From Narcine bancroftii (lineage: Eukaryota), in the NCBI RefSeq assembly GCF_036971445.1, contig NC_091473.1, positions 182,962,001 through 183,026,000 of the forward strand: 64,000 bases of DNA, given 5' to 3'. How positions within the stretch are numbered: position 1 is the stretch's first letter; the number at the start of each line of letters is the position of its first letter. A program made the position numbers and the translations under genes. The notes beneath the pieces were generated by a model. That model was given only the letters and a program-made list of their open reading frames with translations, was not told where the DNA came from and did no database searches. Shown here in pieces: positions 1 through 64,000 of the stretch.

Positions 1-1920
1 TACTGTCACTTTCGCCAATGGTCCCTTATATAATGCTTTAATCCAATGAATATACTTCTCTGGTAAACTGAATTTTTGCAATACTTTGAATAAATAATTC
101 CATTCTACTCTGTCAAAGGCCTTCTCTGCGTCTAAAGCAACTGCTACTGTTGGCGCTTTACTCCCTTCAACTGCATGAATTAAGTTAATAAATTTACAAA
201 TATTGTCTGTTGTGCGTCTTTTTTTAATAAATCCAGTTTGGTCTAGATTTACCATTTTCGGTACATACTCTGCTAATGTGTTTGCTAATAATTTAGCTAT
301 TATCTTATAATCTGTGTTAAGTAAAGATATTGGTCTATATGACGCTGGTGTGAGTGGATCTTTCCCTTGCTTTAGTATTACTGTAATTATTGCTGTTTTA
401 CATGAATCTGGTAAGCTTTGTGTTTTATCAATCTGGTTGATTACTTCCAGGAGGGGAGGAATTAATAAATCTTTAAATGTTTCATAGAATTCTATTGGGA
501 ATCCATCCTCTCCTGGTGATTTATTATTTGGTAATTTTTTTATTATCTCTTGTATTTCTACTATGCCAAATGGTTCTGTTAATTTATTTTGTTCCTCTAT
601 TTGTAGTTTTGGTAGTTCAATTTTAGTTAGAAATTCATCTATTTTCCCTTCTTTCCCTTCATTTTCAGTTTGGTATAATTGTTCATAGAATTCTATAAAG
701 TTTTCCTTGATCTCCTTTGGATTATATGTGATTTGTTTGTCTTTTTTCCTTGATGCCAATACCATTTTCTTAGCTTGTTCTGTCTTAAGCTGCCATGCTA
801 GAATTTTGTGCGTTTTTTCCCCTAGTTCATAATATTTCTGTTTTGTCTTCATTATGTTCTTCTCCACCTTATATGTTTGTAGTGTTTCATATTTTATTTT
901 TTTATCTGCCAATTCTCTTCTTTTAGTTGTATCTTCCTTCATTGCTAATTGTTTTTCTATATTTACTATTTCCCTTTCCAACCGCTCTGTTTCCTGATTA
1001 TAGTCCTTCTTCATCTTGGTTACATAACTTATTATTTGCCCTCTAATGAACGCTTTCATTGCATCCCATAGTATAAACTTATCTTTCACTGATTCCGTAT
1101 TTATTTCAAAATACATTTTAATTTGTCTTTCAATGAATTCTCTAAAATCCTGCCTTTTGAGTAACATGGAGTTTAATTTCCATCTATACATTCTTGGAGG
1201 AATGTCCTCTAACTTTATTGTCAATATTAAGGGTGAATGGTCCGATAATTTTCTAGCTTTATATTCTGTTTTTCTTACTCTATCTTGCATACGAGCTGAT
1301 AACAAAAATAGGTCTATTCTTGAGTATGTTTTATGTCTAGCCGAGTAATATGAATATTCCTTTTCCTTTGGGTGTTGTTTCCTCCATATATCCAAAAGTT
1401 GCATTTCTTCCATTGATTTAATTATAAATTTGGTTACTTTGTTCTTTTTGTTAATTTTTTTCCCAATTTTGTCCATATTTGAATCCAAATTCAGGTTGAA
1501 ATCCCCTCCTATTAATATGTTCCCTTGCGTATCTGCTATCTTCAAAAAAATATCTTGCATAAACTTTTGATCTTCTTCGTTAGGTGAATATACATTGAGT
1601 AGATTCCAAAACTCCGAATATATCTGACATTTTATCGTTACATATCTCCCTGTTGGATCTATTATTTCCTCTTCTATTTTAATTGGCACATTTTTACTAA
1701 TTAATATAGCTACTCCTCTTGCTTTTGAATTATACAACACTGCTGTTACGTGTCCTACCCAATCTCTCTTTAATTTCTTGTGCTCCAATTCAGTTAAATG
1801 TGTTTCTTGCACAAATGCTATATCAATTTTTTCTTTTTTCAGTAAATTTAGCAGTTTCTTCCTTTTAATTTGGTTATGTATTCCGTTAATATTTAAAGTC
1901 ATATAGTTCAGCGTAGCCAT
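1..1920 (-). CDS. L1 ORF2p (APE endonuclease + N-terminal RT), partial; runs off the window
   Basis: Hand translation from ATG 1920 gives MATLNYMTLNINGIHNQIKRKK..IAFVQETHL, GGDFN, YSRIDLFL, LSDHSP, KSPGEDGFP, YRPISLLNTDYK and LDAEKAFDRVEW. The frame is the same at position 1. Its absence from the ORF track is consistent with no stop inside the window. Confidence 0.93.
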   Translation of the reverse strand, partial: MATLNYMTLNINGIHNQIKRKKLLNLLKKEKIDIAFVQETHLTELEHKKLKRDWVGHVTAVLYNSKARGVAILISKNVPIKIEEEIIDPTGRYVTIKCQIYSEFWNLLNVYSPNEEDQKFMQDIFLKIADTQGNILIGGDFNLNLDSNMDKIGKKINKKNKVTKFIIKSMEEMQLLDIWRKQHPKEKEYSYYSARHKTYSRIDLFLLSARMQDRVRKTEYKARKLSDHSPLILTIKLEDIPPRMYRWKLNSMLLKRQDFREFIERQIKMYFEINTESVKDKFILWDAMKAFIRGQIISYVTKMKKDYNQETERLEREIVNIEKQLAMKEDTTKRRELADKKIKYETLQTYKVEKNIMKTKQKYYELGEKTHKILAWQLKTEQAKKMVLASRKKDKQITYNPKEIKENFIEFYEQLYQTENEGKEGKIDEFLTKIELPKLQIEEQNKLTEPFGIVEIQEIIKKLPNNKSPGEDGFPIEFYETFKDLLIPPLLEVINQIDKTQSLPDSCKTAIITVILKQGKDPLTPASYRPISLLNTDYKIIAKLLANTLAEYVPKMVNLDQTGFIKKRRTTDNICKFINLIHAVEGSKAPTVAVALDAEKAFDRVEWNYLFKVLQKFSLPEKYIHWIKALYKGPLAKVTV

Positions 1921-2359
1921 TTTATACTTCGTTTATCTTCCCTTTCCGTTTCTCCATCATTACCTTTCCTTCTTATCCATTTCTGCTTTCTTGTTTTGAA
2001 CACTTTATAAGGCAACATTTCTAAAACATCAAACATTTTCCCTATTCTCCTATTTAAAACTTCTTTAACCCCATTCTCCCCTCCCCCTCCTGAGTTGTCC
2101 TTTATCCCTTGTCGCACAACCACATCTCCCCTCTCCATTTGGATTTGCGAATTCACTCGCAAACATCAGCTGATTTTGCAGTGACCGTAACTCCTCCCCA
2201 CCCAGCCCCCCCAGAAAAGATTTCAATTTTCATATGTAACAAAGGTCACTCTTTTAATTCCCTCCTTATTCCCTCTATTCCCTTTCCCTCCCTTATTAAT
2301 TCTTGTCTATACTCTATATATTTTCCTCTAAATACGGATACATTCATGTATGCACACTG

Positions 2360-2365
2360 TATATA

Positions 2366-2411
<46 letters not shown>
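2360..2411. repeat. (TA)n/(CA)n microsatellite in the L1 inter-ORF spacer
   Basis: Direct read. Confidence 0.95.
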
Positions 2412-2418
<7 letters not shown>

Positions 2419-2462
2419 CCCTTTACACACATACATATAGACCGTGGTCATTTTTACTCTTA

Positions 2463-3704
2463 TTACATGTCTTCATCTCTCTGCTTGTTTTGTAGTTGTT
2501 CTGCAAATTTCCTTGCTTCCTCTGGATCCGAGAATAGTCTGTTTTGTTGCCCTGGAATAATTATTTTAAGTACCGCTGGGTACCTTAACATAAATTTATA
2601 TCCTTTTTTCCATAAGATCGTTTTCGCTGTATTGAACTCCTTCCTCTTCTTCAGGAGTTCAAAACTTATGTCTGGATAGAAAAAAATTTTTTGACCTTTA
2701 TATTCCAGTGGCTTTTTGTCCTCTCTTACTTTCTTCATTGCTTTCTCCAATATATTTTCTCTTGTTGTATATCTTAAGAATTTTACTAAAATGGATCTCG
2801 GTTTTTGCTGCGGTTGTGGTTTCGGGGCTAAAGTTCTATGTGCCCTCTCTATTTCCATTTCTTCCTGTAATTCTGGTCTTCCCAGGACCCTGGGGATCCA
2901 ATCTTTTATAAATTCTCTCATATTCTTCCCTTCTTCATCTTCCTTAAGGCCCACTATCTTTATATTATTTCTTCTATTATAGTTTTCCATTATATCTATC
3001 TTCTGAGCTAACAGCTCCTGTGCCCCTTTAGCTTTTTTATTAGATTCTTCTAATTTCTCTTTTAAGTCTTTTACTTCCATATCTACAAATGTTTCTCGTT
3101 TTTCCATATTTTCCACTCTTTTTGCCAATTCTGATATGGCCACTTCCATTTTATTCATTCTTTCTTCTGCATTCTTAATTCTTCTTTTTATCTCATCAAA
3201 TTCTTGTAATTGCCATTCTTTCACTGATTCCATATATTCTTTAAAAAAAGCTACATCCATTGTCTTGCTTTTCTCTTCTTCTTTTACTTCTTTCTGTTCT
3301 TCTTCTTCCTCTGGGTTGACCATCTGTTGTTTCCTTGTTTTCTTTTTACCCTCTTCTTTCTTGTTGTCGTTATTTTCTCTGTTCTGCACCTGCTGCTGTG
3401 CTGCAGGTGTCTCTCTCAGCTGTGGAGATCGACTCCGCAGCTGTTCCCCCCTCCCGTCAGTGTGTTTTTTTTCATGCGCATCGCACATGCGCGACTCATC
3501 GCGCATGCGCGGTTGCACACTTTTACTCGGCTCTGCGAGCCATTTTTGTAGTCCCGAGCCCGGGACTTCCACTGACCTGTGGGAGCGGGCTTCTCTCTCT
3601 CCGGCGGGCCTCTTCGGACAGGTAAGGCCTTCACCTTCTTCTTCCGAAGTCTTTCCTTCTTCTTTTCTTCCCGTTGATTTTGGTTTTTCTTTCTTCGCTG
3701 CCAT
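2463..3704 (-). CDS. L1 ORF1p (coiled coil + RRM + CTD, Transposase_22-like), 413 aa
   Basis: Motifs ENYNRRNNIKIVGLKE, IERAHR, PRSILVKFLRY, IFFYPDIS and YPAVLKI. First ATG is at 3704; the track start at 3713 is a GTG. Confidence 0.95.
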   Translation of the reverse strand: MAAKKEKPKSTGRKEEGKTSEEEGEGLTCPKRPAGEREARSHRSVEVPGSGLQKWLAEPSKSVQPRMRDESRMCDAHEKKHTDGRGEQLRSRSPQLRETPAAQQQVQNRENNDNKKEEGKKKTRKQQMVNPEEEEEQKEVKEEEKSKTMDVAFFKEYMESVKEWQLQEFDEIKRRIKNAEERMNKMEVAISELAKRVENMEKRETFVDMEVKDLKEKLEESNKKAKGAQELLAQKIDIMENYNRRNNIKIVGLKEDEEGKNMREFIKDWIPRVLGRPELQEEMEIERAHRTLAPKPQPQQKPRSILVKFLRYTTRENILEKAMKKVREDKKPLEYKGQKIFFYPDISFELLKKRKEFNTAKTILWKKGYKFMLRYPAVLKIIIPGQQNRLFSDPEEARKFAEQLQNKQRDEDM

Positions 3705-3840
3705 TTTCTTCACACTTTTACTTTTACTTTGTTTGGTTTTTAAGTTTGTGCCTTTGCTTTTTCTCTATCTTTTTTTAACTTTTCTGGAGAGGGCTGGAGT
3801 TCCCCTACCGGCCACTACTCCATCATGTGACTCCCCTCTT

Positions 3841-4635
3841 GTAATGTTTTCTTCAAGATAAGATAGAGGTAGGACATTTGGTTTCACTGAGAGGTGAGAC
3901 AAGATTCAGGGGAATAGATTTAAGACAGAGATGAGGTAAAAACTGGCTTTTCCCGGAGAGTTGTAAATCCGTGGAATTGTCTGCCCAGAGAAGTGGTGGA
4001 GGTGACTTCATTAAATGTATTTAAGGTTCAGCGAGATAGATCTTTACATCAAAAAGGCCCATGGGACGCTGGGCTTCATTAATCGGGGGATTGAGTTCAA
4101 GAGTCAAGAGGTCATGTGGCAACTCTACAAATCTCTGGTGAACCCCACTTAGAGTATTGTGTTCAGTTCTGGCCACCTCATTATAGGAAGGATGTGGAAG
4201 CTGTGGTGAGGGGGCAGAGGAGATTGGAAAATAAATCTTATGAGACAAGGTTCTCAGAGCTGGGACTTTTCTCTTCGGAGTGAAGAAGGATGAGAGGAGA
4301 CTTGATGGAGGTCGACAAGATTCTGAGAGGGTGGACGGCCGGTGCCTTTTACCTAGGGCTGGAGCTGCAAACACCAGAGGACGTCTGGACAAGGTGAAGG
4401 GAGGGAAGTTTAGGGGAGATGGCAGGGGTAGGTTTTTTTACACAGAGAGGGGTGGGGGCCTGGGATGCCTCGCCAGGGGATGGTGGTGGAGGCTGGAACA
4501 TTTAAGAGACTCTTAGATTCAGGGATGAAAGAAAAATAGAGGGTTGCTGGGTAGGAAGGGCTTCATTCTATTTTTGGTAAATATCTACAGGTAGTCACAA
4601 CTTTGATAGAATGCACTGTGCTGTTACGTTCTAGA
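3841..4635 (+). mobile_element. Degenerate CR1 LINE 3' fragments
   Basis: Remnants of the CR1 ORF2 C-terminus (LVRPHLEYCVQFWSPH-type: ccccacttagagtattgtgttcagttctgg) and a CR1 3'UTR. Confidence 0.8.
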
Positions 4636-4858
4636 ACATTTAAATTTCATAATGAGTATCATGTCCCACAGGTACATTGGCAATTCTGCCATTCCCCGAA
4701 TCAACACCTTTTTTAAAAAAAATCCATGTTCACCCAAGAATACTCCAAGCTCACAACAACGCAACTGCACTTAATTGGCCTCATTAGGGATTTCATGGAG
4801 ACATATATTTAGGTCTCTCTTGGCATTGGGCAACATCGAGGTTGCAGGCAGTGAAACG

Positions 4859-4928
4859 ATGCATGAACCATCAAAGGGTCTAGTGTACGCCATTTACTAT
4901 CCCATTCTTGCCGCTGTGGGAATTCCAG
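4859..4928 (+). CDS. GPR139/GPR142-like orphan class A GPCR, coding exon 1 (short N-terminus + first part of TM1)
   Basis: ATG 4859, MHEPSKGLVYAIYYPILAAVGIP, phase-1 donor CAG|gtatga at 4928/4929. Joins exon 2 in frame as ...VGIPANIAAITILS. Confidence 0.85.
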
Positions 4929-5104
4929 GTATGACCTTGGAATCTCGCTTGAATTACGCATCTTTTGGTGAGCTTGTCTTTGCATGTTTTTTTTTGCTCC
5001 CCGAGTTCGAATCCTCACAACGGTTGCTCAGGAGGCATCAAGTGAACAGCTCTGTAGCCAAGCTTGCAACGGTCCGAAGGTCAGTGGAGGAGCAGGTGGC
5101 ATGA

Positions 5105-6910
5105 GGGAACCGGGAGGAAGCAGAAAGATGTGGGCAGATCAGGAGACTGGGTAGAGAAGCAGGAAATTAAATGCAGTGTTGGAAAGTGAATGGTCATGCA
5201 CTTCGGTAGAAGAAATAAACAGTTTTCCAAATGGGGAGAAAATTGAAAATCCCCAGATGCAAAGGGGACCTCAGGCTCCTCGTGCAGGACGGCCTGAAGG
5301 TTGCAGGTCGAGTCGGGGGTGAAGAAGGCAAATGCAACACTGACATTCATTTTAAGAAGAATTGAATATAAGAGCAGGGATGTGATGTTGAGGCTTTATA
5401 AGACCTTGGTGACACCTCACGTGAAGAATTGAAGCAGTTTTAGGCTCCTCACTGCTGACGTTGGAGACAGTTCAGAGGAGGTTCACGAGGACGATTCCGG
5501 GATCGAAAGGGAGACAGTGGTTTTCAATGTTTTCCTTTCCACTCACATCCCACTTTAAGTATTCCCGATGCCATCGATGCTCTGTGATTAGTAAGGCATT
5601 ACTTGAGGCACTCTGTGGGTGGAAAGAAAAAGTTTGAAAACCACTGTTTTCACCATCCCTCATCGACTCGTTACGTGCACGGTTTCCGGACTCCAAAGAA
5701 AATGGGCCAATTACCATTTTTCTCAAGCAAAATATTTCAGTAATAAATGGGTCTAGAGCAGTGATTCTCAACCTTCCCCTCCCACTCATGTCCCACCTTT
5801 AGAAATCCCTCACTAATCACTGAGTACCAATGGCATCAGGATGACTTAAAGTGGGATGTGAGTGGAAAGAAAAAGGTTGAGAACCATTGGGTTAGAAGAA
5901 TGAGGGGATATTTGATAGATGTATACAAAATTATGAGGGTTATAGACAGAGTAAATGAAAATAGGCTTTTTCCACTGATTTTATTTCAGCCCGTGACAAA
6001 GGGCTCAAGCCCAAAACATCAGTTCTGTATCTTTATCTTTGCTGTATAAAGGACACTGTTTGACCCCTGAGTTTCTCCAGCGTCATGTTTTCACTTCAAC
6101 CACGGGGTCTGAAGAATTTCGCGTTTTACTTTTTCCAATCAGGGTCAGTGAGATACAAATCGGAGGTCATGGGTTCTGGGTGAGAGGGGGAAAGTTTAGG
6201 GGGAACTTCTTCACACAGAGAGCAATGGGAGTGTGGAACGAGCTGAAGTGGTGAATGCGGGCTCAATTTTAACATTTAAAAAGTATTTGGACAGGAACAT
6301 GGATGAAGGGAGGTATAGAGGGATATGGACCAGGTGGAAGTTAATGGGACTAAGCAGAATCACAGTTAAGCACAGACTAGAAGGGCCGAAGGGCCTGTTT
6401 TCTGTGCTCTAATGTTCCATATGAGGAATGTTTGATGGCTCTTGCCCTTCACTCAATGGAATTTAGGAGAATGGATAGGAGGGGTCTGGAGAGTCATGGA
6501 TTGCGAGCAGGTCAGTGGGACTAGCTAGTTTTATTGGTCAGCACAGACCAGAAGGGTCGAATGGCCTGTTTTTCTGTGCTGTAATATTCTCTGGTTCTAT
6601 GAATCTCATTGAAACATATCAAACGATGAAAAGCACTGACGAAGCCGACGTAGAAAGTTTGTTTCCCCACAGTGGGAGAGTCCAGGACAAGAGGGTGCAA
6701 CTTCAGGATTGAAGGGCAGAGACACAGAGGAATTTCTTCAGCCAGAGGGCGGTTATGGAGGCCGGACCATCGATAGATTGACAGGTTCTTGATTAGCTGG
6801 GGCACCAAGGGTTATGGGGAGAAGGCCAGGCAGCGGGGCTGAGAGGGAGAATGGTCCAGCTCTCGATTGATGTGACTCAAATGGCTGAATGGTCTAGTTC
6901 TGCTCCCAAT
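5105..6910 (+). mobile_element. Nested CR1 fragments in the GPCR intron, interrupted by a hAT-type MITE and a Penelope-type end
   Basis: Remnants encoding KCKVMHFG, LVRPH, RRMRGYLIDVYKIM and RGNFFTQR, plus CR1 3'UTR hairpins. Confidence 0.8.
5515..5889. mobile_element. hAT-like (Charlie/MER5-type) MITE: two tandem palindromic units, 5515-5646 and 5759-5889
   Basis: Termini CAGTGGTTTTCAA...TTGAAAACCACTG and CAGTGATTCTCAACC...GGTTGAGAACCATTG. Subterminal inverted match TTTCCACTCACATCCC / GGGATGTGAGTGGAAA. Confidence 0.7.
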
Positions 6911-7021
6911 ATCTCGGAATCCTGTGATTGGCTTGTGCTCTCAGTTGGGCAGTGCATAACTCCAATTGCCAAGTGTTTCATTGTTTCTCCCCCGGCTTCA
7001 TTTAATCTCATTATATTTCAG

Positions 7022-7941
7022 CCAACATTGCCGCCATCACAATTCTGTCCCAGGGAAAATGCGGCCTCTCCAAATGCATCTCCTACTATCTGGTGGGGAT
7101 GGCAGTGTCCGACCTTCTCGTCCTCCTCACCGGGGTTCTACTCAACAAGATCATTGGCATTTACTTCACAGGGAGCCACCTGTCCACCACGCCGATATGC
7201 AGTTTAAAAATTGTTCTCATTTATGCCTCCCGGGATGTCTCTGTGTGGCTGACAGTCGCTTTCACCTTCGACCGTTTCGTGGCCATTTGCTGGCGAAAAC
7301 TGAGAACTTGGTATTGCAGGCAACAGGTGGCGGCAGGGGTGGTCTGGACTGTATTCGCCCTGAGCTGCTTGCAAAATGTCCCATGGTACTTTAAGTTTGA
7401 ACCTTTGTACATTATCAACGGGACGCCATGGTACTGCCACACAAAACCCAGTTTCTACACCACCCCGTCGTGGATCATATTTCAAGCATCTAATTACATT
7501 GCTACCCCCTTCCTCCCCTTCTTTCTCATCCTATCCCTCAATGCCCTGACCATCAGGTTCATTGTGGCGGCAAGCAAGACCCGCAAAGCTCTCCGCCGCC
7601 ACAGTAACCATGCGGATCCCAGGGACTCAGAAATGGAGAACAGGAAGAGGTCCATCGTTTTGCTTTTCACCATCTCTGGCAGTTTCGTGCTCCTGTGGAT
7701 GACGTTTCTTGTCCACTTCCTTTACTACCGCATCACAAGCACCCTATACTACTCGGGTTACAACGACCCCGTATTCATCATGCAGGAGGTGGGCTATATG
7801 CTGATGCTTCTCAGCTGCTGCACCAACACCTGCATTTATGCGGTGACCCAGCGCAGGTTCAGAGAGGAGTTGAAACCATTACTGAAGCGCCCACTACTCT
7901 GGGCAACAAGCCTCTTCCGAAGGTTGGCTTCCCAATTATGA
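7022..7941 (+). CDS. GPR139/GPR142-like orphan class A GPCR, coding exon 2 (rest of TM1 to TM7 and C-tail); whole protein 329 aa
   Basis: Acceptor atttcag|cc at 7021/7022. Seven hydrophobic segments across the joined exons; TM2 MAVSDLL, TM3 TFDRFVAIC, TM5 PFLPF..LNALT, TM7 SCCTNTCIY, helix 8 QRRFREEL; stop TGA 7939-7941. Confidence 0.92.
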
Positions 7942-8171
7942 TCGACGGCTTCAAGCTGACCACAAAAGATCATTTCAGATTTGCTGAGGAAAGTTGGAGA
8001 AACAGTCAATTGACTTTGATTGACTTTAGCGCGTTTAATCGTACCGTGACACTGGCACGTTGCATCTGTTCAACTGACCTAAGAATGTTTTGCCGCTGAT
8101 TTTCATTTATACTTGGCATCTGATGCCTCTCTTCTCGGTGTCCAACCACTGAACAATTAATTTTTTTCCCA

Positions 8172-8177
8172 AATAAA
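8172..8177 (+). terminator. Candidate polyadenylation signal (AATAAA) of the GPCR gene
   Basis: First AATAAA about 230 bp after the stop, ahead of repeat-derived sequence. Confidence 0.55.
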
Positions 8178-8344
8178 ATTGGGGATTACTCTCAGCTGAA
8201 CACAAAGTTCAGGTTTGCTGCAGGACATCAAAGAAACATTATTATTATTGAATTTAATGGTCAGGATATTGCTAGGGCTTGAGGAATTGAAAGTAAGAAA
8301 ATGCGATGCTGGAGAAACTCAGCAGGCCAAACTGTGTCCTTTAC

Positions 8345-8810
8345 CATATATAACCATATAACAATTACAGTACAGAAACAGGCCATCTTAGCCCCTCTAG
8401 TCCGCACCGATCTAAGTGAAACTTCACTAGTCCCACCTACCCGCTCCATATCCATAACCCTCCAACCCCCTCACATCCATGCACTCATCCAATCTCCTCT
8501 TAAATGACAGCATTGACCCTGCTGCAACCACCTCTTTCGGAAGGTCATTCCACTCAGCCACCGCTCTCTGAGTGAAGAAGCCCCCTCTCAAGTTATTCTA
8601 ACATTTTTCCCCCTAACCCTTAACTTATGACCCAATCTTGCCTACCATCAAGGGGAAGAGCCTATTCATATCTATCCCCCTCATAATTTTAAACACCTCT
8701 ATCAAATCCCCCCTCAACCTTCTACGCTCCAATGAATAAAGACCCAGTCTACTCAATCTTTCTCCGTATTCTCGATACTGCAATCCAGGCAACACTTTAG
8801 TCAATCTTTA
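8345..8810 (-). mobile_element. CR1 LINE 3' end
   Basis: Reverse-strand RRLRGDLIEVFKIMRG / FFTQR remnants, 3'UTR and (ATGGTTAT)n-type tail. Confidence 0.8.
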
Positions 8811-9189
8811 CAGGGCAAAAATAAAGATATGTCGTATTGAAACATGATGTCTTTATTGGACACCAAATTAGCCAAGTTCAGCCCGAAAGCAGTCTCCAGG
8901 GGTCTCCATCCAACAAAGGGATGCATCAACTTTTGTACACTTGAGTAAACTAAAAGATTACATCGTTATTCTACCTATTAGGTAAGTAACACCCCCTTGT
9001 GTCCCCATCCCCTCTATAAGAACCCTGGGTAATCTTTACTCCACATTCAGCAAAAACATTCCTTATCTGCACAGCCTGCATTCCAAAGCCTTATGAAGGT
9101 CCTGCTGGGCTGAATTATATCCATGGAGCCTCTCCTTAATCTCTCAGACATCAGGCTTCCATTTTAATTCACCTTAATTATTTTAATAT

Positions 9190-9835
9190 TCACTTACAGA
9201 CACATAGTCGACATTTAGGCCTTGAGCCCTTCATCAAGGTGTGGGGAAATGTTGGCAGGCTCCCTTACCTTGATGAGGGTCTCGAGCCCGAAATGTCGGT
9301 TACTTTTGCTACATAAAGGACACTGTTTGTAACTGCTGAGTTTCTCCAGTGCCACGTCTTTACTTCAGCCAACGGACTTCCGTGTTTCACTTGAGGGACA
9401 GGGAGATAGTGGCGGGGATTAACCTAGACCAGACAAGTTAGAGGGTGCCCAGACGGAATATTAGGTGTGGTTCCTCCAATTTGCGGGTGGTCTCCATCTA
9501 GCAGTGTCAGATATGTCAGTGTGGAGATAGGCAAGGAGTGCCTCCCTTTCCATCAATCGCCCTCTTGGCACCTACCCCTGTGACCGCAGGAGATGCTCCA
9601 CTTGCGCCCACACCTCTTCCCCTCACCGCCATTCAGGGCCCCAAACAGTCCTTCTATGTGAAGCAACGCGTCACTTGGGAATCTACGGCATCCGGCGCTC
9701 CCATGGTGGTCTCCTGTACATCGGAGAGACTGGACACCGGCTGGGAGATCTCTTCAAGGAGCTCCTCGGCTCCATCCACTGCAAAAGCGGGGATCTCCCA
9801 GTGGCCACCCATTTCAATTCCCCACCCGGTTCCCA
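9190..9835. mobile_element. Penelope-like element remnants (GIY-YIG endonuclease), mixed orientation
   Basis: 9675-9835 (+) encodes GIYGIR..GLLYIGETGHRLGDLFKE..LPVATHFNS. GGGCTCAAGCCCGAAA-type terminal pieces are adjacent. Confidence 0.75.
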
Positions 9836-9914
9836 CAGGGGAAAACAGTGGACTTCAGATTCATCAGCGACAGGAGTTAACAGCTGGGAAGCAACCCAAG
9901 TAAAATTGATGTGA

Positions 9915-10790
9915 AACAGTGGGAAACAGGGGCCAAGAAACTGGGGGATGGGAACAAGGGGTGAGAAACAGGGAGGGGCTGGAAACAGGGGGTGTGGAAT
10001 AAGGGGTGAGAAATGGGGGTGGGCAGGGAACTGGGAGTGGGGAACTAGGGGTCTGGCACTAAGCTTGAGAAAAGGGTGGCAGGGAACTGGGGGCAGGGAA
10101 CTAGGGGGGAACTGGGGGTGAGAAACTGGGATGTGAGGAACTAGGGGTAAGAAATGGGGTAGGGATCTGGGAGCAGGGAACTGGGGGGGGTTGGGGAACT
10201 AGGAGTGAGAAATAGGAGAGGTGGGGGACTGGGGGAAGTGAACTGGGGGTGGGAAACTAGGGATGTGGAACTAGGGGTGAGAAATGGGGGCGGGGAACTG
10301 AGGGCAGGGAATTGGTGGGTGGGGAACTAGGGGTAAAAAATAGGGGGGTGTGGAACTAGGGGTGGGGAACTGGGGGTGTAGAACTAGGGGTGAGAAATGG
10401 GGATGGGGAACTAGGGGTGGGGAACTGGGGGTGTAGAATTAGGGGTGAGAAATGGGGGAGGGGAACTAGGGGCGGGGAACTGGGGGTGTAGAACTAGGGA
10501 TGAGAAACAGAGGGCAGCGAACTAGGGGTGTGGAACTAGGGGCGGGGAACTGGGGGGGGATGGGGAACTAGGGGTGAGAAATGGGGGGTGGGGAACTGGG
10601 GCAGAGAACTGGGGGTGGGGAGCGAGGGGTGAGAAATGGTGGGGTGGGAAACTGGAGCAGAAAACTGGGGGCTGGAAATAGGGTGCGGGAAGAAGAGGGC
10701 GGTATCGAGGGGCTAGAAATGGGGCAGAATACAGGGGATGGGAATGGGGGGAGGGGTGGGTGGGAAACAGGAAGTGGAATAGAGAAGGTG
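9915..10790. repeat. G-rich degenerate minisatellite (GGGGAACTAGGGG / TGAGAAAT units)
   Basis: Direct read: dozens of copies of ggggaact(a/g)gggg interleaved with gtgagaaatgggg. Confidence 0.9.
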
Positions 10791-10994
10791 CAAAGCCTCG
10801 TGGTCTATTGCTGAGATCCAGCTTTGCTGCAGGAATTTGGGGTTGAGCCAAGAAGATGTGGTCATTTCCGTCACTCTTAATCACTAACAAATTCGATGTA
10901 ATGACTAAATGTCATTCAGGTCCTGATCCCCTCTGCTTCATTTCAACGCATAAAGGAGATATTTCTTTTGTCAAATGCAGGAAAAGTGTCGGAA

Positions 10995-11031
10995 ATGATT
11001 CACTTTTGCTTCCAACTCTTCTTTTCTGGTG
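10995..11031 (+). CDS. Nectin/PVR-like receptor exon 1 (signal peptide)
   Basis: ATG 10995, MIHFCFQLFFSG, consensus phase-1 donor G|gtaagt. Splices to give MIHFCFQLFFSGALG/VQTI. Confidence 0.7.
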
Positions 11032-11129
11032 GTAAGTTCAAAAAACTAAGTAGCTCTCTGTGCTAATTTTAATTGGGTGCTGTGGTTAATGTTGATGGAT
11101 GGCTTGTAGCAGAGCAGAATTCAAGTTCC

Positions 11130-12000
11130 AGTTTCAGCTTCTCAGGGCCGTGGGCTCAGCCTGCTTTGGTTCACGTTACTGACCCATGACTCCGGCATCG
11201 GGTCCAGCTCCAGCAGGGTTGTCACATTCACCGATAGCACGGCCGTCCTCGCCCTGCAGAGAAGAGGGGGAAACTCTTGTGAAGTGGTGCGAGAGCAGTG
11301 ACTGGGAGCCTCAAGATGAGGGAGGTGAACGTGGACTTCAGGAAGACCAGAAGCGACCACTCTCCCCACAAGTCCAGGCTCCCCGGAGTTCTCTCGACTT
11401 GTGACCTCTCGTGAACGCACAACATCTCCTCAGGAGTCAGTGGAGGTTCAGAACGACATCAGAAACCCCGGCAAATTTCAACAGAGGTGTTGGTGGAAAG
11501 TGCGCTGACCGGTTGCATCACGGTCTGGTACGGGGGACACCAATGCCCTCTGAGCATAAAGCCCCGCAAAAGGTAGTGGACACATAGGCAAAACCCTCCC
11601 CACCATCGAGAACATCTCCGGGGAACATTCGGAGAGTAGCAGTGATTATCAAGGACCCACACCGCCCAGCACACGCTCTGTTCTCGCTGCTGCCATCAGG
11701 AAAAAGGTGCAGGTACCAGAAGACTCGCCCCCTACCAGGTACAGGAACAGCAGCTCCCCCTCCACCATCAGACCCCTCAATCAGAGATTCATTTAAGGAC
11801 CCTGATTTTTGCACTTCACTGATTTCTCTCTCTCTGTATTGCACAGTCAGTTTGTTTACATTTCTTTATCTGTTTACGCTGTGTACAGATTTTTGTTATC
11901 TGCACATCCAATCAGTGGTAATCAGTGGCCCACAGGAGAAAAAGAATCTTAGGATTGTAGGTGAGGTGATGTACCTGACAATAAATCTGAAATCTGAATC
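11130..12000 (+). mobile_element. Rex-Babar/L2-like LINE 3' fragment
   Basis: Remnants LTGCITVWYG and IIKDPHRPAHALFSLLPSGKR; 3' tail ACAATAAATCTGAAATCTGAATC. It ends directly at the IgV exon acceptor. Confidence 0.75.
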
Positions 12001-12009
12001 TCTTTGCAG

Positions 12010-12357
12010 CTCTGGGAGTTCAAACCATTGCTGAGGAAGGACTTCTGGTTGGAAGAGCCGGCGATGAAATGAGCCTACCTTGCTCTTTCGCCGGCACTTT
12101 CATGAATCTAACCCTGGTCCAAGTGACATGGCTGAAGAAAACCGACGGCGGGAATGTGAACCTGGCCGTGTACAACCCCCAGTACGGGATGAGCTACCCT
12201 TCCAGGTCCAGCCGGGTCACGATGGCCAACTCTCCCACCCTGAGCTACACGCTGACCATCACCCCCTTGCAGTTGAGTGACCAAGGCCTTTACAACTGTG
12301 AAGTTAACACGTTTCCTGACGGCAAGCTGGAATTCCTCACCGATTTGACTGTTCTAG
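12010..12357 (+). CDS. Nectin/PVR-like receptor exon 2 (IgV domain)
   Basis: Acceptor tttgcag|, donor TAG|gtaggc, phase 1-1. LPC..VQVTW..DQGLYNC, with nectin signatures AX6G (AVYNPQYG) and TFPXG (TFPDG). Confidence 0.92.
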
Positions 12358-12479
12358 GTAGGCGACCGTGCCAGGCAGACCGTTGGCGCTGAAACCGGAC
12401 GGTCTGTTTTGCGCTGTGAGGTGACGTTGCAATAAAAGTAAACCCATTCCAAAGACAAAATAATGCAAAGTAATGCAAG

Positions 12480-15330
12480 ATTTAGATTTCAGATTTGTTA
12501 TCAGAGCACATACATGGTATCACGTCCATCCCTGAGATTATTTCTCCTGCAGGCAAGGCAAAATTCCCACTTATTGGTAGTGCAAGAAATGAACTGTACA
12601 CATAAACAAATAAAGAAATGTAAACAAACTGTGCAATACAGAGAGGAAAAAAATGCAAAGTCAAAAGTCCTTAAACGAGTCCCTGATTGAGTTTGTGGTT
12701 GAGGAGTCTGGTGGTGGAGGGGGGAGCAGCTGTTCCTGAACCTGGTGGGGGCGAGTCTTGTGGACCCAAGACCCTCTTTACTGATGAGAACAGAGAGTGT
12801 GCTGTGTGGATCCTTGACGATCGCTGCTGCTCTCCAACGGCAACGATTCCCTGGTAGGTGTACCCAAAGCTCTCTTCACAACCCTGCCCACCTGTGATGC
12901 CACTTTCAGGGAATTCTGTATCTGTATTCACAGATCCCTCTGTTCTACAGCACTCCTCGGTGCCCAGCCGTTCACCGTGTACGTCCGACCTTAGTTTGTC
13001 CTTCCAACGTGCCACATCTCATGCCTGTCTGCATTAAATTCCATCAGCCATTTTGCAGTCCACTTTTCCGTCTGGTCCATATCCCTCTACAAGCTTTGAA
13101 AACCTTCCGTACAGACCCCAGAACCACAAGAATCAAAATCTATTTATCATGAACATGTCAGGAAATGTGTTGTTTTGCAGTAGCATTTCAGGGCAAAAGT
13201 TTCTACGTAACTTTTTAAAAAATAAATAAATTTGTGCAAAAAGAAGAGAAAGTGAGGCTGTGTCTGTGGTTCACTGTCCGATCAGGAATCTGATGGCAGG
13301 GGGTGGGGGAAGAAGCTTATACTCGTGCTGCTGGGTGCTCGTCTTCAGGCTCCTGTATCACCTTCCTGGTGGTAGCAGAGTGAAGAGGGCATGGTCTAGG
13401 GATGGTGGGGTGGGGGGGGATCCTTGAAGATAGAGGCTGCTTTCTTGAGACACCCCCTCTCATAGGCGTCCTTGACGGAGTGAAGTCTGATGCCCTGCGA
13501 TGTCGCAGGCCAGGTTCACAACCCTCCGTTGGCCTTGTCCCGTCCTGTGCGTCGGCGCCTCTATGCCAGACCACGATGCAACTGGCCAGAATTTTCCCCA
13601 CGGTGCACCTGTGGAGATTCTTTTGTTGTCTCAGCAAATCTCCTCAACTTCCTCACGGTCAAGCTGCTGGCAAGTCTTCTTTCGCGGTGGGAGGCCCCAG
13701 GGCAAATCCTCAGAGATGGCGGCACACAGGAATTTGAAGTTCTTGACCCTCTCCATTGCCCTCAATGAGGGCCAGTTTGTGTTTTCCTCATTTCCCCCCC
13801 CGCCCTCCCTGAAGTCCACAATTACTTTCTTAGTTTTGCCATTGTTGAGTTCAAGGTTGTTGCTGTGATGAGCTGATCTACCTCCCTCCTGTACGCTTCC
13901 TCATTGTACAGAGGATGTGGAAAGGCTGCAGAAGGATAGAGTTAAGTGAGGTGAGTGGGCAAAGGTCTGGCCGATGGAGTACAACGTTAGTAAATGCGAG
14001 GTCATCCACTTTGCTAGGAAAAATAGAAGAGCCGAAAGACTGCAGCAGGTGCTGTTGTGCAGAAGGACTTGGGAGGGCTCATGCATGAATCGCAAAAAGT
14101 TGGGTTGCAACAGGTACAACTAGTTATTAAGAAGGCAAATGTTGGCCTTCATCGCTAGAGGAATTGAATTCAAGAGCAGGGAGACCACACTACAACTGTA
14201 CAAGGTCCTGGTGAAGCCACACCCGGAGCACTGGGTGCAGTTCTGGTCTCCGTACTTGAGGAAGGACAGTCTGGCCTTGGAGGCAGTGCAGAGGAGGGTT
14301 CACCAGGTCGATCCCGGAGATTAGGTGGGTTGACCTACGAGGAGAGACTAAATCGCCTGGGATTAGACTCACTCAAATTCTGAAGAATGAGGGGAGATCT
14401 TATAGAAACATATAAAATTATGAAAGGGATAGATAAGATAGAGGCAGGAGACTTATTTTCCCTGGGAGGAGAGACCAGAACTAGAGGGCACGGCCTCAAG
14501 ATTCGGGGGAGTAGATTTAAGATGGAGATGAGGAAAAACTGTTCCCCCCCCCCAGAGAGAAGAGAATCTGTGCAATTCTCTACCCAAGGAAGCAGTTGAG
14601 GCGACTTCATTAAACATATTTAGATAGATTTTTAGATTAAAGAAGGGAGTTAAGGGACATGGGGAAAAGGCAGGTGGGTGGAGATGAGTCAATGGTCGGA
14701 TCAACCGTGATCTCATTGAATGGGAGAGCAGGATTGATGGGCCGAATGGCCCACTCCTGCTCCTGTCTGGGCTTCAAAGTTCAGATAAATTGTCAGAGCA
14801 CATACATGGCTTCACATACAACCCTGAGATTTTTTTTCAGGCCACCCAGGCAGAATTTCAACTTAATGGTAGTGCAAAAAAAAACTTCACTCAAAAGAGA
14901 GAATTGTAAACAAAATGGTATAAACTGACTGTTCAATACAGAAAATAAATATTCTGCAGTTAATAAAGTGCACAGGTCAGCATCCTTAAATGAGCCCCTG
15001 ATTGAATTTGTCATTGAAAATTCTGATGGTGGAGGGGGAGTGGCTTTTCCTGAACCTGGTGGGGGCGAGTCTTGTGGTACCTACACCTCTTTCCTGATGC
15101 CAGCAGCGAGAAAAGAGCGTGTGCTGGGTGGTGTGGGTCCTTGATTATCGCCACTGCTACTCTCCGACGGCAGGGTTCCCCCCCCGTAGATGTTCTTGAT
15201 GGTGGGAGAGGGTTTTGCCCGTGATGTCCTGGACTGTGTCCACTACCTCTTGGAGGGCTTTCCGCTCAGAGGGATGGGTGTCCCCCCACCAGACGGTGAT
15301 GCAGCCACGCGCTGTCCACCACCTGGCGAC
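12480..15330. mobile_element. Cluster of Rex-Babar (-; 12480-12870, 13130-13900, 14770-15330) and CR1 (12870-13110 -, 13905-14770 +) fragments
   Basis: Translated remnants VERVKNFKFL, LYKVLVKPHPEHWVQFWSPYLRKD and MRGDLIETYKIMKG. Confidence 0.75.
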
Positions 15331-15364
15331 AATTGTTTATTCTCTGCAATTCTTCTCTCTCCAG

Positions 15365-15658
15365 TGAAGCCGTTGAGCAAGGTGGCCGCGGTTCCGGCAG
15401 AGGCCGCACCACTCGAAGTTCCGGTGGCCAACTGCACAGCGGCCAATGGGAAACCGGCAGCAGGTATCGCTTGGATTATGGGAATTCCAGGAAACATCAC
15501 CAACACGAGGATTGACCATGCAGATGGGACAGTTACCGTTCACAGCCAGTACAAAATAATACCCTCCAGCTCGGATGACGGCAGGAGTATGACTTGCCTG
15601 GTGACACACAAAGCCTTTGCAGAAGTGGTGAATTTGACTGTGACATTATCAGTGTCCT
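15365..15658 (+). CDS. Nectin/PVR-like receptor exon 3 (second Ig, C-type)
   Basis: Acceptor ctctccag|, donor T|gtaagt, phase 1-1. VANCTAANGKPAAGIAW..DGTVTVHSQY..DDGRSMTCLVTH. Confidence 0.92.
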
Positions 15659-15669
15659 GTAAGTCCACA

Positions 15670-16630
15670 AAACCATAAGACATAGGAGCAGAAATAGGCC
15701 ATTCAGCCCATCAAGTCTGCCTCATCATTTAATCATGAGCTGATCCATTCTCCCACTTAGCCCCACTCCCCATAATCTTTGATGCCCTGGCTAATCAAGG
15801 ACCTGTCGATCTCTGCCTTAAATACACCCAATGACCCGGCCTCCACAATCACCTGTGGCATCAAATTCCACAGATACACCATAGAATATCACAGCACAGA
15901 AATGAGCTCTTTCGCCCCCTCTAGTCTATGCCAAACCATTTTTTTTGCCTAGTCTCACTGACCTGTACCCAATCCATGTCCTTCCATATCCCTCCCATCC
16001 AAATTCTTTTTCAATGTTAAAATTGAGCCCCCGCATTCACCACTTCAGCTCATTCCACACTCCCACCACTCTCTGTGTGAAGAATTTCCTGCTAAACCTT
16101 TCCCCTTTCCCTCTGAACCCATGTCCTCTGTATCTTACCTTCCTTCAGTTGAAAAAGCCTGTCTACATTTACTCTGTCTACCCCCCTCATAATTTTAAAC
16201 CACCTCTCATTCTTCTATGCTTCAGGGAATAAAGTCCGAACCTGTTTAATCTTTCCCTGTGACTCAGTTCTTGAAGTCCAGGCAACATCCCAATAAATCT
16301 TCTCTGCCCTCTTTCTATCTTATTGAGATCTTTCCTGTAGTTCGGTGACCAAAACTGCACAAAATTCTCCAAATTTGGCCTCATCAATGTCTTGTACAAC
16401 TTCACCATAACATCCCAACTCCTGCATGCAATACTTTGACTTATGAAGGCCAACGTGCCAAAAACTCTCTTTACAACCCTATCCATACTTACAGAGAATT
16501 CTGTATCTGTATTCCCAGATCCCTCTGTTCAACCGCACGTCTCAGTGCCTGACCGTTCACCGTGTATGTCCAACCTTGGTTTGTCCTTCCAAAATGCAAC
16601 ACCCCATACTTGTCTGGATTCCATCAGCCG
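15670..16630 (-). mobile_element. CR1 fragments
   Basis: ORF 16187..16486 (-): LYKTLMRPNLENFVQFWSPNYRKD. Confidence 0.8.
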
Positions 16631-16885
16631 TGGTCATCCACTGCATCCAGTGCTCCTCGACGTTGGAGAGACTGAGGCGCAGACCGGGAGACCCCGCTTC
16701 GTTGAGCGCCTCGGCTCCGCCCGCCGTGGCAGCACGGGCCTCCCAGTGGCCGCCTATTTTCAATTCCCCGCCCCATTCCCTCGCTGGCGTGCCTGCCCAC
16801 TGTCTCGTGCACGGCCAGACGAAGACCACCTGCATATCAGAGGAACAACGCCTCATCTTCCATCTGGGCCGGTTTCCATTAACCC
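16620..16885 (+). mobile_element. Penelope-like GIY-YIG remnant
   Basis: VIHCIQCS..VGET..RFVERL..LPVAAYF..EEQRLIFHLG. Confidence 0.7.
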
Positions 16886-16896
16886 ACCCCCCCAAC

Positions 16897-17039
16897 NNNN
16901 NNNNNNNNNNNNNNNNNNNNNNNNNNNNNNNNNNNNNNNNNNNNNNNNNNNNNNNNNNNNNNNNNNNNNNNNNNNNNNNNNNNNNNNNNNNNNNNNNNNN
17001 NNNNNNNNNNNNNNNNNNNNNNNNNNNNNNNNNNNNNNN
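16897..17039. other. Assembly gap (N run) in nectin-like intron 3
   Basis: N characters. Confidence 1.
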
Positions 17040-17519
17040 GCCCCCTTCCCCAATCAATTCTCAACTTGCCTCTCTCCTGTATCCTAGTTTAACACCTTGG
17101 TCTTCACTCCTCCCCCATCCCTCCCTCTTTTCAGATGTATATCGTGGTAACGAGCCTGTGCCACCCAATTTACACCCCATTAGCCTAGCCTACAGCCCCC
17201 CCCCACCCCAGCACATTTCGAACAGTGGGAGGAAACCAGAAGCACCCCCCCCCAGGAAATCCCACGCAGAGAACGTACCAACTCCTTACAGACAGTGCGG
17301 GATTCGACCCGGTCCAATCGCTGGCGCTGTAAAGGTATTTACAGCTGCACCACCCGTGACACCTGCCTGCTTTTTACTCACACCTTGAAGGGCTCAGGCC
17401 CGAAACATCATCAACATATCTTTGTTTCCTACGGAAGCTGAGTTCCCCCATCAAATCTTAATTTTAACTGCAATCACAGCGTCTGTGGACCTTTGTGTAT
17501 TGTTGGTCTCCATTAATGA

Positions 17520-18350
17520 TCCAAGATTCAGAATTCTTTTATTGTCATATAGAATATGTAATATTACACAAAATTGCCTTCGACATGCTGTAAGGCAGAC
17601 AAGCCACCATTATTAGAGAAGCAAAAGAGCCCCCCGTCAGAGACACTGAATGTCTGTGGATTCGCCTGCCACATTCCTGCAGTCGCACGGACTCCTGTTC
17701 GATCCATCAGCTCCAGATCCGAAACCCCCACTGACTCGATATGGAAGCCCTTCAATGTGCTAGTCCCCTTTGGGAGCCCCTTCTTGCCCTCAACGCCCTC
17801 TTGAATTCCAGGCTCCGATACCTGATTCCCACTAGCGTGCCTCTGGCAGCCCGCAACCCATACCTGGCGTCAGGCCGCCCCCGCTGATCCGCAACCATGG
17901 CCATGGTCCTGTAGGGTTGTCTCCTCTGCTTTTCCTTCCAAACCTGGGGAGGCAGTGGGGGAGGGGAGGGGGGCGTGGCCATTTCTGGTGCCCTGCACCC
18001 CCACCCCCACCCCCGGAGTCTGCAACCCCCTCGAGGCCGCTGCCCAGCACAGGCCCGTAACTCGAGAGGCAGAGACTGAGTCACTGATTTATCCACAACG
18101 GACAGGGGCCTCATCCTGTGTTGTGGCCCAGGCTTTCTGGGGAAGGGGGTCAAGGCTTTATACAAGGTCAAAAGGGGAGGGGCCACTGGTGGAGTCACAG
18201 GACGGGGTGGAACAAGGAATACAGCAGGTTCACAGTGCTGCCATCTTTGCAAAAACCTCCGGGCTTGCACGATTTTAAATAAAAGCACAGTCAGCTCCTT
18301 TAGCAAGCCAGCACAGAGCCATTGGCATATGGACCAGACAGTAGGACCCT
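17520..18350 (-). mobile_element. Interspersed repeat, probably the long 3'UTR of a LINE (related copies near 25720-26090 and 29740-30400)
   Basis: The minus strand ends ATGACAATAAAAGAATTCTGAATCTTG. The three copies share ctcctctgct / ttctggtgccctgc / gattttaa-type blocks. Confidence 0.55.
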
Positions 18351-18521
18351 GTGGAAGTCCACCATTCCCTCCTCCCCCAGGGTCCCTGCCACCATTTTAT
18401 TTTCCTCCATGTGAATTTGATCTCCCTTTCACTTCCACGTCGTATGTTAAATTTACAATTTGTTTGAAATCAGTGGCATGGGATCCTCACGATTCATTTG
18501 TGCTTTCTTTTTCATGAACAG

Positions 18522-18639
18522 ACCCACCAGAAGTGATAATTACAGGATACAACGGAAATTGGTACATGAAAAATACGAACCACAGCCTCAGGTGCAATGC
18601 CAAGGCAAACCCCCCCGTTACAAGTTATCACTGGACAAT
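18522..18639 (+). CDS. Nectin/PVR-like receptor exon 4 (third Ig, first half; not shown in the ORF track)
   Basis: Acceptor ttttcatgaacag|, donor AT|gtaggt, phase 1-2. YPPEVIITGYNGNWYMKNTNHSLRCNAKANPPVTSYHWT is the typical nectin YPPEV..GYDGNW motif. Confidence 0.9.
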
Positions 18640-19133
18640 GTAGGTTGGCATCATTTTTAAACCGTTTCAAGGTTCAAAGTTTCTTCTAATTTTGCCATGT
18701 AATAATTCTGTACATTTTAAAACTGCAACATTCATAATACACATCAGCATCTGCACGTCGATAGGCAAACAGAGAGATGTCATGAGTATTGCCCAGTGCC
18801 CCTAACAGAGAGAAGCAAAAAAAAGTCCCTTCAGAGATGGTGACGTACAAACACCTCACAGACAGCGTGGGATTCGAACCGGGGTCATCGGTGCTGTAAC
18901 AGCATGGCTCTAATCATTATGTTAATGGTGCTGCTCACTGGGTTGTGTGTTTAGGGGAGACATCCTTCCCAGGGGCAGTGGTGGGAGGCTGGTACAATAG
19001 GGGCATTTAAGAGACTCTCAGAGAGGTGCATGGCTGGAGCAAAATAGAGGTAAGGAGGGTTTTGCTTTCTTATACATATAGGTCAGCAGAACATTGTGGG
19101 TCCAACTGTGCAGTAATGTTCCCTGTTATCCAG

Positions 19134-19303
19134 ATCCACAGGGTCCATCCCACCAACTGTCCAAAACATGGGTGATCATTTGATCATAACACTCGTTGAT
19201 TATTCCCTCAATGGCACGTGGACATGCGAGGCAACGAACTCCATTGGAAGAGGGCGGGGAGAAATTTCCATCGTGGTAAAGGAGCCGGACTTTGCTACAG
19301 CAG
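19134..19303 (+). CDS. Nectin/PVR-like receptor exon 5 (third Ig, second half)
   Basis: Acceptor ttatccag|, donor CAG|gtacat, phase 2-1. STGSIPPTV..LNGTWTCEATNSIGRG. Confidence 0.88.
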
Positions 19304-19344
19304 GTACATCTCCACTGTTAACAATGCTATGCATCGTCAACAGC

Positions 19345-20330
19345 GCGACTGTTGGTGGGAGACCAGGAAACTGGCCGGTGGCCAGGGGAGCAGATGGACG
19401 TTGTTTACCTCGATTTCCAGAAGGCACATAAAAGACTTTTTCATAAGGGTGTGTGGAGCTGGGGGAGATGTATTAGCATGGATAGAGGATTGGTTGACCA
19501 ATAGAAAGCTGAGAGTTGGGGTGCAGGAGTGTTTTTCTGGTTGGCAATCGGCAGTGAGCGGGGTACCTCAAGGGTCAGTGCTGGGGCCACAACTTTTCAC
19601 AATATACGTACATAAACGATCTGGAAAAAGGGACAGGGTGTCTAAGTTTGCTGGTGATACTCAATTGAGTGAAAAAGCAAATAGTGCAGAGGATACGGAG
19701 AGCCTGCAGGGAGATATCAATAGGATAAGTGAGTGGGAAAGGGTCTGGCGATCAGAGAACAATGTCAGTAAATGTGAGGTCATCCAGTTCAGAAGGAAAA
19801 ATGGAAGATCAGATTGTTATGTAAACGGCAAGCGATTGCAGCCATGCAGGACTGGGGAGAGCTTGCGCATGAATCGCAAAGGTTTTGGTCACTGAACTAC
19901 AGGAGAGATATCAATAAGATTGAAAGAGGGCAGAGAGGATATTGCCTGGACTTCAGGAACTGAGTTACAGGGAAAGGTTAAACAGGTCAGGACTTCATTC
20001 CCTGGAACGTTGAAGAATGTGGGGGAGATTTGATATTTAAAATGATGAGGGGGAGAGATGTTGGTCAGCTTTTCCCACTGGGTGAAATACAAAGCAGATA
20101 ACGTAAGTTAAAAGTGAAATGGGAAGAGATTAAGAGGAACATTAGGGGGAACTTGTTCACCCAGAGAGCAGTGGGAGTGCGGAACGAGCTGAAGTGGTGA
20201 ATGCGGGCTCAGGTTTAACATCTAAGAACAATTTTGATTGGTACCTGGATGGGTGGGGGGGTGGGGAGTAAGGGATATGGAGAGCTACGGACCAGGTGCA
20301 GGTCAGTGGGATGAAGGGCCGCATTGTTGC
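19345..20330 (+). mobile_element. CR1 RT fragments
   Basis: VSGVPQGSVLGPQLFTIY..SKFAGDT..SKCEVIQF, frameshifted. Confidence 0.85.
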
Positions 20331-20437
20331 ATGGTTCTGGACACCGTTTGACCTGCCAGGTTTCTCCATCATTGTGTATCTTCAGTGTCAGGGTATGGAT
20401 GTTCTAACTCCCCAACACGGTGTGCCTTATTTTATAG

Positions 20438-20551
20438 GTGAGCCCTTTGGTTCCACAGTGATCTACCTTGTAGTCGGGATTCTGGTTGCAGTGTTGATTG
20501 CAGTTGTGTTGCTAACCCTGGCAAGAAAGAAAGTGAGGCAGCGGGTTGCTG
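20438..20551 (+). CDS. Nectin/PVR-like receptor exon 6 (transmembrane)
   Basis: Acceptor ttttatag|, donor G|gtgagt, phase 1-1. VIYLVVGILVAVLIAVVLLTLA followed by basic RKKVRQR. Confidence 0.9.
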
Positions 20552-20979
20552 GTGAGTGAAGACTATCTGTTGGATGGATTGAAATGGTGGGGGGTGGGAA
20601 CCTATCTTTGTGCTTTGTTTCCTGTTGGGAGAGACCAGAACTAAAGGCCTTTCTGTTAGCCTGGTTGACAACTGGCCATGAACATATTCACCCTCAAGAC
20701 ACCCATGAACATGATCTTAAACCCACATCTCTCGTCTCGTCCCCCTTGGCCTCTTCCAGTCTCTCTCCCTCTTTCTTGAACCACAGAACATTACAGGCCC
20801 TTCTAGCCAAACTATTCTTCTATCTCATCCCACTGACCTGCCTCCCGGACATTAGCCACAATCGAGCCTGCACTCACCGCGTCAGTGGACAGCTCGTTCC
20901 ACATTCCCACCGCCCTCTGCGTGAAGACGCGCCCCCTCCCCCCCCCCCGCCTCCTACTCCCCCTGAACTTTGGGAAGCA

Positions 20980-21225
20980 TGGTCGGCGTAGCGGGTTCAC
21001 ACAGCGCTATTACGGAGCCAGCGACCCTGGTTCAAATCGGGCACTGTCCGTCGGGGGTTCGCATTTTCTCCCCGTATCTGAGAGGGATTCTTCCAGGTGC
21101 TCCAGTTTCTCCCCTGACCCCCCTCACTCTTCAAAACGTACGGGGGTTGTAGGCTAATTGGGTGGCATGGGCTCGTGGGCCGGAAGGACTTGCTGTATGT
21201 CCACATTTTAAAGATAAATTAAATT
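20980..21225 (+). mobile_element. tRNA-derived SINE, V-SINE/HE1-like (other copies near 17130-17360 -, 18845-18930 -, 22430-22625, 37405-37640, 40435-40640, 51300-51470)
   Basis: A/B-box-like head (ggcgtagcgg..ggttcaaatc), central ggtgctccagtttctccc domain and AT-rich tail. Confidence 0.7.
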
Positions 21226-21351
21226 AAATTGAACTTCTCCCCTCTCACCTGAACCCATGAATTTTGGTTTGTACCTCATCAAATCTCAGCTGTCTTTGTC
21301 TTTGTGTACCTCTCTCATTTTCTCTCTCTCTTCCCCTCCCACCACCTATCT

Positions 21352-21489
21352 NNNNNNNNNNNNNNNNNNNNNNNNNNNNNNNNNNNNNNNNNNNNNNNNN
21401 NNNNNNNNNNNNNNNNNNNNNNNNNNNNNNNNNNNNNNNNNNNNNNNNNNNNNNNNNNNNNNNNNNNNNNNNNNNNNNNNNNNNNNNNN
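21352..21489. other. Assembly gap (N run) in nectin-like intron 6
   Basis: N characters. Confidence 1.
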
Positions 21490-21858
21490 CAAAACAACCC
21501 CACCACAAACCTCAGAACTGCGTCGGTGTAGCATTTACATTGTCAGAAGACAGCAGTGTAACTAACTTTGGTGCTACATCCAGTTAGTTACACAGATTCC
21601 GCCCCCCCAATCTCTTCCGCCCTCCCTTTCTCCATCCTTCTTGTCATCCATCTCCCCCCTCACTCCCTCTCTCCCGTTTTTCCCTGCCACCCCATTCCTG
21701 CGCAGAGCATGGCCAATTATCTGGACATGATTGTGCAAATAAATAAAGTCCACTCAGCAGAAAACAATTACGACCTATTGAAGAACCTGCAGCTTGCATG
21801 CATTCACGAGGAATTGTCCCACGCAGAATCGCTTATTCTGATCTTGTTTTCCATACAG

Positions 21859-21893
21859 ACTCAAAGGAAAAGGTGAACTCTTGTCAGCGAAAG
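21859..21893 (+). CDS. Nectin/PVR-like receptor exon 7 (35-nt cytoplasmic mini-exon)
   Basis: Acceptor ttttccatacag|, donor AAG|gtaagg, phase 1-0. DSKEKVNSCQRK bridges the phases of exons 6 and 8. Confidence 0.75.
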
Positions 21894-22710
21894 GTAAGGA
21901 TCTCATGCACCATACGGTTATGGACCTCAGGCGAAAATCCCAAAGCTGAAATCTCTGTCCATTTTATCATTTATCTTCATCTTCGTTCAAAGGGGTTGTG
22001 GGCTTCACAGCTTTGAGCCAGCAGTCACTGGGGTGTTGGGGTTAGGGAGGGAGCACCTGCATTTTGACCCTGGTATAGAGAAGGAGCGGCTTGGTATTTC
22101 CAGTTGGGGATGGTGTGTTGCTTAGTGGGGAGTGGACTCTGACTCCGTCCTTAACCTACCCTTATCCTCCCATGGAACCAGGGTACACCATGGTGTGGAA
22201 AAAAGCCCCTTGACCCTTCTAGTCTGTGCCCAGTTCCTCCCTGACCTGCACCCTGGCCCATATCCCTCCAGATCCCTCTCATCTGTGTACCTGTCCAAAG
22301 TTTTCATGAATGTCGAAATTGAGCCTGTGTTCACTGCTACAGCAGGCAGCTCGCTTCACTCTCCCCCCCCACCCCCCACTCTCTGCGTGAAGTTCCCCTC
22401 AATGTACCCTTCCTTCCCCCACCCGGGCAGTTAGACCAGGTTCAATTCCAGCACTGTCTGTAAGGATTTTGTACCTTCTCCCCATGTCAACATGGATCTC
22501 CTCTGGGCACTCATGTTTCCTCCCACCCTCCTAAAATTAATTGGGTGTAATTGGGTGGCACGGGCTCGTGGGCTGAAATGTTCTGTTACGGTGCTGTAGG
22601 TCTAAATTGAAATGAAATGAAGTGTGCTGTTTGACTACTGAATTGTGTTTTTATCTCGATCAAATGCGCCCATTGACTTTTCTCTTTCACTACTTTTTTT
22701 TTCTAAACAG

Positions 22711-22830
22711 GGCAGTGAGTTTGTGGTCTTAGCAACTGTAAGCCTTAAGGTTATGGACTGTTCCCATCCTTCAAAGAGAGAGAATTGTGACCCAGAGACG
22801 ACAGAGCATTCCGAAACAGCGATGGGCTAG
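22711..22830 (+). CDS. Nectin/PVR-like receptor exon 8 (last coding exon); whole protein 411 aa
   Basis: Long polypyrimidine tract then aaacag|, phase 0. GSEFVVLATVSLKVMDC..SETAMG*. AATAAA at 23069 and 23110. Confidence 0.72.
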   Translation, partial: GSEFVVLATVSLKVMDCSHPSKRENCDPETTEHSETAMG

Positions 22831-23134
22831 ATTCTGAACCTTTCTCTCGCAAATGTTTATGAGGCGAATACACAATCAGGTATCGACCGCCTCAAGTCAA
22901 CGTTGTTGCAACTTTTCAATACCAGGATGGACAATGAGCCCCAAAAGCGTCACGCGTTACAAAGGATTTTGCAGTTTGTCTTCATCTGGAGTTGGCGCGT
23001 GATTCCTAATTCTTCATCTTCTTGCAGTCACTTTGTTGGGGGTGGGTGTGTTTTCCAGCAGCTTAAAGAATAAATCAACTCTCTCAGAAGTGTTGAGATG
23101 CTCGTAAGAAATAAAGTGAATACACAATATCGCA

Positions 23135-23265
23135 CGAATCAGAATCAGATTTGGAATCAAAATCAGAATTAGAATCAAAATCAGAATCAGAATCAAAATC
23201 AGAATCAAAATAAAAATCAGAATCAGAATCAAAATCAGAATCAGAAACAAAATCAGAATCAGATT
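23135..23265 (+). repeat. (AGAATC/AAAATC)n microsatellite
   Basis: Direct read. Confidence 0.95.
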
Positions 23266-23980
23266 CAGCTCATTGAGTGGTGTCCCAACAACCGCCTTGT
23301 ACTCAACATCAGCAGAACCAAGGAGGTGATTATGGACTTCAGGAAGGGGATGTCAGGGGAACACAAACCAGTCCTCATCAAGGGGCCTGCAGTGGAGAAG
23401 GTCAAGAACTTCAATTTCCTGGGTTTCAACTACCCCAAGGATCAGTCCTGGGGCATCACATGCCATGTGATGCAACCACAAAGAAGGCCCGCCAGCAATT
23501 ATACTTCACGAGGAGTTTGACGAGATTTGGTGCGTCACCGAAGACACTTATAAATTTCTACAGGTGTATTTTGGAGAACATTTGGACTGGTTGCATCACT
23601 GATTGGTATGGAGGCACTAGGGACAGGAAAAGACTACAGAGAGTTATTAACTCAGCCAGTGACATCACAGATACCATCTACAAGAGGCAATTTCTCAAGG
23701 AAGCGGCCTCTATCCTCAAGGACCCCCGCCACCCAGGCTGTGCCCTCTTCATTCTGCTCCCATCAGGAAGGAGGTCCAGGAGCCTGAAGACGAGCAGCCA
23801 GCGGCACAAGGACAGCTTCTTCCCACCCCCGCCCCTCCCCCACACCACCGCCGTCAGATTCCTGAATGGACAATGAAGCCCAAACATTCTCTCACTTCCT
23901 CTTCTGATTTTTTAAAATGTAATTTATAGCAAAACAATGAATTTCATGTCGCTTGTTCATGACAATAAATTCTGATTCTG
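23265..23980 (+). mobile_element. Rex-Babar LINE 3' fragment
   Basis: AVEKVKNFNFLG, KARQQLYF..NFYRCILE..TGCITDWYG, ILKDPRHPG; tail AATAAATTCTGATTCTG. Confidence 0.8.
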
Positions 23981-24080
23981 GTTCGTGTTCTCCAGATGTT
24001 CTCTTCCTGAACTCCACAATCAGTTCTTGGTTTTTCAAACTTTGAGTGGCAGGTTGTTGTTGGGACACCACCCAATGAGC

Positions 24081-24325
24081 TGATTCTGATTTTGATTCTA
24101 TTTTGATTTTGTTTCTGATTTTGATATTGATTCTCATTTTATTTCTGATTTTGATTTTGATTTTGATTCTGATTCTGATATTGATTCTCATTTTATTTCT
24201 GATTTTGATTTTGATTCTGATTCTGATATTGATTCTCATTTTATTTCTGATTTTGATTTTGATTTTGATTTTGATTCTGATTCTGATGCTGATCCTGATC
24301 CTGATCCTGATCCTGATTTTGATTT
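24081..24325 (-). repeat. (GATTCT/GATTTT/GATCCT)n microsatellite, inverted relative to 23135-23265
   Basis: Direct read. Confidence 0.95.
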
Positions 24326-24454
24326 TGCTTTGCAGCAGCAGTATTGTCCAGGACAATGTGTGATAAGGATTGTAAATTACAATTCCACAAATACAAGGTT
24401 TTAAACATAAATAATTAATGCAAAAATGGGAGAAAATGAGGTAGCGTCTGTCTG

Positions 24455-24672
24455 TTATTAGACCTGGGGAACATTCTGAAAAAAATTACGGAAGTGGATT
24501 TTCCACAGGATCTCGAGTTGTACCTTCTGGGAAACATTGTGGATGCGAATTTTAAACTGTCCAGGCACCAAATTCAGTTTGTGAAGGTCGCCTTGTCGGC
24601 AGCCCGAAAGTGTACAGTGGTCACGTGGAAGTCGGACTCCCAGGTTAATATTGCACGATGGAATACAGAAAT
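24455..24672 (+). mobile_element. Old L1 ORF2 C-terminal fragment
   Basis: LYLLGNI..FVKVALSAARKCTVVTWKSDS..ARW. Confidence 0.65.
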
Positions 24673-26259
24673 AGAGCAGGGTTGTGCCAAGAGGGAATAT
24701 CCGTGGGCATTGCTCCTCCCACCAAATCAAGGTGCCTACAGTCACGGCCATCGCTCGCTTTCAGACCCCACCCGACCCACTCTGGCATCACTAACGTTGC
24801 GTCAAGTGTCACTCATGACTAGCTTGATGTACGCTAGCGACTCTCCACCCGCCCCCGTCCACGCCACTAGTGGGCGACAAGCGTCACTAGCGGCTAATGG
24901 CACTTGACAACAGAAAAGCGGCGGTCTCAGCACCTACATCAGAAGATGGTAACAACACCCCACCCTTCCCCACCCCCAGCTGAGCACCGGGCCCATGCAG
25001 GTATAATTCAACCCCTTCCGAATAAAGGAAAAGCAACAATCGGCGCCAGTTGTGGGACGATTGAGATCGGTGAAGCGGGTTGGGGCGCAGATGATGAGCT
25101 CATGCATTCCACCCCTTATCCTTTTTTTTAAAAAATTTCGGGTCACTTTGGGATTGGTCCCCTTCAGGGTTTGCGACTTTACCGATAATTAGAATTAGGT
25201 TCTTTGTACTTCTATAAACTTCTCCTTGTGGTCTCGGGGTACAGGAGGGAGGGGAGAGGGCAGTTGGGGGGGGGGGAGATATACTATCATTGAGAGAAAA
25301 TTGCGTTGATTGTACGAGTCTTTATTAAGCCCCGGCAAGGCGTTCCCACAACTCTCTGTGTTAAAATAAAACTCACCCCGAAAAGCTCCTCCCTTCACCT
25401 TAAACACTGGGCTGCCTCTCAGAATTGGAATTTTGTTATTGGCAAATTATTTGTTTTCAAGTTAAGTGTCCTTCTACAGTAACGCAATGTTTTAGGCGAA
25501 TGTAGTAATGGGAATTATGAGACCATTGAGAGAAGGAACTGAATCATGTGATTTCACAAGTCATCTTTTGGAGAAGGATTGAGCAGAAGCCTGCGGTGTA
25601 TTGTGAGTTTGTGTCTAGCTGGCGATGCTTTCACTTCCTGCTTCCCATGAGCCTGCCTGAGCTCTTCAGCTGCAAGTTGCCTGCAGGGGTAAGGGGGGAG
25701 GAGGTCCTTCAGCCGCTGAGGGCCCTGGCTAGCCCGCCGCTGTGGTCACCTCCTCTGCTTCTCCTTCTCAAACCGATTGGAGGGTGGTGGTGTGGGTGGT
25801 CACCCCACTTCTGGTGCCCTGCGTTGGTCCGCTGCCCCCCACCCCCAGAGTCGGCAACTCTTTGCTGCCCGGCACAGGCACTGCTGTCTCGGGCACAGGC
25901 CCCCACGGAGGCAGGATTTTAAGAAGAAAATAATACCATCGGCTCCTCGGACAGGCTGTTTCCAAAGCTAGTGTGGAGCCATTGGCGAGAATGCCCGGTG
26001 CTAGGACTCTGTGAAGCAGCACTGTGTCTCCACTCCCGGATCTCCTGGGTCCATGCCAGCGGAAGCAGCTCTGGTAGTGCCACCATTTTTATTTAGGTGA
26101 GGGAACAGATCTTAACACAGAGAAGAAACGAAAGTGCTGGAATCAAATGCAAAGACATAATGAAAGGTCCCAACTAATCGTTTCAACCATGTGTGCTGAT
26201 CTGAGTGCGCCTGGTCTGCTCAATGCGAGAATGAGGTGGCAATTGTTGAAAGGCATGGA

Positions 26260-27820
26260 CAAGGGGAATCAAATATAAGAGCAGGGACATGATGCTGGGG
26301 CTTTATAAGGCCCTGGTGAGACCTCATGTGAGCAGTTTTGGGCTCCTCATTGGAGAAAGGATGTCCTGATGTTGGAGAGGGTTCAGAGGAGGTTCACAAG
26401 GACAATTCCAGGAATGAAAGGGTTATCATAACGAGGAGTGCTTGACCTGTCGTCATTGGAATTTAGGAGAATGAGGGCAGAATTTCATTGAAACTTTTCG
26501 AACGTTGAAAGGCGTGGACAGAGTAGACACAGAAAGGTTGTTCCCCCATGGTGGGAGAGTCCAGGACAAAAGGGGCACAACTTCAGGATCGAAGGGCATC
26601 CACTTAGAACAGAGACATGGAGGAATGTCTTTGGCCAGAGGGTGGTGTATCTGTGGACTTTGTTGCCACAGGCGGTTGTAGAGGTCGGGTCATCGATAGA
26701 TTGACGGGTTCTTGATGAGCTGGGACATCAAGGGTTATGGGGGGGGGAAAGGGCGGGCAGCGGGGCTGAGTGGGAGAATGGATCAGCTCACGGTTGACTG
26801 GCTGAATGGCCTCTTTCTGCTTCTCTGTCTTATGGTCTTAACAGAAATGATTCCCCTTTATCCAGAACGAATCTTTGTTCAGAGCAAGGATCTCCCAGTT
26901 GCCAACCCATTCCACGTCCTATTTCCTTGCCGGTTTGTGGTCTCACGCACTGCCAGACTGAGACCTCCTGCTCATCTTCTGTCTGGGGCACCCCTCACCG
27001 ACTGGTATTAACATCTGTTAGTTCCCCCCACCCCACCACCATTCTTTCCCTATGTCATCTTTCCCCCTGCTCTGTCTGTCTCCCTCTCTTTCTCTCTTCC
27101 CTTTTCCATCTGTTTCCTTTCATAGAGTCATAAACAGCCTCACTCCTTCCCCCAATCCATTGTCACCTTTCCTGCATGCACCATTGGCACCGGGGTCGGG
27201 CAGTAAGACCCTTCAGAGAGCACAGTGTCAGCATTGTACAGAATTGAGTGCCGGAGTTGGGATGTTATGGTGAAGTTGTAAAGGACATTGGTGAGGCCAA
27301 ATTTGGAGCATTGTATGCAGTTTTGGTCACTGAACAGGAAATATATTGATACAACTGAAAGAGGGCAGGGACGATTTACTGGGATGTTGTCCGGACTTCA
27401 GGCACTGAGTCATAGGGGAAGATTATACAGGTTAGGACTTCGTTCCCTGGAGCGTAGAAGAATGAGGGAAATTACAAGGGGGATAGAAAGAGTAAATGTA
27501 GACAGGCTTTTCCTACTGAGGGGAGGTGAAATACAAACCAGGGGACATGAGTCAGGGTGAAAAGGGAAAATTTTAGGGGGAATATGAGAGGGATCTTCAC
27601 AGAGTGTGGGGAGTGTGGAACCAGCTGAGGTGGTGAATGCGGGATCAATTTTAACGTTGGAGTATTGCTTTCAGTTCAGTTCACATCATTCCAGGAAGGA
27701 TGTGGAGGCTGTGGAGAGGGGGCAGAGGAGATTTTAACCAGGGTGTCACCTGGATTGGAGATCGTGTCTCATGAGGCAAAGTTCGTAGAGCTGGGACTTT
27801 TCTCTTTGGAGCAAAGAACC
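26260..27820 (+). mobile_element. CR1 fragments with an interleaved Penelope remnant (26880-27020)
   Basis: VRPNLEHCMQFWSL..RRRMR remnants; DLPVANPF GIY-YIG remnant. Confidence 0.75.
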
Positions 27821-27894
27821 TCCACATGTTGAAAAAGGGCTCAGGCCCAAAACATCATTTATATCTTTACATCCTGGAACAGAGGGATCCCCAG

Positions 27895-28967
27895 GAATAC
27901 AATAGACAATAGACAATAGACAATAGGAGCTGGAGTAGGCCCTTCGGCCTGTCGAGCCAGCACCGCCATTTTACAGATCATGGCTGATCACTACCATCAG
28001 TACCCCTTTCCAGCCTTATCCCCATAACCCTTAACTCTTTTGCCCACTAGAGTCTTATCTAACTCTCTTTTGAACATAATCAGCGAATCTGCCTCTACCA
28101 CCCTCTGTGGCAGAGCATTCCACAGATTCACACTTCTCTGGGTAAAAAAATGTTTTCTCATCTCCGTCCTAAAGGGCCTACCCTGTATTCTTAAACTATG
28201 CCCTCTAGTCCTCGTCTCCCCCATCATTGGGAACAAGTAATCCGACTTCACCCTGTCTATCCCCCTGATGATTTTATATACCTCAATCATGTCCCCCCTC
28301 ATCCTTCTAAACTCCATCGGATACAAGTCCAGTTTTTCTAGCCTTTCAGCATATGTCAACCCCGCAATCCCTGGAACTAACCTTGTAAATCTGCGCTGCA
28401 CACCCTCTATAGCTAGTATGTCCTTCCTCAAAATTGGAGACCAGAACTGGACGCAATACTCCAGGTGGGGTCTCACCAGGGCCCTGTACAACTGCAGAAG
28501 GGCGTCTCTGTTCCAATACTCCAATCCCCTCTTTATGAAAGCCAACATGCTTTCTTCACAGCTTTCTGAACCTGCATGCTAGTCTTCAGTGACCGGTGAA
28601 CAAGTACTCCCAGATCCATTTGCTCCTCCCCACTCCCTAGCTTGTCTCCATTTAAATAATACTCAGCTTTCCTATTATTGCCCCCAAAATGGATAACCTC
28701 ATATTTGCTTACATTGAACGTCATCTTCCATTCAGCAGCCCACTCCCCCAACCTGTCCAAGTCCCTCTGCATTTTCCTGACATCCTCCTCACACCCCACA
28801 CCGCCACCCAGTTTCGTGTCATCTGCAAATTTGCTCAAATTATTAATAATCCCCTCATCCAAATCATTTACATAAATTACAAATAACTGAGGACCCAATA
28901 CCGATCCCTGCGGCACTCCACTTGTCACATCCTGCCATCCTGAAAAAGACCCGCTTACCCCAACCCT
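27895..28967 (-). mobile_element. Young 5'-truncated CR1 LINE (one frameshift near 28545)
   Basis: ORFs 28533..28928 (SGVPQGSVLGP..KFADDTKL) and 27997..28548 (LVRPHLEYCVQFWSP..FFTQR), 3'UTR and (TCTATTG)n tail at 27901-27924. Confidence 0.93.
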
Positions 28968-28974
28968 TTGTTTC

Positions 28975-31690
28975 CTATACAGAATTCCCTGAAAGTGGCA
29001 TCACAGGTGGATAGGGTTGTAATGAGAGCTTTTGGCACATTGGCCTTCATAAATCAGTCCAGGAGTTGGGATGTGATGGTAAAGTTGTATCAGACATTGG
29101 CGAGATCAAGTTTGGAGCATTGTGTGCAGTTTTGGTCACTGAACTACAGGAAAGATATCAATAAGATAGAAAGAGGGTAGAGAAGATTGTTGCCCAGATC
29201 AGGAACTGAGTTACAAGGGAAGATTAAACAGGTCAGGACTTTATTCCCTGGAGCGTAGAAGAATGAGGGGAGATTTAATCAACGTATTGAAGATTATGAG
29301 GGGGAGAGACAGTCAAGGGACTCCCCCCAGGTTGCCATCTACTGGAGACCAGCTGGAGATTGGATGAAGAAGTACTGGGTATTGGAAAGGGCACCGGGAT
29401 GGTATCGGAGGTTTAGATCTCGGGCGACCGATGGTTTGGACTGGGCTCTGCGGGAGCCGTGGGAGGCGATTCCACAGACTCTCGGGGACTCTGTTTTGCT
29501 TCTCTTTCTCTGACTAAGAGGCACCGCAGGCAATTTTGGCCAATGGCGAATCTGTCTCCCAATGGCAGACCAAGGCAATTTTGTGTAATGTGACACTGTT
29601 TTTATTACATGTCAATAAATTGAATTTTGAGTCTTTAAATGACCAAGCAATCAGTGTAGTGAAATTGCACAACAGAAATGTTCCAAATACTTCTTTCCAA
29701 ATCAGCCTTATCTCTGCAACAGCGTTGCAGTAAGAATTAATGTTTCAAGATTCTTTTATTGTCATGCGATAAAACAGAAAATGTGAAATTACATGAGATT
29801 TCCTTTAGTCTACCTGAAGGCAGACAGATTCCCCATCAGGAGAAATTGCCCGGTTCCTCTTACAGTCAGAAGGAAAAGAGAGTTCCCCAGAGGCATTGAG
29901 GGCCCATGGATAAGCCTCCAGTACGTCCCTCAGTCTCCACAGCCACACAGACTCTTGTTCAATCTGCCGGCCACGCGAGCTCCGGATCCGAACCTCCAGC
30001 ATGATCGGGAGACCTTCAGCGCCCTCGGCTCACTCTCATGTCCCGGTTCCAATACCTGCCACCCCTTTCAGCCAGGCTCGAGGCAGTCGCCAGCAGCCTG
30101 CCTGGGTCCCTCGCCTCGAGTCGCCAACAACCTGCTGCTCATGTGCTCTTCAGCTGCGCTAGTCCGCCGCTGCGGTCACTGTCCCGTGGAGCATCTCCTC
30201 CAACCAGGGTTGGGGTGGGGGGAAAACTCAACATTTTCTGGCACCTTGCAGCAGTCCCCTGCTTCCCCGGAGTCTGACACCCACTCCCTCCCCCCCCCCC
30301 CCCCCCTCCCACTGCTGGAGCGGCTACTGAACACAGGCAGCATCCTGGAACCAGACTCCCTCAATGGCAGGATTTTAAAATAAGCCACTATCATTGAAAG
30401 TGAGACATCGGAAGTGAGACAGAGCAGTAGGACCTTGTAGAGCAGTGCTGTGCCTCTGCTCCCTGCTCTCCCTGGGTCCAAACGGGCAAGGCCATCGGCC
30501 GCCATCATGTTCGCCTTCAGGAGCTCTACCGAGAGCGTCCTGGTCGGCTGCATCACAGTGCTGGACGGTCGCGGCAGAGAAATGGATTGGAGGTCAATCC
30601 ACAGGACCATGTGAGCAGCAGAGAGGATCGCTGGGGTCTCCCTCCCCCCTCCCATCAACGTGATCTACTGGGACAGTCGTCTGAAGAGGCCACGAGAAAT
30701 CATCAAGGACCCCCTTACACTCCGCACATGGCATCTTTCCCATCGGGGGGAAGAGATCCAGGAGGATCAGAGCCAGCACCACCAGGCTGAGGAACAGCTT
30801 CTTCCCACAGGCAGTAAGAACGCTGAACAACTACTGACACAAACGCTCTGAGACTCTCATGTTTATTTTTAATACATTCTGTGTTCTGTCTGAGTGTGTT
30901 TGCACCAAGGACCAAAGAACTCTGTTTTGTTGGGTTGTACTGGTACGATCGGATGATACATAAGCTCGAACTTGAACTTGCTCTACATCTTGCAGAAGTA
31001 ACCAAACCAATGCTTTCCACTGGATCCAAGCGATCATTCATCTGGAAAACAATGCATAATCACACAAATCTCAGAGCCGAAATAGGCCCATCAAGCTTGC
31101 CCCGCCATTCTAATCATGAGCTGGTCCATCCTCCCACTCAGCCCCACTCCCCAGCCTTCTCCCCTGTCAATCAAGTACCTGTCCATCTCTGCCTTATATA
31201 TACTCAATAACCTTGCATCCACAGCTGCCCGTGGCAACAAATTCCACAGACCTTCTGGCTAAAAAAAAATGTCTCCACATCTGCGTTTTAAATTGACGCC
31301 CTTTTACCCTGAAGTTGTGCCCTCTTGTCCTGGACTCCCCGACCATGGGGAAACATCCTGACCACATTGACTCTGTCCAGGCCTTTCCACATTTGAAATG
31401 TCTCTACGAGGTCCCCCCTCGTCCTTCTGTAACCCCATCGAGTTCAGTCCAAGAGCCGACCATCATCCCTCATATACTAACCCTTTCATTCCTGGTATCG
31501 TTCAAGTAAACCTTCTCTGAACTTCTCCAATGCCAGCACGTCCTTTCTCAAACACGGCGCCCAAAACCTGTACCCTGTCTCCAAGTGAGGTCACACCAGT
31601 GCTCTGTAGGGTCTCAATGTCACGTCCCTGCTCTTGTAAGCTCCTCTAGAAATGAATGCCAACACTGCCCCACTGACCCAACCCAGAGGG
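28975..31690. mobile_element. Mixed CR1 (28975-29310 +, 31070-31690 -) and Rex-Babar (30440-30980 +) fragments
   Basis: Translated remnants LYQTLARSSLEHCVQFWSL, IIKDP and RLRNSFFP. Confidence 0.7.
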
Positions 31691-31695
31691 TCACC

Positions 31696-32582
31696 TATGT
31701 GCAAAACATTCAATAATACAGTTTAAAGTTGTTCATAGAGCTCATATGTCTAAAGATAAACTCCATCGCTTTTATTCTCATATCGATCCTATATGTGATA
31801 AATGTCAATTGGAAATAGCTTCCCTTACACATATGTTTTGGCCCTGTCCCTCTTTACAGAATTATTGGAAGGAAATTTTTTCCATTATATCTACTGTTTT
31901 GAATATTGATTTACAACCACATCCCATTACTGCAATTTTTGGATTACCTATGATAGATTTGACTTATTTATCTCTTCCTGCGGATCGTATGATTGCTTTT
32001 CTTACACTAATGGCTAGAAGATCTATACTATTGAATTGGAAAGAGGTTAATCCTCCCACTGTTTTCCAATGGTTTACCCAAACTATACTATGTTTAAATT
32101 TAGAGAAAATTAGAAACTCTGTCTATGAATCCCCTTCTAAGTTTGAGTTAACCTGGCGACCATTTATTCAATATTTTCATTTGTGGTGAGTTGATCTGGC
32201 TCTGTTTTCTTTCTATGATTATGTATGATAATTGGGCTGTAAGATGAGATCGGAGTGATCGGCGTGGTTTAGCTATATCTGTAGGTTTTTTTTAAAGTTT
32301 TTTTTAAGTTTTTTTTAATTCAGATTTGTTTTTTCTTCTTTTTGGGGTTTTTTTTTCGCTTTTTTCATATATTGTTATTAATTATATCTTTTTTTTTAGA
32401 GATAGTTCACACCCTAAACTGATCAAAAAAATTTTTTTATGATATATTTTTATTCTGTAATATTATTGTTTAATATCTCTGTATTAATTCATTACTTACT
32501 ATGTATTTTTTATATCTCTTTGAACTGTATGTGTTTATAAATTATAATAATAATAAAAAGATTGAAAAAGAAAAAAAAAGAA
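31696..32582 (+). mobile_element. 5'-truncated L1 3' end (ORF2 zinc knuckle, T-rich 3'UTR, polyA)
   Basis: IQFKVVHRAHMS..CDKC..ASLTHMFWPC..ARRSILLNWK..TWRPF; stop at 32189; AATAAA then an A-tail at about 32550-32580. Confidence 0.92.
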
Positions 32583-33670
32583 GAAATATCTCTTTTTTTT
32601 TATATGTTATTTTTTGTAATTTTATTTAGTATCTGATTTAATTCTTCCCAAAACGTATTCACTTTTGTTCATACCCAAGTTGCATTTAACGTTGTTCCCA
32701 TTTCCTTCTTACAGTGAAAACATCTATCCGATGATGTTGAATCTCATTTTTTTTAATTTCTGAGGAGTGATATATACCCTGTGTAACCAATTATACTGTA
32801 TCATGTGTAACCTTGTGTTTATTGTATTCTTCATAGCTCCAGAACATGACTTTTCCCATACTTCATTTTTTATCTTTCTGTTTAGATCCTTTTCCAACTT
32901 CTGCTTAGGTTTGTAGTTTATTTCATTTTCCTTATCTTGCAGCTTAATGTACATGTTGGTTATAAATCTTTCAATTATCATTGTGTCTGTAATCATGTAT
33001 TCAAAGCTGCTTCCTTCAGGTCATCTAAGACTGTTTCCCAATTTATCCTTTAAATAAGCTTTCAATTGGTGATATGCAAACATTGAACCATGAGTTATTC
33101 CATATTTATACTTCAACTGTTCAAATGTTAATAAATTATTTCCCAAAAAAACAGTTTTCTATTCTTTTAATTCCTTTTCTCTCCCATTCTCTAAAGGAAA
33201 GGTTGTCTACTGTAACAGGGATTAGTGGATTTTGCGTCAATAATAATTTTGGTATTTGATAATTCATTTTTTTCCTTTCTAAGTGGATCTTCTTCCACAT
33301 ATTAAGTAAATGATGCACTACTGGTGAGTTTTTATATTGCACCAGCTTTTCATCCCACTTAAGTATATGTTCCGGTATTTTCCCCTATTTTATCTATCTC
33401 TATCTTAGACCAGTCTGGTAAAAATCTGATAAATATCTTAATTGTGCAGTTCTGTAATAATTTCTAAAATTTGGTAACTGAAAACCACCTTGATTATACC
33501 TCTCTGCAAATTTATCTAATGCTAACCTTGGATTCCTCTCTTTCCACAAGAATTTCCTTATTATTCTGTTTAATTCCTTAAAGAATTTTTCTGTTAAAAG
33601 AATAGGTAACGTTTTAAATAAGTATTGTATCCTTGGGAACACATTCATTTTAATGTAGTTTACCTCCCGG
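32583..33670 (-). mobile_element. Degraded L1 ORF2 C-terminal fragment, tail-to-tail with the previous L1
   Basis: IKMNVFPRIQYLF..GGFQLPNFRNYY and IQYNWLHRVYITPQKL, with several stops and frameshifts. Confidence 0.88.
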
Positions 33671-34149
33671 AGGGTCACCTTCAGGCTATCCTACACCTTG
33701 GATCTAAATAAGAGTCATTCCTTCTATTTCTTTTACCAAAGCGCGTGACTGGACACTTTCCAGTTTTTAATGTCCATGTCACCAACATCCGAGGTTCCAA
33801 ATCTTTCGATACTGGTGTGAGCTCAAGAACTTGTGCTGCCTCTTCTTCCCTCCCTTCCCCCCCCCACCCCCACCCCTGGCCTTTGTATTCAGGCACCGCC
33901 TGTTTTTGTGCTCATACCTTGGCGAAAGGTCTCAGGCTGGAAACGTTGGTTGTACATCTGTACCCACTTGCGGACGCAGTCTGACCTGCCGAGCCCCTCC
34001 AGCACTTTTGCAATTCTGCTATAACTCCAGCGTCTGCAGAGTTTCTGGTTTGGCTCCAAGAGGATTGGGAAATTGGTTTGGAGCACCCCCCCCCCCCCCC
34101 CCACTCACCCAGAACCAGAAGGTTGAGTCAAGGGTTCATACTTAACCAT

Positions 34150-34770
34150 GCAGAGGAACAGAGGGACTTTGGGATCCAAGCACATGGATCTCAAGGTCGC
34201 CGCATAGGTTGATAGGACGGTTAAGAAGGCCTCTGGGTCGCGAGCCACATTAGTCGAAGGGGATTGAGTTCAGGTCACGTTGGAAATCTACCGATCTCTG
34301 GTGAGACCGCACTTGGAGTATTTGTGTTCGGTTCTGGTCACCTCATTACAGGAAGGATGGGGAAGCCATGGAGAGGGGGGCAGAGGAAATTGACCGGGAG
34401 GTATCCCAGATTGGAAATTAGACAAATTTATCAGAGCTGGGACTTTTCTCTTTGGAGGGTTGCAGGACGAGAGGCATGGATAGGGTATTCAGCCGGGAGC
34501 AGCAAACACCAGGGGCCGTCTGCACAAAGTGAAGCGAGGGAAATTTGGAGGAGACAACAGGGTGTTTTTTTTATACACGGGGAGTTGTGGGGGCCTGGGT
34601 TGGGTTGCTGGGGGTGGTGGTGGAGGCTGGAACATTAGGGGGCATTTAAGAGTCTCTTAGGTACACAGATGGAAGAAAAATCGAATGACGAGGTAGAGAG
34701 GGTTTCGCTTTTTGGGGGTGGCACAGCATCGAGGGCCAAAGGGCCTGTACTGTGCTGTAATGTTCCACCA
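34150..34770 (+). mobile_element. CR1 3' fragment (others at 35440-35785 +, 36080-36990 mixed, 37670-38040 +)
   Basis: ctggtgagaccgcacttggagta and CR1 3'UTR motifs. Confidence 0.75.
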
Positions 34771-35226
34771 TCTGTTGGTTCAACGTCTCCCTCCACAACC
34801 CCCCCCTGCCCCTCAGTACATCCTTCTGTGCGCCGGAGGGTATTGTCCACAAGGGCTCAGCTCGGTACAAGTGCCAGCTTGGGACAACTCCCTTGAAAGG
34901 AGCATACCCGAACTGGAAGGATTCTCAGAAACCCTGTGAGTGAGCACTTCCAAAACATTGGCTGATTAACCATTCGGCTGAGTGGGCTTAAGCCTGAGGG
35001 CCCGGTAGGGAGAGATGAGGGATGGGGGTTGCTGAGAGTAGCAACAAAATAATTAAATTTATTTAATTGAGCGTACACAGGATATTTGCATAGACTTTTT
35101 TTCATATCTGGAATATTGAAAATATTATATAGTTTTCTAAATTAGGTCCCAAATGTATAAGCATCTAGAAGTAATGCTTTTGGGACGTCGTACTGCAGCC
35201 GCAAGATTGTGTTTACCGTGACGACA

Positions 35227-38200
35227 TTATTTCCGCACGAGCTGGCGACACTGGTTAAAGGCGGGGAGTGAAGTTTATGTTTGACAAAGGGCGAGAAAAT
35301 CAGGAGACGTTGACTGTGCTGTTCTCCAAGCTCAGGTGAGGCATTCGGTTTTAACCACTCTAAGCCAAGACCATGCTTGATTACTGGACAACACCAGTCG
35401 GAGTGTAATTACATGAAAGGGTTGTTGCTAAATGTCTTTATTCATTGGAGCATAAAAGGTCGAAGGGGAATTTGATAGAAGTGTTTAAAATTGTGAGGGG
35501 GATGGAAAGAGTAGATGTGAATAGTCTCTTCCCCTTGAGGATATGGGAGATTGGAACGGTCACACGTTAAGGGTTAGGGGGCATAAGTTTAGAAGTAACA
35601 TGAGAGGGGGATGCTTCACTCAGAGAGTTGTGGCTGAGTGGAATGACCTTCCGGAAGAGGTGGTTGCAGCAGGGTCAATTTTCTCCTTTAAGAGAAGGTT
35701 GGACTAGAGGAGATCACTTAGATCGGTGTGGACTAGAGGGGCCGAGATGGCCTGTTTCCGAACTGTTATATGGTTGTATGCTTATACGTGCATACTTCGA
35801 GCAACGATGTAAGTTGTCTAATGTCACTTTATTCTATGAAGAGGGTGGGGGAGGAGGGGGGGGACAAGGTCAGGGGAGAGCTTTACGAAAGCTCAGCCTA
35901 GGCGGCTCGGGTTGTTGCTGATCCGCCCCTGTTCCGAAGACATTATAAAGATGACTGCTTGGCCTTACCATGTCAGGTTGCTGTAGAAGGCACGGTCGGA
36001 TAACCTGATGTTCTTGGAGGAATTTAAAAAAAAACGTCAGTGAACGTTTGCTTCAGCTATCCCCTTGATTACTTCTGAGCCACAGCACGGAAAAAAGGCC
36101 CTTCGGCCCTTCTCGACCGTGCCGAATTATTGTCCAGCCTGGTCCCACTAGCCTGCACCAAGTCCACACCCCTCCCATCCAGGTACCTGTCCAAATTCTT
36201 CTTCAACATTAAAATCGAGCCCACATTCACCACTTCAGCTCATTCCATGCTCCCACTGCCAAAGTTCCCCCTAAATTTCTTTCCTTTCACCCTGTAATGC
36301 AAATAAAAAGAGGGTGGGTAGGTGGGACTAGAGGAGATCACTTAGATCGGTGCATACTAGAGGGGCCGAGATGGCCTGTTTCCGAACTGTCATTGTTATA
36401 TGGTTATAATCTCTGCACTTTTTCTAAATTATTGAGATCTGTCCTGTAGTTCGGTGACTGAAACTGCACACAATGCTCCAAATCTGGCCTCACCAAGGTC
36501 ACCCTTAACCCACATTCTCTGGTTTGTATCTCACTTCCACTCAATGGGAAAAGGCAACCTACATTTACTCTGTCTGTCCCCCTCATCATTTTAAATATCA
36601 AATCTACCCTCACTCATCTATGGTCTGGGGAACAACTACAGCACAGAAAACAGGCCCTTCGGCCTACTCAGTTCATCCTGAATCATAACTTGGGCGGATC
36701 AGTTCTGGTCGCCTCATTTCAGGAAGGACGTGGAAGCCACGGAGAGGAAATGTACCAGTTTGTGGAGAATGTGTCTCATGAGGCAAGGCTGACAGAGCTG
36801 AGCGACAAAGGGTGGACAGGGGACCTAATAGAGGTGTATAAGCATGGATAGAGTGGACAGCTGCAAATACCAGAGGGCATCTCTAAAAGGTGAGGGGAGG
36901 AAATTTTCAGGGGAGGTGTTATTTTTGGGTACAGAGAGTGTCTGGAGTGCATTGCTGGGCGTGGTGGTGGAGGCTGGTTCAACAGGGGACCCTTTCACAC
37001 TTGCCAGCAGTCCCAAGAATCAAACGGCAAGCAAAATCTGCTCAACGCCAGCGTCAGATGGCACCGCCTCACGCCGGGGACTGACGGCCTCAACCCCTAG
37101 GTTAATCCCTGGCTGGCGTTGAGATCAGGGAATTTGGAAATGGGCAATCACTTCTCTCTTTTGTGTGCCGCACCATGTGGGCACTTCCAGTTAAAGGTGG
37201 AGCAGACCAGATGCCGGGGACAGATCCTTGCAAGTGTGAAAGCGTTCAGCGCCCTGGTTAGGAGTGGTCTAGCGTGAAAGGCCAAACCTCCCCCCTCCAT
37301 TCCTGTCCTGGGACGCTGGACAGGCTGACTTAAGTGGGACACAAGTGTGAAAGGGAGTAAGGCAGGCCCATGGATGCAAGAAATATTGAGGATGTGAGGG
37401 TGGGAAGGGTTCGATTGTGGCGGAGTTGCTTGGCTAGGCCCGTTAGAGCACCAGTGACAGGGTTCGAATCCACCACTGCGTGTAAGGAGTTTGTACGCCC
37501 ACCCCGTGTACATGCACGGTTCCCTGCGGGGCACCCATACATCAAAAATGTACAGGGGTCATAGGTTATTTGGGAGCAGCTTGGCAGCACAGGCTCGTGA
37601 GCTGGAAGGGCCTTTTACCAAGCTGTACAATTTTAAACATCTTTTTTACAGATAGTACACTGAGAAGAGGCAACATGAACAGAGCTCAGTCCTCTTTGGA
37701 GCGAAGAAAGATGAGGGGCAGCTTAGTAGAGGTCTATCCGATTCTGAGAGGCATAGATAGGGTGGACAGACAGCGCCTGTTTCCCCGGGGAAACACCAAA
37801 GGACGTCTGGACAAGGTGAGGGGAGGAAAGTTTAGTGGTAAGTGTTTTTACACAGAGCGTGGCGGGGGCGCCGGGGGGTGGAGGCTGGTACAATAGGGGC
37901 ATTTAGAAAACTCTTCAGTGATGCAAGAAAAATAAAGGGTTGCTGGTGTGAGGGAGGGAAGGGGGAGACCGTGGAGTAGGCTTGAATGGGTGGGTGCATC
38001 ACCGTGGGCCAAAGGGGCTCCACTGTACTGGAATGTTCTGAGATCTCTGCATGAATATTTTTTTAAAAATCTGTTGGCAGTCTTACCATGTATGTGCGCT
38101 CTCGGTTCAAAGGAGACATCTGTAAAGAAAGTCCATAATTCAGTAAATGGTGTCAGAAACATTGATCAAGGATCAGAATTTATTCTCATCAGCATGTCAC

Positions 38201-41200
38201 AAAATTTGTTGATTTATGGAAGTGTTAAGGGTACAAATCTTGCCATGAATTACATGGAAAAATAAAAAAATTTGTGCATTCATTGAAGAAAGTGAGGCCG
38301 GTTCTGGCGTTCATTGTCCGCTTGGGAATCATATGGTGCAGGGGAAGAAGCTACTTTTTGTTACGTTAGGTGTTTGGGCTTCAGGTCCCTGTATCTCCTT
38401 CCCGATTGTGGACGTCAGGCGAACACAGGTGATGAGGGGGGGGTGGCTGTGGAGAGGATCACGAGCTACCAGTCACTGGGTGTCAACGTCTCTGAGGGTC
38501 TGACCTGGGGCCGCTGGATCGATGAAATCACGGGGAAGACCTGCCAGCGGCTAGACTTCGCGAGGAGTTTGAGGAGATTTGGTACGTTGGGAAAGTCGCT
38601 TGCAAGCTTCTATAGGTGCACCGTGGAGACCATTCAGACTGGTTGCATCACTGTCTGGTACAGAGGTGCCAATACACAGGGCAGGAAAAGATGCCAGAGA
38701 GTTGTAAACTCGACCTGCGCCATCACAGGCACCAGTCTTTATTTCATTAACAGGCGGAGGACCGCCATCATCAAGGCTGTGCCCTCTTCTCCCTGCTACC
38801 ATCTGGAAGGAGGTACAGGAGCCTGAAGACGAGCCCACAGCGGCACAAGGACAGGTCCTTCAAGTCGTTTACTGTCATCTGATTGTACAAGTACAACCTG
38901 ATGAAACAGAGTTCTCCGGTCCTTGGTGCAAAACGCGCAGACATAGCACACAATACATATGCAGGACAAGTATTTAATCTATATAAATACATTTTGTGAA
39001 TATGAATGTCTCGGAAGGTCAGTGTGAGCCGTTCCTTTGATCGTTCAGCATCTCGCTGCCTGTGGGAAGAAGCTGTTCCTCAACCTGCTGGTGCTGGCCC
39101 TGATCCTTATGTATCTCTTCCCCCGATGGGAGCAGCTGAAAGATGCTGCGTGCAGGGTGGAAGGGACGTGCAATGGTTTTGCGCGCCCTCTCCAGACAAC
39201 AATCCCAGTAGATCACGTCGATGGGAGAGGGAGGGAGACTTCAGTGATCCTCTCTGCCGCTCTTATGGTCCAGTGGAATGACCTCCGATCCATTTCTCTG
39301 CAGCAACCGTCCCCGCACTGTGATGCAGACGGCCAGGACGCTCTCGATAGAGCTCCTGTAGGAAGTTGACATGATGATGGTCCCCTTCTGCCATCAGACA
39401 ATGGACCACATGCATTTTCTCTTTTTTTGCACTAATTTATTTGGTTTTTTACAAGTAATTTATAGCAATATCTGCACTGTAATTCTGCCACAAAGCAATT
39501 AATTTTATAACGTTCAGGGCAATAAATTCTGATCCTATTTTTGATTCGTTCACTAAAATAAAATGTCGAAATGTGGATTTGCACACTGCCGACCCCTAAC
39601 TCCACCGCCAAGTCCTGCTCCAACAGGGTCAATGCGTTTGCAGACGACCCAACTGTCGTGGGCCTCGTCACCAACAACAGTGGGTCGCCCGACAGAGAAG
39701 AGGTGGAAAATCTCGTATCAGGGCGCAGGAGTACCAACAAGACGAGGGAGATGATCGTGGGCATCAGGGGGACCAGGAATGACCGCCCTCCGCTACACAT
39801 CAGCAACTCTGCGGTGGAGAGAGGGGAGACACCAAGTTCATTGGAGTTCACTGAACTAGTGACTGATCGTGGATGCTCGACATCTCCTCGTTTGTCAGGA
39901 AGGTGCAACAGCATTTGCACTTCCTACGAAGACTGAGTCAGGCCAGGCTACTGGCCACCATTATATCAACCTTGTACAGGGGTTCTATCAAGAGCGTCCT
40001 GGCTGGCTACATCACAGTGAGGGGACGGTTGCTGCAGAGAAATGGATCAGAGGTCAATCCACACATCTGTAAGAACAGCAGAGAGGATCACTGGAGTCTC
40101 CCTCCCACCCCCATCGACATGATCTACCAGGATCGCTGTCTGAAGAGGGCGCAAAAATTGTTAAGGGCCCTTTCCACCCCGCACACGGCATCTTTTAGCT
40201 GCTCCCGTCGGGGGAAGAGATCCAGGAGGATCAGAGTGAGCACCATCAGGCTGAGGAACAGCTTCTTCCTACAGGCAGTGAGAACGCTGAACAACCAAAG
40301 GAACCACTCGCACCGACTCTCATAATCACGAAACAATATTTATTTATTTAATTTTAAGGATGAAACACTTGTCCTGCATGGAAAAGAATCTCAGGGTTGT
40401 ATATGATGTCATGACAATAACATTTGAAATTTAACATTTTAATGCCATTACAGTGTTGGTGGCCCTGGTTCGAATCCAGCTCTGTCTGCAAGGAATTTGT
40501 ACGCTCTCCACATGACCTGCGTGGGTTTACCCCGGGTGGGGGGAGGGGAGGAGAGGAAAGGCTCCTGTTTCCTCCCACCCTCCAAAAACGTCACTTAATT
40601 TGGGCGGCATGGGTTGAAATGGCCGGAATTGGCTTATACCGGCGCCTGACATACGCTCGTGATGCGGCCAGGTGGGGGAGGGTGGAGAGTGGCAAGCGTG
40701 TATCAACCTAGACGCTAGTGACGTGGGACGGGTTGGAGGGGTTTGCGGGTCTGAAGGCCAGCGATGGCCGTGACCGCATGGAGGGGCACAGCACCTCGTT
40801 TGTGGGTGGGGCAATGCCCACAGACCCTGGCACTGACCCTGTAAAATTTGATGTCAGATGTTCGAACATCTTAAGTTCCCTATTTAATAATTTCAGTCGA
40901 ACAACAAGATTGGAGTTGGATTTCACCTACCTGAGTCTCGGAAGAACGAGCTGTAGTGAAAAGAGACAAAATAGGTCCGATATAATTAATCATTTCATCA
41001 ATTACAATTCCAAATTTATTTTGCCATTAATAATATAAAATGTTCTCCATTATCTGAACCTGCTGATTAGATTAGAAGTCAAAGATTTATGCTTATCCTA
41101 CCAATGCAAGAATAAATACAGTAAAGCCCCTCGAAGAAGCTGGATAAGTGCATTTCCAGATGCTTGAGACTTACTAATCAAAACACAAAATGGTGGAGAA

Positions 41201-44200
41201 ACTCAACAGGTTGAACAGTGTTGTTTTATGTAGCAAAGGTAAAGATACATCACCGACATTTCGGGCTTGAGCCCTTCATCAGTGTGCGAGATAACGTCCA
41301 AACAAAGGAGTAGCAAAGGAAGGAGATGATAGGTAGAGAAAGGAGGGAGGGGACAACAGTGATGGGGGGGGGATGCTGGGGGTGGGTGGGTGGAAGGACA
41401 GGATGGGGACGGGGGGACGAAGAGATGAGCAGGCTTAATGGGAGGCTTTGATGCTCTTACCATGTGGCTGGACATCTAATCAGGTTTCGTTTCTCCAATC
41501 TGAGGGTGGTCAGGGTGGAACAGTGCATGGGGCCCCAGACAGACATGAGAGCACTGGGGTGAGACCCAGAATTGCAATAGGCGGCCACTGGTAGGTCGCT
41601 GGGGTTGCGGACGGAGCGGAGGTGCTGAGCGAAGCAATCTCCCCGTCTGTGGCCAGTCCCTCCAATGCAGGGAAGGCCACAAAGGGAGCAGCGGACCCAG
41701 TAGGTCTGCCCTCTGGATGTGCAGGTGAAGGGCGGTTTCACGTGGAAGGCCGGTTTGGGGCCCCGGCCCATAGTGAGGGGAGGAGGCGTGGGCACAAATG
41801 TTGCACCTCCTGCGGGCACCGGGGAAGGGGGAGTGCGATGGATGGGGAGGGATGAGTGCTCGAGGGAATCATGGAAAGAGGGGGGCGTGGCAAGATGGCG
41901 TAAAGATCAGACGTGCCTTCCAGTCCTCTCCTAACTCTATCTTATTGTTTTGTCTAGAAATGCCCGTTAAAATTCTTTAAAAGTTTAGATAATTTCAGTG
42001 CTGTTAATTTAACTTATGATGGTACAATTGGTGGAAAAGAGCAAAAAAAAATGACAACAGATCATCAAAAAACTACATTTTCCAAAAGTTCAAGTTTTGG
42101 AGCCTACCTACAGGAAAGACACCGGGACTCAGCGTGAAATGGATCCCAGGAGAAAGGTACAGTGTTCGGATGTAGAGCTCTATGTTACATCGGTAGAGCC
42201 CCCTAAAGAGGGCGCCAAACAGCCTTTAGGACAAAGAGTTACTCAAAGGCATTTGTCAACTGTAGAGCTGGCGCTGCAAACTGCATCTCTTGAGATAAAA
42301 GAACCTATACAACTTGATGTACTGGGAGAACTTAATACATTATGGACTGGGGAAAACCCCGGCCAGCGTCCTCCAGTTATTGCTGGAGAGGCTGTGGCTG
42401 GGGTTTCCACACGCAGTCATACTACAAGGAAGGCAACCAGAATGAAGGAAGGAACAGAAGATCCTTTGGTTATGCAGAAGAAGCAGGAATCTGTTGAGCC
42501 AAAATCTCTTCCAATTGAAAAGATTTTTGTGAATCTTGAATCTAAATTATCTTATACAATGCAGGGATTATCCAAGATTATGACTGAACTTGGTACTAGG
42601 TTTAATACTCTGGTGAAAATACATTCTCAACAGATGGCTAAGTTTGGAGCTTTTAAGCTTGAAGTGAGAGATAAATTTAATTCGTGTGAAGAAGATATAG
42701 ACGAAATACGGGATCAAGTTTTTGATGTGACCAAAATGGTCGAAGACTTACAAACTCAAAATAAAAATTTGGTGAAAAAGATTGATTATTTGAAAAACCA
42801 ATCCAGACGGAACAATATAAAGATTATTGGTTTGCCAGAAGGTATGGAGGGACCAGACCCAAGAAAATTTTTTACTGAATGGATTCCGCAGGTGCTGGGT
42901 CAAGAACATTTCTTGGAAGGTATAATACTGGGACGTGCTCACAGAGCCTTGCGTAGAAGACCTATTTCAGGTCAAAGTCCAAGACCTGTTTTGGTTCATT
43001 GCTTGAATTATTACGACAGAGAAATAATTTTACGAATGGCTATTAGAAATGCACAACAGAGAAAATCACCCTTGATGATTCAAAATAATCGAGTTTTCTT
43101 CTATGCGGATTTGAGTCAAGAAGTTATGTTCCAACGACGGGAATTTAATCCTGCTAAAGAGTTGTTGTGGAAGAAAGGTTACAAGGCAACCTTTAGATAT
43201 CCAGCTGTTTTGAAGGTTTTTCAAGATGGTTGCCAACCAAAGTTCTTTGATTCTCCAAAGGAAGCTATAGCATTTGCTCGAGAGCTGCCAATTACTCAGT
43301 TTCAACAGAGACATAGTCCGCCGCGATCTCTAAGGAGACAAGAGATGGAAGAAAAGAGCCGTGCTCCAAGAAGGAATGGTTGTAATGGTGACTCGGCAGT
43401 TGGAGCTGATTAAAAGAAGAGTTGTCCTTTTTTTTCTAATGTTTTTTTTTAAAAAAAAAGGGATATTAAATAATGATGATGTTAGTTTAAGATGAAGTGA
43501 GAGTTGGGGGAGAGAACTGGATAGGCACTATTTCCTGAAAGTCATCTGCTACGTGTGAGTTATCTCACACCCATTTTCTTTTGGGAGTTACCGCATTGCG
43601 CAGTTTAGACGGGAGGGGGTATTTTTAACCTCCTACCCGTTTTTTTTTTTCCTTTTTTTTGTATTATTAGATTAAAGAGTGAAGGGGTTTTTTTTTTGGT
43701 TTAAATATTTTAAAAAAGCATAAGAAAGTATTTGATTGTTTAAAAAACTAAATATTGATGTGGTTTTTTTTGTAAAGTTTATTCAGTAGATAAGGAATAT
43801 CTGAAATTTAAATGTGAATGGGATGGATAAGTTTTTTTAATATTTTTTCTTTAACTTTAAGGTGAAAGGAGTGGTAATTCTGGTGTATATTATTTTGCTA
43901 TTTTAGTTATAGAATGAAGGCAATAATGGTGAAAGTTATAAATTGAATTGTACAATTCTTAATGAGGCTTGAATTTTGTTTGTGGTTTATGCTCCATTTG
44001 TTGAAGATATAGATTTCATTGTAGATGTGTTTTTATTATTTGGATATCTGAATTTTAACATAATGATTGGGGATATTTAAATGTGGTATTGGAGCTTTTA
44101 TTGGATAACTATTCAAGAGTAAAAGGGAAAAATGGTGGAAGAGTACTAAAATTTAATTGTATAATGCTTAATGAGGTTTGAATTTTGTTTTAAGATGGTG

Positions 44201-44885
44201 GTTTAGGTGACTAATATGATGATAGATGTGAAATTAGTTGATATTTGGTGAAGGTTTATCTCTATAGAGAATTTTTTTTTCATCTTTTTTTTCATGCTAC
44301 AATTTTTTTTTTAAGAATTGATTATTGTTTAAGAATTTTTAATAGATAATGTTACTAACTTTACTAATTTTTTATATTAAGTTTGAGTTAAATATATGTT
44401 TCATCTTAACTCTGTTTGTTAAATATATGCATTTAAGTTTGATTTAAATATGTTTTTTAAGTCTGATATCTTAGTATTAATTACTTTTCTTTTTGTTAGT
44501 ATTTTAATCGGTTATGTTTTTGTTTTTTTTTGTAAGTGGGTTTTTTTCTCACATATATTATTAACTTTATTAATTCTTCACTCTTTATTTTGGGGGGAAA
44601 GGGGGGGGTTGGATTAATTTGAGTTGGGTTATTAATGTGTAATAATTATTGGGGAGGGTATAGTTTATTTAGATTACTGATACTGTATTGTAATTTTATT
44701 ATTTTATTCTTAATTTTTTTTAAATGTAATCCTATATGTTATTCATGTTATAAAATCTTAAATAAAGTTTTAAAAAAAAAGGAATCATGGAAAGAGCTAC
44801 ACTTGAATTAAGAATAAACAGTTTAAAAGACAAAAATACTAGACTGTACTTACACCGAACAAACTCATTGCATGAATATATAAAC
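35227..44885 (-). CDS. Candidate cytoplasmic mini-exons of the IgV receptor: 44885-44854, 40950-40931, 38119-38087, 36004-35969, 35250-35217 (stop 35229-35227); terminal exon from 35107
   Basis: Each lies in a non-repeat island with an AG acceptor and a GT donor (gtaagt, gtaggt, gtaaga, gtaagg, gtaaac). Joined after the TM exon they stay open: GKFIYSCNEFVRSRSSETQMSPLNRERTYMVIRPCLLQQPDMCRQLVRK*. Exon usage and frame are uncertain. Confidence 0.45.
36990..37355. mobile_element. PIF/Harbinger-like MITE inserted in a CR1 3' end
   Basis: Perfect 14-bp TIR CCCTTTCACACTTG (36990-37003) / CAAGTGTGAAAGGG (37342-37355). CR1 sequence resumes on both sides. Confidence 0.7.
38165..40430. mobile_element. 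Rex-Babar fragments in alternating orientation
   Basis: VERITSYQSLGV..SFYRCTVET..TGCITVWY; AFADDPTVVGLV; RLRNSFFLQAVR. Confidence 0.78.
41180..41880 (-). mobile_element. Penelope-like GIY-YIG remnant (target of the half-L1 insertion)
   Basis: ORF 41457..41819 (-): YWVRCSLCGLPCIGGTGHRRGDCFAQHLRSV..LPVAAY. Confidence 0.75.
41881..44780 (+). mobile_element. Complete ORF1-only non-autonomous L1 derivative (HAL1-like 'half-L1'), 2.9 kb
   Basis: Perfect 16-bp TSD GGAATCATGGAAAGAG at 41865-41880 and 44781-44796. 5' end GGGGGCGTGGCAAGATGGCG, ORF1, only a decayed endonuclease remnant, AATAAA at 44761 and an A-tail. Confidence 0.9.
42016..43413 (+). pseudogene. L1-type ORF1p of the half-L1, with one premature TGA at 42052
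   Basis: In-frame ATG 42016 (MMVQLVEKSKKK*QQII..), then open through QSRRNNIKIIGLPEG, RAHR, PRPVLV, FFYADLS and YPAVLKV. Confidence 0.85.
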
Positions 44886-45449
44886 CTTAAAGCATTTTAC
44901 GTTATTTTCAGTCACATTCTTTGAAAACGTTTAACTGTCACTGCATCTGCAGGTTCCTTCCCCTCCACAGAGCCTCCCGAAAGACCAACAATAATGTTAC
45001 CCCCCACCTCCACCCCAAGGTTGCAGATAAAGCCTCTGACCGGGGCAACTCTTACTAAGCGGGGATAAGGAGCCACTTGATGAGAGACTCCCCCACGGGG
45101 AGCGGCATCTACCCACTCTTTGTCCTGGGTGACACCATTGCCGTTTCACCCAAACACTGGCTATGAGCAAAGCCCTGACCAAGGCCCTCCCTCCGCTGGC
45201 CGGATATTTGCTTCACCAAAGGGTTACATGTTACTTTGTTTTTTTTTTCAATCAACATGAAGTCATAAAACAAACAAAATCACAGGCCTATACAAGGAAA
45301 TGCCAAAACCGAGCTTCAGGTTGATCTACAAAGAAGGAAGAATCAACACGTTATTGCAATGATCAAATTCTGCGTTCGTGTTTATCAAGACAAGATCACA
45401 CACCATGCCCATCCTTCAAAGGAAAGTCCCCGTCCCCCCCAAAGGAAAA

Positions 45450-46025
45450 AGATGATGTTGAGACTGTTCAAGGCATTGGTGAGGCCACGTTTGGAATATT
45501 GTGTGCAGTTCTGGTCCCCAAATTATAGGAAGGATATCAATAAGGTAGAGAGGGTACAGAGGAGATTTACTAAAATGTTGCCTGGATTGCAGTACGGAGA
45601 AAGATTGAGTAGGTCATTACTCATTGGAGCATAGAAAGTTGAGGGGGGATTTGATAGAGGTGTTTAAAATTATGAGGGGAATAGACAGAGTAGATGTGAA
45701 TAGGCTCTCCTCCTTGAGGGTAGGGGAGATTGGAACGAGGGGTCATATGTTAAAGGTTAGGGGGCAAAACTTTAGAAGTAACATAAGAGGAAGCTTCTTC
45801 ACCCAGAGAGTGGTGGCTGAGTGGAATGACATTCCAAAAAAGTGGTCACAGCAGGGTCAATTTTGTAATTTAAGAGAAGGTGGGATGAGTGCATGGATGT
45901 GAGTGGATTGGAAGGTTATGGACAGGGAGCAGGTAGGTGGGACTAGAGAAGTTCACTTAATATGGTGCGGACTAGAGGGGCCGAGATGGCCTGTTTCCAT
46001 ACTGTAATTGTAATTATGGTTATAT
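45450..46025 (+). mobile_element. CR1 3' end (more CR1 at 46585-47215, 47485-48320, 48580-49060 +; 51490-52110 -)
   Basis: LVRPRLEYCVQFWSPNYRKD; LRGDLIEVFKIMRG..FFTQRVV. Confidence 0.85.
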
Positions 46026-47280
46026 GATTTTCCAAAAGCATTAATTACAGACAGATGAAATATGAAGTGATTCATCCAGACCTTCCTTCCTCCCTTAAGG
46101 GATCAATGTCTTGACATAGACATCATTAGAGATACTGGAGATAGTGATGTTGAAGGGGGGGGGGATTTCCCCCGCAGCGTATCTTAAAACGGGTTCTATA
46201 TTCTTAAAGTCCACTCCATTGAAGACATCTGCGAGAGGCGGTGTCTCAAGAAAGCAGCCTCTATCCTCAAGGACCCCCACCACACCTTCCCCTACCCCTC
46301 AGGCCATGCCCTCTTCACTCTGCTCCCATTGGGAAGGAGGTCCAGGAGCCTGAAGACGAGCCCCCAGTGACACGATGACAGCTTCTCCCCCACTGCCCTC
46401 CAATTCCTGAACGGACAACGAACCCCGGACACGGCCTCACTTTCTCCAATTTTTGCACTATTTATTTTTAAAATGCAATTTATAGTAATTTTGCGCCTGC
46501 AATATTCTGCTGCAAGACAATTAATTCTAATTCTGCCTTCTTCACAAGAAATCAGATAATAAATGTCAGCTTTTAAATCTTTTCTGGTCGCCGCACAGGC
46601 TGATGGGGTAGTTCAGAAGGCTTATTGTACGCTGGCGTTCACTAATCGACGGATTGAGCTCAGGGGCCGTGAGGTGAGGTTGCAGCTCTATAAAACCCTG
46701 GTGAGACCGCATTTTGAGTATTGAGTTCAGTTCTGGTCACCTCATTACAGGAAGGATGTGGAGACGATGGAGAGGGGTCAGAGGAGATTCACCAGGATAT
46801 CGTCTGGATAGAGAAATAAGTCTGGTGAAGCAAGTTTAGCAGTGCTGGGACTTTGGAGCGAAGGTGACTAAATAGAGGTCCACAAGATTCTGAGAGGCAT
46901 AGGTAAGGTGAACAGACAGCATCGATTTTCAAGGGCGGAGTTGCAAACACCAGGGGACATCTGTACAAAATGAAGGGAAGGAAGTTTAGGGGAGAAATTG
47001 GGGGTGTTTCTTTTTTAACAGAGAATTGTGGGGGCCTGGAATGGCTTGCCAGGGAAGGCTGGAAGATTTTAGGCATTTAATAGACTCTGAGACAGGCACA
47101 CGAATGGAAGAAAAATAGAGGGTTATGGGGTATGGAGGATTTAGGATGTTTTTGGTAGTTCAGTACAACATTGTGGGCCGAATGACCTGTACTGTGCTGT
47201 AGCGTTCTATTTTCTCTGTACTTCAGAGCATTTTAGGCGCGGTTTCCTTGGCATCAATCACCCGCACTTTGCCCACATAC

Positions 47281-47389
47281 TTGCCTTGAATTGCCGCTTT
47301 CCTCTTGACAACGGCAATTACGATCACGATGGCAGCCAGCAACACTCCACCACAGACACCTGCAGCGATGTAATACTTTTGGAAATCCT
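47281..47389 (-). CDS. Single-IgV membrane receptor, transmembrane exon
   Basis: Acceptor ctcttctgcag| (phase 1), EDFQKYYIAAGVCGGVLLAAIVIVIAVVKRK. The donor is either AA|gtatgt (after 47281) or the GC donor AAG|gcaagt (after 47285). Confidence 0.82.
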
Positions 47390-49075
47390 CTGCAGAAGAG
47401 TCCACATTGGAGGAAGCCGTTACAATTCACAGTACAGTAGAGGGGTGGGTCAATGAGCTTTCGAAGGATACGAAGGTCAGAGGCATTTTAGACAGTGTAG
47501 AAGGTTGTCGTAGGTCACAACAGGATATGGGCAGGATGCCGAGCTGGGTAGATGGAGTTCAATCCGGGTGAGGTGATACATTTTGGAGGGTTAAACTGAA
47601 AGACAGAGTACGGGGTTGGAAAGTTAACAGTGTGAAGGAACAGAGGGACCTTGGGGCCCAAATCCATACATCTCTCAAGGTCGCCACACAGGCTGATATG
47701 ATGGTCGAGAAGGCTGATGGGATGCTGGACTTTATTAGTCGGGGGATTGAGTTCAGGAGCCGTGAGGTCATGTTGCAGCTCTGTAAAACTCTGGTGAGAC
47801 CACACGTGGAGTATTGTGTTCAGTTCTGGTCACGTCATCACAGGAAGGAGGTGGAAGCGATGGAGAGGGGGCAGAGGAGATTCACCAGGATGTCGCCTGG
47901 ATTGGAAAACGAGGCAAGGTTTGCAGAGCTGGGATTTTTCTCACTGGAGTGAAGAAGGATGAGAGGAGACAAGATGGAGGGCTGCAAGATTGTGAACTCA
48001 GAGCTAGGGTGGACGGCCAGCACCTTTTCCCCAGGGGAGGAGTAGAAAACCAGAGGATGTCTGTATAAGGCAATGGGAGGGAAGTTTTGGGAATCATCAG
48101 GGGAATGTGTTTTCTCCCAGAGAGTGGTGGGGGCCGGGAAGGCCTTGTCAGGGGTGGTGGTGGAGGCTGGAACATTAGGGGCATTTAAGAGACTCTTAGA
48201 CAGGTCCCGTGGATGGAAGAGTTATGAGGTAGGGAGGGTTTCATTTTTTTTTGGTAGGTAGAAGTAGTTAGGCACAACATTGTGGGCCAAAAGGCCTTTG
48301 CAGTGCTGTAATGTTCTTTGGTCAATAAGTTCAATACACAAATGTGCTGGAGAAACTCAGCAAATTCAGGCAGCATCCATTAGAAGTGCTGGGTGACCAA
48401 CAATTCGAGCCCGGCCCCTTCGACAGGTACGTGATGGCACGTTGAAGAGAATCATCCGAATGAAGCGCAACGGAGCAGGGCATTGATCCTGTGGGGTGGG
48501 CGGGGGGGGGGGGGGTTAGTTTGTGGGATAAGAAGCAATAGGGCACGATAGTTGGCGTCGGCCATTACTGAGGGTATCATGAGCAGTTGTGGGATGTGCT
48601 GACGTTGGGGAGGCTTCAGGGGAGGTTCACAAAGATGATTCCAGGAGCGAAAGAGCTATCACCCGAGGAGCATTTGACGGCACTTGGAATTTGGGAGAAT
48701 TGAGGGGGAGGAAAATATTATCAAAACATTTTGAATGTTCAAAGGCATGAACAGAATCTATGTGGAAAGGTTGTTTCCCCACGTTGGGAGAGTCCAGGAC
48801 AAGAGGGCCCAGCTTCAGGAGTGAGCGGAGATGCAGAGGAATTTCTTCAGCTGTAGAGTAGTGAACCTGTGGAACTTGTTGCCAGAAGCGGGAGTGGAAG
48901 CTGAGTCATAAAGGCAGAGATTGACAGGTTCTTGATTAGCCAAGGCACTGACGGTTATGGGGAGAAGGCCAGGGAGAGGGGCTGAATGGATCAGCTCATA
49001 GTTGAATGGAGGGGCAGACTTAATGGGCTGAATGGGCTGTCCCTGCTTCTTTGTGGTCTTGTGGGAGGCTGGCAC

Positions 49076-49447
49076 CTTGATTACTCCACGAAGCTGCTTG
49101 ATACACCAGGCAGAACTTGGTTTGGGTGATTCGCGCGTCGGTCCAAACCACACAGTGGTAGAATCCGGCATCACTCCTCCTTGGAGTGAAGGTGAGGGTG
49201 CAATCCCCAGCCCTGATGCAGGGCAGCATGAGAAGCTTCATCTCGGCCCGCCCCTGGTGCACGGAGACGTTCCCGTTCAGGATTTGCATCAATAGAATCT
49301 CCTTCCCACGGTCGGAGGGGTCGCTCCATCGCCACTGGACTAGTGGTGGGTTGGCATACGACAGGTCAGAGCAGTTGAGAACCATTTCGTTGGTGGAATC
49401 AGTGAAGGTCACCTCTCTGCAGTCACACTTCACAGCCGACGTGCCTC
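49076..49447 (-). CDS. Single-IgV membrane receptor, V-set Ig exon (cysteine-rich, uncharacterised)
   Basis: Acceptor ctcgcag|, donor AAG|gtgcca, phase 1-1. VLNC..VQWRW..GDCTLTF..DAGFYHC carries the B, C, E and F strand V-set hallmarks. Confidence 0.85.
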
Positions 49448-49454
49448 CTGCGAG

Positions 49455-50030
49455 CAGATTTCAGATTTATTATCGGGGACATACATGACATCACATAAAC
49501 CCTGAGATTCCTTTACCTGCGGGCCAGGCAAAAGAACCATTTACTGGCAGTGCAAAAAATACCGGGCTCAATGTACAATGTAAATGCATTTAAAATGTTA
49601 AGGAAATGACTGCAGCACAGAGTGAATGAGAATAAGTCAATACAGGGAACAAATCCTTAAATGAGTCCCTGATTGAGTTTGACTTTGAGGGGGACTGATG
49701 GTGGAGGGGTGGGAGGAGCAGCTGTTCCTAAACCTGGTGGGGGTGAGTCCTGTGGCACCTGCACCTCTTTCCGGATGGCAGCAGCGAGAACAGAGCATGT
49801 GCCGGGAGCTGTGGATCCTCGACAATTGCCGCTGCTCTCCCAACGGCAGCATTCCCCCCATAGAGGGTAGGGAGGGCTTGGCCTGAGATTTCCTGGCCTT
49901 AACGCCCTGGGGTATTGGTGTTCCCGTACCAGACTGTGATGCAGCCGGTCAGCGCACTTCCCACCAACACATCTGAGGAAATTCGGGGTTTCCTATGTAC
50001 ATTCGCCAACTCCTGAGGAAGTCAAGGCGT
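49455..50030 (-). mobile_element. Rex-Babar 3' fragment (also 46210-46535 +, 53050-53360 +, 53370-54100 -)
   Basis: Same family as 11130-12000; the tail ATAATAAATCTGAAATCTG abuts the V-exon acceptor. Confidence 0.75.
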
Positions 50031-50555
50031 TGATGGCTCGGGAAAGGTCCTCTGCAACTGTGCCTCCCAAAGACTTAAACGTGCTCCCCCCCACCCTCTC
50101 TCAACCCCCCAGGGATCGTACACCCTTGGTCTTCCCCCCTTCCTGGAGTCAACCGTCAGTGCCTTGGTTCTGATGACCAGAAGACTTGGGAGTAGAAACA
50201 AGGTTTTCGAGAAAATAATGGTGGCGCTGCCAGAGCCGCAGGCGCGGACCTGGGAAAGTGGGGAGCAGAGACCCAGCGGTGCTCCGTTGGGCCCTCCTGC
50301 CCAGTCCTGACACAAATCCCACAGGCACAGAACTTTACTTCCACCGGCCGTTTAATGCCTGTATCACTTTCCTCTTACCGTATCCCAATGAATATCTTTT
50401 GTCTGTGGGTCTGGACTCCCTGGCATTGTTCCCCCAACTTTTAATTCAGATGCCTGTGCATTTATTTCATGCCTCAAAGGAGGCTTCAGGCACGAAACGT
50501 CAGTAATACCTCGTACGGATGTTGCAAGACCAGCTGAGTTCTTCCAGCATGTCTG

Positions 50556-50795
50556 TGTGGTGATATGACCCCCAGCTGACAGCAGGGGGTGATCTCTGTA
50601 CCTGCAGGAAGATCACCTAAGGGTTGACTCCACCTGGCGGGCTGTCAATCGGCCAACCCGAATATAGACCTGAGCCATCCCCTCCTGAGCCAGTCACACG
50701 GGAGCCACCGAAGCATGAATCGGTGTTCAGACTTTTACCTGAATGCAGCCTGTTGAACAGTCTTTTGAGTTTTGTGCTTGCTCGCTGCTACCTCA
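50556..50795 (+). mobile_element. Possible solo LTR
   Basis: TGTGGTG..CTACCTCA termini with a TATA-like middle; it interrupts a Penelope-type end. No clean TSD seen. Confidence 0.3.
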
Positions 50796-52115
50796 GTGCT
50801 TCACACAGCCTGTGCTTTGATTTCAATTACGGCGTCTGCAGACTTCCGTGTTTTGCTGGACCTGACTGTTGTTTAAAAGGAAAAATGTGCAATCCTCGAG
50901 AATAGGGAAGCGAAAGGAGTCGTGGGCAACAGCGCATTAGCCGTGATTGCACCATGTGACCCGCTGTAAAATTGACTGCATAAAAATCTGCTCTGTAATT
51001 CGGACTGAGTTCCGGCAGAGATCAGGTCTCAGAACAAATTTACTGGAGTCCAGGGATTTTTATTTTCTTCTGATTGACTAAAATGATCAGCGACAGTGAG
51101 ACACCCCATCATTTACACTGTCAGAGAAGGAGGAAGGGTCCAGCCTTTCGAGTCATTTGACAGCCTCCAGTTTGCTCCGCTATCCGTCTTCCCCTGATGC
51201 CGATGGAACATTCCAGCACAGCGCAGCAGGGCCCTTTAGCCCACGAGTTTGGGCTGACCTCTAATAAACCCACTTGGGGGGGGGGGAAGAGGGGGGACAA
51301 TGGCGGCGTTACTGCACCGGTGAGCAGGACCAGGGCTCGAATCATGGTGCTGCCTGTTCTGTATCGATTTCATCTGGGGGGCTCCGGTTTCCTCCCGTCG
51401 TTCAAAATGTTGCAGGACAATTGGGTGCAATTTGGTGGCATGGGATCATGGGCCGGAATACTGTCTTAAAAAAAATTTTTTTAATTAAAAAACACCCCCT
51501 TCCCAACTTCACACCCAGAATCCTCTATTTTTCTTGCATTTGTGTGCCTGTCAAAGAGTCTCTTAAATGGCCCTATTGTACCAGCCTCCACCACCCCAAC
51601 CTGGTAATATATTCCAGGCCCCCATTACACTCTGAGTAAAAAAGATCTCCCCTAAACTTCCCTCCTCTCACTTTGTACAGGCCTTCTCTGATGTTTGCTA
51701 CTGGGAAACAGGCACTGGCCATCTACCTTATATATAACCAAGTAACAATTACAGACGGAAACAGGCCATCTCGGCCCCTCTAGTCTGCACCGATTTACGT
51801 GAAACTCCACTAGTCCCACCTACCTGCTCCCTGCCCATAACCCTGCAACCCCCTCACATCCTTGCACTCATCCAACCTCCTCTTAAAAGACAGAGTTGAC
51901 CCTGCTGCAACCTCCTCTTCTGGAAGGTCATTCCACTCAGCCACCGCTCTCTGAAAAAGCTTCCTCTTACATTACTTCAGAAGTTTTCCCCTCTAACTCT
52001 TAACTTGTGACCCTTCGATCCAATCTCCCCTTCCCTGATCGCTTATCTCCAACTCGTTCCTCCACCCCCCCAACCTGCCATCCAAACCAAGTTATCTATG
52101 CCTCTCATAATCACA

Positions 52116-52712
52116 TCTTTCTTTGGCTTGGCTTCGCGGATTTATGGAGGGGTAATGTCCACATCAGCTGCAAGCTCGTTTGTGGCTGACAAGTCCGATG
52201 CGGGACAGGCAGACACGGTTGCAGCGGTTACAAGGGAAAATTGGTGGGTTGGGGTTGGGTGTTGGGTTTTTCCTCCTTTGTCTTTTGTCAGTGAGGTGGG
52301 CTCTGCGGTCTTCTTCAAAGGAGGTTGCGGCCCGCTGAACTGTGAGGCGCCAAGATGCACGGTTTGAGGCGATATCAGCCCACTGGCGGTGGTCAATGTG
52401 GCAGGCACCAAGAGATTTCTTTAGGCAGTCCTTGTACCTCTTCTTTGGTGCACCTCTGTCACAGTGGCCAGTGGAGAGCTCGCCATATAACACGATCTTG
52501 GGAAGGCGATGGTCCTCCATTCTGGAGACGTGACCTACCCAGCGCAGTTGGATCTTCAGCAGCGTGGATTCGATGCTGTCGGCCTCTGCCATCTCGAGTA
52601 CTTCGATGTTGGAGATGAAGTCGCTCCAATGAATGTTGAGGATGGAAGGAGACAACGCTGGTGGAAGCGTTCTAGGAGCCGTAGGTGATGCCGGTAGAGG
52701 ACCCATGATTCA
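52116..52712 (-). mobile_element. RTE-clade (BovB-like) LINE 3' end
   Basis: QLRWVGHVSRMEDHRLPKIVLYGEL..CNRCNRVCLSRIGLVSHKRACS* with a GCCAA-repeat tail; near-identical to 57999-59248. Confidence 0.92.
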
Positions 52713-54357
52713 GATAGACCATCATTAAATCACCTTGCCTCCTCCTTCGCCCCAGAGAGAAAATCCCCAAGCTTTGCTAACCTTGCCTCATGAGACACAT
52801 TCTCCAATCCAGGCAACATTCTCTGCCCCCCCCCCCACCCCCCGCAGCTTCCACAACCTTCCTGTAATGCAGTGACCAGAACTGAACACGACATTCCAAG
52901 CGTGATCTCCTCGTGCCCGTGATTATCCCTGCACCCACATATTCTCTGGTGATTAACACATCCTTTAACCTCAAGGGGCCCAATCGCCATTTGCAATAAT
53001 CTCCGATTTTATCTGGAATTCATAACCAGTGAGATTTACCCTGAGGTCACTCACCAAAGGCTTGCAAATTTCTACAGACTTTGTAGAGGAGAGCTTTCGG
53101 ATGGGTTGAATCGCTGTCTAATACGGAGGTGTTTGGTTCGGAGGTGTCAGTGCACAGGACAGGAAAAGTCCAGAGGGGGTTGTTAACTCGACCTGTGACA
53201 TCGAGGACACCTAAAAGAGGCGGTGCCTCAGGAAAGCAGCCTCTATCCTCAAAGACCCCCACCACCCAGGCCGTGCCCTCTTCACTCTTCTACCATCGGG
53301 AAGGAAGTCCAGGAGCCTGAAGACGAGCCCTCCCGTCATCAGATTCCTGAATGAACAATGATTTCACCTTTCAGAGTACACACGTGACATCCCATACAAC
53401 CCTGAGATTCTTTTTCTCCTGCAGGTGAGGCAGAATTGGTAGTTTAAAAAGAACTGCATACAATGTGAACGTGTAAACAAATAAACAAACTGACTGTGGA
53501 TTACAGAGAGAGAAAATACAAAGTCAGAGTCGTTAAATGAGCCCTTGATTGAGTTTGTTGTTGAGGAGTCTGATGGCGGAGGGGGAGCAGCTGTTCCTGA
53601 ACCTGGTGGGGGTGAGTCATGTGGCACCGAGACCTCTTTCCTGATGGCAGCAGCGAGAACGGAGCGCATGCTGGGCAGTGTGGATCCTTGACGATTGTTG
53701 CTGCTGCTCTCTGACGGCAGCATTCCCCCATATTCGTGCTTGACAGTGGGGGAGGGTTTTGCCTGTGACGTCCTGGGGCTGTGTTCACTCCCTTTCACGG
53801 GGCCTTACGCTCGGGAGTACTGGTGTCCCCGTGATGCAGCCAGTCAGTGCACTTTCCACTGTGGAAATTTGCCAGGGGCTCTGGTGTCGTGCCAAACCTC
53901 TGCCAACTCCTGAGGAAGTTGAGGCCCTGATGGGCTTTCTTCACTGATGGGATCCAGGAAAGATCCTCTGAGGTAGTGACTCCCAAAAACTTAAATCTGC
54001 TCATGCTCTCCATCTCTGACCCCCAGTGATCACTGGATCATCCACCTCTGGCTTTCCTTTCCTGAAGTCAACAATTAGCTCCTTGGTTTTGGTGACATTA
54101 ATTCATTTTCTCTTCTTTTGCACAAATTGATTAATTTTTTTTAAAGATAATTTATAGTAATAATTACATCTGTAATGCTAATACAAAACAATGAATTTCG
54201 TGACACATTCAGGACCATGAATCTGAATCTGACAATGAAAATCCTCCATACATACAATATTTCTCCCTTAAGCATAGGAAGTCCCCAATCAAAGGTGTAT
54301 TGGTTTATTATTAATCCAAGCAATGACCAGTGAAGGATTCCAGCTGTTTAAACCTAC

Positions 54358-54415
54358 CTTCACGGAAAACCACCATCCAGAGCAGATGGCACAGAATGGC
54401 TTGCACGTTCCCCAT
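54358..54415 (-). CDS. Single-IgV membrane receptor, signal-peptide exon
   Basis: ATG 54415, MGNVQAILCHLLWMVVFRE, phase-1 donor AAG|gtaggt. Joins the V exon as ..FREGGTSA/VKCDC. Confidence 0.72.
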
Positions 54416-54782
54416 CACCTCGCAGTGAGACTTATCTCCTCGAGCCCTTTCTCCAAGTCACCTCAGCACCCGGTGGCCTGCACCATGCACAGAAAACAGG
54501 ATTCAGCAAATGATGTATGGATGGTAAAGCTCTGCCTCACGTGTGAGGTACATTTAACAGGAAATGCTGGTCAAATCCTTGGACAGAAGGGTCCATCAGG
54601 GTCATTGAACGGTTATGGTTTCTGAGCTGAATTTGTACTCCCCCCCACCCCCCACCTTCTGCCCAGTACCTAGGTCCTGGAGTGTACTGGTCTTCAATCT
54701 CCTGTAACATTTGCAATGTCCTCATGTTTGAGGACATCTGATCATCCAAACCCATGGCAATGCTCAAATGTCGACACACCCC

Positions 54783-57700
54783 AAGGTCAATACATCAATG
54801 TTAATGCGCCAATATCACTTCACCAATGTCACTGCACCAATTTCAATGCATTAATGTCAATATATCAATGTCACTGCACCAATGACAATGCATCAATGTC
54901 AATGCACCAATGTTAATACATCAATGTCAATGCACCAATGACAATGTATCAATGTCCAGTACCTAGGTCCTGGAGTGTACTGGTCTTCCATCTCCTGTAA
55001 AATTTGCAATGTCCTCATGTTTGAGGACATCTGATCATCCCAACCAATGGCAATGCTCAAATGTCGACACACCCCAATGTCAATGCTTCAATGACAATAC
55101 ATCAATGTCAATACATCAATGTTAATGCGCCAATATCACTTCACCAATGTCACTGCACCAATTTCAATGCATTAATGTCAATATATCAATGTCACTGCAC
55201 CAATGACAATGCATCAATGTCAATGCACCAATGTTAATACATCAATGTCAATGCACCAATGACAATTCACCAATGTCAATGCATCAATGTCATGGCACCA
55301 ATGTCAATGAACCAATGATAATACATAAATGTCAATGCACCAATGACAATGCACCAATGTCAATACATCAATGTCACTGCACCAATGTCAATACATCAAT
55401 GTCAATGCACCAATGTCAATACATCAATGTCAATGCACCAATGTCAATGTGCCAATGTCAATGCATCAATGTGAATGCTCCAATATCAATGAATCAATGT
55501 CAATACATCAATGTCAATGCATCAATGTCAATGCATCAATGTCACTGCACCAATGTCAATGAACCAATGACAATACATCAATGTCAATGCACCAATGACA
55601 ATGCACCAATGTCAATGTGCCAATGTCACTGCACCAATGTCAATACATCAAAGTAAATGCACCAATGTCAATATATCAATGTCAATGCATCAATGTCAAT
55701 GCATCAATGTCACTGCACCAATGTCAATGCATCAATGTCAATGCACCAATGTTAATACATCAATGTCAATGCACCAATGACAATGCACCAATGTCAATGC
55801 ATCAATGTCACTGCACCAATGTCAATACATCAATGTCACTGCACCAATGTCAATACATCAATGTCAATGTGCCAATGTCACTGCCCCAATGTCAATACAT
55901 CAATGTCAATGCACCAATGTCAATACATCAATGTCAATGCACCAATGTCAATCTGCCAATGTCAATGCATCAATGTGAATGCTCCAATATTAATGAATCA
56001 ATGTCAATACATCAATGTCAATGCATCAATGTCACTGCACCAATGTCAATGAACCAATGACAATACATCAATGTCAATGCACCAATGACAATGCACCAAT
56101 GTCAATGCAAGAATGTCAATGTGCCAATGTCACTGCACCAATGTCAATACATCAAAGTCAATGCACCAATGTCAATATATCAATGTCAATGCATCAATGT
56201 CAATGCATCAATGTCACTGCACCAATGTCAATGCACCAATATCAATACGTCAATGTCAATGCACCAATGTCAATTAACCACTGACAATGCATTCATGTCA
56301 ATGCACCAATGACAAAGTGCCAATGTCAGTGCATCAATGTCAATGCTCCAATATCAATGCATCAATGTCAATGCACCAATGTCAATACATCAATGTCACT
56401 GCACCAATGTCAATACATCAATGTCAATGCACCAATGTCAATGCATCAATGTCACTGCACCAATTTCAATGCACCAATATCAATACATCAATGTCAATGC
56501 ACCAATGTCAATGTGCCAATGTCAATGCATCAATGTCAATGCTCCAATATCAACGCATCAATGTCAATGCACCAATGTCAATGCATCAATGTCAATGCGC
56601 CAATATCACTGCATCAATGTCAATGCACCATCGACAATGCATCAATGTCACTGCACCAATGACAATGCATCAATGTCAATGCACCAAAGTTAATACATCA
56701 ATGTCAATGCACCAATAACAATGCACCAATGTCAATGCATCAATATCACTGCTCCAATGTCAATGCACCAATATCAAAACATCAATGTCAATGCACCTAT
56801 GTCAATGCATCAATGTCATTGCACCAATGACAATGCATCAATGTCAATGCACCAATGACAATGCACCAATGTCAATGCATCAATGACAAGGTATCAATGC
56901 CAATGTGCCAATGTCACTACACCAATGTCAATGCATCAGCGTTAATGCACCAATGTCTATACATCAATAACAATGCATCAATGTCAATGCGCCAATGTCA
57001 ATGCACCAATGTCAATGCATCAATGTCAATGCTTCAATGTCAATGCATCAATGTCAATGCATCAATGTCAATACATCAATGTCAATACATCAATGTCAAT
57101 GCATCAATGTCACTGCACCAATGTCAATACAACAATGTCACTGCCCCAATGTCAATGCACCAATGTCAATACATCTATGTAAATGCACCAATGTCAATGC
57201 ATCAATGTCACTGCACCAATGTCCATGAACCAATGACAATGCATCAATGCCAATGCACCAATGACAATGCATCATTGTCCTGTACTTAGGTCCTGGAGTG
57301 TACTGGTCTTCCATCTCCTGTAACATTTGCAATGTCCTCATGTTTGAGGACATCTGATCATCCAAACCCATGGCAATGCTCAAATGTCGACACACCCCAA
57401 TGTCAATGCATCAATGTCAATGCACCAATGTCAATGTGCCAATGTCAATGCATCAATGTCAATGCTCCAATATCAATGAATCAATGACAATGCATCAATT
57501 TCAATACATCAATGTCAATGTGCCAATATCACTGCACCAATGTCACTGCACCAATGTCAATGCATTAATGTCAATATATCAATGTCAATGCACCAATGAC
57601 AATGCATCAATGTCACTGCACCAATGACAATGCATCAATGTCAATGCACCAATGTTAATACATCAATGTCAATGCACCAATGACAATGCACCAATGTCAA

Positions 57701-60700
57701 TACATCAATGTCACTGCACCAATGTCAATACATCAATGTCAATGCACCAATGTCAATACATCAATGTCAATGCACCAATGTCAATGTGCCAATGTCAATG
57801 CATCAATGTGAATGCTCCAATATCAATGAATCAATGTCAATACATCAATGTCAATGCATCAATGTCAATGCATCAATGTCACTGCACCAATGTCAATGAA
57901 CCAATGACAATACATCAATGTCAATGCACCAATGACAATGCACCAATGTCAATGCAAGAATGTCAATGTGCCAATGTCACTGCACCAATGTCAATACAAC
58001 TGCACGAAAACCAACAAGGTCGGGTCAGATACAGCAATGAGCTCTCTGAACCCTTCTCCATTAACAATGGCGTGAAGCAAGGCTGTGTTCTCGCACCAAC
58101 CCTCTTTTCAATCTTCTTCAGCATGATGCTGAACCAAGCCATAAAAGACCCCAACAACGAAGACGCTGTTTACATCCGGTACCGCACGGATGGCAGTCTC
58201 TTCAATCTGAGGCGCCTGCAAGCTCACACCAAGACACAAGAGAAACTTGTCCATGAACTACTCTTTGCAGATGATGCCGCTTTAGTTGCCCATTCAGAGC
58301 CAGCTCTTCAGTGCTTGACGTCCTGCTTTGCGGAAACTGCCAAAATGTTTGGCCTGGAAGTCAGCCTGAAGAAAACTGAGGTCCTCCATCATCCAGCTCC
58401 CCACCATGACTACCAGCCCCCCCACATCTCCATCGGGCACACAAAACTCAAAACGGTCAACCAGTTTACCTATCTCGTCTGCACCATTTCATCAGATGCA
58501 AGGATCGACAATGAGATAGACAACAGACTCGCCAAGGCAAATAGCGCCTTTGGAAGACTACACAAAAGAGTCTGGAAAAACAACCAACTGAAAAACCTCA
58601 CAAAGATAAGCGTATACAGAGCTGTTGTCATACCCACACTCCTGTCCAGCTCCGAATCATGGGTCCTCTACCGGCACCACCTACGGCTCCTAGAACGCTT
58701 CCACCAGCGTTGTCTCCACTCCATCCTCAACATCCATTGGAGCGCTTTCATCCCTAACGTCGAAGTACTCGAGATGGCAGAGGTCGACAGCATCGAGTCC
58801 ACGCTGCTGAAGATCCAGCTGCGCTGGATGGGTCACGTCTCCAGAATGGAGGACCATCGCCTTCCCAAGATCGTGTTATATGGTGAGCTCTCCACTGGCC
58901 ACCGTGACAGAGGTGCACCAAAGAAAAGGTACAAGGACTGCCTAAAGAAATCTCTTGATGCCTGCCACATTGACCACCGCCAGTGGGCTGATAACGCCTC
59001 AAACCGTGCATCTTGGCGCCTCACAGTTTGGCGGGCAGCAACCTCCTTTGAAGAAGACCGCAGAGACCACCTCACTGACAAAAAGCAAAGGAGGAAAAAC
59101 CCAACACCCAACCCCAACCAACCAATTTTCCCCTGCAACCGCTGCAACTGTGTCTGCCTGTCCCGCATCGGACTTGTCAGCCACAAACGAGCCTGCAGCT
59201 GACGTGGACTTTTTACCCCCTCCATAAATCTTCGTCCGTGAAGCCAAGAATGTCAATACATCAAAGTCAATGCACCAATGTCAATATATCAATGTCAATG
59301 CACCAATGTCAATACATCAATGTCAATGCACCAATGTCAATTAACCACTGACAATGCATTAATGTCAATGCACCAATGACAAAGTGCCAATGTCAATGTA
59401 TCAATGTCAATGCTACAATTTCAATGCATCAATGACAATGCACCAATGTCAATACATCAATGTCACTGCACCAATGTCAATACATCAATGTCAATGCACC
59501 AATGTCAATGCATCAATGTCACTGCACCAATTTCAATGCACCAATATCAATACATCAATGTCAATGCACCAATGTCAATGTGCCAATGTCAATGCATCAA
59601 TGTCAATGCTCCAATATCAATGCATCAATATCAATGCACCAATGTCAATGCACCATTGACAATGCATCAATGTCACTGCACCAATGACAATGCATCAATG
59701 TCAATGCACCAAAGTTAATACATCAATGAAAATGCACCAATGACAATGCACCAATGTCAATGCATCAATATCACTGCTCCAATGTCAATGCATCAATGTC
59801 AAAACATCAATGTCAATGCACCTATGTCAATGCATCAACGTCATTGCACCAATGACAATGCATCAATGTCAATGCACCAATGACAATGCACCAATGTCAA
59901 TGCATCAATGACAAGGTATCAATATCAATGCGCCAATGTCACTGCACCAATGTCAATGCATCAGCGTTAATGCACCAATGTCTATACATCAATAACAATG
60001 CACCAATGTCAATACATCAATGTCAATGCACCAATGTCAATGTGCCACTGTCAATGCACCAATGTCAATGTGCCAATGTCAATGCATCAATGTCAATGCT
60101 CCAATATCAATGAATCAATGTCAATGCATCAATGTCAATACATCAATGTCAATGTGCCAATATCACTGCACCAATGTCACTGCACCAATGTTAATACATC
60201 AATGTCAATGCACCAATTACAATTCACCAATGTCAATACATCAATGTCACGGCACCAATGTCAATACATCAATGTCAATGCACCAATGTCAATACATCAA
60301 TGTCAATGCACCAATGTCAATGCACCAATGTCAATACATCAATGCCAATACACCAATGTTAATGCATCAATGTCACTGCACCAATTTCAATGAACCAATG
60401 ACAATGCAGCAATGTCAATGCACCAATGACAATGCACCAATGAAATGCATCAATTTCAATCTGCTAATATCACTGCACAAATGTCAATACATCAATGTCA
60501 ATGCACCAATGTCAATACATCAATGTCACTGCACCAATGTCAATGCACCAATGTCAATACATCAATGTCAATGCACCAATGTCAATGTGCCACTGTCAAT
60601 GCACCAATGTCAATGTGCCAATGTCAATGCATCAATGTCAATGCTCCAATATCAATGAATCAATGTCAATGCATCAATGTCAATACATCAATGTCAATGT

Positions 60701-62700
60701 GCCAATATCACTGCACCAATGTCACTGCACCAAGGTCAATGCATTAATGTCAATATATCAATGTCAATGCACCAATGACAATGCATCAATGTCACTGCAC
60801 CAATGACAATGCATCAATGTCAATGCACCAATGTTAATACATCAATGTCAATGCACCATTGACAATGCACCAATGTCAATGCATCAATGTCACTGCACCA
60901 ATGTCAATACATCAATGTCACTGCACAAATGTCAATACATCAATGTCAATGCGCCAATGTCACTGCCCCAATGTCAATACATCAATGTCAATGCACCAAT
61001 GTCAATACATCAATGTCAATGCACCAATGTCAATGTGCCAATGTCAATGCATCAATGTGAATGCTCCAATATCAATGAATCAATGTCAATACATCAATGT
61101 CAATGCATCAATGTCAATGCATCAATGTCACTGCACCAATGTCAATGAACCAATGACAATACATCAATGTCAATGCACCAATGACAATGCACCAATGTCA
61201 ATGCAAGAATGTCAATGTGCCAATGTCACTGCACCAATGTCAATACATCAAAGTCAATGCACCAATGTCAATATATCAATGTCAATGCATCAATATCAAT
61301 GCATCAATGTCACTGCACCAATGTCAATGCATCAATGTCAATGCACCAATGTTAATACATCAATGTCAATGCACCAATGACAATGCACCAATGTCAATGC
61401 ATCAATGTCACTGCACCAATGTCAATACATCAATGTCACTGCACCAATGTCAATACATCAATGTCAATGTGCCAATGTCACTGCCCCAATGTCAATACAT
61501 CAATGTCAATGCACCAATGTCAATACATCAATGTCAATGCACCAATGTCAATGTGCCAATGTCAATGCATCAATGTGAATGCTCCAATATCAATGAATCA
61601 ATGTCAATACATCAATGTCAATGCATCAATGTCACTGCACCAATGTCAATGAACCAATGACAATACATCAATGTCAATGCACCAATGACAATGCACCAAT
61701 GTCAATGCAAGAATGTCAATGTGCCAATGTCAATGCATCAATGTGAATGCTCCAATATCAATGAATCAATGTCAATACATCAATGTCAATGCATCAATGT
61801 CAATGCATCAATGTCACTGCACCAATGTCAATGAACCAATGACAATACATCAATGTCAATACATCAATGTCAATGCACCAATGTCAATGCATCAGTGTTA
61901 ATGCACCAATGTCAATACATCAATAACAATGTGTCAATGTCAATGCTCCAATGTCAATACACCAATATCAATACATCAATGTCAATGCCCCATTGTCAAT
62001 ACATCAATGTCAATGCATCAATGTCACTGCACCATTGTCAATGAACCAATGACAATGCATCAATGTCAATCCATCAATGTCAATGCACCATTGTCAATGA
62101 ACCAATGACAATGCACCATTGTCAATGAACCAATGACAATGCATCAATGTCAATGCATCAATGTCAATGCACCATTGTCAATGAACCAATGACAATGCAC
62201 CAATGTCAATGCATCAATGTCAATACATCAATGTCAATACACCAATGTCAATGCATCAATGACAATGCATCAATGTCAATACATCAATGTCAATACACCA
62301 ATGTCAATGCGGCAATGTCACTGCACCAATGTCAATGCATCAATGTCAATGCACCAATGTCAATGCATCAATGACAATGCATCAATGTCTATGTGCCAAT
62401 TTCAATGCACCAATATCAATACATCAATATCAATGCTTCAATGTCAATGCTTCAATGTCAACGCATCAATGTCAATGTGCCAATGTCACTGCACCAATTT
62501 CAATACACCAATATCAATACATCAATATCAATGCATCAATGTCAATGCATCAATGTCAATGAGCCAATGTCACTGCACCAATGTCAATATACCAATGTCA
62601 ATGCGCCAATGTCAGTGCTTCAATGTCAATGCATCAATTTCAATGCACCAATGTCACTGCACCAATGTCAGTGCAAAAATGTCTATGCACCAATATAAAT
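54783..62700. repeat. About 8-kb tandem satellite of CAATGT + CA(A/C)T(G/A)CA(C/T) units (14-bp core CAATGTCAATGCAY) with higher-order structure
   Basis: Direct read. Interrupted by copies of a 120-bp non-satellite block and by an RTE insertion. Confidence 0.97.
57999..59248 (+). mobile_element. 5'-truncated RTE-clade LINE inserted in the satellite
   Basis: GVKQGCVLAPTLF, LLFADD, RWMGHV and a C-terminal Cys/His finger; stop at 59202. 12-bp TSD AATGTCAATACA at 57987-57998 and 59249-59260. Confidence 0.95.
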
Positions 62701-62743
62701 AATCCAACATCAATGATACATCTACCTCAGTAAGTATTTTCCA

Positions 62744-63311
62744 TGGTGAGGCCAAATTTGGAGTACTGTGTACAGATTTGGTCACCAAATTATAGGAAAG
62801 ATATAAATAAAATAGAGAGAGTACAGAGAAGGTTCACGAGAATGTTGACAGGATTTCAAGGTTTGAGTTACAGGGAAAGGTTGTGCAGACTAGGGCTTTT
62901 TTCTCTGGAGCGTAGAAGATTGAGGGGGGACTTGATAGAGGTGTTTAAGATTTTAAAAGAGACAGACAGAGTAAATGTCGATAGGCTTTATCAATTAAGA
63001 GTGGGGGAGATTCAAACTAGAGGGCATGGTTTAAGATTGAAGGGGGAAAATTATAAGGGGAACATGAGGGGAAATTTCTTTATGCAAAGGGTGGTAGGGA
63101 TCTGGAATGAGCTTCCGGCAGACGTGGTTGAGGCAGGATCATTGGTTACATTTAAGGATAGACTGGATAGTTACATGGAGAGGAGAGGACTGGAGGGGTA
63201 TGGATTGGGTGCTGGTCAGTGGGACTAGAAGGGTGGGAATTTGTTATGGCATGGACTAGTAGGGCCGAACTGGCCTGTTCTGTGCTGTAAATGGTTATAT
63301 GGTTATATGGT
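62744..63311 (+). mobile_element. Young CR1 3' end inserted into a 30-bp minisatellite
   Basis: Uninterrupted VRPNLEYCVQIW..GAGQWD* (to 63228), 3'UTR and (ATGGTTAT)n tail. Confidence 0.92.
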
Positions 63312-63530
63312 TACCTCAGTAAGTACTCCCCATGGTATGTCTACCTCAGTAAGTATTTCCCATGGTACGTCTACCTCAGTAAGTACTTCCCATGGTACAT
63401 CTACTTCAGTAAGTACTCCCTGTGGTATGTCTACCTCAGTAAGTACTCCCCATAGTACGTCTACCTCTGTTAGTACTCCCCATGGTACATCTACTTCAGT
63501 AAGTACTCCCTGTGGTATATCTACCTCAGT
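63311..63530. repeat. 30-bp minisatellite CTACCTCAGTAAGTACTCCCCATGGTAYRT, about 7 copies plus one at 62716-62746
   Basis: Direct read. Confidence 0.95.
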
Positions 63531-63544
63531 CAACTTGATCATAC

Positions 63545-64000
63545 CTCAGAACTTAATAAGGTAGTTGAATCTGCTGGGTTAAAACACCTCTCTCAGCAAA
63601 AGGATTCTTGAATTCCTGTCAGAGAGACCACAGGCAGTCCAGATCAGTTACAGCATCTCCAAGACCATCACACTGAGTCCACTGCTGTTCATTCTGCTGA
63701 CCCATGACCGTGCAGCTAAACACAGCTTGAACCACATCATCAGGTTTGCTGACCACAGGAAGTGGTGGGGCTGATCAGCAAGATTGATGAGTCAGTGCGT
63801 AAAGATGAGGTGCAGTCGCTAATGGACCAGTGCAGAGCCAACAAGCTGTATCTGAATGTTAAAAAAACAAGGGATGTTGTTGACTTCAGGAGGGCCCGGG
63901 GGGACCACACTCTGCCAACCACTGACAGCTTGACTGTTGAGGTTGTCAAGAGTATCAAGTTCCTTGGAGTGCACTTGACGGAGAATCTCACCTGGTCCCT
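63545..64000 (+). mobile_element. Rex-Babar RT fragment
   Basis: WIL.FL..RPQAV, LLFILLTHD, IIRFAD..VVGLIS and IKFLGVHL remnants. Confidence 0.8.

Follow-up and report, generated by a model that had tools for sequence, protein, structure and literature searches.

HAL1 elements are L1 derivatives which encode only ORF1p, have a poly(A) tail and TSDs, and need the RT/EN of L1, as set out in parts of PMC5753468 and PMC5322556. Passages of these and two further articles (PMC13756887, PMC2241872) indicate that such elements arose several times in mammals. One example is rat RNHAL1, whose 5' part is given in a section of PMC2241872 as 98% identical to an active L1. The initial annotation of the locus described here had assigned HAL1 mainly to tetrapods, which was too broad, as the relevant passages of these articles describe mammals rather than tetrapods in general. 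Our searches of open-access literature listed no account of HAL1 from Narcine or any other cartilaginous fish. In other LINE clades and in insect hosts, the same design is seen in the telomere-specific HeT-A and in Ag-Sponge. They belong to the Jockey and CR1 clades, respectively, and part of PMC5786205 presents both as non-autonomous LINEs with ORF1 and without ORF2.

Here, we analyzed an element of 2,900 nt (41881-44780) in a 64-kb stretch of Narcine bancroftii DNA (the whole stretch is called the window below). It is most probably (about 75%) a recent full-length insertion of an L1 derivative that is present in many copies, HAL1-like, and ORF1-only, and that likely moved in trans by means of borrowed ORF2 protein. 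Like mammalian HAL1, it is ORF1-only and has a poly(A) tail and a TSD. Unlike mammalian HAL1, it keeps about 630 nt of an eroded endonuclease together with a long inter-ORF region, its host is a cartilaginous fish, and its ORF1 falls in a Narcine-only group. The features of the locus are as follows.

41865-41880, plus strand: left TSD, 16 bp, GGAATCATGGAAAGAG, the same as 44781-44796.
41881-42015, plus strand: 5' UTR read from the sequence, opening with G5 (41881-41885) and then CAAGATGGCG (41891-41900), and followed by the ATG at 42016.
42016-43413, plus strand: L1-type ORF1 of 465 codons (ATG 42016, TAA 43413) with a coiled-coil and a conserved C-terminal part.
43414-43697, plus strand: inter-ORF region, between the ORF1 stop and the start of the endonuclease alignment.
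43506-43640, plus strand: C-retaining island within the inter-ORF region, predicted to form two hairpins (43553-43570 and about 43607-43642), from composition and folding.
43698-44325, plus strand: decayed remnant, about 630 nt long, of an apurinic-type endonuclease (the 5' part of ORF2), from profile, frameshift-aware alignment, and tblastn.
43917-43981, plus strand: internal duplication, copy 1 (65-68 nt), 82% identical to 44123-44190.
44123-44190, plus strand: internal duplication, copy 2; both copies lie within one ungapped high-depth contig of public run X8.
44326-44771, plus strand: T-rich 3' region with AATAAA at 44761-44766, read from the sequence, in which an ORF2 remnant was undetected.
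44772-44780, plus strand: A-tail of 9 A, read from the sequence.
44781-44796, plus strand: right TSD, 16 bp, 100% identical to the left copy.

The boundaries agree with what had been proposed for this unit. The two TSDs match perfectly and are the only two occurrences of the 16-mer in the window, one on each side of the 2.9-kb element. The 5' end is of L1 type, with the G-run and, in CAAGATGGCG, a putative YY1-like motif, and the 3' end has a polyA signal and an A-tail. The 5' UTR is likely an internal promoter. The element lies among interspersed repeats, and a blastn search of the window revealed no second copy of it. Mammalian L1 has the target TT/AAAA, which predicts an A-run at the start of the TSD; the TSD of this element has no such initial A-run, a point against the HAL1-like reading.

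ORF1 is open except for a single TGA at 42052-42054 (codon 13), as previously stated. The same site is Arg in two database copies (P0001 and P0002) and Gln in a third (P0014); because all three have a sense codon there, the TGA is probably a post-insertion change in this copy. The L1 origin of ORF1 was confirmed by its similarity to the corresponding ORF of the neighboring L1 at 1-3836 (32% identity over 334 aa, tblastn E value 2.6e-52) and by its position in a tree with L1 ORF1s. The element's ORF1 passed for no curated Pfam ORF1 family, and Pfam gave only weak coiled-coil matches both for it and for ORF1 of the L1 at 1-3836. A protein search with ORF1 returned 13 matches from 4,191 candidates, the best 7 of which are all Narcine bancroftii gene models. 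P0001, P0002, and P0014, the three annotated Narcine copies, share 91-96% protein identity with ORF1 and are located on contigs of three different lengths, which suggests dispersal.

Phylogenetic analysis of the conserved part of ORF1 used 53 of 55 rows, with P0002 and P0007 left out because fewer than 120 of their residues aligned. The element was placed within an 11-row Narcine-only clade (support 100/100), inside a larger clade whose named rows are rays. Two sister groups show about 67-74% identity to the element in the conserved part and 48-56% overall, and the nearest ray proteins, several of which are fused to unrelated gene models, show about 42-45%. The nearest ORF1s come from rays and bony fish, with mammalian ORF1s outside the rows of the tree, and no sign of descent from mammalian L1 was found. 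Since the Narcine-only group lies within a ray clade, its origin is likely separate from that of mammalian HAL1. In contrast to the case of rat RNHAL1, the database matches included no autonomous element with an ORF1 nearly identical to that of the Narcine element. Scanning of metagenomes yielded 37 loci, each of them distant (24-48% identity, apart from one short segment at 61%). The weak endonuclease match at one of them, L021, was rejected as the intact enzyme of another LINE type.

Fish-type autonomous L1s, represented by zebrafish L1 and by the L1 at 1-3836 (minus strand) of the window, share with the element ORF1 homology, a long inter-ORF region, T-rich non-coding parts, and AATAAA with an A-tail (PMC5381506, in part); unlike them, the Narcine element has no functional ORF2. 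The L1 at 1-3836 is A-rich, and its ORF1 clusters with P0145 and P0288 in a clade other than that of the element, to which it is 41% identical in the conserved part. It was therefore rejected as the parent. The initial annotation had named it as a possible donor of ORF2p, and nothing marks it as the helper.

What remains of ORF2 is a scrambled endonuclease without RT, much as had been noticed from the letters alone. A profile was built from 63 of 120 listed full-length ORF2 relatives (fish-type) of the window's L1. It matched 43730-44074 (profile positions 25-142) with 17.4 bits, a score reached by none of 200 dinucleotide shuffles (maximum 8.0). Frameshift-aware alignment widened the remnant to 43698-44248 (score 71.0 vs. 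a maximum of 52.2 in 25 shuffles), and the ORF2 of the neighboring L1 found it by tblastn (E value 8.6e-6). Only this lineage profile and tblastn with the neighboring ORF2 detected the remnant; Pfam found no family in the three read-through frames of the tail. The main frame contains 7 stops in 115 codons as well as frameshifts. Among the motifs, QET is lost, GD-FN is split by a frameshift, and YAP and RIDY (the latter at 44314) are still readable. The remnant also contains the internal duplication of 65-68 nt. Scanning the entire window with the ORF2 profile revealed no further match inside the element, neither RT nor the C-terminal part of ORF2, and 44331-44780 showed no ORF2 remnant (score 31.3 vs. 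a shuffle mean of 33.5). The intact EN-RT ORF2 of an autonomous L1 is thus absent.

Part of the 64-kb stretch is contained in 11 of the 13 public runs listed, from 5 studies, and contigs from four runs (X1, X5, X8, and X11) were compared with the element. No RNA run was listed among those containing it. X1 may be the source sample of the window itself; X5, which is only guessed to be RNA, was treated as DNA-type evidence. In X1, the summed depth is 9,018 over 4 contigs at 42913 (ORF1) and 24,067 over 12 contigs at 44018 (remnant), figures which give an order of magnitude rather than a copy number and cannot rank parts of the element; a flank contig with 0 differences has a depth of 6.78. Depth in this run rises toward the 3' end of the element, which is not taken as proof of 5' truncation, and 1% of its matched contigs run on into unlike sequence. 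Single contigs of X8 reach 382 and 420 in ORF1, 328 in the remnant, and 250 at the 3' end, with a flank contig at 2.1, and those of X5 reach 110-212 in ORF1 and 71-116 in the remnant. Across 13 long contigs closely matching the element, 57 of 3,994 nt differ (1.4%), with 4 more distant sister-family pieces excluded. Overall, ORF1 and the ruined tail are present at roughly hundreds to thousands of times the single-locus depth, at 1-2% from this copy.

The lesions of the tail are common to these sequences. The remnant is covered from about 43851 to 44232 by ungapped contigs of X5, X8, and X11 (three studies), each with 6-7 differences. The X8 contig (43886-44232) is ungapped and holds both copies of the duplication entirely. 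The X5 contig (43851-44175), likewise ungapped, includes most of the duplication. Five of its six differences are listed, none of which falls at the main-frame stops 43904, 43910, and 43970, so that at least two of the three stops are family traits. The GD-FN frameshift, the internal duplication, and at least two of these three stops belong to the dominant family sequence, and the ruin is therefore older than this insertion. This supports the earlier proposal that the element was already ORF2-less when it inserted and belongs to a multi-copy ORF2-less family, whose decayed tail is found at high depth in all four runs.

These data also refute the explanation that a single L1 copy was deleted and decayed after insertion, to which we give almost no credence and which has only the general commonness of broken L1 copies in its favor. 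The tail is not private to this copy, as it recurs at high depth in four runs, in three of which long contigs carry identical lesions, and a perfect TSD and a divergence of 1-2% are incompatible with so decayed a remnant. Among the contigs listed, none bridges ORF1 and the remnant; from the similar depth of ORF1 and tail contigs we infer that the two are also linked in other copies. A rare version of the same ORF1 with an intact ORF2 may exist.

The base composition of the tail is strongly strand-biased. The sense strand of 43681-44771 contains 59 C vs. 197 G (P-value = 1.5e-18) and 511 T vs. 324 A. In the remnant, C occupies 11 of 230 sites at codon positions 1+2 and 6 of 115 at position 3, and this loss of C turns codons for Ser, Pro, Ala, and Thr into codons for Phe, Leu, Val, and Ile. 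Pro+Thr+Ala make up 3.5% of the remnant and Ser 0.9%, whereas the 63 intact homologs have 12% and 7.5%, respectively. Decay in host DNA is expected to strike both strands equally. The asymmetric skew has thus likely accumulated through many copying cycles, which again speaks against decay of one inserted copy. New mutations in genomic L1 copies are most often of two kinds, C-to-T and G-to-A (PMC7140322, in part), and both kinds are present among the private changes listed for this copy (best-supported rows only), in contrast to the one-sided decay of the tail.

A similar bias occurs in related elements: a portion of PMC5381506 describes the non-coding regions of zebrafish L1 as T-rich, and the 3' UTR of another L1 fragment in the window contains 51% T and 9% C. 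Taken together, these observations indicate that the bias is a lineage trait. A likeness between the 3' part of the element and the 3' UTR of the L1 fragment at 31698-32560 was rejected as a matter of composition, with 79 of 300 shuffles reaching its score. Candidate causes of the bias include RT error bias, C-to-U deamination, transcription-linked damage, and selection for U-rich RNA.

Transcription at a source locus is the cause assumed by another explanation, in which one or a few loci of a broken L1, retained because its ORF1 serves the host (compare L1TD1), shed retrocopies. Domestication of ORF1 is known (PMC4161310, in part) and the copies lie 1-2% around one dominant sequence. On the other hand, the copy begins exactly at the L1-type G-run and ends at AATAAA and the A-tail, several diverged ORF1 subfamilies are present in the same species, and an orthologous single gene was not seen among the nearest ray proteins. 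We consider this origin very unlikely.

ORF1 responded differently to the same bias. C is retained at 196 of 930 sites at codon positions 1+2 (21%), significantly more than in the remnant (P-value = 2e-10), and is low at position 3 (43 of 465, 9%); the 4-fold sites have 45% T and 11% C, the same bias as in the tail. Such a pattern implies that ORF1 was constrained as a protein under this bias. Codon-position composition therefore points to selection on the ORF1 protein, a constraint that could pre- or post-date the loss of ORF2. The initial annotation had held that the family keeps ORF1 under selection: the selection itself gains indirect support from the C content, and it may have continued after ORF2 was lost.

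The same pattern could come from an autonomous parent, and on this basis the element might be a recent chimera: an old dead L1 tail would have been fused to the 5' half of an active autonomous L1, and the product amplified in trans; ORF1 would then be intact through youth, not because the hybrid needs it. The family is indeed young (1.4% from the dominant contigs), and sister ORF1 groups exist at 48-56% overall identity. However, ORF1 third positions are as T-rich and C-poor as the tail, and the order of ORF1, spacer, and endonuclease is collinear with that of a normal L1. ORF1 and tail contigs are of similar depth in X5 and X8, and none of the loose ends listed shows ORF1 leading into other sequence beyond its stop. 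A chimeric origin thus appears unlikely.

The inter-ORF region contains a segment which has also escaped the bias. The island at 43506-43640 has 29 C in 135 nt and 5 CpG, vs. 59 C and 1 CpG in the 1,091 nt of the tail (P-value = 6e-9). It folds modestly better than shuffled sequences (z = -2.1, with 8 of 200 shuffles as good), and the segment 43561-43660 has a z of -2.95. It draws many more contigs, and at 43539 other sequences contribute a related loose end on the upstream side. Rfam gave no family for the island, with three chance-level matches, all under gathering scores. Based on composition and modeled folding, the island is likely a constrained cis element. Long L1 spacers have been predicted to be ribosome entry sites for ORF2 (PMC5381506, in part); its retention in an element that has no ORF2 would suggest a role other than ORF2 ribosome entry. 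A hairpin motif that the island has in common with the spacer of the L1 at 1-3836, defined after both sequences had been inspected, is at most a lead, as the alignment is not significant (84 of 300 shuffles). This motif was not found 3' of ORF1 in L002, the sole metagenome L1 locus with a full ORF2.

A reasonable scenario for the ORF1-only family is that an ancestral L1 lost the RT half of ORF2, and that the leftover endonuclease then drifted, over many rounds of copying, to the T-rich, C-poor sense-strand composition of the lineage. The remnant would have gained the internal duplication, whose copies have since diverged by 18%, and ORF1 and the 135-nt island would have withstood the drift. 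By analogy with mammalian L1/HAL1, transcription may start from the internal 5' promoter and ORF1p may coat its own RNA. The TSD, the A-tail, and the lack of RT lead us to infer mobilization in trans by L1 ORF2p: helper protein from complete L1s would nick the target and reverse-transcribe from the poly(A) end, producing the TSD.

A more far-reaching version, which in all its parts together we regard as doubtful, is that electric rays harbor an old independent half-L1 lineage. Under it, the three Narcine ORF1 subfamilies (about 50-55% identical overall) would all be without ORF2, their diversification having been shaped by selection that acted only on ORF1. The ruined endonuclease would be a neutral record of a strand-specific C-to-U mutator in the L1 cycle of cartilaginous fish, and the inter-ORF hairpins would be a cis signal recruiting helper ORF2p.

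Judged from its sequence, the Narcine element shows the structural features of HAL1, a known design in a putative occurrence outside mammals; the family may already be catalogued (Repbase/Dfam). Its composition suggests that selection on ORF1 is recorded unusually clearly within the element, which has a built-in control, an ex-coding endonuclease at neutral composition beside an ORF1 that resisted the drift. If our reading is true, ORF1-only LINE-1 parasites extend from mammals to cartilaginous fish, with a separate origin, which would support production of their own ORF1p as a repeatable route to capturing the L1 reverse transcriptase. With hundreds or more near-identical copies, both the selection on ORF1p in such elements and the cause of the T-rich strand bias in the non-coding regions of fish L1 would be testable in one genome.

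Besides the HAL1-like element, the window contains the following features:

1-3836, minus strand: fish-type L1, A-rich, whose ORF1 (2466-3704) is intact and whose ORF2 stays open up to the window edge
7006-7938, plus strand: 311-codon open frame, G-protein-coupled receptor-like
31698-32570, plus strand: L1 3'-end ORF2 fragment with an A-tail
32477-33669, minus strand: L1 3'-end ORF2 fragment
54660-62716: long array of short, AT-rich tandem units (14-bp-like), in which a stretch matching RT-like sequence intervenes at about 58000-59240

The receptor-like frame, which resembles by eye the GPR139-like part of the ray gene model P0007, is probably a host gene or pseudogene. P0007 and six other such models (P0006, P0140, P0143, P0285, P0288, and P0291) are host genes joined to pieces of the L1 ORF1 group to which the HAL1-like element belongs; these pieces are either copies of the element that became exons or artefacts of annotation.

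In sequencing run X1, the summed contig depth (not a copy number) in the first (41866-41987) and last (44550-44793) bins of the HAL1-like element was approximately 2-4 times as high as over ORF1. This might be a sign of a shorter 5'+3' derivative, or of ends common to other families. This excess was absent in run X8, and none of the joints listed supported such a derivative.

The L1 at 1-3836 is a candidate autonomous family. In it, 640 aa of ORF2, comprising EN and the beginning of RT, are readable before the window edge, and its ORF1 shares 81% identity with Narcine P0145. As parent of the HAL1-like element it was rejected as unrelated. Within the inter-ORF regions of both elements, at 43506-43640 and at 2146-2177 (the latter on the minus strand), stand short motifs that resemble each other, each with a hairpin behind it, and the hairpins show one compensatory pair; this likeness had no significance against shuffles.

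The two ORF2 fragments are arranged tail-to-tail. The plus-strand fragment and its 3' UTR are both T-rich, and therefore the genome has harboured a T-rich L1 lineage whose ORF2 was coding. It is possible that this lineage was the helper, the autonomous L1 whose ORF2p would mobilise the HAL1-like element.
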